This document shows, piece by piece, positions 1 through 64,000 of a stretch of 64,000 bases of DNA. The DNA is taken from the NCBI RefSeq assembly GCF_037042905.1, contig NC_087251.1, forward strand, positions 33,916,001 through 33,980,000, read 5' to 3'. The DNA comes from Lytechinus pictus. Lineage: Eukaryota. Position numbers and translations under genes: made by a program. The notes below the pieces were generated by a model. The model worked only from the letters and a program-made list of their open reading frames with translations. It was not told the origin of the DNA and did no database searches. Each line of letters begins with the position of its first letter. Position 1 is the first letter of the stretch.

Positions 1-417
1 ACCATGATGGTGAAAGTCTGCTGTTTCTGAATTTAGTATACACAAAACCATCACATCATCATTATCTGCATTGTATTCATAATATAATATAAAACCATGT
101 GTTGTATTTGGAAATAATATTTGTTGTAATCACATGATGACACTCTAGCCCTGTCATTAAGGTCTTAACCTGACATCGTGATTGATATATAAAAGAAGCG
201 TTTACCTTTATTTAACAAATAATCGAAAATATAAGGATTGATGTTTAAAAAAATGTGTTTTTCAAATTTACACATGAAATGAATGCATCATAACATATAC
301 ATATATATATATATATATATAAATGTGATCAATCTTGGCGATGTACGTGTACGGGTCTCCTTCATAATTATATTTGAGATCAATTGTATGGAGAGGGCCG
401 TAGCAAGGTCAATACCC

Positions 418-464
418 GTCTTCTTCAAGCTTTCGGGCACATGCCCTTCATCAGGATCTAAACC
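418..464 (-). ncRNA. Identical hammerhead ribozyme motif on the minus strand (left arm of palindrome)
   Basis: Plus strand reads AAGCTTTCGGGCACATGCCCTTCATCAG, the exact reverse complement of the 636-663 core. Confidence 0.6.
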
Positions 465-625
465 AATATATAAAATACAAAATATAGGCCTACTAATAAC
501 AATGGTAAATACAATGCAATACAATATATAATTATAGATTATTATTTTTGGACTATAATTATATATTGTATTGCATTGTATTTACCATTGTTACTAGTAG
601 GCCTATATTTTGTATTTTATATATT

Positions 626-672
626 GGTTTAGATCCTGATGAAGGGCATGTGCCCGAAAGCTTGAAGAAGAC
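626..672 (+). ncRNA. Minimal type-I hammerhead ribozyme motif (Penelope-type)
   Basis: CTGATGA (636-642), extra A, stem II GGGC-ATGT-GCCC (644-655), GAAA (656-659), palindromic AAGCTT stem III, predicted cleavage after UU 662-663. Stem I is weak: TC/GA, an internal loop, then GTTT/AGAC. Confidence 0.6.
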
Positions 673-713
673 GGGTATTGACCTTGCTACGGCCCTCTCC
701 ATACAATTGATCT

Positions 714-749
<36 letters not shown>

Positions 750-1582
750 GTGCAAGGGTGTGTGTGTGTGTGTGTGAGAGAGAGTGCTAGAGAGATAGTG
801 TTTTGTGTCTCTAATGCTTTATAAACAAAAAGTACTGATTGCATAAACTGAGAGGCCCCGTAAATAATGTAAAAGTAATCGTTCACATTTTAGAAACTTA
901 AGTCAAGTAATTTCATTGCGCTTTGAAAACAGTTAATGAAACAGTATAACAACGTTAAACAACGCACGCACACAGGCCTGTGGATGCATTATAGGTCTAC
1001 AACAGTGAGGTGTATCATGTACATGAATGGAAATCAGAACAGTAAATACAGAATCTATGCGCTATGGGATTAGTGCATCTTGAAAGTGTATTACAAAACC
1101 ATTAAATCTTAATTGGTATAATGGACACGATCTCTCGGGTGTTTACACAGGGCATATATTAGTGCAAGGTATGGCCTTGGTGCCGCTTTCGACCAGTGTC
1201 GTGGTTGTTCCTGTATTTGCCCATCTATTACAACGCTTAGCTAATTACTGCTTTTCTTCATTCATGGAGGTGATTGGATTCCAAGGTCACGTGACGTGAT
1301 TTTTGTAATGGCGTATAGCCCCACATGTTGCTATCTTGATTAGATGACGAAGTGTTACTACATAGGCAATATCTTGTTACTTTACCCTCGGGTTTCATCT
1401 GTTATCCATGTTTTTTCTCATTTGCTGCCTTTCATTTTCTTCCGCCCCCCCAAAAAAAATAATTGCAAAAGAATCATTGGAGCATTTTCTTTCTAGTATC
1501 TCCAATCTTCTGCCTATTGACACTTACAAAAAAATAATGGTGTCTGCCATGATACACTTCAAGTTTTTATGGCGCAGTAATA

Positions 1583-1750
1583 CATACCGGTTACATACCG
1601 CCTACGATGACCGTACAGCGAGTCGAAAACAGCCGTTTGTAACATTTTTGTACCAGCTTCCTGTATGTGGTTCGTATATAAATCCATTAAACGACTGTTT
1701 TCGACTCATAGTGCGTCACATGCAAACAGTACAATAGGGGAAATGTGAAG
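1583..1750. mobile_element. Degenerate palindromic MITE, same family as 49622-49783
   Basis: Shares GAGTCGAAAACAGCCGTTT ... AAACGACTGTTTTCGACTC inverted arms with the 49622 element. Confidence 0.6.
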
Positions 1751-2808
1751 CCTTTGTAATTTGTGTGTCAATTTTATACATAGACATTGTTGAATGCTGG
1801 ATTGTACTAGGTTAAACATGTATGTAGGCCTATAGCAATTTTCTATCACCACTTGACATCGGAAAGAGTTCTTGAGATTGGCAGAAAAGCGGAATTAATT
1901 CTCAAAGTCAGATAACCTTCCATGGGATATGATTTCTGCTGGTGGTTGGTTTTGCTCCTCTTTTTCAAATCTGTAGAAAAGCGAGACATTCATTAATGCA
2001 CTTTGTAACAAGATCATGTATAGGACATAGGCTAAGAGATAAAGAGAGGGAGAGAGACAGAGAGAGAAGGGGGTGGTTGGGAGGAGTGAGAGCGAAAGGA
2101 AAATAGGCAAAGAAGATTTTAATTTAACCCACACCTACAAACAAACAGTAAGATTTTTTTATTTACTGTTGAAAAATAAATACAGATTAATAAATTTACA
2201 GAAATATCAGCATATTTCATAGATTATAACGGGCAAACGTACTTATCATGCCGAAAATCACCTGAACAGATCATCGCAATATTTAGTGGGACTGCCATAC
2301 ATGGATGCACGATTGCAGGGTCTCAAAAAATCGATTATTTTCTTATACAAGTACATGTACAAAATATACACACTATCCAATATAATTTGTGTGTTGAATT
2401 CATGATGGAAATGTTACAATACACACAAGAAATCGATTGCTATTTAGATCAAACGAAAAAAAAGTAACTAATATTGATTTTACACAGGCTTTAAACTTGA
2501 GTTCCTTTTTGCAAATATTTCCATTTAGAAAATCAATAGAAACCATATTGGTTACAGACGCATGCTTTGAAACACACTGGTGAATTGGTGGACATAAATG
2601 ATAAAATTATCAGATTAATATTTTATAAATATTTCTGATTGATGTCATAATGCAGGTTTATGAGGTGCAAAAGTCCCAGAAATTTGAATTACTTTAGGAA
2701 AACGTCAGTTTCTTTTTACACGATAAAATAAAAACAAGTGCCGTAAAGCCTCCGAATGACACATTTCGATTGACAAGGTGTCACAGCTTGAATATAATTA
2801 AACCACAT

Positions 2809-3113
2809 GGTCCGTATTCTGAAGAAGAGTTAAAATCACGTTATGTTCTAATGTCGTGGTTTATCTGTGCATGGGTAGCAAATTGTAACATACATATTCA
2901 ACAGCACAAGTTCGATTTATGAATTCATATGAAACTAAAACCATCCATAACTGTCTGAGAATAGTGGCTAAAACAGTTTTCTCCACCATCAACCACAGGG
3001 AAAGAATTAAAGTAAAACGTACGACGTAAACAAATATTTTGACATTTTTAGCGGCATGCCATATATTTAGTTATATCATGGCCTAAGTTAGACTTGACTT
3101 TAGAAAACGGGCC
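2809..3113. mobile_element. MITE with GG(T/C)CCGT(A/T)TTCT(G/A)AAG terminal inverted repeats (Harbinger-like, tentative)
   Basis: 5' GGTCCGTATTCTGAAG versus 3' CTTTAGAAAACGGGCC. Confidence 0.5.
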
Positions 3114-5415
3114 TATAATTATATGAGTCGCAAATGATGCACACTAAGGCCTTTGGTCTAATCATGGTATATAGTAAAATCCCAATAGTATTGCAATAGC
3201 CATGATTAATCTGCCAGTATATTTCTGATTTAACGCATTATATCAGAGGCATATGGTCTCTGGGGTACGGGTAATGTATCAGAGATGTAGACACTAAACA
3301 GCATTTGCATAATTAATCAAACATCCTCGAGATATACATGTCTATCGGGCTTAAATAAGTTATCAAATGCTGCATGTATAGGCCTACGTTTTCATTGATA
3401 CACATACATGGTATAGGCAACCGATTTAGGTGTGACGTTTGCAATCTTTGAGTCTTCCACTCTTTCTAACTTGTTGAGTAATCAGAATGTTTCATAATAG
3501 TTTCTAAATATTTCATACGAAAGCATGAAATAGTCGAAATATCAATACCCCACTCCTCCTATTTAATGGCACACGTACGTACATTCCCCTCCTCTTTTGT
3601 ATGCCTATAGTTCTAATAGTAGTATAGTACAGAATGTAGCTTGGTTTCTCATTATTACCAGTTCCCATATTTTTTTAAAGGCTGGTAGTGCAGTATTTGC
3701 TTCCAACAATTACCCACACACATGCAATTTATTCTCGAATAATAACACGGATCTTTATAGCTGACATACCATTTAAAGAGAGACTGCGTCTGTGTATAAT
3801 AATGTGCGTGTGTGAGGGGGTGGTTAGGAGGGGTGGGGATGGGGTTATGACGTGCAAGGGACGGATCTTATCAGCCCCTTCACAAAGATTCACTAATCTG
3901 ACGGCTATACGTGATAGCAAGGGGGGATGGGGGTTAGGGGGCACATTGTTGTATGGATATGTGTAAAAGACGGATACAACACCGGGTTCGCTGACTCATT
4001 CCCTGATCCCCCTATCATTGATAAACATCTGGTTATACTCCAGTAAAATACCATATGCTCGCTCTATACCAAGGTCAATGGGACGGTGACAATCATGGGT
4101 AAAACACACCCACCTGACCGCCTATAGCTGTCGTATATAAATCTGGCCAGCACTAGACTGAAACTAGCACGGCTTCAGTTTCATGTCGCATAATTAACGG
4201 TCTCCACTATCAAATTGTATGGTTCACAACGTTCACAACTTACGAATTAAATCGAGTTTCTTTAATAATTTAAGCAGATATTTTTAATGATTTTATGCAA
4301 TTCACACTTTATTGGAACTTGGAATTTAAAGCACGCATTTTCATATCGGCGCTTGTAAAAAGATAAGGGGGGGGGGGCAATTATAAACATGAACCTGACT
4401 TCAGTATAAAGGGAATTCGAAACTGCAAAAATCAAAATGTATGAAATAACATCAGCGCAGAGCAATAAAAGGGACCCTTATCACGGTTCTATCAAGAATT
4501 TCGTATAGGTTTTTAAGAGGAATATATCATGGAAAGTCATACGGGATGTAATGGGTTCACAAATTAATAGTAAAATGGGCATCTGAGAAAATGAATCTAT
4601 ATGAGATAAATTGAGTTTTATCAGAAGAGAATTATACAACGGGGAATGAGCATTTATCAGGCTACCACAGTGGCATAAATTCACAAGGCACCCCTATCAA
4701 AAGGTGAAAAGTGCACTAACTAAAAAAAAAGGTGCTATAAGAAAAGGCGGGTCTTTTCACTTTTGAAAGGGGAAACTTTACTTTGGGGAGTACGCGAAAA
4801 AAATGTCGAACCGTTCTTTCTTGACACCCCCCCCCCCCCCCCCTTGAGCGCCGCCTCATGAAGAGTAAAAAATTAGTAGCGCTTAATGAAATTACATAAT
4901 TTACGTTATTTGACATTATGTTCCTTGTTCAATCATATTTTGACATGTAAATGAATACTCCAAACGGACGGTATTTTCCAAAGGGGGCACTTATTTATCA
5001 TACCCATACACCAACAGTACAGGACGCCAGATTGCACGCCAACCATGCAGGCTTCCGTCACCTTACAAACACCCACAACAACCCAATCAATGCAAGCTGT
5101 TAATGGTATATATAGAAATAAAAATACACAAAAAGTATTCCACAAGACAGGTTTGACGATTCACACAACTCACTCTTAAATTTCATAGAGCTACTTTTCA
5201 ATCTTTAATAATTATAATTTGTAGGCCGCTCGTCTTTATTGCACTGACTAGGGCCACGTTGCAGAAAGTCATAGTAATTTTGCCATATAATGGTAACTAC
5301 CATGATAACCACGCTAAACAGCCAATCAGAACCAATGATTTCAGGACAATTATTATTAGATGCAAAAGAAACTAATAAAAGTAACTTTTACGCAACCACT
5401 ATTCGCGATTATACA

Positions 5416-5655
5416 TGATGATGATGATGATGATAATGATGATGATAATAATAATAATAGCTCGATTTATATAGCGCTTTTTTCCCGAGGACACAAAGCG
5501 CTTGCTATTATTACCCCGGCTTTAGCTCGAGCTACCGTCACCGGCGCTCAGTGCATGCATGCAAGGAATTAATCCTACCGGGTAACCATTCACCTCACCG
5601 GGGTCGAGTGCAGCACAGTGTGGATAAATTTCTTGCTGAATGAAAACACGCCATA
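5416..5655 (-). mobile_element. SINE fragment with LINE-type 3' tail and (ATT)n/(ATC)n end
   Basis: Minus strand ends AAGCGCTTTG..AAAAGCGCTATATAAATC followed by simple repeats. The core GGTA(A/C)CCATT(C/T)ACCTCACC motif recurs at ~57436-57575 and ~59235-59340. Confidence 0.55.
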
Positions 5656-5773
5656 ATGACTGTCTAAAATTGTAATATTACCTTGAATAAAGTATCAAAG
5701 TGACTTTGGGAATAGATTAAAACGATTGATCAAAAGCTAATATGTTACCATCTAAAGTAGATAACAGACCCTT

Positions 5774-5990
5774 CATTCTAAAAAATGGAATGTTAAATCA
5801 ACAATTGAAAGGTTGGAGGAGTGATAACCTTTTATAAGTGTTACACTTACCACCTCGAATCGTTCGACTCAACACTTAAATTGTTGGATTAAGCTTTATG
5901 CAAGGTTGGATATAACATTTTGGAAATGGTTGTCACTCCTCGAACCTTTCAACAAAATATTGTTAATTTTACATTTCATTTTGTAGAGTG
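5774..5990. mobile_element. Foldback MITE with CA(T/C)TCTA...TAGAGTG ends; second copy ~6796-6980
   Basis: Inverted arms GAAAGGTTGGAGGAGTGATAACC / GGTTGTCACTCCTCGAACCTTTC. The related copy starts CACTCTATAATTGAAATGTTAAATCAACAA at 6796. Confidence 0.55.
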
Positions 5991-6312
5991 TTGATACAGG
6001 CAAAAAACACCAATCCCAAAATAACACAACCATGTTTAGTGGTTATCAGTCTAATGGGCGTTGAAAGAAACTTACGTTCAATACCAAATCAAACATAAGT
6101 ACCAAATCAAGTGTAAGTCCTGTGATTAATTGCAAACTTGTAGTTGATTTGGACTCAATTCCAACTCTGTTTCCTTTGCAACAGACAGTTACGCTTGGCT
6201 TTGGAACTTACACATGATTTGCAAATCAAACGTAAATTTCTTGCAAACACTCCACAGGATATGTTTGTGGAGATCTCCACCCATGTATATTTATCATCTT
6301 GACAGACATCTC

Positions 6313-6537
6313 CACATTCTTAAAATAGTTGGGCAAAAATGTCCAACTTTTAACCAACCCTGGGCGACATACTGTCCACACAACTATTGGTTAGAATCTG
6401 CCCAAGTTGAGTAATAAAAACTAATAATTGGGTAATAAATTTGCTCATTATAGAATTGCCCAGAATATATATATATATTTTACCAACATACATTACCCAA
6501 CACAGTGGACAGTATGTTGCCCAATATTTTAAGTGTG
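6313..6537. mobile_element. Foldback MITE
   Basis: Ends CACATTCTTAAAATAGTTGGGCAA / TTGCCCAATATTTTAAGTGTG; internal inverted GGGCGACATACTGTCCAC / GTGGACAGTATGTTGCCC. Confidence 0.5.
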
Positions 6538-8007
6538 CATTTATTCTTTCTTACTTAATTTCATTCATTATAACAACCCACTCATTATGTTGATGAATGT
6601 ATATTGGATGATTTAAAGGTCTACGACCTCATAGTCTAAATCATATTTGATTTTTGCGATGTTACCACAATACGACTGCCATCTGGCCATTGCCCGTAAC
6701 TGCAGAATCCAAGCAGCATGGGGGAAGTTATACGAATTAATGAAGAGGTTCGAGTTCTATAGTCACCACCTGCTGGTCACGTCTTTCAGATAGTTCACTC
6801 TATAATTGAAATGTTAAATCAACAATTTGAAAGGTTAGATGAATGACAACACTTTCCAACTGTTTTATCCACCCTTGCATGAGGCTGAATCCCGGCCAGC
6901 AATTTAAATGTATCTAACAATTAAAACTGGTAAATATATTATGCAACATTCAGAAAATGTTGTCACTCCAACCTTTCACGTTAAAGGTATAGTTCCCAGA
7001 CATAAACAGTCATATCTGATTGACACGCGCCTGTGAAAAATCAACTACACATACACACACTCTCGCCACTACCCTCACACACCCCACACACACTTTACGA
7101 AACCTATATCGCCGAACTCCTCCTTGGGCCATCAGTGATGAACGTGATGGGCGCCCTGGGGATTGTGAAAGTCAGAATGTCGTCAGGCTTACCAATAATA
7201 ATAGCGACCATACTCACACGGTGTGACTTCGAAAACGATTACGCTCCATTAAGTGTCAAGACACGGGGGCTTCAAAAACTGCCGGGGGTAGAATAATCAC
7301 CCAAATATTCAATAACTATGAATTGATCAGAAAAAAGAATTACAACAAATCATAGAGTACCATTCAGTAGTTGTTTTTTTTTTTGCATTTGTTATTTGGT
7401 TTTAGTCTCGGTTTATGGGTTTGCATCCTGCAATGAAGGCAAAGAAAATAAATAAGTCATAACTATTAATATGAAGATTTTGATGGAGATCTAATTAAAT
7501 AGAAGCGAAGTTTGCAGACGTTTATTACCAGGGTTGGCTGGAGATTATAGACTGACGCTGAAGGAGTTATTTCAGTGATGAAACTGGGAATGCATTGTAT
7601 CCAATGTTTTTAATACCATGCAATTTTAGTTGCATGGTTTATTTTCAGATTAACTAAATGTGGCTTTGAAAAGTACAAGAGATTATATAAATATGGATTT
7701 GGTCCTGAATTTCCAAGTTATCAAAAGGGCATTGGGAAGCCGTGACCTACCATTAATTACGGAGGGTAACATGGGTATTACATGGTAATGACATGCACGA
7801 GTACTCCTAAAATGGTTTATTATTATCATCATCATTATTAATATCATTATTATATTGAATGTTGTCAATTAATATTTTACCTAATTATTTGAACTGATTA
7901 ATCATCTTAAACTAAATGTTTGTTATCAATCATTTACCTATATGATTACATATTTGCTTATTAATAATTAGTGTTGTTATATTTATTATTTTATTTTCCC
8001 CATCATT

Positions 8008-8325
8008 ATAGAGTACCGAACTGATAACGTCACAAAAAACATATTCTGGTAGAGCATGACGAAAAAACCCCGCTCTAAAAATTTGGTGATAATCGGTCAA
8101 TGAGGGCCTGAGATATGGTTCTAAAAGTTAGGAATCAGGTCAATAATACATTGACTTCAATGGGGCTAATTATGCATTCATGAGGTCATATCTTGGGGTC
8201 CACGGACCGATTCCCACCATATTTGGGTTGTGTGGGTTTTTCATCATGCTCTACCAAAATGGTATAAAAAACACTTAATTGCAAAAAGTGAAAATTGATG
8301 ACGTCACACTTGGGTTTTCTAATAC
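8008..8325. mobile_element. Palindromic MITE remnant
   Basis: TGGTAGAGCATGACGAAAAAACCC...GAGATATG pairs with CATATCTT...GGGTTTTTCATCATGCTCTACCA. Confidence 0.5.
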
Positions 8326-8388
8326 ATTCAATGGCCGAAATGATCTATTTACATACAATTTTGGATATCACACCCCTCCCACACACAA

Positions 8389-8422
<34 letters not shown>

Positions 8423-8473
8423 GTATAGTCAAATGAACCTATATATATATATGTTTGAACCTATATATATATG

Positions 8474-8513
<40 letters not shown>

Positions 8514-9116
8514 TAAAAGATGCAGAATGGATTCGAATTTTCACCGCATGAGACTTCCATCATCCATCATCATCACCGCCTGTAAATGAACTTTATGCTT
8601 GGTTGGTCTGAGTCTCCTCGGTGTTATTGTTTTCCAGATCTCTTGCAAATTTGATGGATTGGATGTAATTATGGATAGTAGCTATAAACATAGTTTCAAA
8701 ATTGCGAGAAGGTATATTGTTTTGATAATATCACTTCACTATAATTTTTACTGATAACATTTGCCCCATGAAAGAATTTTGACTACCATTTTCTTCTCGC
8801 TTTTTATTTTTTCTTCGGGAAAATGCTCCTGGAAGTGGAGATGACTTTTGACCTATTTGTGTTAATTTGTCGGACAATGTTTGCCCCATCCCCTGGCGAA
8901 ATTTTCCAGGTACGTCACTAAACAGAATGGAAATTCTGACATAGCAAGGACTTCTTGCCATTTCTCACTAAACAAAACCATTAAAATCTTTGCATTGACG
9001 GAGCTATTCGGCATCTTCAATAAACACATCACAACATCATTCTGTGTATTTAAATGTTAAAGATTGGTTAACTCATTTGCCATCTCTTTCACTTTTCTTT
9101 ATCCTTTCTGGTCCAG

Positions 9117-9400
9117 TCTACCTTCTCCTCGGTTTGGGCATGATGCTGCTCCTGGTGGATACCGTCATCAAGATCCCTCAGATCCAGCGGCTTTGGGAGA
9201 TGACAACTCCCGCCTCCTCGGCCGCCCCATCGGTCACCTCCTCCAGGAGCTCCTCCCCGGCTGCTCTCCATCGGGAGCTGCTGGCGAAGAACCCGTTCGG
9301 GAGCAAGAGGAAGTCAGAGGAGGAGCGGGAGCTTACCAAAGATGCGGCCCCCATTGGCAGGAGCTACGACACCATTCAGGATAAGAAGGAAGACTCATGA
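9117..9400 (+). CDS. Terminal coding exon of a two-pore-domain K+ channel (K2P, KCNK1/TWIK-like): TM4 plus C-terminal tail; upstream exons not found in the window
   Basis: Polypyrimidine tract and CAG acceptor ending 9116; GC-rich codon-like sequence. Translation (x)YLLLGLGMMLLLVDTVIKIPQIQRLWEM...KKEDS* resembles the KCNK1 TM4 motif YLLLGLIAMLVVLETF (recalled, not searched). Stop TGA 9398-9400. Confidence 0.7.
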
Positions 9401-9526
9401 AATGAGGAGGCGATGATGTTGATTCACCCCGATGAACACCGGTAGAATTTCATCAATGGCATTATTTTACTGAAGAACAGAAACAGAGTTTTAAGGCCTT
9501 AATGTAAAACACATGTTAACAGCTCG

Positions 9527-9800
9527 TGAGAGAAAGAGAGAGAGAGGGGGGGGGAGAGTGACAGATGGTGTTAGGGTGTGCTTGAAAGAGTGGAGTGTGT
9601 GCGTATCAGATTGCATGACAGAAAAAAGGAATTGTGTGTCTCAGTCGGATTTGGTGGTAGAGAGAGAGAGAGAGAGAGTGTGAGTGGAAGAAAGGAAGAG
9701 AGAGCGGGATGGTTGATGTATGTGCGCGTGTGTGAGGGTGTGTGTGTGTGAGAGGGTGTGTGTGTGTATGTGTCAATGTGGAGTGCAAGTGTGTAATGTG
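9527..9800. repeat. (GA)n/(GT)n microsatellite-rich region
   Basis: Directly visible GA and GT dinucleotide runs. Confidence 0.8.
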
Positions 9801-10219
9801 TAGTGTTTTTGCACGTGAAATGGGATGATGGATGTTTGTTCGTAAGTTTAATATACGATTTTATTGTAGGAGGGAGAGCTAATTGAAACAAATTGTTGAA
9901 TATCTTTATCATGTTTATTGTCGATATAATTATGAGACAATATGTTTCACATGCACCTTTGAGCAAGAGATTTACTCACCTCTTTCGAAATCGTCGTCAC
10001 AAAGTCACAAGTTAATCAAACTTATCGTTGTTTCTTTTATCGATGTCGATGTCATTTACATTAAGATCGCGTTCGTGAATGCGAACTCAAACGAGCGTTG
10101 CCTCATCACTGCCACCATCATCGCCCATACATGTCGATCTGTAAACCAATCTATTTTAGATCACCTTTGGAAGAGAATAATATGTTGGATTTTTATTTTT
10201 ATTTTATTTTATTTTTGAT

Positions 10220-10380
10220 AGAGGGGCGCACTTTATGAAGAGATATGACTATTCTAACCTTGCTATTATGGTAACTACCACGGATACATTGATTGTGATT
10301 GGCTGCTGAGCCATGTTACCGCGACAGTTTGTTATAATGGCAAAGTTACGATAGTTGTGTGTTTTATGAAACGAACCCTG
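10220..10380. mobile_element. Short MITE family (GGTAACTACCA...GATTGGCTG core); related copies ~5250-5400, ~10930-11040, ~29515-29645
   Basis: Shared GATTGTGATTGGCTGC(T/C)GAGCCATGTTAC..ATAATGGCAA..TTAC segment in 10290-10350 and 29558-29615; reverse-orientation similarity at 5280-5340. Confidence 0.55.
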
Positions 10381-10708
10381 GGTATGGTATTCTGATAGCC
10401 ATGGTTAGGTTTAACTTGGGTTAATATTAGACAATACTTTTATGGAACGCCAGTTGTCAACTTATTCATCAATTAAGATTTTTCTTATCCTTCCCTAAAA
10501 AAAAGTTGTAAAAAATTAATATTGTATCCTGAAATGGGAAAATAGGAAAATAAAAAAATATAGTGAATTTCAATCAAATAAATTATTACATTATAATTGT
10601 CACAAATATGGAAGAAATATTATGAAGCCAGCATTCCATAGAAGTGTGGTTTAAAATTGCAATTTAGACTTGGGTTAAACCTAGGTTTAATTATCAGAGT
10701 ACCACCCT
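10379..10708. mobile_element. MITE with GGT(AT)GGTA(T/C)TCTGATA terminal inverted repeats
   Basis: 5' GGGTATGGTATTCTGATA..TAGGTTTAAC versus 3' GTTAAACCTA..TATCAGAGTACCACCC. Confidence 0.5.
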
Positions 10709-11224
10709 GGATGTTTAGTTGACATAGTTGTAATTCTGGTGTTTGCAAGTATTTCAATTAAGTCTGTTCAATACAATCATTTAGATATAGAAATTGATTT
10801 GCTCAACACACTGATAAGGAATATGAGTATACTGTGAATCCTTTTAACATATTACTTCACGTTGAGTGTTTAAGCACGTTTCAAGTCCTAAGTCACCCGC
10901 GTCGTATGTCCGCAATGCATAAAGTAGTAAGGTAACTTTGTCATTATGGCAACTACAAGCCAATAACAGAATAAAAATTTCAATTGAAGCTAATCCATAC
11001 TGGCAAAGTTACCATGCACGGTTATGAAACGTAACACTGGCTAAGAGATCTTCATTAAGTGATGATTCATGAAAATTAAACATTTGAATACTACCGAACG
11101 TTATTTCATAGTTTAATGAAGTTATACACGTCGAAGTATTCTTTTTATATTTACTCTTTATAAATCTTAATTGAAATTATTACTGTTTATATCTTTGTCC
11201 AAACTTATTGACGCAGTAATCATC

Positions 11225-11415
11225 TTTGAAATGTAGAGAGAAAATATTGTACAAATTGTTTATTCGGTCACACTTAGTGGCGTATTTCCTTAGTTATTTT
11301 TAAATGTAGAGAGAAAATATTGTTCAAAATTATTTGTTTGGTCACACTTAATGGCATATTTCCTTAAGTATGTCACATTAATGATTTTTAAATGTACAAA
11401 GAAAATATTGTACTC
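11225..11415 (+). repeat. Tandem repeat, ~80-90 bp unit, about 2.5 copies
   Basis: AAATGTAGAGAGAAAATATTGT...GGTCACACTTA(G/A)TGGC(G/A)TATTTCCTTA repeated. Confidence 0.7.
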
Positions 11416-14400
11416 AATTGTTTTAGTATGTCATTCCATTAAGTTGATAATTTTCATTTAGTAGGGGTGTCTGTTTATGTTCACGATAAATACCTTCCGA
11501 AATATGATGGTTAAGGTTGTTAAGTTTTATCTATTGGTGACACGACATTTGCTCCGGCGACAATTGCTCTGGAATTTACTGCAGTAGGGTTTTATATTAA
11601 GTTTATAATATGGTGTAGTGTTAAAAAGAGGGGTGAAGTTGGTCGTTCCATTAATGTGTTGAATTTACAGCGGAGTAAATGTCATGGAACTGGTGTTTAT
11701 CTGGAGCTGTCTTGGAAGACATATGCAACCATATAAGTTCAATTGCCACGAAAAACAAAGAGAAAACGAAAGAAAGAAATAGGAATAATTCAACGACTTA
11801 CTATATATATATTATGGCTAAAGATAAAAAATGGCGCTTTTATGCAGCATCTTGTAAGGTTTTTTCTTCTTCTTTAGGTTCGAAGCCTTTGGTTTCTTTA
11901 GGCTTATTGGTCGCCTTCTTGGGTATGGACTTCTTGACGGGGACTTCCTTTCTTTAACATGCTGAAGGGAATTTCTGGAGCTCCTTTGTAAAGACGGGGG
12001 GGGGGGGGGTGGTTGATCAACTAAAGACACAAACAGACCTTGTTTGTAAGATTATGGAAAATTAAATGTGGAGATAAAATCTATACATAGCCCAGAGGCA
12101 ATCTAAGGTTTCATCAATGCCTATTTTGTTTTTAAAGTAGCTCGAGGGTTTTAATTTATGTTTTTATAATCAGCCTTTATAATTAACTGACATCTCAAAA
12201 GGTTTCATCCACTCAAGGCTGGAATCACAACATAACATCTGAACAAAGGGGCGGTTGAATGCATAAAGTAATGCAAAATCAATTGCAAATATGTATTCCT
12301 TTATTGATAAATAAATTTTTGTCAGTCGATTTATACTTGTATTCTGTGCTGCGAAAAAAAGAGTAGACATTACAATTTTTCAAGATCAATTTCCAATTTC
12401 CTATTTCAATGACCAATTTCCAATTCAAATGTCCAATGGCCACTTGGTGTTGGTTTCTACTTTCCAACATTGATTTACAAGACTATGATTGCAGTTCCCA
12501 AGCTCGGATCCGAGGAGGAAGAGGGGGTGGGGCGCATCCCGTAACCCCCCCCTCCAAAAAAGGTTAATAATTTCATCCTAAGACCAAATGTCCTTTATTT
12601 GTGAGTGATCATTTTTGTTTGTCTGTCAAATTTGTGGGACAAGATGCACGGCTGGTAAAACCCCTTGACAATAACTGGTCATGGATATTGATGATTGCTT
12701 TCTGAAACTTCAATGGGTTAAATTGGAAAGTGTGATTTGCATATTTACAAAAGAGTATTTTATTGGGAATAATAATATTAAATAAAAGTTTTGCAGTCAT
12801 TCGAGAATGTTCGTATATCGATTCCCGGTATATTCAGGCTAGTGAGTCGTATATATATTTCAAGACAGAGCGTCAAAAAATGGGTTAAGTCTTTGACCAA
12901 ATATCCAGGTTCTTACAATATTAAGTAAATGCTATTGTATGTTTCTGTCTTATTATTGTTGTAACCTCTTCTTCAACCCGTTTCTTCATCCTTCTTTTTC
13001 TCTCTCCATCTCCTCCTTCTCATTCATTTTCTTTTTCATAATCATGATTATCTTATTCATCATCTTCTTCATCATCATCCTGATTATTATAACTGATTTC
13101 TTGTTATTTATTTTATTGTCATTATACCCTGAAACAATTTCTACAGAGAAAATTTATTACTGGAATTATTTCTATTTTTCGGCCGCATGAAAATAAATCA
13201 TTATTGCTTCTGGATATTTCGTAATTTATAGCTATTTCATTTTTTTACCTGACTTATGAAGATACCTTTTCCTTTTTTTTTTCTTAATGTGCTAGGGCCG
13301 CCCTCGCCATCCTGTACGTAAGTGTGAAATCCCTTGAAAATACAAATTAGATCACAACTCGAACAAAGCCATCAGAAAAACAAGAAATGTAGCATACAAT
13401 CGGGAACAATAGTGGTGTTCTATAATGATAACAGCTTTTCTAATTATAGCGTCTGTCTAATTAGTGGATCTTCGAAAGTATAGATATTGCCCTTGAGTCA
13501 CATGCTATGTGTATTGTTACTGTTATGATTGACATCTATTCTAGTTATTAGTAGCAGAAGATCTAGGTCGAGAAGTCAACAGGCTTAAAGGCCACGAGAA
13601 TGGTGGTATACATTCTCAGTAACGTAATGAGCAAAATATTTAGAGGAGTCAGACATGGCAAAAGGAAGCAAGTGACACATCAGTCAAATTTGAGTTATTG
13701 TTGTTTCGGAAACACCCGGTAAGTTGCACGTTCAGGCAATATTTGGGGAAGAAATTATCGTTCTGTATGGAAAGATATTGAAGAAAATAATGCTGTTAAA
13801 TTGCATTGACGCCTAGTGAATGAAACACACATTGCTCATTTACAACAAATGATACTTTTGTAACTTGCTTCCTTTTGCCAAAGTCTACAAGAGCCTCTTT
13901 AAAAAGAAATCAGCAAGTATATTATAGCTCAGTAAGTAAGACATTGTGGTATAACTCGATCATATTTTCCTTTTCACTCTATATAACATTCCAAAATAAT
14001 TTATTATATGTTATACACTCTGCATCCTTTCTTTCTTTTCTCACAATTCTACCAGTATGATTATCTGTATTTCATTGATTAATTATCAAATGATGGGATT
14101 GCAAATCTTTAGCTTTAAAGACAACCAGATTTTTAACTCTTATTGCAAATTTGTTATTATAACAATTATTCTGAAACGGGCCCCCAAATTTCTTTACTGA
14201 CCTTCATGTGGATTAAGGGAATGCAATCTATAACAAGAAAAGTTTTGCAATTGAAGGTATTTTTCTTGTGAAAAAAAATAAGTACGTAAATATGTATTTT
14301 AGGAATGAAAAAACAATGACGCGGCGTTGATGCTACCCCCCACTGCAAATAATAATTAAAAAAAATCATGTTACTTTGTTATTTACAATATATATCAAAC

Positions 14401-15037
14401 TGATGCTACAAAGGGTTAAAATGATGAGAATTGAATATGTGCACCTTTATGTCAAATTAATATTTTGATAGCCAAGCTTGTTTGCCTTACTTTGATGTTT
14501 TGCTAGTGTATCGTGAATATTTTATAGACAGGATGTGCAATATGACGTGTGTTATGTAATACACTTTTATTTGTTTTATTTAGTTAGTTAGTTTTCATGA
14601 TATATTCACGTATATTTGGTATTTTTCATATGGAGACGGAAAAGGTTGAGAAAAAAAACCGAGTGTATAATGTTTTGAAATACACTGCATGGATTAAAGA
14701 TGTGATATGACACTACACACAGTTTTCCTATTTCTTTTTGTGATGTGAGGAGAAAAGTGAATTGAATATTAGGAGAGGAGTAATGAGAGCAGGGGCGGGG
14801 CCAGAGTAGTTTGATATAGGAGGGTGGGTTGGGCAAGATGACCTTATCTTAAGGTACTTTAAAAAAAATGGACATACATGGGGATGTGGCAGGTAAACAT
14901 TCATTTCACGGTTTATTTATTTCCAGTAAAACAATCATACACATACTGCAGCTAATTACAAGTTGAAATGTGTGCATTTACAGAGGTGTAGACATTTCAC
15001 AACACATGCAGTATAAAATATTAATGTATGCCTAATA

Positions 15038-17073
15038 GGGCGATTCCACACTAGAACTTCAAAAATATCATAATATAGTTTTTTGGGGGGAAACAATGGA
15101 ATTTTCAATTTTCAATAATTTTGTTGATTAAATAGTCAAGTACAAACACTGCCTGAAACCATTATTGGCATAGAACGAGAAGATTGAAAATATTACAGGT
15201 CAATGGAATAATGTATCATTGATGGTTCCAAATAATATCTACAACATTTTCATGATCCATAATAGGGGCAGCCCTGATTTTTCCGAATATATTTTTGGCA
15301 ATGTCCCTTACGACACATGAAAATGCAAAAGTTTTTCCTACACTTTTATTTTTGATGATACAATCTTATACAATATCAGTTTTTCTATCTTTGACCCGTG
15401 GGTGACCGATTTATCCTATAAAGATCTAATTATTGCCCTTCATTTTTCAATAATTCTCCTACTAAAATTTGTCCCGTACGACACACAATATATACTGCAT
15501 TTCATTGCAGGATTTGGCTTCAGAAACTATAAACAGTAGGCCTATTTTAACATGTTTAATGTAAGTAATTGATTTTACATTAAGTGAACTGAATAGGTAT
15601 TTTTTTATCTCCATGAACATGAAATAGGTGATTCTAACCATTTTAATTGACTTCATAGGCCTATTCTTTTGTGAATCCCTTCAGCTAAACTGGTGATTTT
15701 CACTGGTTAGAGCTGGTTAATTTCTTTGTCATTGAGCATGAAAAGAAAACCTTTATAATTAATTCACCACACATGTAGCATGGAAGATGATTTCCTCTTG
15801 CATGCTATTGTGAAATTATTATAGGGTGTAAAAATATATATATTTACATATCAATCATCTATTTGGACCTCCCTTCAATGATCAATAATTTTTTTGTATG
15901 CATTATTGAAACTCCTTACTTTTCTTAAGTTGTTCAAAAAAAATCTGGATAATAAGACAAACCATATGGTTTCATGAAATGCAGAAAAGTTAAAAAAAGT
16001 AAAATCGCATTTCTTTAGAAAAAAAAAACATTTTGTGGAAATACAAATGTGACAGTTGTGACATATATCATGTACATAATTTTATATGAAGATCCTAACA
16101 TTTTAGCCCCATAATTTACACAAACACAGTTTAAATAGTGTATTGAAAATCATCACTTTATTCACTAAATTATAACTTCAAACAAAATTTCAATTTGTTT
16201 TAGCTCTTTAAAATGCTGTGAACCATTGTACATTTCCCATCATGAAAAATTGATGATATATTGCTCCAAATTGTATATATAACGGATAGAATGAGGTTAT
16301 ACTTAATTATATTGTCCTGAATGACTACTTAAGGCTTTTCATTAAAACTGAAGAATTGAGGGGCAATGCTCCCTTTCTGATTGATAAAAAGTGCATTATT
16401 GTTTTATACAGGCTGTCCATACAACACGCAAGTGCCTTTTCAACACACAGGTGTCCCGTACGACACACGTACAAGTGTTCCGTACGACACAGTATTTTGT
16501 TTATGATATATTGACAGAAATATTCAGCCAATAGCGGTTTCTAACATCATGAATGTCTTTACTTTGATAGGATAATCATTATCATCAGCCAAATAAAATG
16601 ACTGAAGAAGTCAAAGAGACATAAAGTAAAAGAGTTTGGCTTGAATTTAGAGATGTCCCGCATACGACACGCTTTGAGTGTCCCGTACGCCACAATGTTC
16701 TCGAAAATTTTAATTTGCTTTATTTATTCATAAATGTTTATTCTGCTTGTTTTCATATATGTATTTGTTCTTGGGTAATTGAATATCAATTTGATTTCAG
16801 TTTTTATGAAAATCATCTGTCCAACTCACAGACTTTAGAGTACAAACTTGAAGTTTCCAAAAAAGCCACTTTTTTGTGTCCTGTACGACACATTACTATT
16901 TTAAATCTGTATCATACAGCATGTGAATTCAAGTCATGTTAAATCTTGGTTTTCCTTACACTCTGGTAGTACTTGATGATCACCTTTAGTCACTGGAATA
17001 TTGTTTAGTTTTTCTTGTCTAAAAAATGTCAAATGTTCTCTAAATGTCCCATACGACACGTATGGAATCACCC
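15038..17073. mobile_element. ~2-kb non-autonomous DNA transposon, Sola2-like, with AATA target-site duplication
   Basis: TIRs GGGCGATTCCAC / TATGGAATCACCC; AATA immediately outside both ends (15034-15037, 17074-17077); eight internal TGTCCCGTACGACAC-like motifs; no long ORF. Superfamily inferred from the GRG...CYC termini and 4-bp TSD. Confidence 0.65.
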
Positions 17074-20000
17074 AATAATGATAAAACTAATGGTACGACC
17101 AAGATCTTTCGTTTTGATAGCCTTTTAATGGTTTTTCCCCTTAATTCTCTCTGTCTCTCTTTTATTTATTGTTATTATTTAAAAAAATAAATTTCCCTCT
17201 TTTTCCTCATCTTTTACCCCGGCTTCTTGTAATTTCATGGGAGACTAAAATCTAAAAAGCCCCTTGCCCCTGAATGTGAAACAGAAAAAAAAAGACAAGG
17301 AATATTTTGGAGAGGGGATATGTTGAAGGATAGAAGGAGCGAAAATGAAGAGGAGGAGGCGGAGAGAAAGAGAGAGAATATTTGATGTTATACCTAAATA
17401 TAGGAGAAAGGAAGAAAGAGATAAAATGTTATTTATTATCTTTTTTCATGATTACATCAAGTTGATATTCTCAGACACTGCAGGTAAAACATTGATATGC
17501 ACCCAGCCATGCATGCCTTCCACGGACGCAGCGTGAACTCTACAAAAAGATGGGTAATTTTTCTTTTATTTAAGGTTGGGGCACCATATATCCTCATCCT
17601 GTGGCATGCATGGGGGATGGTGGGCCGCTTCGTATCACATTTCATACGATCACTATTAATTACTACCACGGATGACTCAGAGGGGACATACGTCACTCTC
17701 CTCGTCATTTTTTTTTTCTGAGTAATCTGTATTGGGTTATCTAGGCATGGAGCGTATAATCATTTTTTTACGGATTAAAAAAAAAAGTATAGATTTTTTT
17801 TTTTGTGGGTTGTTCATGTAGGCATGTATAGAATCGATGATGGAAAATATAATGTCCCCTATTTTCGCGCTCTGTTGGTCTTAGAACAACGTCGTCGAGG
17901 GGCAGACATTCTGAATGTAAAATGATAATAATAACCGGGGCAGAAAATAACACATCGGGATATAAATGTACTATTATAATCTCCACTCTCTCTTCCTTTC
18001 ATTAATTACATTTTCTCTTGTAACTATGTTTTGCAGAGTTTCTTTTCCACTATGCAAAATGAAATAAACTTGTATATTTCTCAGAAAAAAAAATCTATCG
18101 ACACATACAAGCGTACATGGACAGTATTTAGGCCTATATATACGAAGTTATTGTTCATTTGTAACATCTGACTATAATAGAAATGAGTGACCAAGCGTAA
18201 GCTGATTGCTGTGATGACACACAGATGTATGCAGCCAAGGGAAGCGGCGAAACATCTGTCTGGATATGACAAGTCGTATAATGATTCAATAAGGAGCGAT
18301 TTACACAGTCCTGCTGAAGAAAATGAAACGAGGGGAAGACTTGGCAAATAGCAAACCTTTCAGATCACTATCTCAAAATAAGAAATCCGCTCGCGCTTCG
18401 CACTCTCATTGCACGCTTAATGAAATAAAATAGATATCATATTCATAAGGATTACATGGCGTTTAAATATGTCTCGTTCACGCTTCGCACTTTCATTACT
18501 TTGTTTTTCAGGAAAGGGGTTATACATTATGTACATGAATACAAAAAAAGTTGCAGAACCAGAAGAGGGCATTAGGAGTACAAATAAGGAGAAAGGAGAC
18601 TAATAACGAGGTAAAATATTGGAAGGGAAAATTATTATCTTGAAATAGATAGAAAAGGAGAAATGAAATGAAAATGAATAACGTCAGATTTTCAGAATCG
18701 AATTAGATACTTTACAAGGTTCAAATCTTCAGTAGATAGCAAAAGCAATAATACTAATTAGAACGATAAAGGGTGACTATGAAACGAACATCTGCCATGA
18801 ATTGGGGCACTTTTGAAGTGCTTGACAAAAGTACCACACTGTCACTGTGTCCCTTGCCACCCCCCCCCCCTAACCCCTGTCTGATGAAAACCCTGAATAT
18901 GTCACTACTTGAAAACGGCTTATCAAAGGTAATAATTTCCAGATATCTCACATTGGAAACTTCTCAAGAGGTGTCAAACCAGCCAGCCTTCTCGATATAG
19001 TCAGTTGAATTACATGGACTAACGATTTCATATTTTTATGACGATATACAAAGAAAAAAGATAACCATTGTCACTGCTGTTATCTCTACACCGATTTGGT
19101 GAAATTCTCAGCATTTTGGCCGTTTTATTATACTTTCACTCAATTGGTTGAAATATTTGGCTAGAAAGCACAATCAATCATAACTCCAAAAGTTTATGAG
19201 AAAAGTGCGTTGTTAATCGTTCCGAGAAAAATCGCTTCAAATAGTGTGATCACGATATATCAAACCGTCATATCGTCTGAAAATTTATACAATCTGGCAA
19301 GTAAACTTGTTATATTCATTTCGATAATCAGGCTATTATTTCACATGGTATAGTCTGACAGTGAAATGTGTGATGTCATTGTATACAGCCTTCATATGCG
19401 TACCCAAAGTGTTTTCAATGGAAATTATTTTCACGCAAAGTTTATATGATATATATAATGACAATGTTTTCGATAAGAAGACTGTTGCGACTCAAAGGGG
19501 TAACATGAGTCAGCGATGAATAACATATAGCCTACTTATCAGCAAATATGCCATCCAATCATTTAAATCTGCAATAATAATTATTACAATATTTTCCCCA
19601 TCATTAATCAAGCCATAATGACCTAGTTTGTATGAGTTTTAGAAGAAGGCTTTCATTTGTTTGGGGGTAGATAGGCCTAATTGCAGTGTTTACCCGGAAA
19701 ACAAATCGCCCTGGTTTCTAATTCTAATCAATCTTATCTCAGTATTGTTAAAGATTTTTTTTTGTACAGAAAGGTTACGCTCATTAATAAGTTTCACAAA
19801 GAGCAAGATTTGCAATGGGAATGACAATAAAGTTAAATTTTTATTCTCCCTGATACATTTCATAATTGTATTACATTTAAAATAAATATGAATATAAACA
19901 TAAATGAGGCACTGATTTCCAAGATACACAAGCATTCCAATAAAGTATAACAAACCTCTTTCCGACGGAAACATATCGTGTCATTCCCTTGTAAAACATG

Positions 20001-20115
20001 AAAAAGATAATGAAATCAAAGGTAAATGTGGATCAAGAGGGATTGGCGTTTATAAATGCTCTGTTAATCTAATATAAACTTGTGAAGAAAGACAAAAGTG
20101 ATACATACATTAAGA

Positions 20116-20957
20116 CAAGTGGAACGCCTCTGGCAGTCTCGCCTGCATTACGCGATTTAATATAGCAGCAGTGCTAACTTTGAAAACTACTATAAAATAA
20201 TCATTCACAAAAGCACCATTTATATAATGACATAATACCACGTTCATTGACCATAAATGACATTTGAACGGTGACTTAAGACTTGTCAACTACACCCATG
20301 TCCACATTTCATTCATTCTATCCATAAACTTTCAAAGTTATGATGGCAATTCAACAATTACCCCAACATGGCCTAAGTTTATTGACCTTAACTGACCTTT
20401 GTTTTGTGACCTGAAACTCACAGGGGATGGTCAGTGATACTTGATTACTCTTATATCCCAAGTTTTATGAACTAGATCCATAAACTTTCAGAGTTAGGAT
20501 GGTAATTCAACAAATACCCCCAACACGGCCAAAGTTCATTGACCTTTAATGACCTTTGACCATGGTCATGTGACCTGAAACTCGTACAGGATGTTCAGTG
20601 ATACTTGATTACTCTTATGTCCATGTTTTATGAACTAGATCCATAAACTTTCTAAGTTATGATGTCATTTCAAAAACTTAACCTTCGGTTAAGATTTTGA
20701 AAATAATTCTCCCAACATGGTCTAAGTTCATTGACCCTAAATGACCTTTGACCTTGGTCATGTGACCTGAGACTCATGCAGGATGTTCAGTAATACTTGA
20801 TTAACCTTATGTCCAAGTTTCATGAACTAGGTCCATATACTTTCTAAGTTATGATGTCATTTCAAAAACTTAACCTTAGGTTAAGATTTGATGTTGACGC
20901 CGCCGCCGCCGTCGGAAAAGCGGCGCCTATAGTCTCGCTTTGCTATGCAGGCGAGAC
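20116..20957 (-). mobile_element. Helentron-associated non-autonomous element (HINE/DINE-1-like), family A, copy 1
   Basis: Sub-terminal inverted repeats GTCTCGCCTGCAT/ATGCAGGCGAGAC, terminal hairpin, (GCC)n microsatellite, internal ~155-165 bp TGACCTTTGACC tandem units, A/T-run insertion site. Confidence 0.75.
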
Positions 20958-21376
20958 AAAAAAAAAATTATCACATCAAACATTTGTGTTTACAAAGTAA
21001 TATATAATGTTCTCATCATAATACATGAACACCATTTCACACAACTGTCAATTCTTTTTCCCGCAAATATAGAACTTCACATCTCACACACATTACCATG
21101 CACAGTTTATACCTTGATGTGTGTAACAAACACACCATTCTTAATTATGCAATATTATGACACACTAAATTCAGTAAATGACATTGTTGAGAAAACGTGT
21201 AAAATGACATCACAAGAAAAGATACACAATCAAAATATTTTTTTCTTATTGAAAGATATTTAATATGTCAACAGACAAATATAAGCGAAGAGCATGAATG
21301 AATGTGTGACATAAACCTTTGACTAAGCATGGTACCTTCTAGCTGTCTTGTACCTTTTTATGGTATTTCCCAATCG

Positions 21377-21758
21377 GTCTACAACACCTACTTTCAAGGC
21401 AGTCTCATTCCACAGGGTTTAATCCTACTTCATCTACTAACTATTTGGTCTAAAATTGATTTAGCCAATTACAATAATTTTCAGTTAGGCTATACCCATT
21501 TAGTCTAATTTTTACTTGGTCTAACAACACTTCATCTACATGGTTAAATGAATTGCAAATGAACTAAATTTTCATTTAACAATAAGTATACGAAGTGCAT
21601 ATCAGACCAACTGGACATTAGACTAACTGCAAATTAGACTAAGTGGGTATTAGACCAAGTGAGTATAGAAATCGATACAAGACCAAATGGGAATAGCCCA
21701 TGTGATATTAGACTATTTGTGAGGTAGACCAACTGCTTTAAGGCTAATTGAACAAACC
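21377..21758. mobile_element. Foldback-type MITE with short subterminal GTCTAA/TTAGAC repeats
   Basis: The left half is rich in (G)GTCTA(A) motifs and the right half in TTAGAC(C/T)AA motifs, in inverted orientation. Confidence 0.5.
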
Positions 21759-22378
21759 TTAGATGGATTGGCCAAGGTTTACATGGTAGAGCCAAGTCCT
21801 TGTCTTAATTTCTATCACTACTTTAATTATTGCACTAAAGTTGGTCTCCTGTAACAAACAAAAAAGATTAATAAAAATACAAAAATGTTTGTACATAGAA
21901 GTTAAGGCATTAATTTATCTTTCTGCACTTACATGTACATTGAAAAAATTATTTGCAATCACTTTTTTTTATTCTTGAAGTAGTTGATGTCATGAAAATA
22001 ATTCAATACCATTATTGGAATAAATATAAGTAAAATGCAGAAGGCCTTCTCATTTATTATTAAATAATATTGATGTATTAAAGATTGAAATACATATATG
22101 TAATACAAAACAGCAAAACCTTTGGTATCAAAATATGAATGATCATACAACAAGTTATCAGCAAATCAAATAGCTCCTCCAAAGCACACCAATCAAGGAA
22201 ATTCTTAGTCTACTTGAACAGACTTCATGTGACAACAGGACTGGGGACTGTAACATTGAAGTTACCCATTAATTAGCTTATATTCAGTCACAACTCACAG
22301 GTAAAACCATGAATTTCCTTGAAAATGCCATCTGGATGACAACCCCATGTCTATGAAACAATACTCCAATTTTATTAA

Positions 22379-22972
22379 AGGTCAAGTCCACCTCAGAAAA
22401 ATGTTGATTTGAATCAATATAGAAAAATCAGACAAGCATAATGCTGAAAATTTGATCAAAATCGGATGTAAAATAAGAAAGTCATGACATTTTAAAGTTT
22501 CGCTTATTTTTCACAAAATAGTTATATTCACAATTTAGTCACATGCAAATGAGAGAATCGATGATGTCCCTCACTCACTATTTCTTTTGTTTTTTATTGT
22601 TTGAATTATACAATATTTCAATTTTTACAGATTTGACAATAAGGTCCAACTTGACTGAACCATAAAATGTTAAAACAATGGTAATTCCACATGTTCAGGA
22701 GATATAAACTTTTTTTCACAGGACAATGAGGAGAAAATTAGAATATTTCATATAATAAAATCAAAAGAAATAGTGAGTGAGTGATGTCATCAGTTCCCTC
22801 ATTTGCATACCGACTGGGATGTGCAAATGACTGTTTTGTAAAATTAAGCGACATTGAAAAATGTCATAACATTCTTATTGCACATCCGATTTGATGAAAT
22901 TTTCAGTGTTACGTTTGTTGGATTTTTTTTCTTTTTATTCAAATCAATTTTTTGTTGGGGTGGACTTGTCCT
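22379..22972. mobile_element. Kolobok-like MITE (TTAA site, AGG...CCT termini, long imperfect TIRs)
   Basis: TTAA|AGGTCAAGTCCACC ... GGTGGACTTGTCCT; internal arms CTCACTCACTATTTCTTTTG / CAAAAGAAATAGTGAGTGAG; right TSD degenerate. Confidence 0.7.
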
Positions 22973-23065
22973 TAGCTTCTTCCTTCAGCTTGCACCAAAG
23001 TGGGGGGAAAACACAATATAACAGTATAACATACTAATGGTCATAGGGAGTTACAGGTACATGTA

Positions 23066-23522
23066 GGACAGTGGTGTAATGAATAGAATAATATTGACTG
23101 AGGGGGCACAACATTGCATGAGGTTGGGTGACTATTTCTAATTATGTCGCAAGAGAGCAAAAATAATAAGTTTTTCTTAATGAAACTCTAATTTCATCAA
23201 AGATAAATTTGATTTTATGATTTCAACGTATCCAGAGTATGATTAATATTTAACCCTTTTCCATTTCATAACTTCCTGGTAGGACAGTGACGTAATGAAT
23301 CAAATATCTTTTGGGGGGGGCACAACATGGCATATGTGGTTGGGTGACAATTTCTAATCATGTCGCAAGTGAGCAAAAATAATTCAAAATTTAATTTTTA
23401 TTCAAAAATAAGTTTTTCAAAATGAAACTCTAATTTTATCGAAGATAAAAAATTTGATTTTGTGATTTCAATGTAACCGAGTATGATTAATATTCAACCC
23501 TTTTCCATTTCATAATTTCCTG
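23066..23522 (+). repeat. Direct tandem duplication (~215/240 bp) of a repeat fragment
   Basis: AGGACAGTG(G/A)(T/C)GTAATGAAT...GGGGGCACAACAT...CCATTTCATAA(C/T)TTCCTG occurs at 23066-23280 and 23281-23522. Confidence 0.75.
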
Positions 23523-23864
23523 TTGTTGTTTTTTGTGAAGCATTGGAAAAGGGGTGCAACTGCCCCCCCCCCCCCCCCCAGTGAGCTTGAATAGATCAAT
23601 TTCTGCCTCACTGTGTCACGATTGAGAGTTCAGATATCTCCTTGGTCTGTGCAAGCATACAAGATGATTACACCTACTTTTCCCCCGTAATTCCGACAGA
23701 AGCTCATCAAGAATATCTGAGTACAACATCTGGAAAATTTCAGCTCAGCAATAGCTATGGTTTCCTCCCACTTCCATTGGATCAAGTATTATAAAGGCAT
23801 CTTCGAGCACAACTCCTTCAAAATGTCTCATTCGGTCCAGCCTTGACTGAATGTGATATGAATT

Positions 23865-25795
23865 TCAAACACTTAGACCCATCCGTTTCCTTCTTGCTTC
23901 GGTCTTCTCTTTGTTGGCTTGAAGTCGTACATGATACTGTGTTTTAATGGACAGAGAATGATGTGAAAACAGTGAACCATGTTTTCAACATTATGATGAA
24001 GATCAGCTGTGAAGTATCTGTAGCCACAAACTTGTTCGCTTAATTTTGTTTGTATTCAAAGGTTTGTTATAACATGGATTTTCTTTGCAAAATACATAAA
24101 AATATTCTTAAGTTCTAACAGATCATGCAAAATAAAAAAACTCAGAATAATCAAATCTATATAAAATGAAAACAAATATTTTAAATCTTTCATTTGACTC
24201 AAATTATTTCCCATAGTAGGCCTACATTAAAACACAAAATAAAAAGAAGATAGGCCTATAAATAGTATGTAATATGAAAATCATAACATGAAAAATAAAT
24301 ATTAAAACGTGAATGATCATCAAATTTACAAAATAATGAAAATGATGTATATCATTGAAGAAGATTGGCATTAATGATGATCAATTTCCATCATGACCAT
24401 CATGTCCATCAATAATGATGATCTTGATTACAAATGCCTTAAATATAGAATGACCACATCTAGCAGAAAAAATGACATTCTAGTGGGGAGAGAAAGAAAT
24501 AGAGGAAAAGGTAATCTGAAAGTGACCCACCTCTTTTTTAAAGCAATTGTTCATTGCTGTATTGTATTCGTCACAAGCGCCAACAAACTTTCTCATAGGG
24601 TGCTGAAAAGTGGAACACAAAATGAATTAGGGTAAAATTATCTGTTCATAAACTGCATAAATGACATGGAGCCTAACTAGCTAGATATCATCTAGATTGA
24701 AGCCTAGATTTATACTAATTAACTTAAATTGCCTAGACAGCTGAAATCTGTCTGTTGCAAAGTAGGAGCAGTTTAAAAACATTTTAAACATCAAAACATT
24801 CTAAACATTAGGAGCAGTTCAAAACATTTTAAACATTAAAACATTAGGAGCAGTTTAAAACATTTTTTAGAACTTTTCTGGGTTTTCCTGCTATGAACAC
24901 ATGGAGGATCAAATCAAGACGTAATCTAGCAAAACCGAAGAAACACTCAGAGACTGATAATGACAAATAATCTGATCAAGCCATTTAGGATTGTCTAAGT
25001 TAAGCCTTTAACAGGATTCTTTCTAGCATTGGTTTTAATAGACATATCCCAGATCCCAAGTCCAACCGGGCACAATCAATCTGGCAATCTGCCCGACCTA
25101 CTAGATTTCTACTATTTTTCACTAGTACAGACAACTTTGAAAGAATATTGTCAAACACATTTGTTAATAAACATTGTTTCTATGGCAAAATAAACTCCAG
25201 AGGCAGTTCGATCAGCGATTCAGCGTAAATTTCAAATTGATTGCAAAACATGTGGTTAACCAGGGAATTCCAAAGGCAAAGAGATTCTTGAAAATAAATG
25301 CCCCTTCCCTGCACGTCAACCAATTCAACATTTATTTCCAAAGCCCCAAAAGCCAAAGCAAAGGTAAAGGTAAAAGCATGACTGAGAATCTATTTAGTCT
25401 TTGACACATTATTGTTAACCACATTTCTCAAAATTTAAAAACTTCATTTTTTTTTATTTAGGTTTAACTAACACACAATAACATTCAAGTTAAAGTCTAT
25501 CTAACAAGGATACATTTTACAGTAAGGTTTTATCAATTTTAACCACATGGTTAAAAATACTGATAGGGTCTAACGTTACTTGGCCTCACTGTAACTGTAT
25601 TTTATGTAGTCTTCCTTGTTATTATTGTTAATCATGTTAAAATAATTATTCATTGCTCTCGCTAGCTCTAGTCTAAGTCTAACTACCGTAGTAGTAGGCC
25701 TAATAGTTATTCACCTCTTTGTGGCAGTCAAGTAGTTGTCGTATGATGGCATTACATTCATCGGAATGTAGATGTGGTGACAGATCTGGGTGCAT
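23865..25795 (-). CDS. CMC2: COX assembly mitochondrial protein 2 homolog (twin CX9C), 74 aa, 3 exons: 25795-25715, 24602-24531, 23936-23865
   Basis: Spliced translation [74 protein letters not shown]. The [11 protein letters not shown]-terminus and twin CX9C are diagnostic. GT-AG phase-0 introns. Confidence 0.95.
24762..24866 (+). repeat. Short tandem repeat (AGGAGCAGTT..AAAACATTTT), 3 copies, CMC2 intron 1
   Basis: Directly visible at 24764, 24810 and 24846. Confidence 0.7.
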
Positions 25796-26234
25796 ATTCT
25801 CTTATTCTTCCAATAATCAATAAACAAGCAACGGGAAATAAATAAATGGACGTGACGTGCGGGTGCAATGCGACAGCTAGTGTAGAATCTGAAAATGCCC
25901 AAATACATGAAGATCAACGTGTGGGACTGCATACGCATTATACAAGTGAAGATTTAGATTTGTAATGCAGGCGTTTGTACATGACGTGTAAATTAAAAAG
26001 AGTAATATCACTAAAAAATATAGAATAAAAAATATTTTTTACATTAATTATTATTAATTTCTTATAATTATTGGTAACATTTATCGAAAACTATACATTT
26101 ATAATCAATTTTAAATTCCTATTTAATCTATAATAATAAAAGATCCTGATGGAAAGCCTAACTTAAGATTTCATTTTCCTCACGGACAGACCCACACGTG
26201 AAACTCAATTGACCGACCAATATTGAGGGATAAA
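25796..26234. promoter_or_regulatory. Putative bidirectional promoter CMC2/EIF3K
   Basis: Divergent ATGs only 439 bp apart; contains TGACGT motifs (25853, 25982), CACGTG (26195) and CCAAT (26217). Promoter function is inferred. Confidence 0.6.
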
Positions 26235-29200
26235 ATGGCTTATGAACAGGCGCAATCTGCTGTTTCGTCGATGCTACATGGCATAAATAGGTAAATAAAG
26301 ACTGAATTATTACTTATATGGAAAAATAATGACAGAAATGATGTGTTTTGTGTTGGCTGACTTCCAGTCAGGAGTCTGTTTTTTTAGACTGCAGCTGCAT
26401 GCAGGGCGCGTGCGATTTCTATTGCATACAAATGGATAGGTGATATGGCACGGTTCCATGATACATTCATCCAAGAGCAAAGTCGCTGGCTGTTGTGTAA
26501 GGTCAACTTCTGAATGAGAGATGATAAATAACACAATATTGTATGCATAGACGTGATTCAATGTCATACCAGGGCCCTGGCATAACTTGTGTTGGACCCT
26601 TGTGTTTCAAAAATCTGGCAAAAATGCATTTCAAAACAAAATTGGCATTATCCGGGTTTAAGTCACCACTCTATTCACTGCCGTTCATTTCGTCAGCGGC
26701 GGTGACTTCTTTCATCTCCCATTGACTTTGTACACAATGAGCGCACACACCCTGACACACACCAGAAGAGAGGTGACTTATTTCAGGATAAGGCCACAAA
26801 ATTATTGTGCCAACCCTGATTAATACTTGGCCTAAATATTGTTTTCTTTATTTGAAATATGACTTATTAATTGTAGAGGTCTAGTTGACCATTTTGCTTT
26901 GCTTTGCTGGCTTGTAATATGATGGGAGGACCTAAACCAAAGCTACGCACTTTGTTTTTAAATGATTAAAACTATGCCAATTTGAATATATTTGAACATA
27001 TTTTCTTTCACTAATTTGTAATAAATATTTTAAAGATCTTTAACATAGAAGAAAATATCACAAAACTCACTAATACGAAAATCCTGCCATGTTTTCCGAA
27101 CACCTCTTGATTTCGCTGCCTGATGTAGAAGGGGTCCTAAAGCTACACACTTGATTTATCATGCAAAGAAATAGTATTTCCTGTGCCTCAATTTCTAAAA
27201 TATGTCCGTATTATTATAGTAAACTATGAAATCAAAGTGGATGTAACTCCAAAGTTCCAAACATTTGCTGGTTTCTCTGCATTCAAGGATTTATTGCAGC
27301 CTCTGTATAAAAATTGAATAGGGATCGTTCATCACTCTGCAGTCACAGCTTCACACACGTACACAGAGCTAGAGTGCGCATTTATTTCGCCATTGAAATT
27401 GCATGCGAAATGGAATGGTGCGTAGTTTTAGGACCCCTACCATATATTTTTTTTTCCTTGTAATTTCCAGGTATAATCCTGAGAATCTTGCTAACCTGGA
27501 GAAATATGTGGAGATCCAAGTCAGAGAAAACCAGTATGATCTGGAAGCAAATCTTGCCATTTTGAAGTTGTAAGTATCAAGTGGGATGAAATGTAAGAAA
27601 TATGGTATTGTAAGCTTTGAAATGTGGGAAAGGTGAAAATTGTGAGCTGTTTATTTCATGTTATCAATTGAGATTCCAGTCTCCAGTCTTTTGCCTGATT
27701 TTAGGCCCTGAGAACTTCCAATGTCAGCCTCTTTCAAGCTACAGCACATACAGGATGTGATATGACCTGGCTTCTTTTCAGGCACAGAGAGTAAAGCATA
27801 TTGCAATCTGTGTGTATTCAAAAGCTCCCCGGCTATAGATTGTTCATAAGATGCACTTTGTATGAAAAAAAAAAGTTGAAATTTTTTGAATGAGAAATGG
27901 GATACAATTCTTGCACTGACCCAATCAAGGGTGGCATGAGTTTTATAGCCCCCCCCCCCCCCCAAAATGTTAATTAATGCCCTCTACAGCCCACATAAAT
28001 CGTCATCCAGTTAATAATTCATATCACTTTCCATGTACCTAACATTTGACGTGAGGTGAAGAGAATCTTTCACTGGTACAGTAAGTTACATGCAGGAATT
28101 TCTACTGATTTGAGCTTATTCCATTAATTTCATTTATTTTCACGATTGTGGGGTCAAGTTAAAATACATTTCTCTGACTACTCCGATTACAGATGTACAT
28201 GTAGACTGATGGGTTTTCTGGGGGGTATTGAGTTTTTTATTTGAAATTGTATGTTTGTTGACAATATACAAAAAAATAATAATTTATGTAATGAGTTGAG
28301 ATGTTTTAATTACAACAATGACAGATATGTGATGTTCTCATTTTTCTATCATTTTTTTGGTCAGACACATGCACTACACATTCACATGTATGTATGGGAC
28401 TGCATAAAAGTTTGACCCAAATGTGTCAGCTTTTTGTTGTTGTCACATTTAGAATGTTTGAGCATACATGTATGAAGAGCATTATTTTGCAGTGGACTTT
28501 TTACTCGACTATTCTACCTGAATTTAGATGAAAAAGAATTTGAAAACAATAAATTTTTTAACCTTCCCCCACTATATGAGCATCCCTTATGATTTCACAT
28601 TTTATTGAAGAAACATTTCTCTTTCTACTCTAGATTATGCCCCACCTCTTCACAAACCTGGATGTAGATGGCTTTAACTACAGCAGAGTCTATGCGGGCA
28701 GTCCATCAGTGACCAACCGATGCTGCCAGACACCGGCCCAATTTTTTCCACACTGGTGGACCACTAAAATAAAGAAATACATAGGAAATTCAGTGTCACA
28801 AAATATATATTTAAAAAAAATTCACATATTTGAAGTTTATAAGCTCTTTTGTGTGCAATGCACCAGAAATTTATCATGATCAATTTGCTATTTAGTAAAT
28901 CTGAATTTTGCACAGTGTGTATTATTACATGTAGGTCCACTTTTTTTCCAATCATCTGAGAAAGTATTATTTACAATTCAATTTCAACAATCCAACCTTT
29001 AATTTTAAAAGTAATCAGAATCACAATTACCTTAAAATCAAAGGGATTGTGTTGAAAATGAATGCAATCAGTTCCAATACATCTATATTTTTGTGTAGGA
29101 AAATAGGACAAGGGAAAAAAAATGAAACCTCTTCTTTTGGAGCCATTGTCTCATAAGGACTGTGAGAATTCAATTTGGATGTTATTTTTCTACTAATTTG

Positions 29201-32200
29201 GGAATAATATATTGTGCAGTATCGATGGAGAATGTGTGAACATTTTAACGACTTTTGAAATACTTTTATGAGTAAATTTAATTTTGATATTCTGCCATGT
29301 TTCCATAGGTATCAGCTGAATCCAGCACACTTCAAAATGCACACAGCTGCTCTTATCTTTCTCAAGGCAATGACCAACCTTCCACATACCGATGTCATCC
29401 TTTGCAAATGCCTCTTAGACAATGATGTTGTATCCTTTTGTTATCACAATGCGTATGTCTTGTAATACTTGTATTCTCATTTGGTAACAAGCTTGTTTGG
29501 TATATTCATGAGCAGGGGCTTATTTTCATGAAGAGTTTCAATTATCGTGTTAAGCTTGATTGTGATTGGCTGCCGAGCCATGTTACTGTTGTAGTTGCCA
29601 TAATGGCAATTACCATAGCTGTAACTCTTTATACAAGAGGCCCTTGCATCAGAATTTTAGTTATACATGTATGTAGGTTTCAAGTTATTTGCAGGGGCAG
29701 CACCATAGGGGTGGGGACAGAAGGGCAACTACCCCAAAGATTATTCAAGTTTTGAAGAAGAAAAAAAAATAGACCAAGAAAAAGAAAGAGAAAAGATTTA
29801 AATAAATATGCTTTGTTACACAGTACAATTGAAAAAGAAAGAGACTGACATCATTGTAGTTTTGTAATTTTAATGATTTTATAACACAAATTTTTACTAT
29901 AAGATTAATTTTTCTTCCATGAGCAGGAGAAAAATAGTGGCTCATTTTATTCGAGATATACATGTACCAGTCCCTCTTTTTACCATCACCTTGAAAACAA
30001 AATTGTCAGAGGAATATTTTATTGTTGAAATAATTGGAATAAGAAGTGCTGGTTCTGGTAGTTTTGTATTATATTTGCCCTAATTTCCTTTTTATTTGTA
30101 TGTTTGATATTGCAGCACTTGGCTGGTACTTTTGTCTCCTGTAGTGGTATTCATTGTTATGTACGTGAGCACTATAGTGCAAAGAAAATAAGAAACAGGA
30201 TATGATATTATTCAAAAAGCAATTTATTTGACTTTTCATCAGAAACATCTTTTAATGAATGTTTATGAAGAATTGCGTTATTTTTAGATGAATTTTAAGA
30301 GACAATACGTCAATACGACCAATATTTAAGAAATAGGTGAATAGGCCTACATGTAATTTCCAGATGGCAACTTCTTGATGTATTTTATAGAGCATGAGGA
30401 ATGAAGTCCATACAAGTTAGAATAGACTAACAATTGATCTTATTTAATGAATGCCTTTACCCTAATTGTGCTCAGATTGGTTTGAATGTTTTATTAAATT
30501 TTTATAATAGTCATTGGCCCAAACTCACAAAGGTGGTCTGAAATCTGTGGTTTGAAGCTATGGGTTATAAATGCAGATTTTATCCATTAATCACACATTC
30601 AGTGCATACAGTGGTGCTCAAAAGTTAGTGAACCCAACCAGAAAATGAACATATTTAAAGTGTTCAAGTTCTGCCATGTTTTAAATATTTAATTGTGAAA
30701 TCAGGTGATGAAATATTACATTCAATAAAGTTTGTTTCTCTTGGCTCACCGAACATTGTAGTGTTGTTGTCTACATTCAACCCTCTGCATGAAAGAGTGC
30801 ATTTTGTAATGGGGTTCACTAACTTTTGAGCACAACTGTTTAAGTGTTCATGATGTTGATTGCACGCTATTCTTACAGCACATTAATGCTAATTACCAAG
30901 TTTACGTCATTAATGAGCCCACTTTTTGTGTTAATTAATTTACATAAACAGTTGACTAAAAAAGAGTCACAAATATCTATTCTATGCTAAAAACATGCTT
31001 TCATTATTGGAAGCTTTCACAAATTACATGCTGAATTATTAAAGTGTAATTAATGCAAGATCTGCATAAAGCATGGATTCAAACCACCTTTGTGTGAGTT
31101 AGAGCCTTTTTGTTTATCTCAGTAATTCACATTTTCCTTAACATGATATTTTTAGCAACAAGAGGAACCACTGGCATCCATATGTTACTTTGCAGGATTA
31201 TTAGAAATGTGTCACTTCAAACAGTTCTGGGTAAGTTTTAAAATGTACAGGGAACTTCGCCAATTTGGCCTAAGTCAAATACTTTGGGACCACAGAAGTC
31301 TGTTTGAATTGAGGAAAACTTGACTTAGGAGAATAATGTTAGTTGTTTTGGTCTCAAAAATTCTTTCGACTTTAAAGGCAAATGTTTGGCTTATGGAGAT
31401 TTGACTTTGGCAAATTTATCTGTAGTTTCAATTTATTCCTCTCTCCTAGAAGTATACTTGCAAGCACCATTCCTACTCCATGTATTTTACTTGGTGATGA
31501 TAAAAAGGGAGAGTTTCAGTTGCGTCTGGTTTAGTACTTTAAGGAGCTCTTAGACAAAGTTCAAGTTTGTAGACACTTCAACATTTTAATGACTTTTGTT
31601 CCGTGTAGATTACTACAAAAACTATATTAAGGGTAATTTTTGTTTCATTATCAAATGGAGGAATGGCTGTAAGGTAAAGGTAATTCCTATGTCACGTGAT
31701 GTAACATCTCGAATATACATGTAGTATATGCCATACAGGAATATTGTTGAATTTTATTGGATTTTTGAACATGTATTGAAACTAAAACATTTGTTAGTAT
31801 TTAGAGACAATTGATAAAAAACATAATTTTTCAGGAATATAATCGTTTAAAAAATTTGATACACATTTGTGCACGGTTTCTTTTAGAATTTCATTTGTTC
31901 TGACAGGCTGGACAGAAATTATTGAAGTCCCTATAATCAGGGGCAGATCCAAGATTTTCCAAAAAGGGGGGGGGCACATTTTCCTGAGGAAAATTTGACA
32001 AGACAAGCAAGATAGAAGGTTTCCACCCGAAATTTAAGGTAATTTCGTTCACAGAAAATTTGACCCCTGGATCCACCAGTGCCTGTAATGCTTATGTACA
32101 ATGTACATATTGTAGCACAACAATGTCACAGGCATGTGCAATGCTGCAGTGTATAGCAGAACAAGCCTTAAAAAAAGACAACTATGCAAAACAAAAATTG

Positions 32201-35200
32201 CCACCATCACATTTTCTTGTGTATTTCATATCACTTAACAGATTGAGTATGATGCCAGGCCTGCAGCCTTACAAAATGTTGCTGGTTTTCACAATGCCAT
32301 CAGGAAATGTAAGTAGTTTATCGAGAACACTTACATGTACTTGATCATTCTGTGTGTTGTTTTACCAAGTTTTAGCACATTTATGATCAGGATCATGACG
32401 TTGTAGATGGAGAGCCCCACTTTTTTTCTTTAGTAGATTTTATTGGTAGCAAATTTGTCACTATGTGAATGTGAACTGAGCTGTCATGTGAAAAATCTTC
32501 AAATTTGCATACCCCGCATTGTATTGAACAATTTTTTGTTTTTGTCTCACCTGCGAAGCAGAGTGAGACTATAGGCGCCGCTTTTCCGACTTCGGCGGCG
32601 GAGTCAACACCAAATCTTAACCGAAGGTTAAGTTTTTGAAATGACAGCATAACTTAGAAAGTATATGGACCTAGTTCATGAAACTTGGCCATAAGGTTAA
32701 TCAAGTATTACTGAACATCCTGCCTTAGTTTCAGTTCACATGGCTAAGGTCAAAGGTCATTTAGGGTCAATGAACTTTGGCCAAATTGGGGGTATCTGTT
32801 GAATTACCATCATAACTTTAAAAGTTCATGGATCTGATTCATGAAACTTGGACATAATAGTAATCAAATATCACTGAACATCCTGTGCGAATTTCAGGTC
32901 ACATGACCAACATCAAAGGTCAATGAACTTTGGCCATAATGGGGGTATCTGTTGAATTACCATCATAACTTCAAAAGTTTATGGATATGATTCATGAAAC
33001 TTGGACATAAGAGTAATCAAGTTTCTTTGAACATCCCGTCTGAGTTTCAGGTCACATGACCAAGGTCAAAGGTCATTTAAGTTCAATGAACTTTGGCCAT
33101 GTTGGGGGTATTTGTTGAATTACCATCAAATCCGTGTAAGTGTATTGGTCTAGTTCATAAAACGTGGACATAAGTGTAACCAAGTATCAATGAACATCTT
33201 GTGCAAGTTTCAGGTCACATGACCAAGGTCAAAGGTTAATGGACTTTGGCCATGTTGGGGGTATTTGTTGAATTACCATCATAACTCTAAGTATATTGGT
33301 CTAGTTCATAAAACTTGGACACAAGTGTCATCAAGTATCACTGAACATCTCATGCGAGTTTCAGGTCACATGGCGAAAGTCAAAGGTCATTTAAGGTCAT
33401 TTAACTTTGGCCATTTTAGAGGTAATTATTAGATTGCTGTCATAACTTTCAAAGTTTATAGATATAGTGTATAAAATATGGATACTGGGGTAATCAAGTA
33501 TCACTGACAAGTTTTAGGTCACATGATCAAGATCAAATATAAATGAACGTAGTATTGTATCATTACATGAATGGTGTTTTTTGTGAATAATTATTTTATA
33601 GTAGTTTTCAAAGTCAGCACTGCTGCTATATTGAATCGTGTGATGCAGGTGAGACCGCTAGAGGCATTCCACTTGTTTCTAAAGAGTTTTTCTATCATGT
33701 TTAAATGACTAGATTTCGATAGTTGCCTTGACCATCTGCAATGAAATAAACAATGAAGTTGACAAAATTGAATTACATGTGAATCAGTTTAAGTTGAATC
33801 TTTGGGGATCATAGAAATCTGTTTGATTTATGGGGAAATTATGGCATATCATATGTTTGCACTTTCTGGGACCCGTTGCATATAACTTTTACTATTAAAA
33901 ACTCTGGCAAAACTTTTTGCCAGAGTTTTTTAAAGTGTAATTTTCAATATATAAATTTTTCTTTATTTCATTGAAAAAATGCCTTGACTTGGTGATTATT
34001 GAACTTATGAATGGCCTACTTGGACAGAGTCTACTGTAATTTGTATTTGATGTTAGTGATACAATAATGGCAGATGTGTCTTTTGTAATCCTTTGGCAAT
34101 AAGATATCATAATCCTGATGTATTTTCTTAGTAAATTTACCCATGAAATCACATGTCAAATGGATATCTCATTCCTTTCACATTTTATTTATTCTTTTTG
34201 TCAGTAAAATTTTTTCGACCCAAAATATAACTTTGCCACGATTCATTTTAAATGAAATCTCTTTTAGTACAATGTACATTCATATTTGTTTGAAAATATC
34301 AATACTTTTGATATCTCAGCTCGATCAATGTCGATCTGGCACTGCTCAGTGGCTGCCAGGTCCACGATCAATTGGGCAAAATGAATTGTTTGATGATTTC
34401 TTGTTCTGATTCCTATTTCGAACAATATATGGATTTTTATTATAAATTTTATTATTTTATAATTTGTCATTTCATATTCAAGTAATTCTGAAGCTGTGCA
34501 TGACTCGTTTTGATTTTCTTTTGTGCTCTGAATGACCTTTCACCTGTAGTCATCTGTCATGTGATCAACAGTACCTACCAGACCATTGAGAAGGTACAGC
34601 TAGGTGAACTTCTAGGAATATCGGATGATACAGAGCTGAAGAGTTGGATGGCCAACTATGACTGGAAGGAGCTTGATGGTGGCAAGGTCTTCATTTCCAA
34701 TCAGGATGAAAGCGTCAAGACGAAGAACATCACAGAGAAAATTGGCTTTGATAGTAAGTGTGAATGTATTTTTAGTTCATTGGCAATTGTTTTTCCCAAC
34801 AGATCAGATTTTCAAAGATTTTATGCTTTTAAACTGATCTCAAGTTGGACTTCCACTTTAATTATTCTGAAAAATGATCCCAACACCTAACATTACCCCA
34901 TCATTGTTGATAGTTTTAACGACAGTTGCGATTTCCAGGAACAGCAATGCAGTCGAAGTCTGCATAAGTAAACTTAAGTTGAATTAATTTTGCAGATGGT
35001 CCTGTAACATAAGGTTTAGTGATTGATTGTACAATCAATTAGCATGCTTGTTTGCACATAAGATCAATCTTTAAGCTTTGCATGAGGGGTCTAGGTTGTT
35101 TGCAAAATTAAAAGAAAAATCAACCTCTTTCCTAAATCAAAGGAGCCAAAATGATTTGACTCAGGGTAATAGTGGATATGCTATTTTATTATTTTCATCC

Positions 35201-35305
35201 GGAAAAATATTTGTTTTTTCAATGTTTTAAAAGATGATGAATGAAATTTAATTTCTTATCAATTTATTTGCAGATGTGGCTACTGTTATGAAGATATCCC
35301 AGTGA
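26235..35305 (+). CDS. EIF3K: Eukaryotic translation initiation factor 3 subunit K, 217 aa, 7 exons: 26235-26290, 27471-27569, 29309-29429, 31156-31230, 32242-32308, 34550-34753, 35274-35305
   Basis: In-frame splicing gives [57 protein letters not shown]...[17 protein letters not shown]...[18 protein letters not shown]...[37 protein letters not shown] and KNI.EKI.FD are hallmark eIF3k motifs. Confidence 0.96.
26570..26818. mobile_element. Small CAGGG...CCCTG element with nested inverted-repeat MITE (26643-26797)
   Basis: Outer CAGGGCCCTGGCATAA / TTGTGCCAACCCTG; inner TGGCATTATCCGGGTTTAAGTCACCACTCT / AGAGAGGTGACTTATTTCAGGATAAGGCCA. Confidence 0.4.
30516..31106. mobile_element. MITE (GGC termini, Harbinger-like tentative) hosting a nested Tc1/mariner MITE
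   Basis: GGCCCAAACTCACAAAGGTGGT versus ACCACCTTTGTGTGAGTTAGAGCC; inner arms ATGCAGAT..CATTAATCACAC / GTGTAATTAATG..ATCTGCAT. Confidence 0.6.
30609..30838. mobile_element. Tc1/mariner-type MITE
   Basis: TA|CAGTGGTGCTCAAAAGTTAGTGAACCC ... GGGTTCACTAACTTTTGAGCACAACTG; 27-bp TIR with one mismatch. Confidence 0.75.
32544..33675 (+). mobile_element. HINE family A, copy 2 (EIF3K intron 5)
   Basis: TTTTT|GTCTCACCTGC-GAAGCAGAGTGAGAC hairpin, CGGCGGCGG, five to six ~155-bp tandem units, 3' ATGCAGGTGAGAC...TTCCACTTG|TT; reverse-complement homolog of 20116-20957. Confidence 0.78.
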
Positions 35306-36200
35306 CCCTGATGCAAAAGGCCAACATGGACAATTCATAAACTTTAGCAAATACCATTCTGAAAATGGCAGTGATACGGACTGTATATGAGACACATTCG
35401 TGTGGTGGAGCAATTTATGACCTTGTTGTGACCTACAAGAAGTTCAGTTTCATTTGTCTTCATGTTCCAGTATATAGAGGTCTGCCGTTCAAGTGCGTCA
35501 TGGGATTCCTTTACTTTCTGTGTTTTGTCGTGTTTACCATTTGTTTCAGTTTAGAATCATGTTATATTTATGTAGGTCAATTCTAATTAGCATTTACACA
35601 TGCTTTACAAAGCAGTGTATTGAAGTTCTCGTCCTCGTGGAATATTTACACCATGTAAGAAAGATTCTGGAATTAATACCAGATTGACCACTAAAATAAC
35701 GTTGGGAATAGTATTCAAATAATTCTCATATTTGAAAATTCATATTTGTTATTTTGACACTGGTATTATGATGCCCAATGCAGTGACTGAATGTGTCATG
35801 ACAGATCTGCCCAAAGGCAACTGTCAAAGAAGTATACTGCAAAGCAAAACAGAATATTTCATTCCCAAATCCATAAAGTGGCATAATTGATTAATTATGA
35901 AAGCTTTCAATTTACTTTACAATTTTTCTGATCCAGGGCTCCATAACATAAATGAATGCGATAAAGAACCAATCTGATTGGTTCCTGGTCAAATGAACAA
36001 AGTGTGCATGATACAAGGTTTTTGATTGGTCATTGGCATTTGATTGCAAATTTGTATGTTACGAAGCCCACTCATCAGTGATGTACATCGATAGTGGGGC
36101 ATTTGGCAGTTGAGATCATTTTGGCCTGCCTTCCTGTTCAAAATAGCCTGGTACCGTAATGGTCAACAAAACTGTCATTTGGATCTTCATGAGAAATCCA

Positions 36201-36780
36201 TTTTTATGCCCCTGTAGACGAAGTCCGGAGGGGGCATTAAGCATTGCCCCTGTCCGTCCGACCCCCACTTGGTTTCCGCGCTATAACTTGAAAAATATTT
36301 AATGGATTTTAGAAATTTTGGGTGTGGAGGTAGATGACACCAAAATACAGGCTAAGTTCAAATTCGGAGTCCGCAGGTCAAAGCTCATTAAATATATGCA
36401 AATTGGTTTCCGCATGATAACTTTGGAAATATTCACCAGATATTAAAAATGTTTGGTGTCTAGGTAGATGACACCAAAATACAGGCTAAGTTTGAAATCG
36501 GAGCCCATAGGTCAAAGCTCATGCTGCAAGCAGCTGTATTGAAAAAATTTATGAGACAGCAAGACCACATTTCCATATGACACAATGAAGTGACATCAAA
36601 TGACCCGACTGTCATATCTTTCAGAGATTATTATGGAAAGGGCGAGTATTTAGGTCTAAATTTGTTCATTAATTATGTATGCATATTGGTTTCTGCACGA
36701 TATTAAGTTCAATCATATTGAATGAATTTCTGATCGCGTTAAGCGGGGGCATCTGTGTCCTTCGGACACATCAAATTTCT
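36201..36780 (+). mobile_element. HINE/DINE-1-like element, family B
   Basis: TTTTTATGCCCC...GGGGCAT 5' hairpin, GTCCGTCC microsatellite, 134-bp internal duplication (36269/36403), 3' GGGGGCAT subTIR followed by TGTGTCC-TTC-GGACACA stem-loop. Confidence 0.75.
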
Positions 36781-38406
36781 ATTCAGTTATGAAAGCCTCT
36801 TATTCACTTTTCTTGGAAAGCAGCATGAAATATTACAATTGTGGATGATTAAGTTTGATTTCACTTTTGACCCACTTGTCATTACAACTTAATACAAAGA
36901 CTCTGAATGAATCAGTAGAATACCTTAAGAATTTGCAAGTATATACAGATTTATTTATTACAATAACAAAAGAAACACAGCTTATATATTGTAACTAAAA
37001 AAATCACGAAATACCATTTCAGTGTTACACAAGTACTAGGCCTATAATGCAATGCAAAGAAATCAGTTACCATTAAAATTTAATGTACACAAAACCACTA
37101 TTGTACAATATGTAAGTTAACAATAGTGTAATACTGTTTTAACGAAGCCTCATGACATTATGGATTTTTTAAAAGGTCAACATATAATGTGTATTCTGAC
37201 ATGAAATACCAAGGAAAGGGACTTTCAGAAGGATGAACAAATGTTTCAAAACACAAAGGTTGTCTTTTCCCAACTACAATGGATTTAGGTGATTTCCAAT
37301 CAACTGCATTTACAGTAATTAATATATTCTGTTAAGCTTGTAATACTGATTGCAATGCTACTTCATAAAAATGCATCAATATTTGTGTTTCCAATTACGG
37401 TGCAGTGTCCCTTGCATTCTTTTTTTGCATAAAAAAAAGAAAATCATTCACAGTATCAAGGTGGAATATGTTTCTTTTTAACCAGTATCCATGTTTCATT
37501 TCTTCTATAAATATGAAGTATAGTTCTCAGAGAATGTCAATAAATAAATTTGTACAGAATTTTGACTGTATATCTCCTAAAACACTCAATCTTGTTTACA
37601 GAATTTTTATTTTCCTGGTGTTCTATTTCATGCTTTCATTGTGAAATTTAGGGATGCCAGTTAATTGTCACAGCCTTGGAGGGCAAGAATAATCTGGAGA
37701 TGTTGGCATCTATGAATCAGCCACATCTCAAGCTTCAAATAGACTTGATAGAAACTGAATTTTTGATGATTGGTGTCAACATCTTTGGGGACAAAAGGAA
37801 GGAGTTTTTCAATCTTGTTTTTTTATTTCACAATACTATTTTCGGTCATGCATTATTTTTTTTCTCGCCTTATTGCAGGTATAATGTTTGAAATCCAGAG
37901 AACAAATGGGCTATCATTTCAGTCTGTGATTGACTCCCACAACAAATACAGCTTTAATTAGGCATTTTATAAATAAAAATGCCTTAAATATGGCGTGATC
38001 ATGCTGAAATATATTTTAGTACTTTTCCTGAAACTTTGCATCCCTTAGATTTTATGATTGTTATAGGAAATGATACATCTATTTGAAGCAACAGCAAGAA
38101 ATGTATTACAATAATGGCCATTATATACATACCAATTCAAAACACTTTGTAAATCTTAAAATAAACACTTTGAACCAAACTTTTCTACTTGAAACAAGTG
38201 AATATTAGTGTCCTTTATCTTGAAACACAGGATACAATTCAGATTATAGCTGCCATCAATCTGATTAAATTACATTTATAAGCACTCTGTACAAGGTACA
38301 TGCATATTTATCACTGCGGACTTGTAAAGAAAATAAAATAAATATTACGACACATTGCCCAATAATCATGAATACAACTCCAGTAAATCAGCTATTTGCA
38401 AGCCTG

Positions 38407-41400
38407 CTACCTCATAATATCAAATGATTTAAAAGTTAGCTCATCAACATTTTTCTCATTCGAGAATACTGCCTTGTCAATCCTTGACTTCGGGCTTCCT
38501 TTAGTTTTCAACCAAGATTTCCTACAAGGAAAGAGAAAAACAAAGAAAGAGAATGCAATTTACACTACAGTTATAAACTGAAATGGAATTTGTGTTGGTT
38601 ACAATGATAAATGTTTGAGACCTAGTTATTATTCACAAATTCACTTCATATTACATATCATGTGATAAGTGTTTCAGAAATGATTTTAGAAATTATTGGA
38701 GTTGCAAGTGGCAAAGTGCTACACAAAATGCATAACTGGATCAGATTTCACAAAACTGATCATTGCCTTGGGGCATACATGTACAGGTTGTAAAGTGCAA
38801 TTACATTTTAAATTATCAAAGTATCATTCTGGTCAAAAGCCAGAGCTAGTGATTGTGACATTTCCAAGTTAACGCTGAGGATTAATATGATTATTTTCCT
38901 TTTGAACATTATTGAATACAAACCAAAAGTATCTTTTCCCAGTTCTTTGTCTTTTGGGCTTTAGCCATACTCTGAAATGTTGTCCTTTCATCCCAAAGGG
39001 GATGTTCATCCTGAATTCAAGTCAATATTGATCACTGCTTCATTTATATTCTCTTATTTTACTTTTTCAGAATTCTGCCCTGTATGTTTTTTTTTATTTT
39101 TTTTTATATATATATACATAAATGCTTACATCAGTTTGATTTTATCTTCTTGTCCCTGAGCTTGCCCAATAACTGTCCCTTTGTTGGTGTTTTGTACCCA
39201 TCCTGTCAGAAATAATTCCCTTGCTTTCCTTCTCGTATCCTGAGGAGAGAGATAGAGTTAGATTCATAAGCATATACCTGTAGATTTTCTTGTAACATAA
39301 GCAATTTTTTTTAATTTGCACCACATAACTAGGCCTACTTCTAATTCCATTGAGCTATGATAATTCTCTCGTAAACACTAAAACAGCCACAGGTTTAGTA
39401 TGATTATGATACCGAAAAACATATTAACATCACTTACAAAATGGGCTGAAAGTGTATTTGTGCAATAATTTACTTTTGATCTTTAAACTGGATGTCTTCT
39501 CGAAATTATGCTTCAATTGTGAAGGAAGAAGACTTGTTTGATCCAGGACTGTTCTATTTTCCTTACAAAATACAAAAGCATGCATTATGAAACCATAGTA
39601 AGAATATGTTGCATCTATAGAATTAGAGTCTAGAGAGATTATTCTCTTCAGAACCTAAATGAACTATCTCTATTCTTCATTTGGGGGGGAAATTTCTTTA
39701 ACTATCTGCATATCATGGCCATTCTCTGCAGCAATAATGAAATTTCTCCACAAATTTTATTTTAACCCAAAATTTGGTTGAAATATGAACTGACCAAATA
39801 TTGGTAAAAAAAAAATCATTTTGCATGCAATTTTGTTTTAACCAACTGTTGGTTAGTGCCCGTAAGTTCATATCTGAACCAACTACTTAAAGGTTGGTTA
39901 AACAATTTCTGAGTGCAAAATTAAACATTTCTTTATAGAAGTCCAAACTTTTGTTCAATCTCGGGCATATTTTTCCATTAATAAAGATAAATCATATATG
40001 ATTTGCTTTGGCTTTTATTCTGCAAAACATGTCACCATTAAAATAGGCTTGACTGAAAGATAAAAACATCAGATGTGGGTGTGTAATGTTCACTTACCCT
40101 TCTAAAGAAGACACCTGCAAAATAATCATACATTAAAGAGAAAGTTTAAAAAGTTTGATTGGGAGAGATTTAAGAGGTAGCTCTCCTGGAACAATTGTAC
40201 AATTTGATCAATCAGGCATTAATGGATTAAAGTAATTCAGTCTAAACTATTTTTTATTTCCTTTAAATTGCTTAGCAAATGAAGAAAAAGGCAAAACCTG
40301 ATAAAAAAATCTTAAGTACTGAAGTGATAAGAACTTAAAGGAGAATGAAACCCTTGAAACCAGCTGAATCCATATCAAAGAGAAAAATCAAAGAAACATA
40401 TTGTTGAAAGTTTGAGGAAGATTGAATGAATAAAAGGAAAGTTATGAGAATTTGAATATTGAGATCACTAATGCCACGTAGATCCTCCCATTGGCAATGC
40501 GACCAAGATCTGTGATATCACACACGTACAACTCCTTCATTACGTTAGTACTTATTTCTCTTATATTCTCATTTTTATAGAGTCTATCACAAGGTGAGGT
40601 GTTCTCTTTATGAGAGGACAAGTACAGAGGTTTTACAACATTATATCATTGATGAATCGTTTGTCATATGATTATAGAATGAGCAAAAAGAGATGTTTTG
40701 GGGTATATTTTCAGCGTCCAAAAGGGGAGAGTTGTTCATCTGTGACATCATAGATCTTGGTCGCATTGCCAATGGGAGGATCTCCATAGCATTAGTGATC
40801 TCGACATTCAAATGCTCATAACTCTTCTATTGCTAGTCCTATTTTACTCAAACCTTTGTTAATCTTATTCTTTGATTTTTCTGCTTTCACAAAAGCTAAC
40901 TTGCTCCAAGAGTTTCATTCTCCTTTAAGTTAAAAGTCCAAATTGGTAAATGACATTCATTAATGGCTGAGATGAGAAGACTCCAAAGAAATAGCATGAA
41001 TGCATGCAAGTGAAATAATATTAATAAATGCAAAATATCAATTAAAACTTAAAGCTTCAGTCTCAAGTATAATAATGAAGTACTATGGAGCTGACCCTAA
41101 AGTATAGGCCTATGCAATTTGAATAGATTTTTCAAAGTTGGTGTTCCTCCTTCACTGTCTTCTCTTGACTCTTCTTCTGTTGGTCCACCATCTATGGTAC
41201 TAGATGTCTTACAAAAGCAAACAAGATCAGATCATTAATTCAAAACCTAGGTCTAAAAAAAAAGTGGAAAAAAAAACTCGAGGGAGTCTAGGCTAGCCGG
41301 CTAGCTCTGGCGAAAATAGACAAATTGACTGGTTGCCAAATAAAAAGAACCCCCCCCCCCCCTCTGCCGACGTCAGGGACGGGACTGTCGTGTTGCGCTT

Positions 41401-41657
41401 GCACGCACTGAGTGACTGTGTTCGTGATGCCAAGTATTGCTGCTGGCAGCAGAACTGCCAGAAGCCAATGTTCAACCCATTAACGCGATTTTAATTCACT
41501 TGATTTAAAGAGGAAGACATAATACCTCCATCACAGGCATCGCTACAATACTGTTATGATTTCGAACACTTTTACCTTGAACTTTTCCAAATATTTCGAA
41601 ATCTATTGACCTCCAAATTATCTGTTTTGTTGAAGCAGACGCTCTCGATGTCGCCAT
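38407..41657 (-). CDS. ACYP2: Acylphosphatase (ACYP family, probably ACYP2-like), 107 aa, 4 exons: 41657-41576, 40114-40098, 39239-39130, 38521-38407
   Basis: Translation MATSRASASTKQIIWRSIDFEIFGKVQ-GVFFRR-DTRRKARELFLTGWVQNTNKGTVIGQAQGQEDKIKLM-KSWLKTKGSPKSRIDKAVFSNEKNVDELTFKSFDIMR*. It has the GKVQGVFFR signature with catalytic Arg, the GWVQN Asn and GSPKS. Family is certain; the paralog symbol rests on adjacency to PSME4. Confidence 0.9.
40339..40924. mobile_element. Kolobok-like MITE with intact TTAA duplication (ACYP intron 1)
   Basis: TTAA|AGGAGAATGAAAC ... GTTTCATTCTCCT|TTAA; near-perfect internal arms GATCCTCCCATTGGCAATGCGACCAAGATCT / AGATCTTGGTCGCATTGCCAATGGGAGGATC. Confidence 0.8.
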
Positions 41658-42187
41658 GTTTACAATTTAATGATCTTTCTTTCCTCGTTCACACTACTTA
41701 ATAATGCCATCATTTAGGTTTTGAAGAAATTTAAACAAAATTAAAATCTTTTGATAATAAAAATAATTTGGTTGAAAATAAGAATATATCCAGATACACA
41801 CAAACGTCTAAAAATAAAGATTACAAAAATATATAACTTTATCAACTCATTTACCTTTAAAATAGGCCAATCCATTTTTCAAGTAGGGTGGTTGGGATAA
41901 AGATGTTCAATATAAACTTGATATTTGTGTATGCTATGATCATCCAAGAATTGATTCAAACTAAATTATGGTTAGTTTTAAATATTAAAGAATGTTCTTT
42001 AAATTTTTTTAGTAAAATAGGCGACCTCCCATAAACTTTTTCATGTATCAGAATTAACTCGTAAGCCTGCGATACTAATCAACTCTTCATGACGTGTGAA
42101 AAACATGTCGGATTGTGAAATGGGCTAATTCATCGTAACTACCTAAATATCAGAGCAGAAGGTTAAGTTTCGATCAACGAAGACAAT
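41658..42187. promoter_or_regulatory. Putative bidirectional promoter ACYP/PSME4
   Basis: Divergent ATGs 530 bp apart; GGCCAAT at ~41865 and CATGACGTGT at 42088-42097. Function inferred. Confidence 0.6.
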
Positions 42188-45100
42188 ATGGAAGATCAAG
42201 ATGGAAACGATTCTTGCTACCAAAAAGAATTGATTTACAACAAGCTATTGCCATATTCATCAGAATTTGAGGAGGAATCCAAGAAGCATCTGAGTGAAAT
42301 CAAAACCAATTTATCGCTTGCTGTGCAGCTTCGTGAACTCCGCCCCGGTGTGCTCTTTTGGACCGGGAAGTTTTCGGCGTAAGTTGACCCGTATTAATAC
42401 CGACTCAAGCCGCTAGCCCGCCGCTCCTCTTAGTACGTCTTTATAGTATAAATTATACACTCTAAAAGTAAATAATCTCACTCATTCTGCTGCTAAAATA
42501 AAACTGAGTGGTATCACATTAGATTAATTAGGATTTATTATTGTTGTTTGGTAATGCGAATATGGGATGCACTGTTTCCATAATTTGGAGCTGGAGCTCA
42601 GCTCTGAGACTGAGTCTGATTAATATTAGTCAGAATAAAAAAAATTGCCCAATCAAATTGAAAATGTTGCCCTGATTCAAAAGAAGGCTCAATTAAGTTG
42701 AAGTTGAATGGCCAATGGGAATTTATTGATGAAGACAGTAATACTAGTAACAATGACAATGTAATATGAGACGTGATATGAGTTTTAGTACTTATACTAG
42801 ATCTTATTTTTATTCTAGACTTAGATCACTAATGTAGGTTTTGAATGATATTATGAATATGATCCAGATCAACATGATCGATGATCATGAAACTTGTTAG
42901 TTTATAAACTCAGCTCAGACAGTATGTAAACTTTTTGTATGGAAAAACATGCTTCAAAATAGGATTTTGTCCAGGTGGTATATACTATTATGTCCAGCCG
43001 CCATAAAATCTGCCAGATGGACTGAATATTCATTTGTATTCATTCGAATTTCTTGTTTTTAATTGTTGAAATTTACTATTGGGACTATGCCATGGAATAA
43101 ACCTTATTATCAATTAATAACTGAAAAAAAAAATGAAAATTTGCAGCCTGTATTCTGTGAGATTTAGACATTATTATAGCGGTTCTCCATGTCTGAAGTT
43201 GAATATTTTTTCACCATTTTTACTTTAATTGAGACAAATAAATGAAGATCTGTCTCTGTAAATTGCATAAACTAGGTAAAGTTTGTGGTATTTGACTGTC
43301 TTCTTCATTGTGCAAATACACAATATTTGCAAACAGTGGGCACTGTGCATATATAAGGCATCACATCACATCATACATTTTTATAATTAATTTCCCCTAA
43401 TATTAAAAGCAAAGAGAGAACAGTAATGAAATATATTGTCTGAGACTGATCTGATGCAGATGAAAAATATGTAATGGTACCATCTGCATTCATTTTTTCC
43501 AGGTATATTCATTATTATGGCCAAAAATTCAGCAAGGAAGAACATGTGGCCTTCATCAAGCTATATCTAGAGCTTTTCGACATTCCAGACCTGGAATTTA
43601 AGATCATGTCAGAGTTTGCCAGAGTTTTAATCATACTGCTCAAGTAAGTTATCAAAGATCTTTATTTTCCTTATTAAGTTATGCATGTCCATGGTGCATT
43701 GTGTGATTGCTATTAAGCAAAGAAACTTGTACATACATCTAATTTGGATATGTAATAATTTCTAAATTGATTTTTTGCAGTAAGATGAAAATTTGCCTCC
43801 TTATTGTTGATAACTTCTTGACAAGAAAAAGGATGGAAACAAAAAACAAATAGGAAAGAAATTTAGAAAACTTTAAAGATTTTTTTAAAGAAAAAGAAAA
43901 CATGAAATATGAAAAAATGGAACAAATGAAAAAGAAAAAGAATATAACAGAAAAAATAAACAAAAACAAAAGGAAAACAAAAACAAAAACAAAAGAAATA
44001 AAAAAAAAGGAAAGAAAGAAAGAGAAAAGACAAGAAAAAGAAACCTCAAAGAATATAAAAGGAACTACCGTATATAAATAATCTGGCAAAATTTGTCAAT
44101 TCTTACTGGTTGTATAAAGCCAAGCAATCATGAAATCAACAAAAGAATATTTAATTTTTGTCTCTTTATTGGTATCATAAACAAATCAAATTGAGGTCAT
44201 TCAAGTTTAATTTTCCAATATCCCTTGCACTGACCCAATCTTATTTTGCAAGAAAACCAGTAAGTATTTGATTCGGTACAGCTAGAGAAAGACAAATGCT
44301 ACTTGATGCAAAAAAACAACATAAAAACAACCTCATTTCAAATCTGAAATTGTCAACCACTCTATCATCTTATTTATATCTATTCCCCATTTGGATTTAA
44401 TTATGATCCTCAATTCGGATATAAATTTTGATTCAAATTTCACTGTTGATTTTCAATACAGAAGCAAAAAAAAATCTGTATTCTCATTTAGATTTACCAG
44501 TATTTTTTTATAAGGAGGCGAATTGGAATCTTTATTTTGAATTGACTGATATTGTTGATGAAGCAAAATTGAATGTCACCATTTTGATATGAAGACAAAT
44601 GGAATGCATTTGTACACCATATTAAAATGGCCATTATTTTTTTTTTATCACATAGCAATGAGAAAGCAGTATTGAAATTTCCATTTTGAAATCATTCAAT
44701 CATAATTGAAATGGGCACTCTGCCATGGAATGTATATCAATTTTTTTAACCCTTCACCCACATTTTTATACAGTATTTGATATCCAATGAGAAAGCAAAA
44801 TTTAATGAACCCCATTTTCATTTGATGTTGATTTCCAGTAAGACTGCAAAATTGAATTGATTTGTTTCATATATTTACTCAATTTTCTATTGAAGAATCA
44901 AACTGGAATATTACAATTTTTATATTGTCTTGCATATTTCATTGATCATGAAATCAGGTGAGACCCCATCTTACAAAGAGATACGATTGATCCAATCAAT
45001 TGTAACTCTATGGAAATCCATCAGTGTCATAATTTTTTCTAAAGGAAATTTGCAAAATGTCATTTGTAAACAAAGGAGAATACACCAAATTGTCAAGAAA

Positions 45101-48100
45101 TGATTTTTTTAATAGACGTTCAACTTCGTATATAATTTTAAAAAAAAATCATGCATTCTAGATGTTGACTTTGCTGGCTTTCCATATTTGCTTTTGATTG
45201 GATCAATCGCAACTCTTTTTAAGACAGGGCCCTGGGTCATATACCACCTTGTTTGATGACAGATGGAATGTGTCAATGAACTTTTGATCATGAGAAAGCA
45301 GCAATATTCAGATTTGCCATTTTGATAATCACTGTTGAATTTTTGCACTCTACCAAGTTAATTGAATAAATGTTTTTCCACCATCACCCTTGCTTTGATT
45401 AAGACAAAGTAATGATTATCTAATTAGCAATCAAAATTGAATATTACCATTTTGATTTGATGTTGATTTCCAATGAGAAAGCAAAACATCAATATTTTGA
45501 GTAGATGTTGATTTCTAATGAGAAAGAAAAAAATGAATATCACCATTAATCAAATTTTTTTCCACCATCACCCTTGCTTTGATTAAGACAAAGTCATGAT
45601 TATCTAATGAGAAAGCAAAATTGAATATTGCCATTTTGATTTGATGTTTATTTCCAATGAGAAAGCAAAATATCAATATTTTGAGTAGATGTTGATATCC
45701 AATGAGAAAGCAAACTTGAAGATCACCATTTTGAGTTGGTGTTGATTTCCAATCAATGAGAAACCAAAATTAAATATCAATATTTTGATTTGATGTTGAT
45801 CTCCAATGAGAAAGCAAAATTGAATATCACTATTTTGAGTTGATATTGATTTCCAATGAGAAAGCAAAATGGAATATCACCATTTTGAGTTGATTTTGAT
45901 TTCCAATGAATAAGCAAAATTGAATATCACCATTTTGATTTGATGTTGATTTCCAATGAGAAAGCAAATTTGGATATCACCATTTTGAGTTGATGCTAAT
46001 TTCCAATGAGAAAGCAAAATTGAATTCCACCATTTTGAGATGGTGATTTCCAATGACAAAGCAAAATTGAATATCACCATTTTGATGTTGATTTTGATGA
46101 GGAGACAAAATTTAATATTAGCCATTTGATTTCATGTTGATTTTCAGTGAGAAAGCAAAATTGAATATCACCATTTTGATTTGATTTTTATTTTTAATAA
46201 GAAAAAAAAAATTCACAATGATTATTATTTTGATTGTCATTTCTCATAAGATGAGTTGAATGAGTTGAATTTTACAATTTTTCATGATGATTTTCAATGA
46301 GAGAGCAAAATTGAATATCACTTGTAAACATCATGATTTTACTTTATTGCTTATTCCTGGCAAGCCAGTCTCAAGCTTTGAGGGTTTAAAGAATTACCTA
46401 CATGTACATGTACATCATATTTTTCAAAAGTATACATTTTACTTTTAAGCGTTTTAATGAAAAAAGATCTGATCAAGTTAATAGATTTTCCATCTTAGTA
46501 GAGCATGTTTTTCCAGCACAAATTGGAAAAATGAAAATGGCACGACAGATCTCCAAGGCCAAATGCAGAGGCATTATGGTCAACGAGCTGGGCATCCATG
46601 GTCATAGCCTTTGTTTGCCTTGATTCTTAAAGCTCCGTTTTAAAATAATTATGAACGCTCAATCAAAACTTGAAGACTTAGATGTAATTTATGTAAGGGA
46701 TCCCTTGAAATGTTGTATTATTTTGCATTTTTAGGAAGCGACGATTACTCTCTCGAGATGACCTGATAATACCTTGGCGACCTATCTACAAGATTGTTGA
46801 AAGGATCCTGTACTCCCCTTATGAGCCACTAGGCTTAGAGTGGTACCCACAGTAAGTTTTACTTCTACACTGGTCAGTTCTATTGATCTGAGGAGTATTT
46901 CATCACTCAGCTGGCTAAAGGGTTAGCTCAAGCCCACACTTCATGACATGTACATTTTCCTGATCATTAGGAATAGGAATTGACATACCTAAACCCCTAG
47001 GCCCTTCGGCCAAGTCACATGACAATTTCACAATTTGACTTGATTGTGATTTTCCCAGCCAATGAGATAAAAATATTTTTCATAGATGCGATTATTATTA
47101 TATTTGGTTTGTGAATTAACTTTTTGAAGTGGATATTTTGATATACAATGCATGCTTTGCTAACTGGTGTTAACCTTTTTTGTCCACCTAAATGTGATTT
47201 ATTTGATTTTGGTTAGAAGTAAATAATCTATTCACTGTTGCACCAGAACACAGTCTATTCCAAGTCCCTGAACCAGTTAGTGGCGGAGAGAGGCCTTGAA
47301 AAGGAAATGAGATTTTACAGCAAAAATCAAGTCCTTTTCAAATTAACCACAGAGTTTACATTACTATCAAAATTCAGTTACCATGATTTTCACCTGTCTG
47401 ATGAGATGTATGTACTTGCACACATTTTTACCATTCGTCAATTTTCCACAATGAAATCAAAACATTGAATTGCTATGAAAGTCACTTTGTTTATGCGATA
47501 GTTCAGAAGACAGGGCTAGGCAATATGTGGATCATTCCATCACTTGAATTTCACACAATTTTATCAGTACACCACCCAACATTTTTTGTTTACCTTTGAC
47601 AGCTTCACATAATACATATCTTCTGCTATGCTGTGATGTATAAACATTAAACAACATATTTCCAAACAATTCTGCTCCACAGACACACCATAAAATGAAA
47701 CTAAAATAAAACTGGTAATTGATATCTGTCATATATTTTAGTTAATATGAGTATGTAATCCTTTCTTGATGTTTTAATTAATTTCTCCTTTCTATTTTCA
47801 GCACACTGGAAAATCGTCTGAAGTCTCTCATACGTATGTCTAGACCGTAAGTGGGTTTTATATTGCCTCATTTACTAAGCTTTGATATCCAAGTGTATGG
47901 ATTATAGTGACACTTAAACATCATGAATGATGAAGATGTGTTTAGGTGTTGGCTTGGGGATGTAGCCATGATTATGGTTTTGAAATAGTGTCCTTTTATA
48001 CAAATCACAATAGGGTCATTTCTATATACAGCTTGTGAAAACCTTTATTACTTGTGATCCATGCTAGAATTTAAGGAATGGAGGCAAAGTATGATATTGA

Positions 48101-51100
48101 CACTCACAGACGATATGAAATGGTGAAAGAAACACATTGATTGCATGTATCTATTGGCAGGCATATTGTGAAATCCAAGTCTGAGATGCATGCATCATGG
48201 ATGAATAAAGTAAATAACCAAATAAAATGTGTGTATTGCTACTCTTATCACATTCACAGATATTTCTCAGTTGACAGTACTAGAGAAATGCTTGAAGAAT
48301 GGCGCCCTCTCTTGTGCCCATTTGACGAGACCATGGCTAAAGGTATCCAGTACATGGAGTGCTTCCTCCCGACATTGCTTCCACCAGAACAACATGAGCA
48401 TGGGTTCAAGTGAGTGCATTGGGTGTTACTTGAAAATGTTATGTTAGTGTTAGTGTATTAGTATTGATAGCATTGACCATCATGCTGACTATTGTAGCTA
48501 TACCCCAAATGTTGGTGTTTTTATTTGAAATGATACCACTTGTAGTGATTTCAATTCAAGCACCAGTTTCATTTCAAGTTAGGTGATTTAGCCGGTGCTG
48601 TTCATACCCGTAATTAACATTAATGCCAGCTTAAGTTGAAATCACCTAACTTGAAAGCACCAATCACCTAGGGTTATGGTTTATCTAAATGAATGGTTCC
48701 ATCTTGATTGGAAGTAAAGTTTTTAACTCCCGGTATAATACAGTTGGTGGGACAAAACTTTTTATAATTTCAATAACAACAATGATAAAAATAATATCCA
48801 GTTCTTGTCTCAATACATTTGGAAGGTTGAAGTTTTAATGGAAAGATTATCCCATTTGCTAAATTGTTATGGCAGGCATACAAATCATTAATCAAGCATA
48901 TCAAGCATTATTCATGAAGAATTTGCAACAGATATTGAGACATCAAGAAAAGCAATGTTTATATGAATGCAACTTAGTAACAAGTTTAGTATATATTTTT
49001 GAAAGAAGAGAAGAACCATCACATTTGTATATATCCACTTTACATGAAGTTGATATAGATAATAATGCCTTTTGTTTTGTCTTACAGGTTGTGGTTGGAT
49101 GAAATGATTAGTATATGGAACAATTCTCAGAACTCTCCTCACATAGAATCAGTAAGTATTATTAAATTCCATTGCAGTATGTGATGCCTTTATTGATATA
49201 GACCCATAATCATTTGATGTTTAGTAACTACATAGTTGGAATCTGTGATTTAAGGTCAAGTCTGCCCTTACACGTTCACTTGAATGAATACAGAAAGAGA
49301 AACATGAAATAAGCATAAAACTGGAATTTTCTTCAAAATTTTAATTAGGGTTTCGTGTCCATAATATCAGACCCCACCCCATACTTTTTCCTGATACTAT
49401 GCTCATCAAACTAGTCTAATCTATAGTTATGTACTAATGAATACTTCAAATAATGATCATTGTTTCCCTTTCTTTCTACAGGCCCTAGTAGACTTATTTT
49501 CTAGATTAGCATCAGAGAATATAGGATACATTGATTGGGATCCACACATACCAAAGGTGAGTGGATCTAAATCTATATTGACAATATTTGTTAATGATAT
49601 TTCACTTTTATCTATCCCTTATACCTTGGTCACATTTGCTCTACGGCGGCCGTACGGCGAGTCGAAAACAGCCGTTTACACATTTTATGTACGAGCGACA
49701 TAGAGGTGGTTTGTATAAAAATGAATAAAACGGCTGTTTTCGACTCGCCGTACGGCCGCCGTAGAGTAAATGTGACCATGGTATTAATACACTGGGCAAT
49801 GTCTCTGATACGCTTTACAGAATGTTATTATCCTGGTCCTTGAATCCTGGCTTTCCCGCATACAGTGTATGCCCTTTCTCCACTCCCTGAAAGTAAATAT
49901 TGCTATATTGAACTTGAAATCCTTGTGATACTACTGATAATTCTATTTATTTGGTGCTCATATCCACTCCACAGAATGCTCAATCAATGTGCTAACTCTA
50001 ATTATCATGTTTTGTGATCAGATTGTATCAGATTTTGTTGAGGACAAACTTATCCTCATTTCTTATTTGAAGGGGTTTAACCTTTTGCAATCTTGATATA
50101 AAGGATGGATGTGGAACAGTTGGAATGAAGGAAGGGGAGATAATTCAATTTTTTTTCTCAATTTTTTCTGTTTTTCCAGATATTCACCTGTTTCTTGAGA
50201 GGCCTTAGTCTACCTGTAGGTTCTAAGAAGCTTCAGGTTGCTCGTAATGGGAAAGGCTTTGACGTCGGTCCACTAGCAACATGGATTGTGTCAATGCTGG
50301 TAAGAAAAAGTTGTTTTGTTTATTGATTCATTTGGTATTGAAGAGTGAGGTAGACAATTGTAATGTGACAAATTACCTTAAGAGAGCCATATTCCATCAA
50401 TGAATGAGTGATAAGTTTTATGCATTTTACAATATTTCAATTTATAGATTTTTCTGGACTACAGAAAATTTTATTCATCAGAACACACTTGTCCAGACTA
50501 TCTGTACTGTGACTTTGCTTGCTATATATCTCATTAAGATTCTTCAATGAGTTGAAAGTTCTTGTAACAGAGTTTTCTACATCTTTTTTATTTTTGGGTT
50601 GATATGGCATGAAAACTCAGTTGGTATTCCAGTGGTCCACAATCGGTAACCCAAGTTCAATTCCCACTTGGTGAGCTAGTGCCCCTTGGCAAGGCATTTG
50701 TCTTTATTACCAGGTCTCTTAAAGAGGACCTTGAGCCTGCAGTCCTGTGGTTGCTTTCTTACAAGAATTCATGCTATCTTAGCAATCAGGTTTAAGAAAA
50801 CGCCACTGCTGCCATAACTTTTAACCTTTAGTTTACCAAATGAATAAAAAAAAAGGTTATGTGTTTGATTTCTGTGCCTTTGAAAAGCTGGGTTATACAG
50901 TTTTGTTTTACTTTGTTCTCTTCTTGCTTCTTTTCACAGGGTCACACAAAGACTTGTCAGGGCCATCTGCAAAAGTTCTTTGTGGCAACAGATTCCTACT
51001 TCCATCCATCAAATACTGGGAAATACTCTGTAAGCATCCTCAAAATTTAATTTACTTGAGTTTGCGCGGCCAGAATTCCATAAAGTATGTACATTCAATT

Positions 51101-54100
51101 CCTGTATGCGGGACCTTCCGGAGTGATATGTCTACGCTTTGTACTTAATACAAAAAGGTGTAACGCTATCAAATTATCATTGCTGAAATAGTTTGTGAAG
51201 TGAAAATTGAGATAATCAAAAGGTTGACTGTGTTTTGGGGGACATTGTCCCACTGCAACTTTGAGCAGACGCAATTTAAATGGAACATTTTTAACTAGTT
51301 AGCTGTAATAACTTGCATTCCATGAGAGCACATTCCAACCAATAGTGAATAATAACAATTGTTTGTTTGATTTAATTGATCTATTAGTTCAGTCTACAGA
51401 GGGTGCTTGGTCAGCTAGCCAGTGAATTCGTGAAGAGGTTACACAGGTGAGCACATTAAAACTACACTTATATTCTTTCATATCATTACTTATTCCCCCA
51501 CCCTTAAAAAAAGTGTTGCTTTAGATGTTATGAATTTTTTGTACTTTTCTGCCATCCCTTTCCACCATCTAATGATGTTAGAATTGACCAAACTGAAAAG
51601 TATGGATTCATGGGAGCAGGAATCGTAAAATGGACTCGGCAATATATACGCGCATTCAATAACTAAATAAAAGTGATTATTTGTGACAATAATTAATCAT
51701 GATACTTGCTTATACAGGGTAATAGTGCTTAACACTTCATCAGAAGTCTCTAAAAGAGCTCCACAATATGATTACCTGGCTTTGGCAGAGCACCTATTAG
51801 TGGTATTGTAGGAGTCTTAGATAGGATATTTACAGAGTTGTAAATACCTACAACTTTGCTATATCATTATATCGCCACTAACGCATATGTGCATTATTTT
51901 GTTTATTAATGTGATGTGTGTTTTCATTTCTTTATTGTCAGAGAGAGGTATAAGAAACCGTCCTGGCAGCACCCAATTCCTGATGACTACAAGTTGAAGG
52001 ACGATGACATCACAGCTTTTGTTGAGAGCATCAAAGCCCCAGTATTCCTAGCCATGTACAGTAAGATGGGCCACAGGGATGCTGCTTCAACACTTCATAA
52101 CCTGGCATTACTCAGACCAGAGCTAGTGATACCAACACTGCTTGAAAAGTGAGAAACGTCACCTTATGCATTTTAGGTTTCTGAGTTTAAGTGTCAAATT
52201 TGTAATCAAAATATTATTTTTCTGAAAATGAGTTTCCTCTTTTTATGAGACGCTCTTTATGTAAATATTCTACTCCTACACTACACTACACTACAAATTG
52301 GACGCATCCAAGAATGAATGAACAGTGGTATGCCAGGCTTCACGATCTGACATGAGAGTTGGTAAATCATGTAACAAATTATTTGTATCCCTACATATGT
52401 AATCAACAAAGTTGAAAGGTTTCCGTCCTCTTGTTTTATTTGGGAGGCGAAACAACATCAGAAATAACTTCCTTCTCACTAGGGAAACAGTGACCAGCAA
52501 ATCTCATACTACGTTTAATTACCGTTCTGAATGATCTCCATGAATTATATATTTTGTTTTGTGATCTCTCCAACTAATATTTTGTATCGTCCTTAAAAGT
52601 TGAGTGTATGTGCCATCTAGTCTATCTTTTAAGGACTTCTTTATTGTCCATGTTTCTGAACCATACAAAAGGATATTTTCTACGCATGCCCTAAACAGGG
52701 AGAGTTTTGTTAACAGAGCAATATTTGATTCCCGTTCTTGTCTTTGGCTAGTTGAAGACTGGGTCGCCACTCCTCAGCCCCCATGCGACAGGTAGTACCG
52801 AGCTACATGTTATCGGTAGCAAGTCATTCCGAGATTGGGCAGAAATCTGCCCAAACACATTTATGTTGGGAAGACTGACCTGACGGAAAAAAATAAATGT
52901 GAAAAAGTAAAGTGTGATCAACCATAATTGTTCACCCCCATCTTCTTTTACCCTTGTTGATACCAGGACCTACAAGGCCTTAGATACCTTGACAGAGCCC
53001 CACCAGCTGATAGCCACCGTGAGCTGTCTAGTGACGGTATCTTGCACCATGCTCAAGGGAGGCAAGTGGCTTCCCGATGGCCCCACCCACCTACTACCTC
53101 TCCTCCATGCTATGCTACCTGGTATAGACCCCAATGACTTTGCTAAGTGCATGGTAGGTACTGCTGCTTCATGATAGTCACATTTAATTCTAATTGGGTA
53201 ATTTGATAAAATTTGTGAAGGAAAAGAGTGATCAACTTCAGATTGCATACATTAACAATTAGAGCTTCATTCAAAAGTAACATGCATATACCATGTGATC
53301 AAAATTTATTTTGTACTTGCAATGGTGAAAAGGAATTCATGCAATTTTATAATACATGCTTCATAAACGTTCATTACCATGATAGACCTCATGGGTTGGC
53401 CAGTTACTTTACCTATAGATCTATAGCATGCACTGCAAATGAAAATTGAATAAATAAAAAAATGTGTAAATGATGAATCAAAAGCGCATCAAGAATAAGG
53501 ATTAATCAGTAGAACCATAAGTGACATGCCATAAATATTGTAGTGTTTAAATGAGGTTTGTAATCACTTTGAAAGAGATACTCTGTTTAATGCATTTTGT
53601 TACTGTTGAGAACCGTGTTGTCAACCAATCAATCGGGATTAACGTCACAACAAGGCACAACTTGTGCGCATGTATCATGAAACCCACAAATTGTAAAATG
53701 CTTCCCAAGTTCTCAGTCCACTATGAAAAATCTAAAGTTTTTGTCTTTGATTCAACTTCAGGTCACTCTGCAAGCTATCTCAACCTTCACTGTCATGGTA
53801 CCAATAGTAGATTGTTCTGAAGCTCCCCTGGTAAGAGATGACATCACGGAACAAGAGAGGGAGCTCTGCTCAGCAACAGCAACCTTTGAAGATTTTGTGC
53901 TTCTCTTCATGGACAGGTATTGTGCCTGTTTAGAATGCTCTTCCTTTTCCAAAATTGTGTTTTATTCATAGTTTTGTGAGATTGTGTAACTGTGTGCAAG
54001 AAAATATCACGATACCTGAAGCATTGTTATAAGACTCATTGTGTGAAAAGAAAACGTAAAATGGCTCACAACAGGCAATGAGGAAATTTGAAATAGCAGA

Positions 54101-57100
54101 AGGAAAGTATTGATGGAAACAACTGGAAAAAAGAAAAGTGAAACATAGGATTACTATAAATGGAGTTAGAATTATCTAGACCAAAAGCTTTTAATAGATA
54201 AGGAATTTTTAAAAATGAGTGAAAGAGAATAAGAAAGAAAGATACTGGCTTTGACTATTTTTTAAGAGTTTATTAGAAATATTGTCCCTCATAACAACTT
54301 ATTCACTAAAGTTTCATCTATTAGCCTTTTATCTTCCTCCATTGATTTTAGATGTTTCAATCTGATTGAGGCATGTTCCATCGAACACACCCGAAGCCAG
54401 GACAATGATCAGGAGAAAGTCAATCACCAGGAAGCCATGGTGGATGTAGGATTGTCATCAACATTCAGTACCATCTGTTCTCAGAGCTCACCTCAGATAT
54501 ACAAGGTCAGTCACAATGTCACGGTTTGTGGTACCATGTCTGACAGAAAATGTTACAGTGCTATGTCAGACACAATGAAAAGTATAGAATAGTAATAGTA
54601 TATGGTTTGTGGTACAAGGTCAGATTCAATGTCATATTTTAGAGTAGAATGTCTTGGTACATGGTACAATGTCGGACAAAATATTATGGTACAAGGTCAG
54701 ACTCAGTGTTATGTTATATGGTGCAGGGTCAGACACATTGTTATGGTGCAAGATCAGAAAACGATGTCATGTGTTATGGTACATGTACATGGTCAGACAC
54801 AATGTCATGGTTTATGGTACAAGGTCGAGTGTGATGTCATAGTTGGTGTATGATCAAAGGCAAGAGTTGAAACTGATCCAACCATCATACAGTTTAGTTA
54901 TGCCAAGAATAGTTGTCTATATTGATGATTTTTTTTAGTGATGACATTAATAGTATTATCAACCCCAAGTATTCAATATGTAATTTTTTCCTTTTCTTTC
55001 AAATCTCACAGGCAGCTGCTGATAGACTATTTCGCTATGTTTCAACATCCATTCTTGAAACTAAGGTGTCTGGTAAAATTATTGCCAACATGTGCCGGGC
55101 AGCAGCCAAGGTATGTTCAAGAAATCATTTTTTTTTAAGTTGTGTTGTTTCAGGTTTTACTCTTTGACTTTAGAAACCATGCACATTCCTGTAAGGTAGA
55201 TATCAGAAGATTAGTTGCTTTCCCTTCTTTACTGATTGACTTTTTAATGAGGATTGATGCACTAGATGTTGATTTGTAACGTGTGAATGTAGTCCACCAC
55301 TGAGAAGTATAAGGGGGTTTTAGAGTGAAAACTATCAATTCACATACACTATATTTCACAATTATTGCACAATCATTTTGACATATTTGACCATGTGAAA
55401 ATACAATGATGTGGCAGAATGATTGAATGGTTGTTATTTTGTGCTGAATCAGAGGGTTGTATTAAAGCATGCCTGATTTTGTCTTTAATTGACCAAATGA
55501 TGTTTACATTATAATGCATTGATGTCCTTTATTTTCATAGGTGAATCCCACATACACTCTATCCAAGTTTGTGCCTCACTGTAGTCAGAAGATACTAGAT
55601 GCCTTTACATCAGACGAGGTGCAGTTGGAAGAAGAGTTAGATAAAGAAATTCTCTTCAACCTACAAGTTCTCTCAGAGGTGATTTTACCCCCCCCCCACC
55701 CCCCGGCCTTCCTGTGATATTATTCAGGGGGTGATGAATCATATAGTTTTACAGAGCAAAGAAATGTGAAGAGCAGAACTTAAACAAAAACGAATTTTTG
55801 ACCTGAGGTCTGAAAACGTAAATGCATTCTCAAATCTGGTAGTGAAAGAACAGTAAACACCTCCACATTCACGCAGCGAAAAAGTATGATGCTAAACATT
55901 CCCTTTTGATAGTTTTAACTTGCTTAATCATCAAATACACATATAGATAAAATGTGTTACTTTGTGGGGGGGGGGGGCATCAAATGTTCTCAAGGGCAGG
56001 CTGATCTTTAGTTCTGATTGGATGTACAGAACTTTTGCTTTGAACACCATTTTGTGTGATATCCCATATACTGGCTGTCTTTCCTTCAAATTGTCACCTA
56101 TAATTTGATATTATTTCATTTTATTGTTGGTAGGTTATACGGGTCCCTAGCGAGGCTGTCCTTGTCTACAAGGATACTTTGAATGACGTCTTGAAGGCTA
56201 CCATTCATGTTGCCTCAAAGAAAGGTTACGAACTCTCCTGCCAGCTACTCAAGCACTGGCTCCGGGCGATGTGCCTCATGTATCCCAGGGAGTACTGTAG
56301 TATAGCAGAGGGATTCGACAGGCCTCTTACAGAGTACTTGCCCATCAGGGTAAGTATTGCGTCCTTAGTAAAGTTCACCCTGACAAAAGTTGGTTTTGAT
56401 AAAAGCAGATAAATCGATGAAGGTTGATGAAAACTCATTAAAGAATTTAGTTTTTAATTTGTGATGTCATGTGCAAGCGACTGTCCCATATGTTGAGTAA
56501 TTTATTAAAATATGTAAGTTGTAGATGTTGATGGTGATGTTGATTTAAGTGATGATGGTGATTGTGATGCTGCTGATGGGATGACAGCAACAATCAATCG
56601 TTTGGAAATCGGAGTGACAATAACAACAACCATTACTGTCAGTCTGTTACAGTGGTATTAATAATCATTGATTCAGTATTCGTAACACTCAAAGAAAATA
56701 ATTGTTGATACCTATTTTCCGTCATAGGACTGGGCCAAACCTGGTGACATTCACAACCTTGGTGTGAAGTGGCATATACCCTCGGATGATGGAGTAGCCT
56801 GCGTGAAAGAACTCTTAGATTTTTACTACAAACCAGAGATAGAGAAACTCAACAACTACATCAAGGGGGAGTCTATAAGCAGGTATAGAATGATGATGAT
56901 GGTGATGATGAGGATGAGGATGAAATGATGTTGGTGTTGATGATGTTGATAGTGAGGATGGTGATGATATTGGTGCTTTTGATGATGAAGCTAATGATGA
57001 TGATATTCTTCCTCCATTTAGTTTGATCCTCCCAATCATGAACCTCCATGGTTGCATTTATAAAAAGTACACCCCTCCCTAATAAAATCTCTAATTACTA

Positions 57101-60100
57101 GTCTGGACCACTATTAACTAAAGCACAGGCTCACAAATATATTGATATCAATATGCATGGGGATATTTATGAGATTTTGTAACAATTCATCATTTTGTAT
57201 TATTTCAGAGAGAAACTACTACAGAGCCTGACCATCTTATACAACATATTGACTGGGGCTGGAGCTCTTCTCCCAAAATGGAAGAGTTCATATATTCCAG
57301 AGCTGTGAGTGTGTTCAAGGATTATATATGATCTATAAATGACATGCCAGATGAGATATAAATGTATAGATATCTTCAGTAACGATAAAAGTATTAATAG
57401 TAATATGCAACATTTGTAAAGGGCTTTACATAAATGTTTCTAAGTGCTTTGTGTTATAACACCAGTATTGCTACCAATGAGGTGCTTCAGCATTTTCAAA
57501 AGAAAGAATTTCTGCCAGGTACCCATTTACCTCACCTTGATTTAGTGTAGCAAATGACAAACTTTTTGCCAGAGGATACAAGTGTGTACCTCAACAGAAA
57601 CTATGGTAAAAATTGTAACTGTTTACCTGATTTGAAGTCACATATTATAATTATAAGATTGTGAAGACTCCTTAAACTCTGCCATACAAGTTTGAATTGG
57701 AAATAGGCATTAGTTAAAAATCCTGCCGATCAAATTCCTTCCTCATTTTTCAAGTAATGCCCAAGAAATTTGGCACACTCGTTGGTCTCTGGTAGAGGTA
57801 ACGAGAAATGTCATATGAATGTTTTGAAATCTGCATTCCTTTACGATTGCCTATTTTGGCAAGTCTTTAGGGGGTTTAATTCAGATTGACCTACCTTATA
57901 CATTTTATGAATACTTCTTTCAACTCTTATTGACTTCTTATCAGGTGTAAGAGTCAGGTTGACATGCACATCCAGGAAAGGACTCTAGGATCAACAGACA
58001 AACAGAAGATGTTTGCAGGTATCAGGGAAGAACTGGCACAGGTGATGCATGACCTTCTCAATCATCTCCTAGCAACAGGAGAAGATGACACCAAGTCAAT
58101 CATACTCATCATCAATGTAAGCAACTGATATATTTTCTTTCTTTCTTATTTTTACTTTTACTTGTAAATATGCTGTGCATCTCATTATTTTTAAGAAAAA
58201 GCTTAATCTTTTGTTCTGTGTCAACAGACACACTTGCATGTACATGTAGAAGGTTTTAATTTCTCACCTTTAATGTTTTAACAAAGATTCAGAATTTATT
58301 ATGGACTTTCTTATGATGTATAATATTTGTGATAAACATATAGGTGGTATACTCATTTTTCATAACATGTTCCATTGATTCTAAAAATAAATTTTCTAGC
58401 ATTTTTTTTCTGTGTTAATATTAGCTTTCCAGTAATGTGTTGCTGCTATTGTCACATTAATTCCAGAGCTGTTTCATGTGTCATTTCTTGAAGTAGACTG
58501 GGCCTGTATTAAATTTCTGGCCATTATTTTCAGATATAAATTATAAATGCCTTGTATTGAGCCTGTCTTATCACAAAAATAAATCCATACTGAACTTCCA
58601 CAGAGGCATACTGCCTGATGAGTCCACATCTTTGAATACTGTATATATACATATATGATGCCATACAAATGTCTGACCCAATATCATCATATAAGTGATG
58701 ACTAAGATTTTAATATTATAATATCCATTTATTTTTCCTCTGTGTAGATGAACAATGCTTTGATGTGGTACATGGGTGCAGACAAGAAGGACTTTGAGAG
58801 TCGATGGAAAGGTTTCCTCATCATCAAGAAAGCCATGGAAGATAGGGTAAGTCTGTTTACAGAGAGAAATGCTTGATACACTACTACTTTGGGTTAGGGG
58901 TTATGGGGTTATGCTTGGACCTATTGCTTCATAGAGATCCCATGCATGATATAGAATAGATATATGTCCATGAGAATGAACTGATGACAGTTTTAAAGAA
59001 ACAAGCTCTTGGTGTTGGCTCTTGCTACCATTTTTCCACTGTTTCTAATTTCTAAATTTGGTAAGAAGCATTAATTTATGGTAATATTCCAAATAAATTG
59101 TTTGCAGTATCCTGACATCATATTTAATTCTAATTTTCCCTTTTGTTCAGTTCAATGTAATTTAATTAAAAATCAGTTTAAACTTCATTAAGATTTATAT
59201 GTGCCACAGCCTAAGGATGAATAAAGGTGTACAGTTGTCACCCTGATCAGATGCTAGCATTCAAGGAATTCTTTCCTACTGGGTACCCATTGATTTCACC
59301 TGAGTGGAGAGTGGCAAATGTAGATAAATGCTTAAAGAGATTCCAAATTCAGCATATACTGGCATTGTGGTGATTGAATTCTTACACAGAGATGATGATT
59401 AATGATGGTCTCTCTGAATTGTTTGTCCATCATAGTTACATGGGAAGAAGAGGCATCTAAGAGCCTTGTTGATAGATCGGGTGTACCTCCAGCATGAGAT
59501 GAGGATGCTGATACAAGCCAAGCATGTTTACACTGATCTTGATAAACGTATCCACAGCGACCTTTTCACACTTGCTACAAGCAGGTACAGTGAGGTAAGA
59601 AAATACACTTGTAATGTGAATTTTATGATCTAGGCATGATTAATGAGAAGATAAATCTGTGAATGTGTTTGAATCCAATAAAATTACCATCAAAGTGTTT
59701 GTTTGTACTGATAGAAAAAAATTGTGATAAAATGGGAGGAAATGTACAATTGACAAGAATAATTGACAAAATAAGCATGGTATTCCAGTCAGCTGTCGTC
59801 TTTTTCCAAGCAATAATAATGCACTTTCCAACATGTGTATATCTGTGTTAATTTGGTGATTTTCAGTGTGATGTTATCTCAGCGTAGCTTTCATGCAGAG
59901 TTGGGTTTATATAAATGATCTAGATCTATGATAATAGAATGATAGTTAAGTTTGATTTTAAAAATTTTATCATGAAATCATTGCTTGAAAAATGACAGTA
60001 ATTATGTTTAATAATAATAATGTTTGAATTATAATCAGGTGAGGAAGAAGGCCCAGGTCATGTTGTTCAAGATGATGGATCACTTTGTCTCGTCTGTGAA

Positions 60101-61922
60101 GCTAATCATTCCCAAGGTTCTAGTCAACCTCAAACCAGATCAAGATATCCCACATCACCAGTTCAAGGTAAAGTCCTCTAATTCCTCTTCATTCCAGTGT
60201 TATTTAAGAAATGATTAGTTTGATTTTCCTGATTCGACTTAACTAGATTATCATGCATAACATGTATACTGACTAACAAAAAGATCATGTAAATCTGATG
60301 CAGATTGCAGAATGGATAAAAGGCCTCTTCGAGTATTCAGTCTGGTAAAGAGGAGAATAGTATGGGTCGAGTGCACCAATTTAATGTGAATTAACATTAC
60401 AAAAAGGAACAAAATATCACAATTTTTCTCTCCTGCTACAGGGCTCCCTCTATGTTCTAAGTGGGTACAGCATGAACAACTCTTGGGCGTGCCTACCATA
60501 CTGGCCACTCATGAAAGATATATGGTTAGGAATAGTCAACGCCGGTCACTCAGAGAAGCCATCTATCATGAAGGTTCTGGGTCAGCTTATGATGAAGATC
60601 AATAAGGGCTTTGACACATCCGCCATCATTGTCAAGGTTGGTATATACTTTACAAAATTACTCATTAATTATGTCATCTACATATGTATAGGTGGTATAG
60701 ATAGCAAAATGAATATTGATTTGGAACTTAATATATCTTCATAATGCCTTGAATGTAGAGTTCATACTCGTAATTTCTTTTTTTATTCTCATTCCATGGG
60801 AAGATTTTCTTTTTACATTATTAATTTTTTTTTTTTAGTCCACTCTATCTAATATTCATGCCAAGAAAATAATCAATGTATTATGTTTGTTATGAAAAAT
60901 GTATTATACAAATTATATGAATACAGAAGAAGAATTGTGGAATTAAAGTAATTTGTGATTATTGAGTTTAGACAAACATATCACAATAAAATAAGCCAGG
61001 CTTAACTTTATCAAAAGCGCACAATGACGCAATTGATATTTCAGTGTTTAATTCTTATGTATCCCTTAGGTTTCAGATGGTGCTAGGAGTAAGGCTAAGG
61101 ATCTCGTGGAGGGGTTGAACATCGGCATAACAACCGATCAAGACTCTTCATCAATACAGAGGTTAAATGAACACAACCAAAGCAATATGAGGTAAGCGGG
61201 AGTGGCTTTAAAGTGGTCTCTATATTAAAAGATTCAAACTTTAAAGAATTACTTAGAATTGTTTGAAAATTACTGTTAGTGAAAAATTGTTGGATTTCCC
61301 TAACAGTTTGGAAGTTGGTTGCAAATCTTGCTGATTTAACTATATAAGACTGAGAAAAAATGTTATTTTCATATGTTCCTCACACAAGGCAGTTACAGGA
61401 GTTAGATTAGATATTAGATGTTTTTTTTTTTGTTTTTTTTTAATGGGGGGGCTTTCTTTAAATTCAATAGTTATCAAATTGATAACTTCCATGTTGTATG
61501 TCATTTTAACAGATTGTACAATGAGCTAGTAGCAGAGCTGGTGGATCTTATAGAACAAGGCCAATTGTGAGTATACTACCATTTTCAAACAAGAGCTTGG
61601 AAATTTCATTGCCATTATTTATTATGTTCATCATTTCTGATTTTTTTAATTTACACATTTTGAGTGCTCAACTATGTTCTGTTTGATACTGAGTAACATA
61701 GAAAATGTGTGAAAGTTTACGAATTCAATTTCACCCTACCCAGAACTCTATTGCTAGTAATTAATTGTATCATTATTTTTTGTGTAACCCAGGCGATGGA
61801 AGTTTGCTCAGATGGCAGCAACCCTCCTTCGTCTACATCTTAGGGAAGACACCCCGCCCCCTGTTCCTGCAGTGAGACTATTCACATCCCTCTTAGTACA
61901 TGACACTCTTCACTTACGAAAG
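42188..61922 (+). CDS. PSME4: Proteasome activator complex subunit 4 (PA200/Blm10), 5' part: 27 exons, 1173 codons, continues beyond the window
   Basis: Exons 42188-42378, 43503-43643, 46735-46851, 47802-47846, 48260-48409, 49088-49151, 49482-49556, 50180-50299, 50940-51029, 51388-51446, 51942-52148, 52967-53153, 53762-53916, 54352-54505, 55012-55110, 55541-55678, 56134-56349, 56728-56882, 57209-57304, 57945-58116, 58748-58846, 59436-59594, 60039-60167, 60442-60636, 61070-61191, 61513-61566, 61793-61922. All GT-AG and phase-consistent. PA200 motifs include [50 protein letters not shown] and SEKPSI. Confidence 0.96.
43800..44065 (+). repeat. A-rich low-complexity tract (PSME4 intron 2)
   Basis: Almost entirely A with G/C interruptions. 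Confidence 0.7.
44961..45231. mobile_element. MITE with ~35-bp imperfect TIRs, inserted into the 50-bp satellite
   Basis: CCCCATCTTACAAAGAGATACGATTGATCCAATCAA versus TTGATTGGATCAATCGCAACTCTTTTTAAGACAGGGCC. Confidence 0.65.
45400..46330 (+). repeat. 50-bp tandem minisatellite (TTCCAATGAGAAAGCAAAATTGAATATCACCATTTTGATTTGATGTTGAT); degenerate copies extend back to ~44440
   Basis: TTCCAATGA recurs at 45851, 45901, 45951 and 46001; a higher-order ~182-bp duplication lies at 45375/45557. Confidence 0.88.
49622..49783. mobile_element. 162-bp palindromic MITE with TTA target duplication (PIF/Harbinger-like)
   Basis: TTA|TACCTTGGTCACATTTGCTCTACGGCGGCCGTACGGCGAGTCGAAAACAGCCGTTT ... AAACGGCTGTTTTCGACTCGCCGTACGGCCGCCGTAGAGTAAATGTGACCATGGTA|TTA. 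Confidence 0.82.
50607..50795 (+). mobile_element. Decayed tRNA-derived SINE
   Basis: A-box-like CTCAGTTGGTA, B-box-like AGTTCAATTCCC, followed by a GTGCCCCTTGGCAAGGCATTT body. Confidence 0.5.
52270..52886 (-). mobile_element. RTE-clade LINE remnant (RT C-terminus, frameshifted) with (TGTAG)n tail, joined to a non-coding 5' segment
   Basis: Minus-strand peptides [21 protein letters not shown]...[19 protein letters not shown] and [16 protein letters not shown]...LMSDREAW are typical of RTE ORF ends; short tandem tail at 52276-52294. Confidence 0.8.
54510..54845 (+). repeat. Degenerate tandem repeat (TATGGTACAAGGTCAGACACAATGTCA-like units)
   Basis: GGTAC/GGTCAGA motifs recur about every 25-35 bp. 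Confidence 0.65.
56890..57006 (+). repeat. (GAT)n-rich trinucleotide low-complexity tract
   Basis: Directly visible; a similar tract lies at ~56524-56585. Confidence 0.75.
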
Positions 61923-62248
61923 GTAACCACTCATATGATTGGATTTGAAGCTACTCTGGTTTTCATGCATACTAATTTAAAAACATACTCTGTTGTCTAT
62001 GAATAGATTTATTTCCATTTATTAAGTCCATGATTCAGCCCATTGGTATTAGTTCTTACTTATCTGTTATTTCGAAAGCTTATTCCGTGATTGGATTTGG
62101 AGCTACACTGTGATCGATTTCTCAGGAAAACGAAAGGGGATAAAGGTTGATTTCCATTATTTTTAATTATGCCCCTGTGAGCCAGAATATAATGGAAAAA
62201 AAATAATATATATATATTATGTATACAATAGACAGCAGATGTTAGATT

Positions 62249-63368
62249 CAGCCCCGTCGCCCATGGATTTGGTGGTGTTACATAGACGACATTTTCTTCA
62301 TCTGGACCAGGGATGAAGATAGCCTCCATACATTCATTGACCACATCAATTCCTTCCACAGGACCATCAAGTTCACTTCTGATTTCTCCCAACAGGAAAC
62401 CCACTTCCTTGATGTCACAGTCCAGAAAAAGTATAACGGTATCACCACTACCCTATACTCTAAACCCACAGATACCCACCAGTACCTCCACTCATCCAGC
62501 TGCCACCCCCGTCACTGCAAAAACGGCATCGCTTACAGTCAAGCCCTCAGACTTCGCCGTATCTGCTCCGAGGACCCTGATTTTTCCTTCCTTGCCAGGA
62601 ATTTGCAGAAACATCTCTGTGCCAGGGGCCACGGGGCCAGGGTAGTCCAACTGGCAATTAACAAAGTTCGTTCTCTCCCCAGATCTGAAGTTCTCAAACC
62701 AAAAAGTGACAAGGAGACTACCGACAGAATACCGCTTGTGACCACCTTCCATCCCAATCTACCCCCTCTCTGCAAAATCCTGTGTGATAACCACCACATT
62801 TTACACACTTCTGATCGTCTCCAACAGGCTGTTCCCGATACACCCCTTCTAGCATACCGACGCCCACCGAATCTCAGGGACCTCATTGTTCGTGCTGAAG
62901 TGCCCTCCCTCACTAACCATTCTTCTCCCATACAGCATGGCACCTTCAAATGCACCAGCAACAGGTGCATCATATGTGAAATACACCTTCACGAGGGCGA
63001 CACTTTCACCAGCAACTCTACCAGCCTGTCTCACCAAATCAAGGGCAACATCACATGCACTACCACTAATGTTGTATATCTCATCACTTGCAGAGTTTGT
63101 AGGGTACAATACATAGGGGAAACCAAGACCACACTCAAGAAACGATTCTACGGGCACAGATCCACCGTCAACACAGCAAAGCTGGACACTCCAGTTGGCC
63201 GCCATTTTAACCTTCCCCAACCTCTCCATCACTGACATGATGCTACAGGGCATCGAATCTTTAGGTACCTGTCCTGACTCAGTCCGTACTAGCAGAGAGA
63301 AGCTCTGGATGAGACGACTTCACACCACCCAACCTCATGGCCTGAACATCCAAGAGGGGAACGACTGA
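62249..63368 (+). mobile_element. 5'-truncated Penelope-like retroelement (Neptune-type): RT C-terminal half, Cys-rich linker, GIY-YIG endonuclease; one +1 frameshift; T-rich 3' region continues to the window end
   Basis: One frame from ~62249: PWIWWCYIDDIFFIW...IKFT...FLDV...LYSKPTDTHQYLHSSSCHP..KNGIAYSQALRLRRICS...IPLVTTFHP...AYRRPPNLRDLIVRA...CTSNRCIIC...ITCTTTNVVYLITCRVCRVQYIGETKTTLKKRFYGH...HF. After an extra C at 63215-63218 the frame resumes ...SREKLWMRRLHTTQPHGLNIQEGND* (TGA 63366-63368). Confidence 0.92.
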
Positions 63369-64000
63369 TTATTCTTTCCTATCCACTTTCAATTTATATA
63401 TACATATATATACATATATACTTTCAATTTATATATACATATAATTTTTCCCCTCAGCTCTTTTGAATAGTTACATTTTAGTTTCTTCCTCTACTTTCCT
63501 CCCATATCTCATACAAGCTCAGCTCCAATTTTTCCTTCCTTATTCAGGCGATATAATAATTATTATATATATATTTTTTTTTTCTCCACTCACCTCTTTT
63601 AGATTTACCACATTTGCTTATTTACATGTATACTATGGTTTCTTCATAATACACCCCGTCTCTATATTTGCTTTTACCTTTTTAGGCAATTTGCTTCCTC
63701 TTTTTCACATATACAGGTTTTTTTTTTTTTTTTTTTCCCCTACTTTATAGTCTTATGTTTTTTTCCCGTCACACCTAGCGGATTACAATATCAGTTACAC
63801 CATATGTGTATTTATACTTTTTCATATACATTTCTTTTTTTGATATATTTGTATACATATCACTTATAGATACATATTTACACTTACCTTCTTCTCTTAG
63901 TTTGTTTAATGCTTTATCATATATACTTATATGTCTTTTGCACATTATCAGTTGTTCCCCATTCTTTTCCTTTTTTTCCCCCACTCTTATGCACCAGTTT

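Follow-up and report, generated by a model that had tools for sequence, protein, structure and literature searches.

A head-to-head palindrome with two hammerhead cores in a Lytechinus pictus potassium channel intron, probably a truncated insertion of a Penelope-like element

The palindrome and its surroundings

The window, i.e. the whole stretch of Lytechinus pictus DNA analysed here (64,000 nt; NC_087251.1, nt 33,916,001 – 33,980,000), carries near its left end a palindrome of 401 bases, every base of which is sequence of a Penelope-like element (PLE). The coordinates of its parts are given in Table 1. Exons of a two-pore K+ channel (K2P) gene are found on the plus strand about 24.1, 9.9 and 4.3 kb upstream of the palindrome (Ion_trans_2, E = 0.014, 2e-9 and 9e-12, respectively), and the likely last exon of this gene, near nt 9,120 – 9,400, encodes the M4 helix and the C-terminus. 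The latter has no Pfam match and was assigned by eye, and a PDB search with it was uninformative. Since K2P exons flank it on the plus strand, the palindrome sits in the last K2P intron (about 13 kb), a position that had been guessed in the earlier note on this DNA.

Table 1. Parts of the palindrome and its flanks (window coordinates)
Feature	Position (nt)	Strand	Basis or remark
(TA)n target microsatellite, left flank	296–320		sequence
PLE tail, 48 nt (up to 52 with TA microhomology)	321–368	-	100% match to the post-pLTR bases of L005/L009
Tail-bearing arm, final 169 nt of the pLTR	369–537	-	comparison with genomic copies
Minimal type I hammerhead core, minus-strand copy	427–454	-	exact core match
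Head-to-head junction	537–538		1-nt overlap (G), beside a TATAATT 7-mer shared at a 3-nt offset
Tail-less arm, final 184 nt of the pLTR; first 15 nt (538–552) the unpaired spacer	538–721	+	
3' part of the element's GT-AG intron	538–632	+	defined by precisely intron-less genomic copies
Minimal type I hammerhead core, plus-strand (host sense) copy	636–663	+	predicted cut after 663
(TA)n target microsatellite, right flank	722–746		TRF 717–746

The paired parts of the arms (369 – 537 and 553 – 721) are reverse complements with a single mismatch (496 A vs 594), the tail lies to the left only, and (TA)n borders both sides; direct sequence comparison bore out this earlier description throughout. The 15-nt spacer likewise has the length and position reported before, but instead of a neutral loop it represents the element's own bases immediately preceding the right arm, and is contiguous with that arm in three genomic copies (L003, L004 and L005; 100% identity over the 43 nt tested), so that the tail-less arm reaches 15 nt further upstream than the tailed one. 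The tail-bearing arm is made up of 80 nt of intron end (458 – 537) and 89 nt of exon. In the tail-less arm the intron acceptor AG (nt 631 – 632) is placed three bases upstream of the hammerhead core, and the intron part provides the distal 5' strand of hammerhead stem I. The tail consists of the bases found 3' of the pLTR in a full-length element, includes the likely start codon of the ORF, and runs on into a long ORF in the full-length copy L050. A small natural hairpin of the element is present at the junction. Because both flanks are (TA)n, a target-site duplication (TSD) is unreadable.

Several other features were noted in the window. A 3' fragment of a second, different PLE family occurs at nt 62246 – 63370 (plus strand), with an RT thumb, a C-x4-CxxC linker, a GIY-YIG domain (Pfam, E = 1e-4) and a frameshift near nt 63,220. 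An imperfect, MITE-like inverted repeat with 34-nt arms (nt 1620 – 1707) belongs to a very high-copy repeat (summed contig depth 58,000 – 105,000; RNA read depth about 350), two related tandem arrays of 150 – 190-bp units lie in opposite orientation (nt 20532 – 20889 and 32648 – 33414), and there is an exon of an eIF3K-like gene at nt 34504 – 34890 (plus strand; CSN8_PSD8_EIF3K, E = 1e-9).

The parent element and its genomic copies

A DNA search of the animal's own genome (812 Mb) scored 40 candidates and gave 48 matches, 99% for the best of them, and the 28-mer of the hammerhead core had 90 exact matches, against 0 for a reversed control. Recurrence of the core is not due to chance, and the family has at least 90 core copies. 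An ORF lies upstream of the arm in L031, L034 and L035 (RVT_1, E = 5e-12, and GIY-YIG, E = 2e-5, in L034), while L050 contains a whole partial tandem of two pLTRs around an ORF with a single frameshift, its unit measuring 3,532 bp, with an inverted truncated copy in front. The architecture of L032 also fits an inverted/tandem pLTR scheme. In L050, the inverted arm is interrupted (nt 6997 – 7814) by 818 bp of inserted DNA, presumably Harbinger-like, with short inverted repeats at its termini and what looks like a duplicated TAA. The arms, spacer and tail of the window palindrome all fall within the pLTR and ORF start of the 3,532-bp element, matching the pLTR and post-pLTR bases of PLE copies, and the palindrome is 99.4% identical to ORF-bearing copies; the PLE origin, the inverted pLTR with tail and the young age proposed previously are all upheld.

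The single ORF of the parent element encodes RT, a Cys linker (C-x4-C-xx-H) and, at the C-terminus, a GIY-YIG domain. With this ORF, partial-tandem pLTRs, an inverted 5'-truncated copy, a one-sided tail and a pLTR hammerhead, it has the hallmarks of endonuclease-bearing (EN+) PLEs. Among the 120 homologues listed, the linker has the full CX2-5CxxC form in 97 and the CxxH form in 3. A CX2-5CxxC linker upstream of a C-terminal GIY-YIG domain is given for Neptune and Nematis in PMC8557442, and the parent element, judged on its sequence, likely belongs to the Neptune clade. The closest named protein among the homologues listed comes from Lytechinus pictus itself and is 98% identical. In the L034 endonuclease (nt 1629 – 1950, minus strand), Thr occupies the expected position of the first His, as it does in the five closest homologues printed; we take this site to be the first His of the PLE CCHH motif.

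For a census of the family, 115 loci were fetched and 80 non-redundant ones retained, once fetches that overlapped, near-duplicates (L021, L083, L099, L100) and stretches of flank alone had been dropped; the set is biased toward copies retaining the hammerhead core. It comprises 39 head-to-head pairs, 39 single-orientation copies and 2 unclassified loci. The 3' ends point outward in all 39 pairs, and the tail is present on exactly one side in 36 of them and on both sides in none (p = 1.8e-8 vs an independent 50:50 choice). The three tail-less pairs are L054 (complex), L082 (decayed tail start) and L101 (both ends lost). Microsatellite insertion bias, a Neptune feature, is pronounced, with (TA)3 within 25 nt at 96 of 107 outer 3' ends of family copies, compared with a background of 3.3%. 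Arm lengths were measured in 31 of the 36 tailed pairs: the tail-less arm is the longer in 16 and the tailed arm in 11, and the two are within 10 nt of each other in 4, L057 joining this last class by junction analysis. Every head-to-head insertion examined has its own distinct junction, with an overlap of 0 – 4 nt in 17 of 35 and 1 – 21 nt unmatched by exact runs in 18 of 35, a crude measure in which mismatches near junctions show up as gaps. As the junctions all differ, each pair stems from a truncated insertion of its own, and the pairs did not spread as one mobile palindrome. L054 (nt 1453 – 1944) departs from the simple pair pattern: it is doubled symmetrically, the two outer ends being tail-less and the two tails lying inside. 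In L061 (nt 2725 – 2758) and L087 (nt 1687 – 1730) the tailed arm consists of only part of the tail (34 – 44 nt), which is consistent with separate priming at the tail end.

The window palindrome is an ordinary locus of the same kind as the published PLE structures with inverted pLTR and one tail. Inverted pLTRs with tails, pLTR hammerheads, opposite-strand hammerhead pairs 100 – 700 bp apart and an intron end at helix I have all been published already. EN+ PLE insertion units (Pen2a_Av, PMC3846280; PMC8557442; D. virilis Penelope, PMC2377424) share with the present family the head-to-head inverted pLTR, a tail at one end only that is made of the ORF start, an initiator-like TCACT in the pLTR and a short intron after the start site. 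Unlike in those units, both window arms are under 220 nt and lack the ORF, the tail of the family is 48 – 52 nt instead of 30 – 40, the TSD at the window is hidden in (TA)n, and the family includes precisely spliced genomic copies. Metazoan PLEs carry minimal type I hammerheads (Cervera and De la Pena 2014, PMC4209133) in which the CUGANGA and GAAA boxes are the same as here, as are the additional base after A9, the G10.1-C11.1 pair, the palindromic 15.2-16.2 and the short stem I; they too occur as opposite-strand pairs 100 – 700 bp apart, and the end of the intron lies on the 5' side of helix I, as D. virilis also shows. They differ in that stem II is 4 bp in the window, the window subfamily has two core-proximal stem I pairs, and the distal helix of stem I is confined to unspliced RNA. 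Poseidon PAc of Anolis (Frangieh et al. 2024, PMC11167929) similarly has a tail between two inferred RT start sites inside the ORF and an AT-rich target, whereas the Cys linker before GIY-YIG in the present family is of the Neptune/Nematis type; the available account of PAc does not address the one-tail and same-splice-state rules. Non-LTR retrozymes (bioRxiv 10.64898/2026.07.22.740005) are also ORF-less, with a type I hammerhead and an origin from PLE pLTRs, but are arranged head-to-tail in tandem, in contrast to the single head-to-head pair with a unique junction seen here.

Hammerhead cores and splice states

The core CTGATGA-A-GGGC-ATGT-GCCC-GAAA-GCTT occurs once per strand, as claimed before, the left arm carrying it as the reverse complement because the minus-strand core lies there. 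A pLTR hammerhead with a palindromic AAGCTT is supported both in the window and in genomic copies, and the cut anticipated after U663 agrees with standard hammerhead numbering, in which we take A15.1 to be nt 659, U16.1 nt 662 and U17 nt 663. An Rfam scan gave no hit to a hammerhead model; its miRNA hits, driven by the hairpin and below the gathering score, were rejected as noise. Across families the hammerhead boxes are conserved with a covarying stem II: other families in the genome keep CTGA(T/A)GA-A and GAAAGCTTG, have different loops, and replace stem II GGGC/GCCC by GGCC/GGCC, a two-sided change found with search patterns that fixed part of the core. In the window subfamily nt 666 is A, where most copies have T, and one core-proximal stem I pair is lost (2 pairs vs 3).

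Folded alone, nt 617 – 680 give a minimum free energy (MFE) structure with the hammerhead layout, stem I being lengthened by intron bases, though the signal is weak (MFE z-scores of -1.2 for the window copy, -2.1 for the common allele and -0.5 for the spliced form). In the MFE cofold of a dimer the AAGCUU strands are unpaired and the stem II strands are swapped, and this model settles the dimer idea neither way. The hairpin of the full transcript is predicted to be a 169-bp duplex of -302.6 kcal/mol in which forcing stem II costs 23 kcal/mol, in agreement with the masking of the ribozyme envisaged in the earlier note. The self-silencing switch attached to that idea is not supported. Head-to-head geometry places the antisense arm first on both strands, so masking would be constitutive, with no unmasked state predicted on either strand, and a stem I pair has been lost in addition. 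In the K2P pre-mRNA, the antisense arm would be made first and is predicted to pair with the emerging ribozyme, making cleavage unlikely, and the hairpin would depart with the excised intron. Minimal hammerheads of metazoan PLEs cleave poorly in vitro according to PMC4209133.

The pLTR intron is of the GT-AG type and 155 – 165 nt long (155 in the window subfamily). A total of 108 cores in 81 loci were scored, of which 83 (one site being counted twice) follow the intron end, 16 follow a precise exon-exon joint, and 9 are truncated or otherwise arranged. Precisely spliced copies are present in three subfamilies, and the same 165-nt intron skip was found in contigs of an independent DNA run. Counted from the pLTR end, the upstream pieces of spliced copies have their limits in the range -281 to -309, and 5 of 11 have theirs at -304/-305. 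The base there is the A of an initiator-like TCACTTC, which we take to match the initiator consensus; on sequence grounds this A is a likely transcription start site. Unspliced copies extend far into the ORF. The presence of TCACT in PLE pLTRs is mentioned in PMC3846280.

Splice state is the same in both arms of all 19 scorable pairs (5 both spliced, 14 both unspliced; 7 further pairs unscorable), with about 7 mixed pairs expected and 0 observed (p = 2.5e-5, which overstates independence since one subfamily accounts for three of the five spliced pairs). Family-shared differences between arms are also few, 16 in 4,229 sites (0.004) vs 0.028 +/- 0.004 between loci (33 pairs, 1,000 draws); two of the 16 are alignment slips at the window junction, where direct comparison gives the one mismatch. 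Arm-to-arm gene conversion, or a single active master at a time, could have inflated this allele concordance. Subfamily-type differences between arms in L020 (3), L096 (3), L032 (2), L064 (1) and L072 (1) suggest two templates or later conversion in a minority of pairs, and the window arms, with one private difference, are uninformative on template number. A search of the main texts of openly accessible papers found no report of intron-less PLE copies or of splice concordance. No RNA run was among the sequencing runs listed as containing the sequence, which says nothing about expression. Three raw RNA runs under the same species label had 12 – 17 reads each on the element, mostly on the pLTR; these show neither a splice joint nor a pile-up of ends, and are too few for ends to be read. 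When one RNA run was compared with nt 1 – 2000 of the window, no reads fell on the unique flanks, and reads on the arms could not be assigned to the locus.

Origin of the palindrome

With high probability, the palindrome arose when the pLTR end of an endonuclease-bearing PLE was inserted head to head with heavy 5' truncation, likely in one event, and it is likely inert. Its mechanism is read from end products only. GIY-YIG would cut both strands in (TA)n, one of the cut 3' ends priming reverse transcription at the pLTR end and the other 48 – 52 nt downstream, at the tail end; both priming sites end in TTGATCWC, followed by TATA-like bases that could pair with the target. Both cDNAs would be copied from the same unspliced sense RNA, stopping after 184 and 217 nt, and would then be joined head to head via a few complementary bases, followed by fill-in. 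Such dual priming fits, by analogy, in vitro data on a Poseidon PLE, in which both strands were cut and extended and RT began at two sites, one at either limit of the tail (PMC11167929). The precise exon-exon joints in 16 cores argue for a sense template and, together with the one-tail rule and splice concordance, favour two primings from two cut ends on one sense RNA. There would be exactly one tail because each cut end takes one of two fixed internal start sites, and splice states would be identical because both cDNAs read the same molecule.

As a general account of inverted PLE insertions, dual target-primed reverse transcription on one sense RNA, with spliced messages yielding short, dead copies that end at the cap, is put forward tentatively, at slightly less than an even chance. 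If it holds, intron retention in full-length PLEs would reflect which pLTR was copied and not an antisense template, and the intron would gate the hammerhead, since the long stem I would exist only before splicing. The construction of inverted PLE ends and tails, and intron retention, are described as open questions in PMC8557442, PMC3846280 and PMC11167929. The importance of the census is modest: it offers a specific, testable model of PLE insertion and argues for a sense template. The palindrome itself is a likely dead by-product of insertion, and mainly a clue to PLE copying.

The same by-product could have been assembled from two separate RNAs held by an RT-EN dimer, as the Poseidon protein is predicted to dimerise (PMC11167929) and five pairs have subfamily-type differences between their arms. 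This is unlikely, as the absence of mixed splice states (0 of 19) and of two-tailed pairs (0 of 39) would require an extra coupling of the two RNAs. Arkhipova et al. 2013 (PMC3846280) offered self-priming on an antisense template for both the palindromes and intron retention, an unspliced sense template not being excluded. The uniform head-to-head orientation, the 83 of 108 cores that are unspliced and the natural hairpin at the junction agree with such fold-back, yet a sense RNA is required for the precisely spliced copies of three subfamilies, five palindromes spliced in both arms among them, and in many pairs the tail-less arm exceeds the tailed one. Such a longer tail-less arm, as is found in the window and in 16 of 31 pairs, could not come from one self-folding cDNA, so simple fold-back was rejected, and the antisense scheme as a whole is highly improbable.

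That the palindrome is instead a functional or mobile unit, either an ORF-less, retrozyme-like element or a co-opted hairpin silencing the family or tuning the K2P transcript, is quite improbable. Its location in a host intron and its 169-bp duplex would suit such a role, and inverted PLE structures of rotifers yield small RNAs (PMC3846280). However, the window junction recurs at no second locus among the 80, the palindrome is very young, the ribozyme is predicted to be masked on both strands, and one other DNA sample lacks the whole stretch 177 – 956. No direct repeat of the arm was found within the window, and with neither tandem units nor dispersed copies of the junction, membership of the retrozymes was rejected; the retrozyme-like unit proposed earlier is not supported, nor is an autonomous one. 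A fold-back artefact of assembly is scarcely credible. None of the reads or contigs among the records listed bridges the junction, but the flanks of those samples are not the same as in the window, and the insertion may just be absent from them; a clean empty site was not found, X5 showing a larger 780-nt skip (177 – 956 absent). The artefact was rejected on the unmirrored flanks, the one-sided tail and the 38 other pairs with distinct junctions; in addition, the spacer comes from the element itself, the two arms are not identical (one base differs), and opposite-strand joints occur in independent short-read contigs.

The truncated PLE insertion preferred here belongs to one of several hammerhead-bearing families. 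At least two others occur across the genome (e.g. G000:C1:42485410-42485869 and L035:7730-7760; 293 pattern matches altogether), and these also form minus-then-plus pairs beside the same (TA)n sites.
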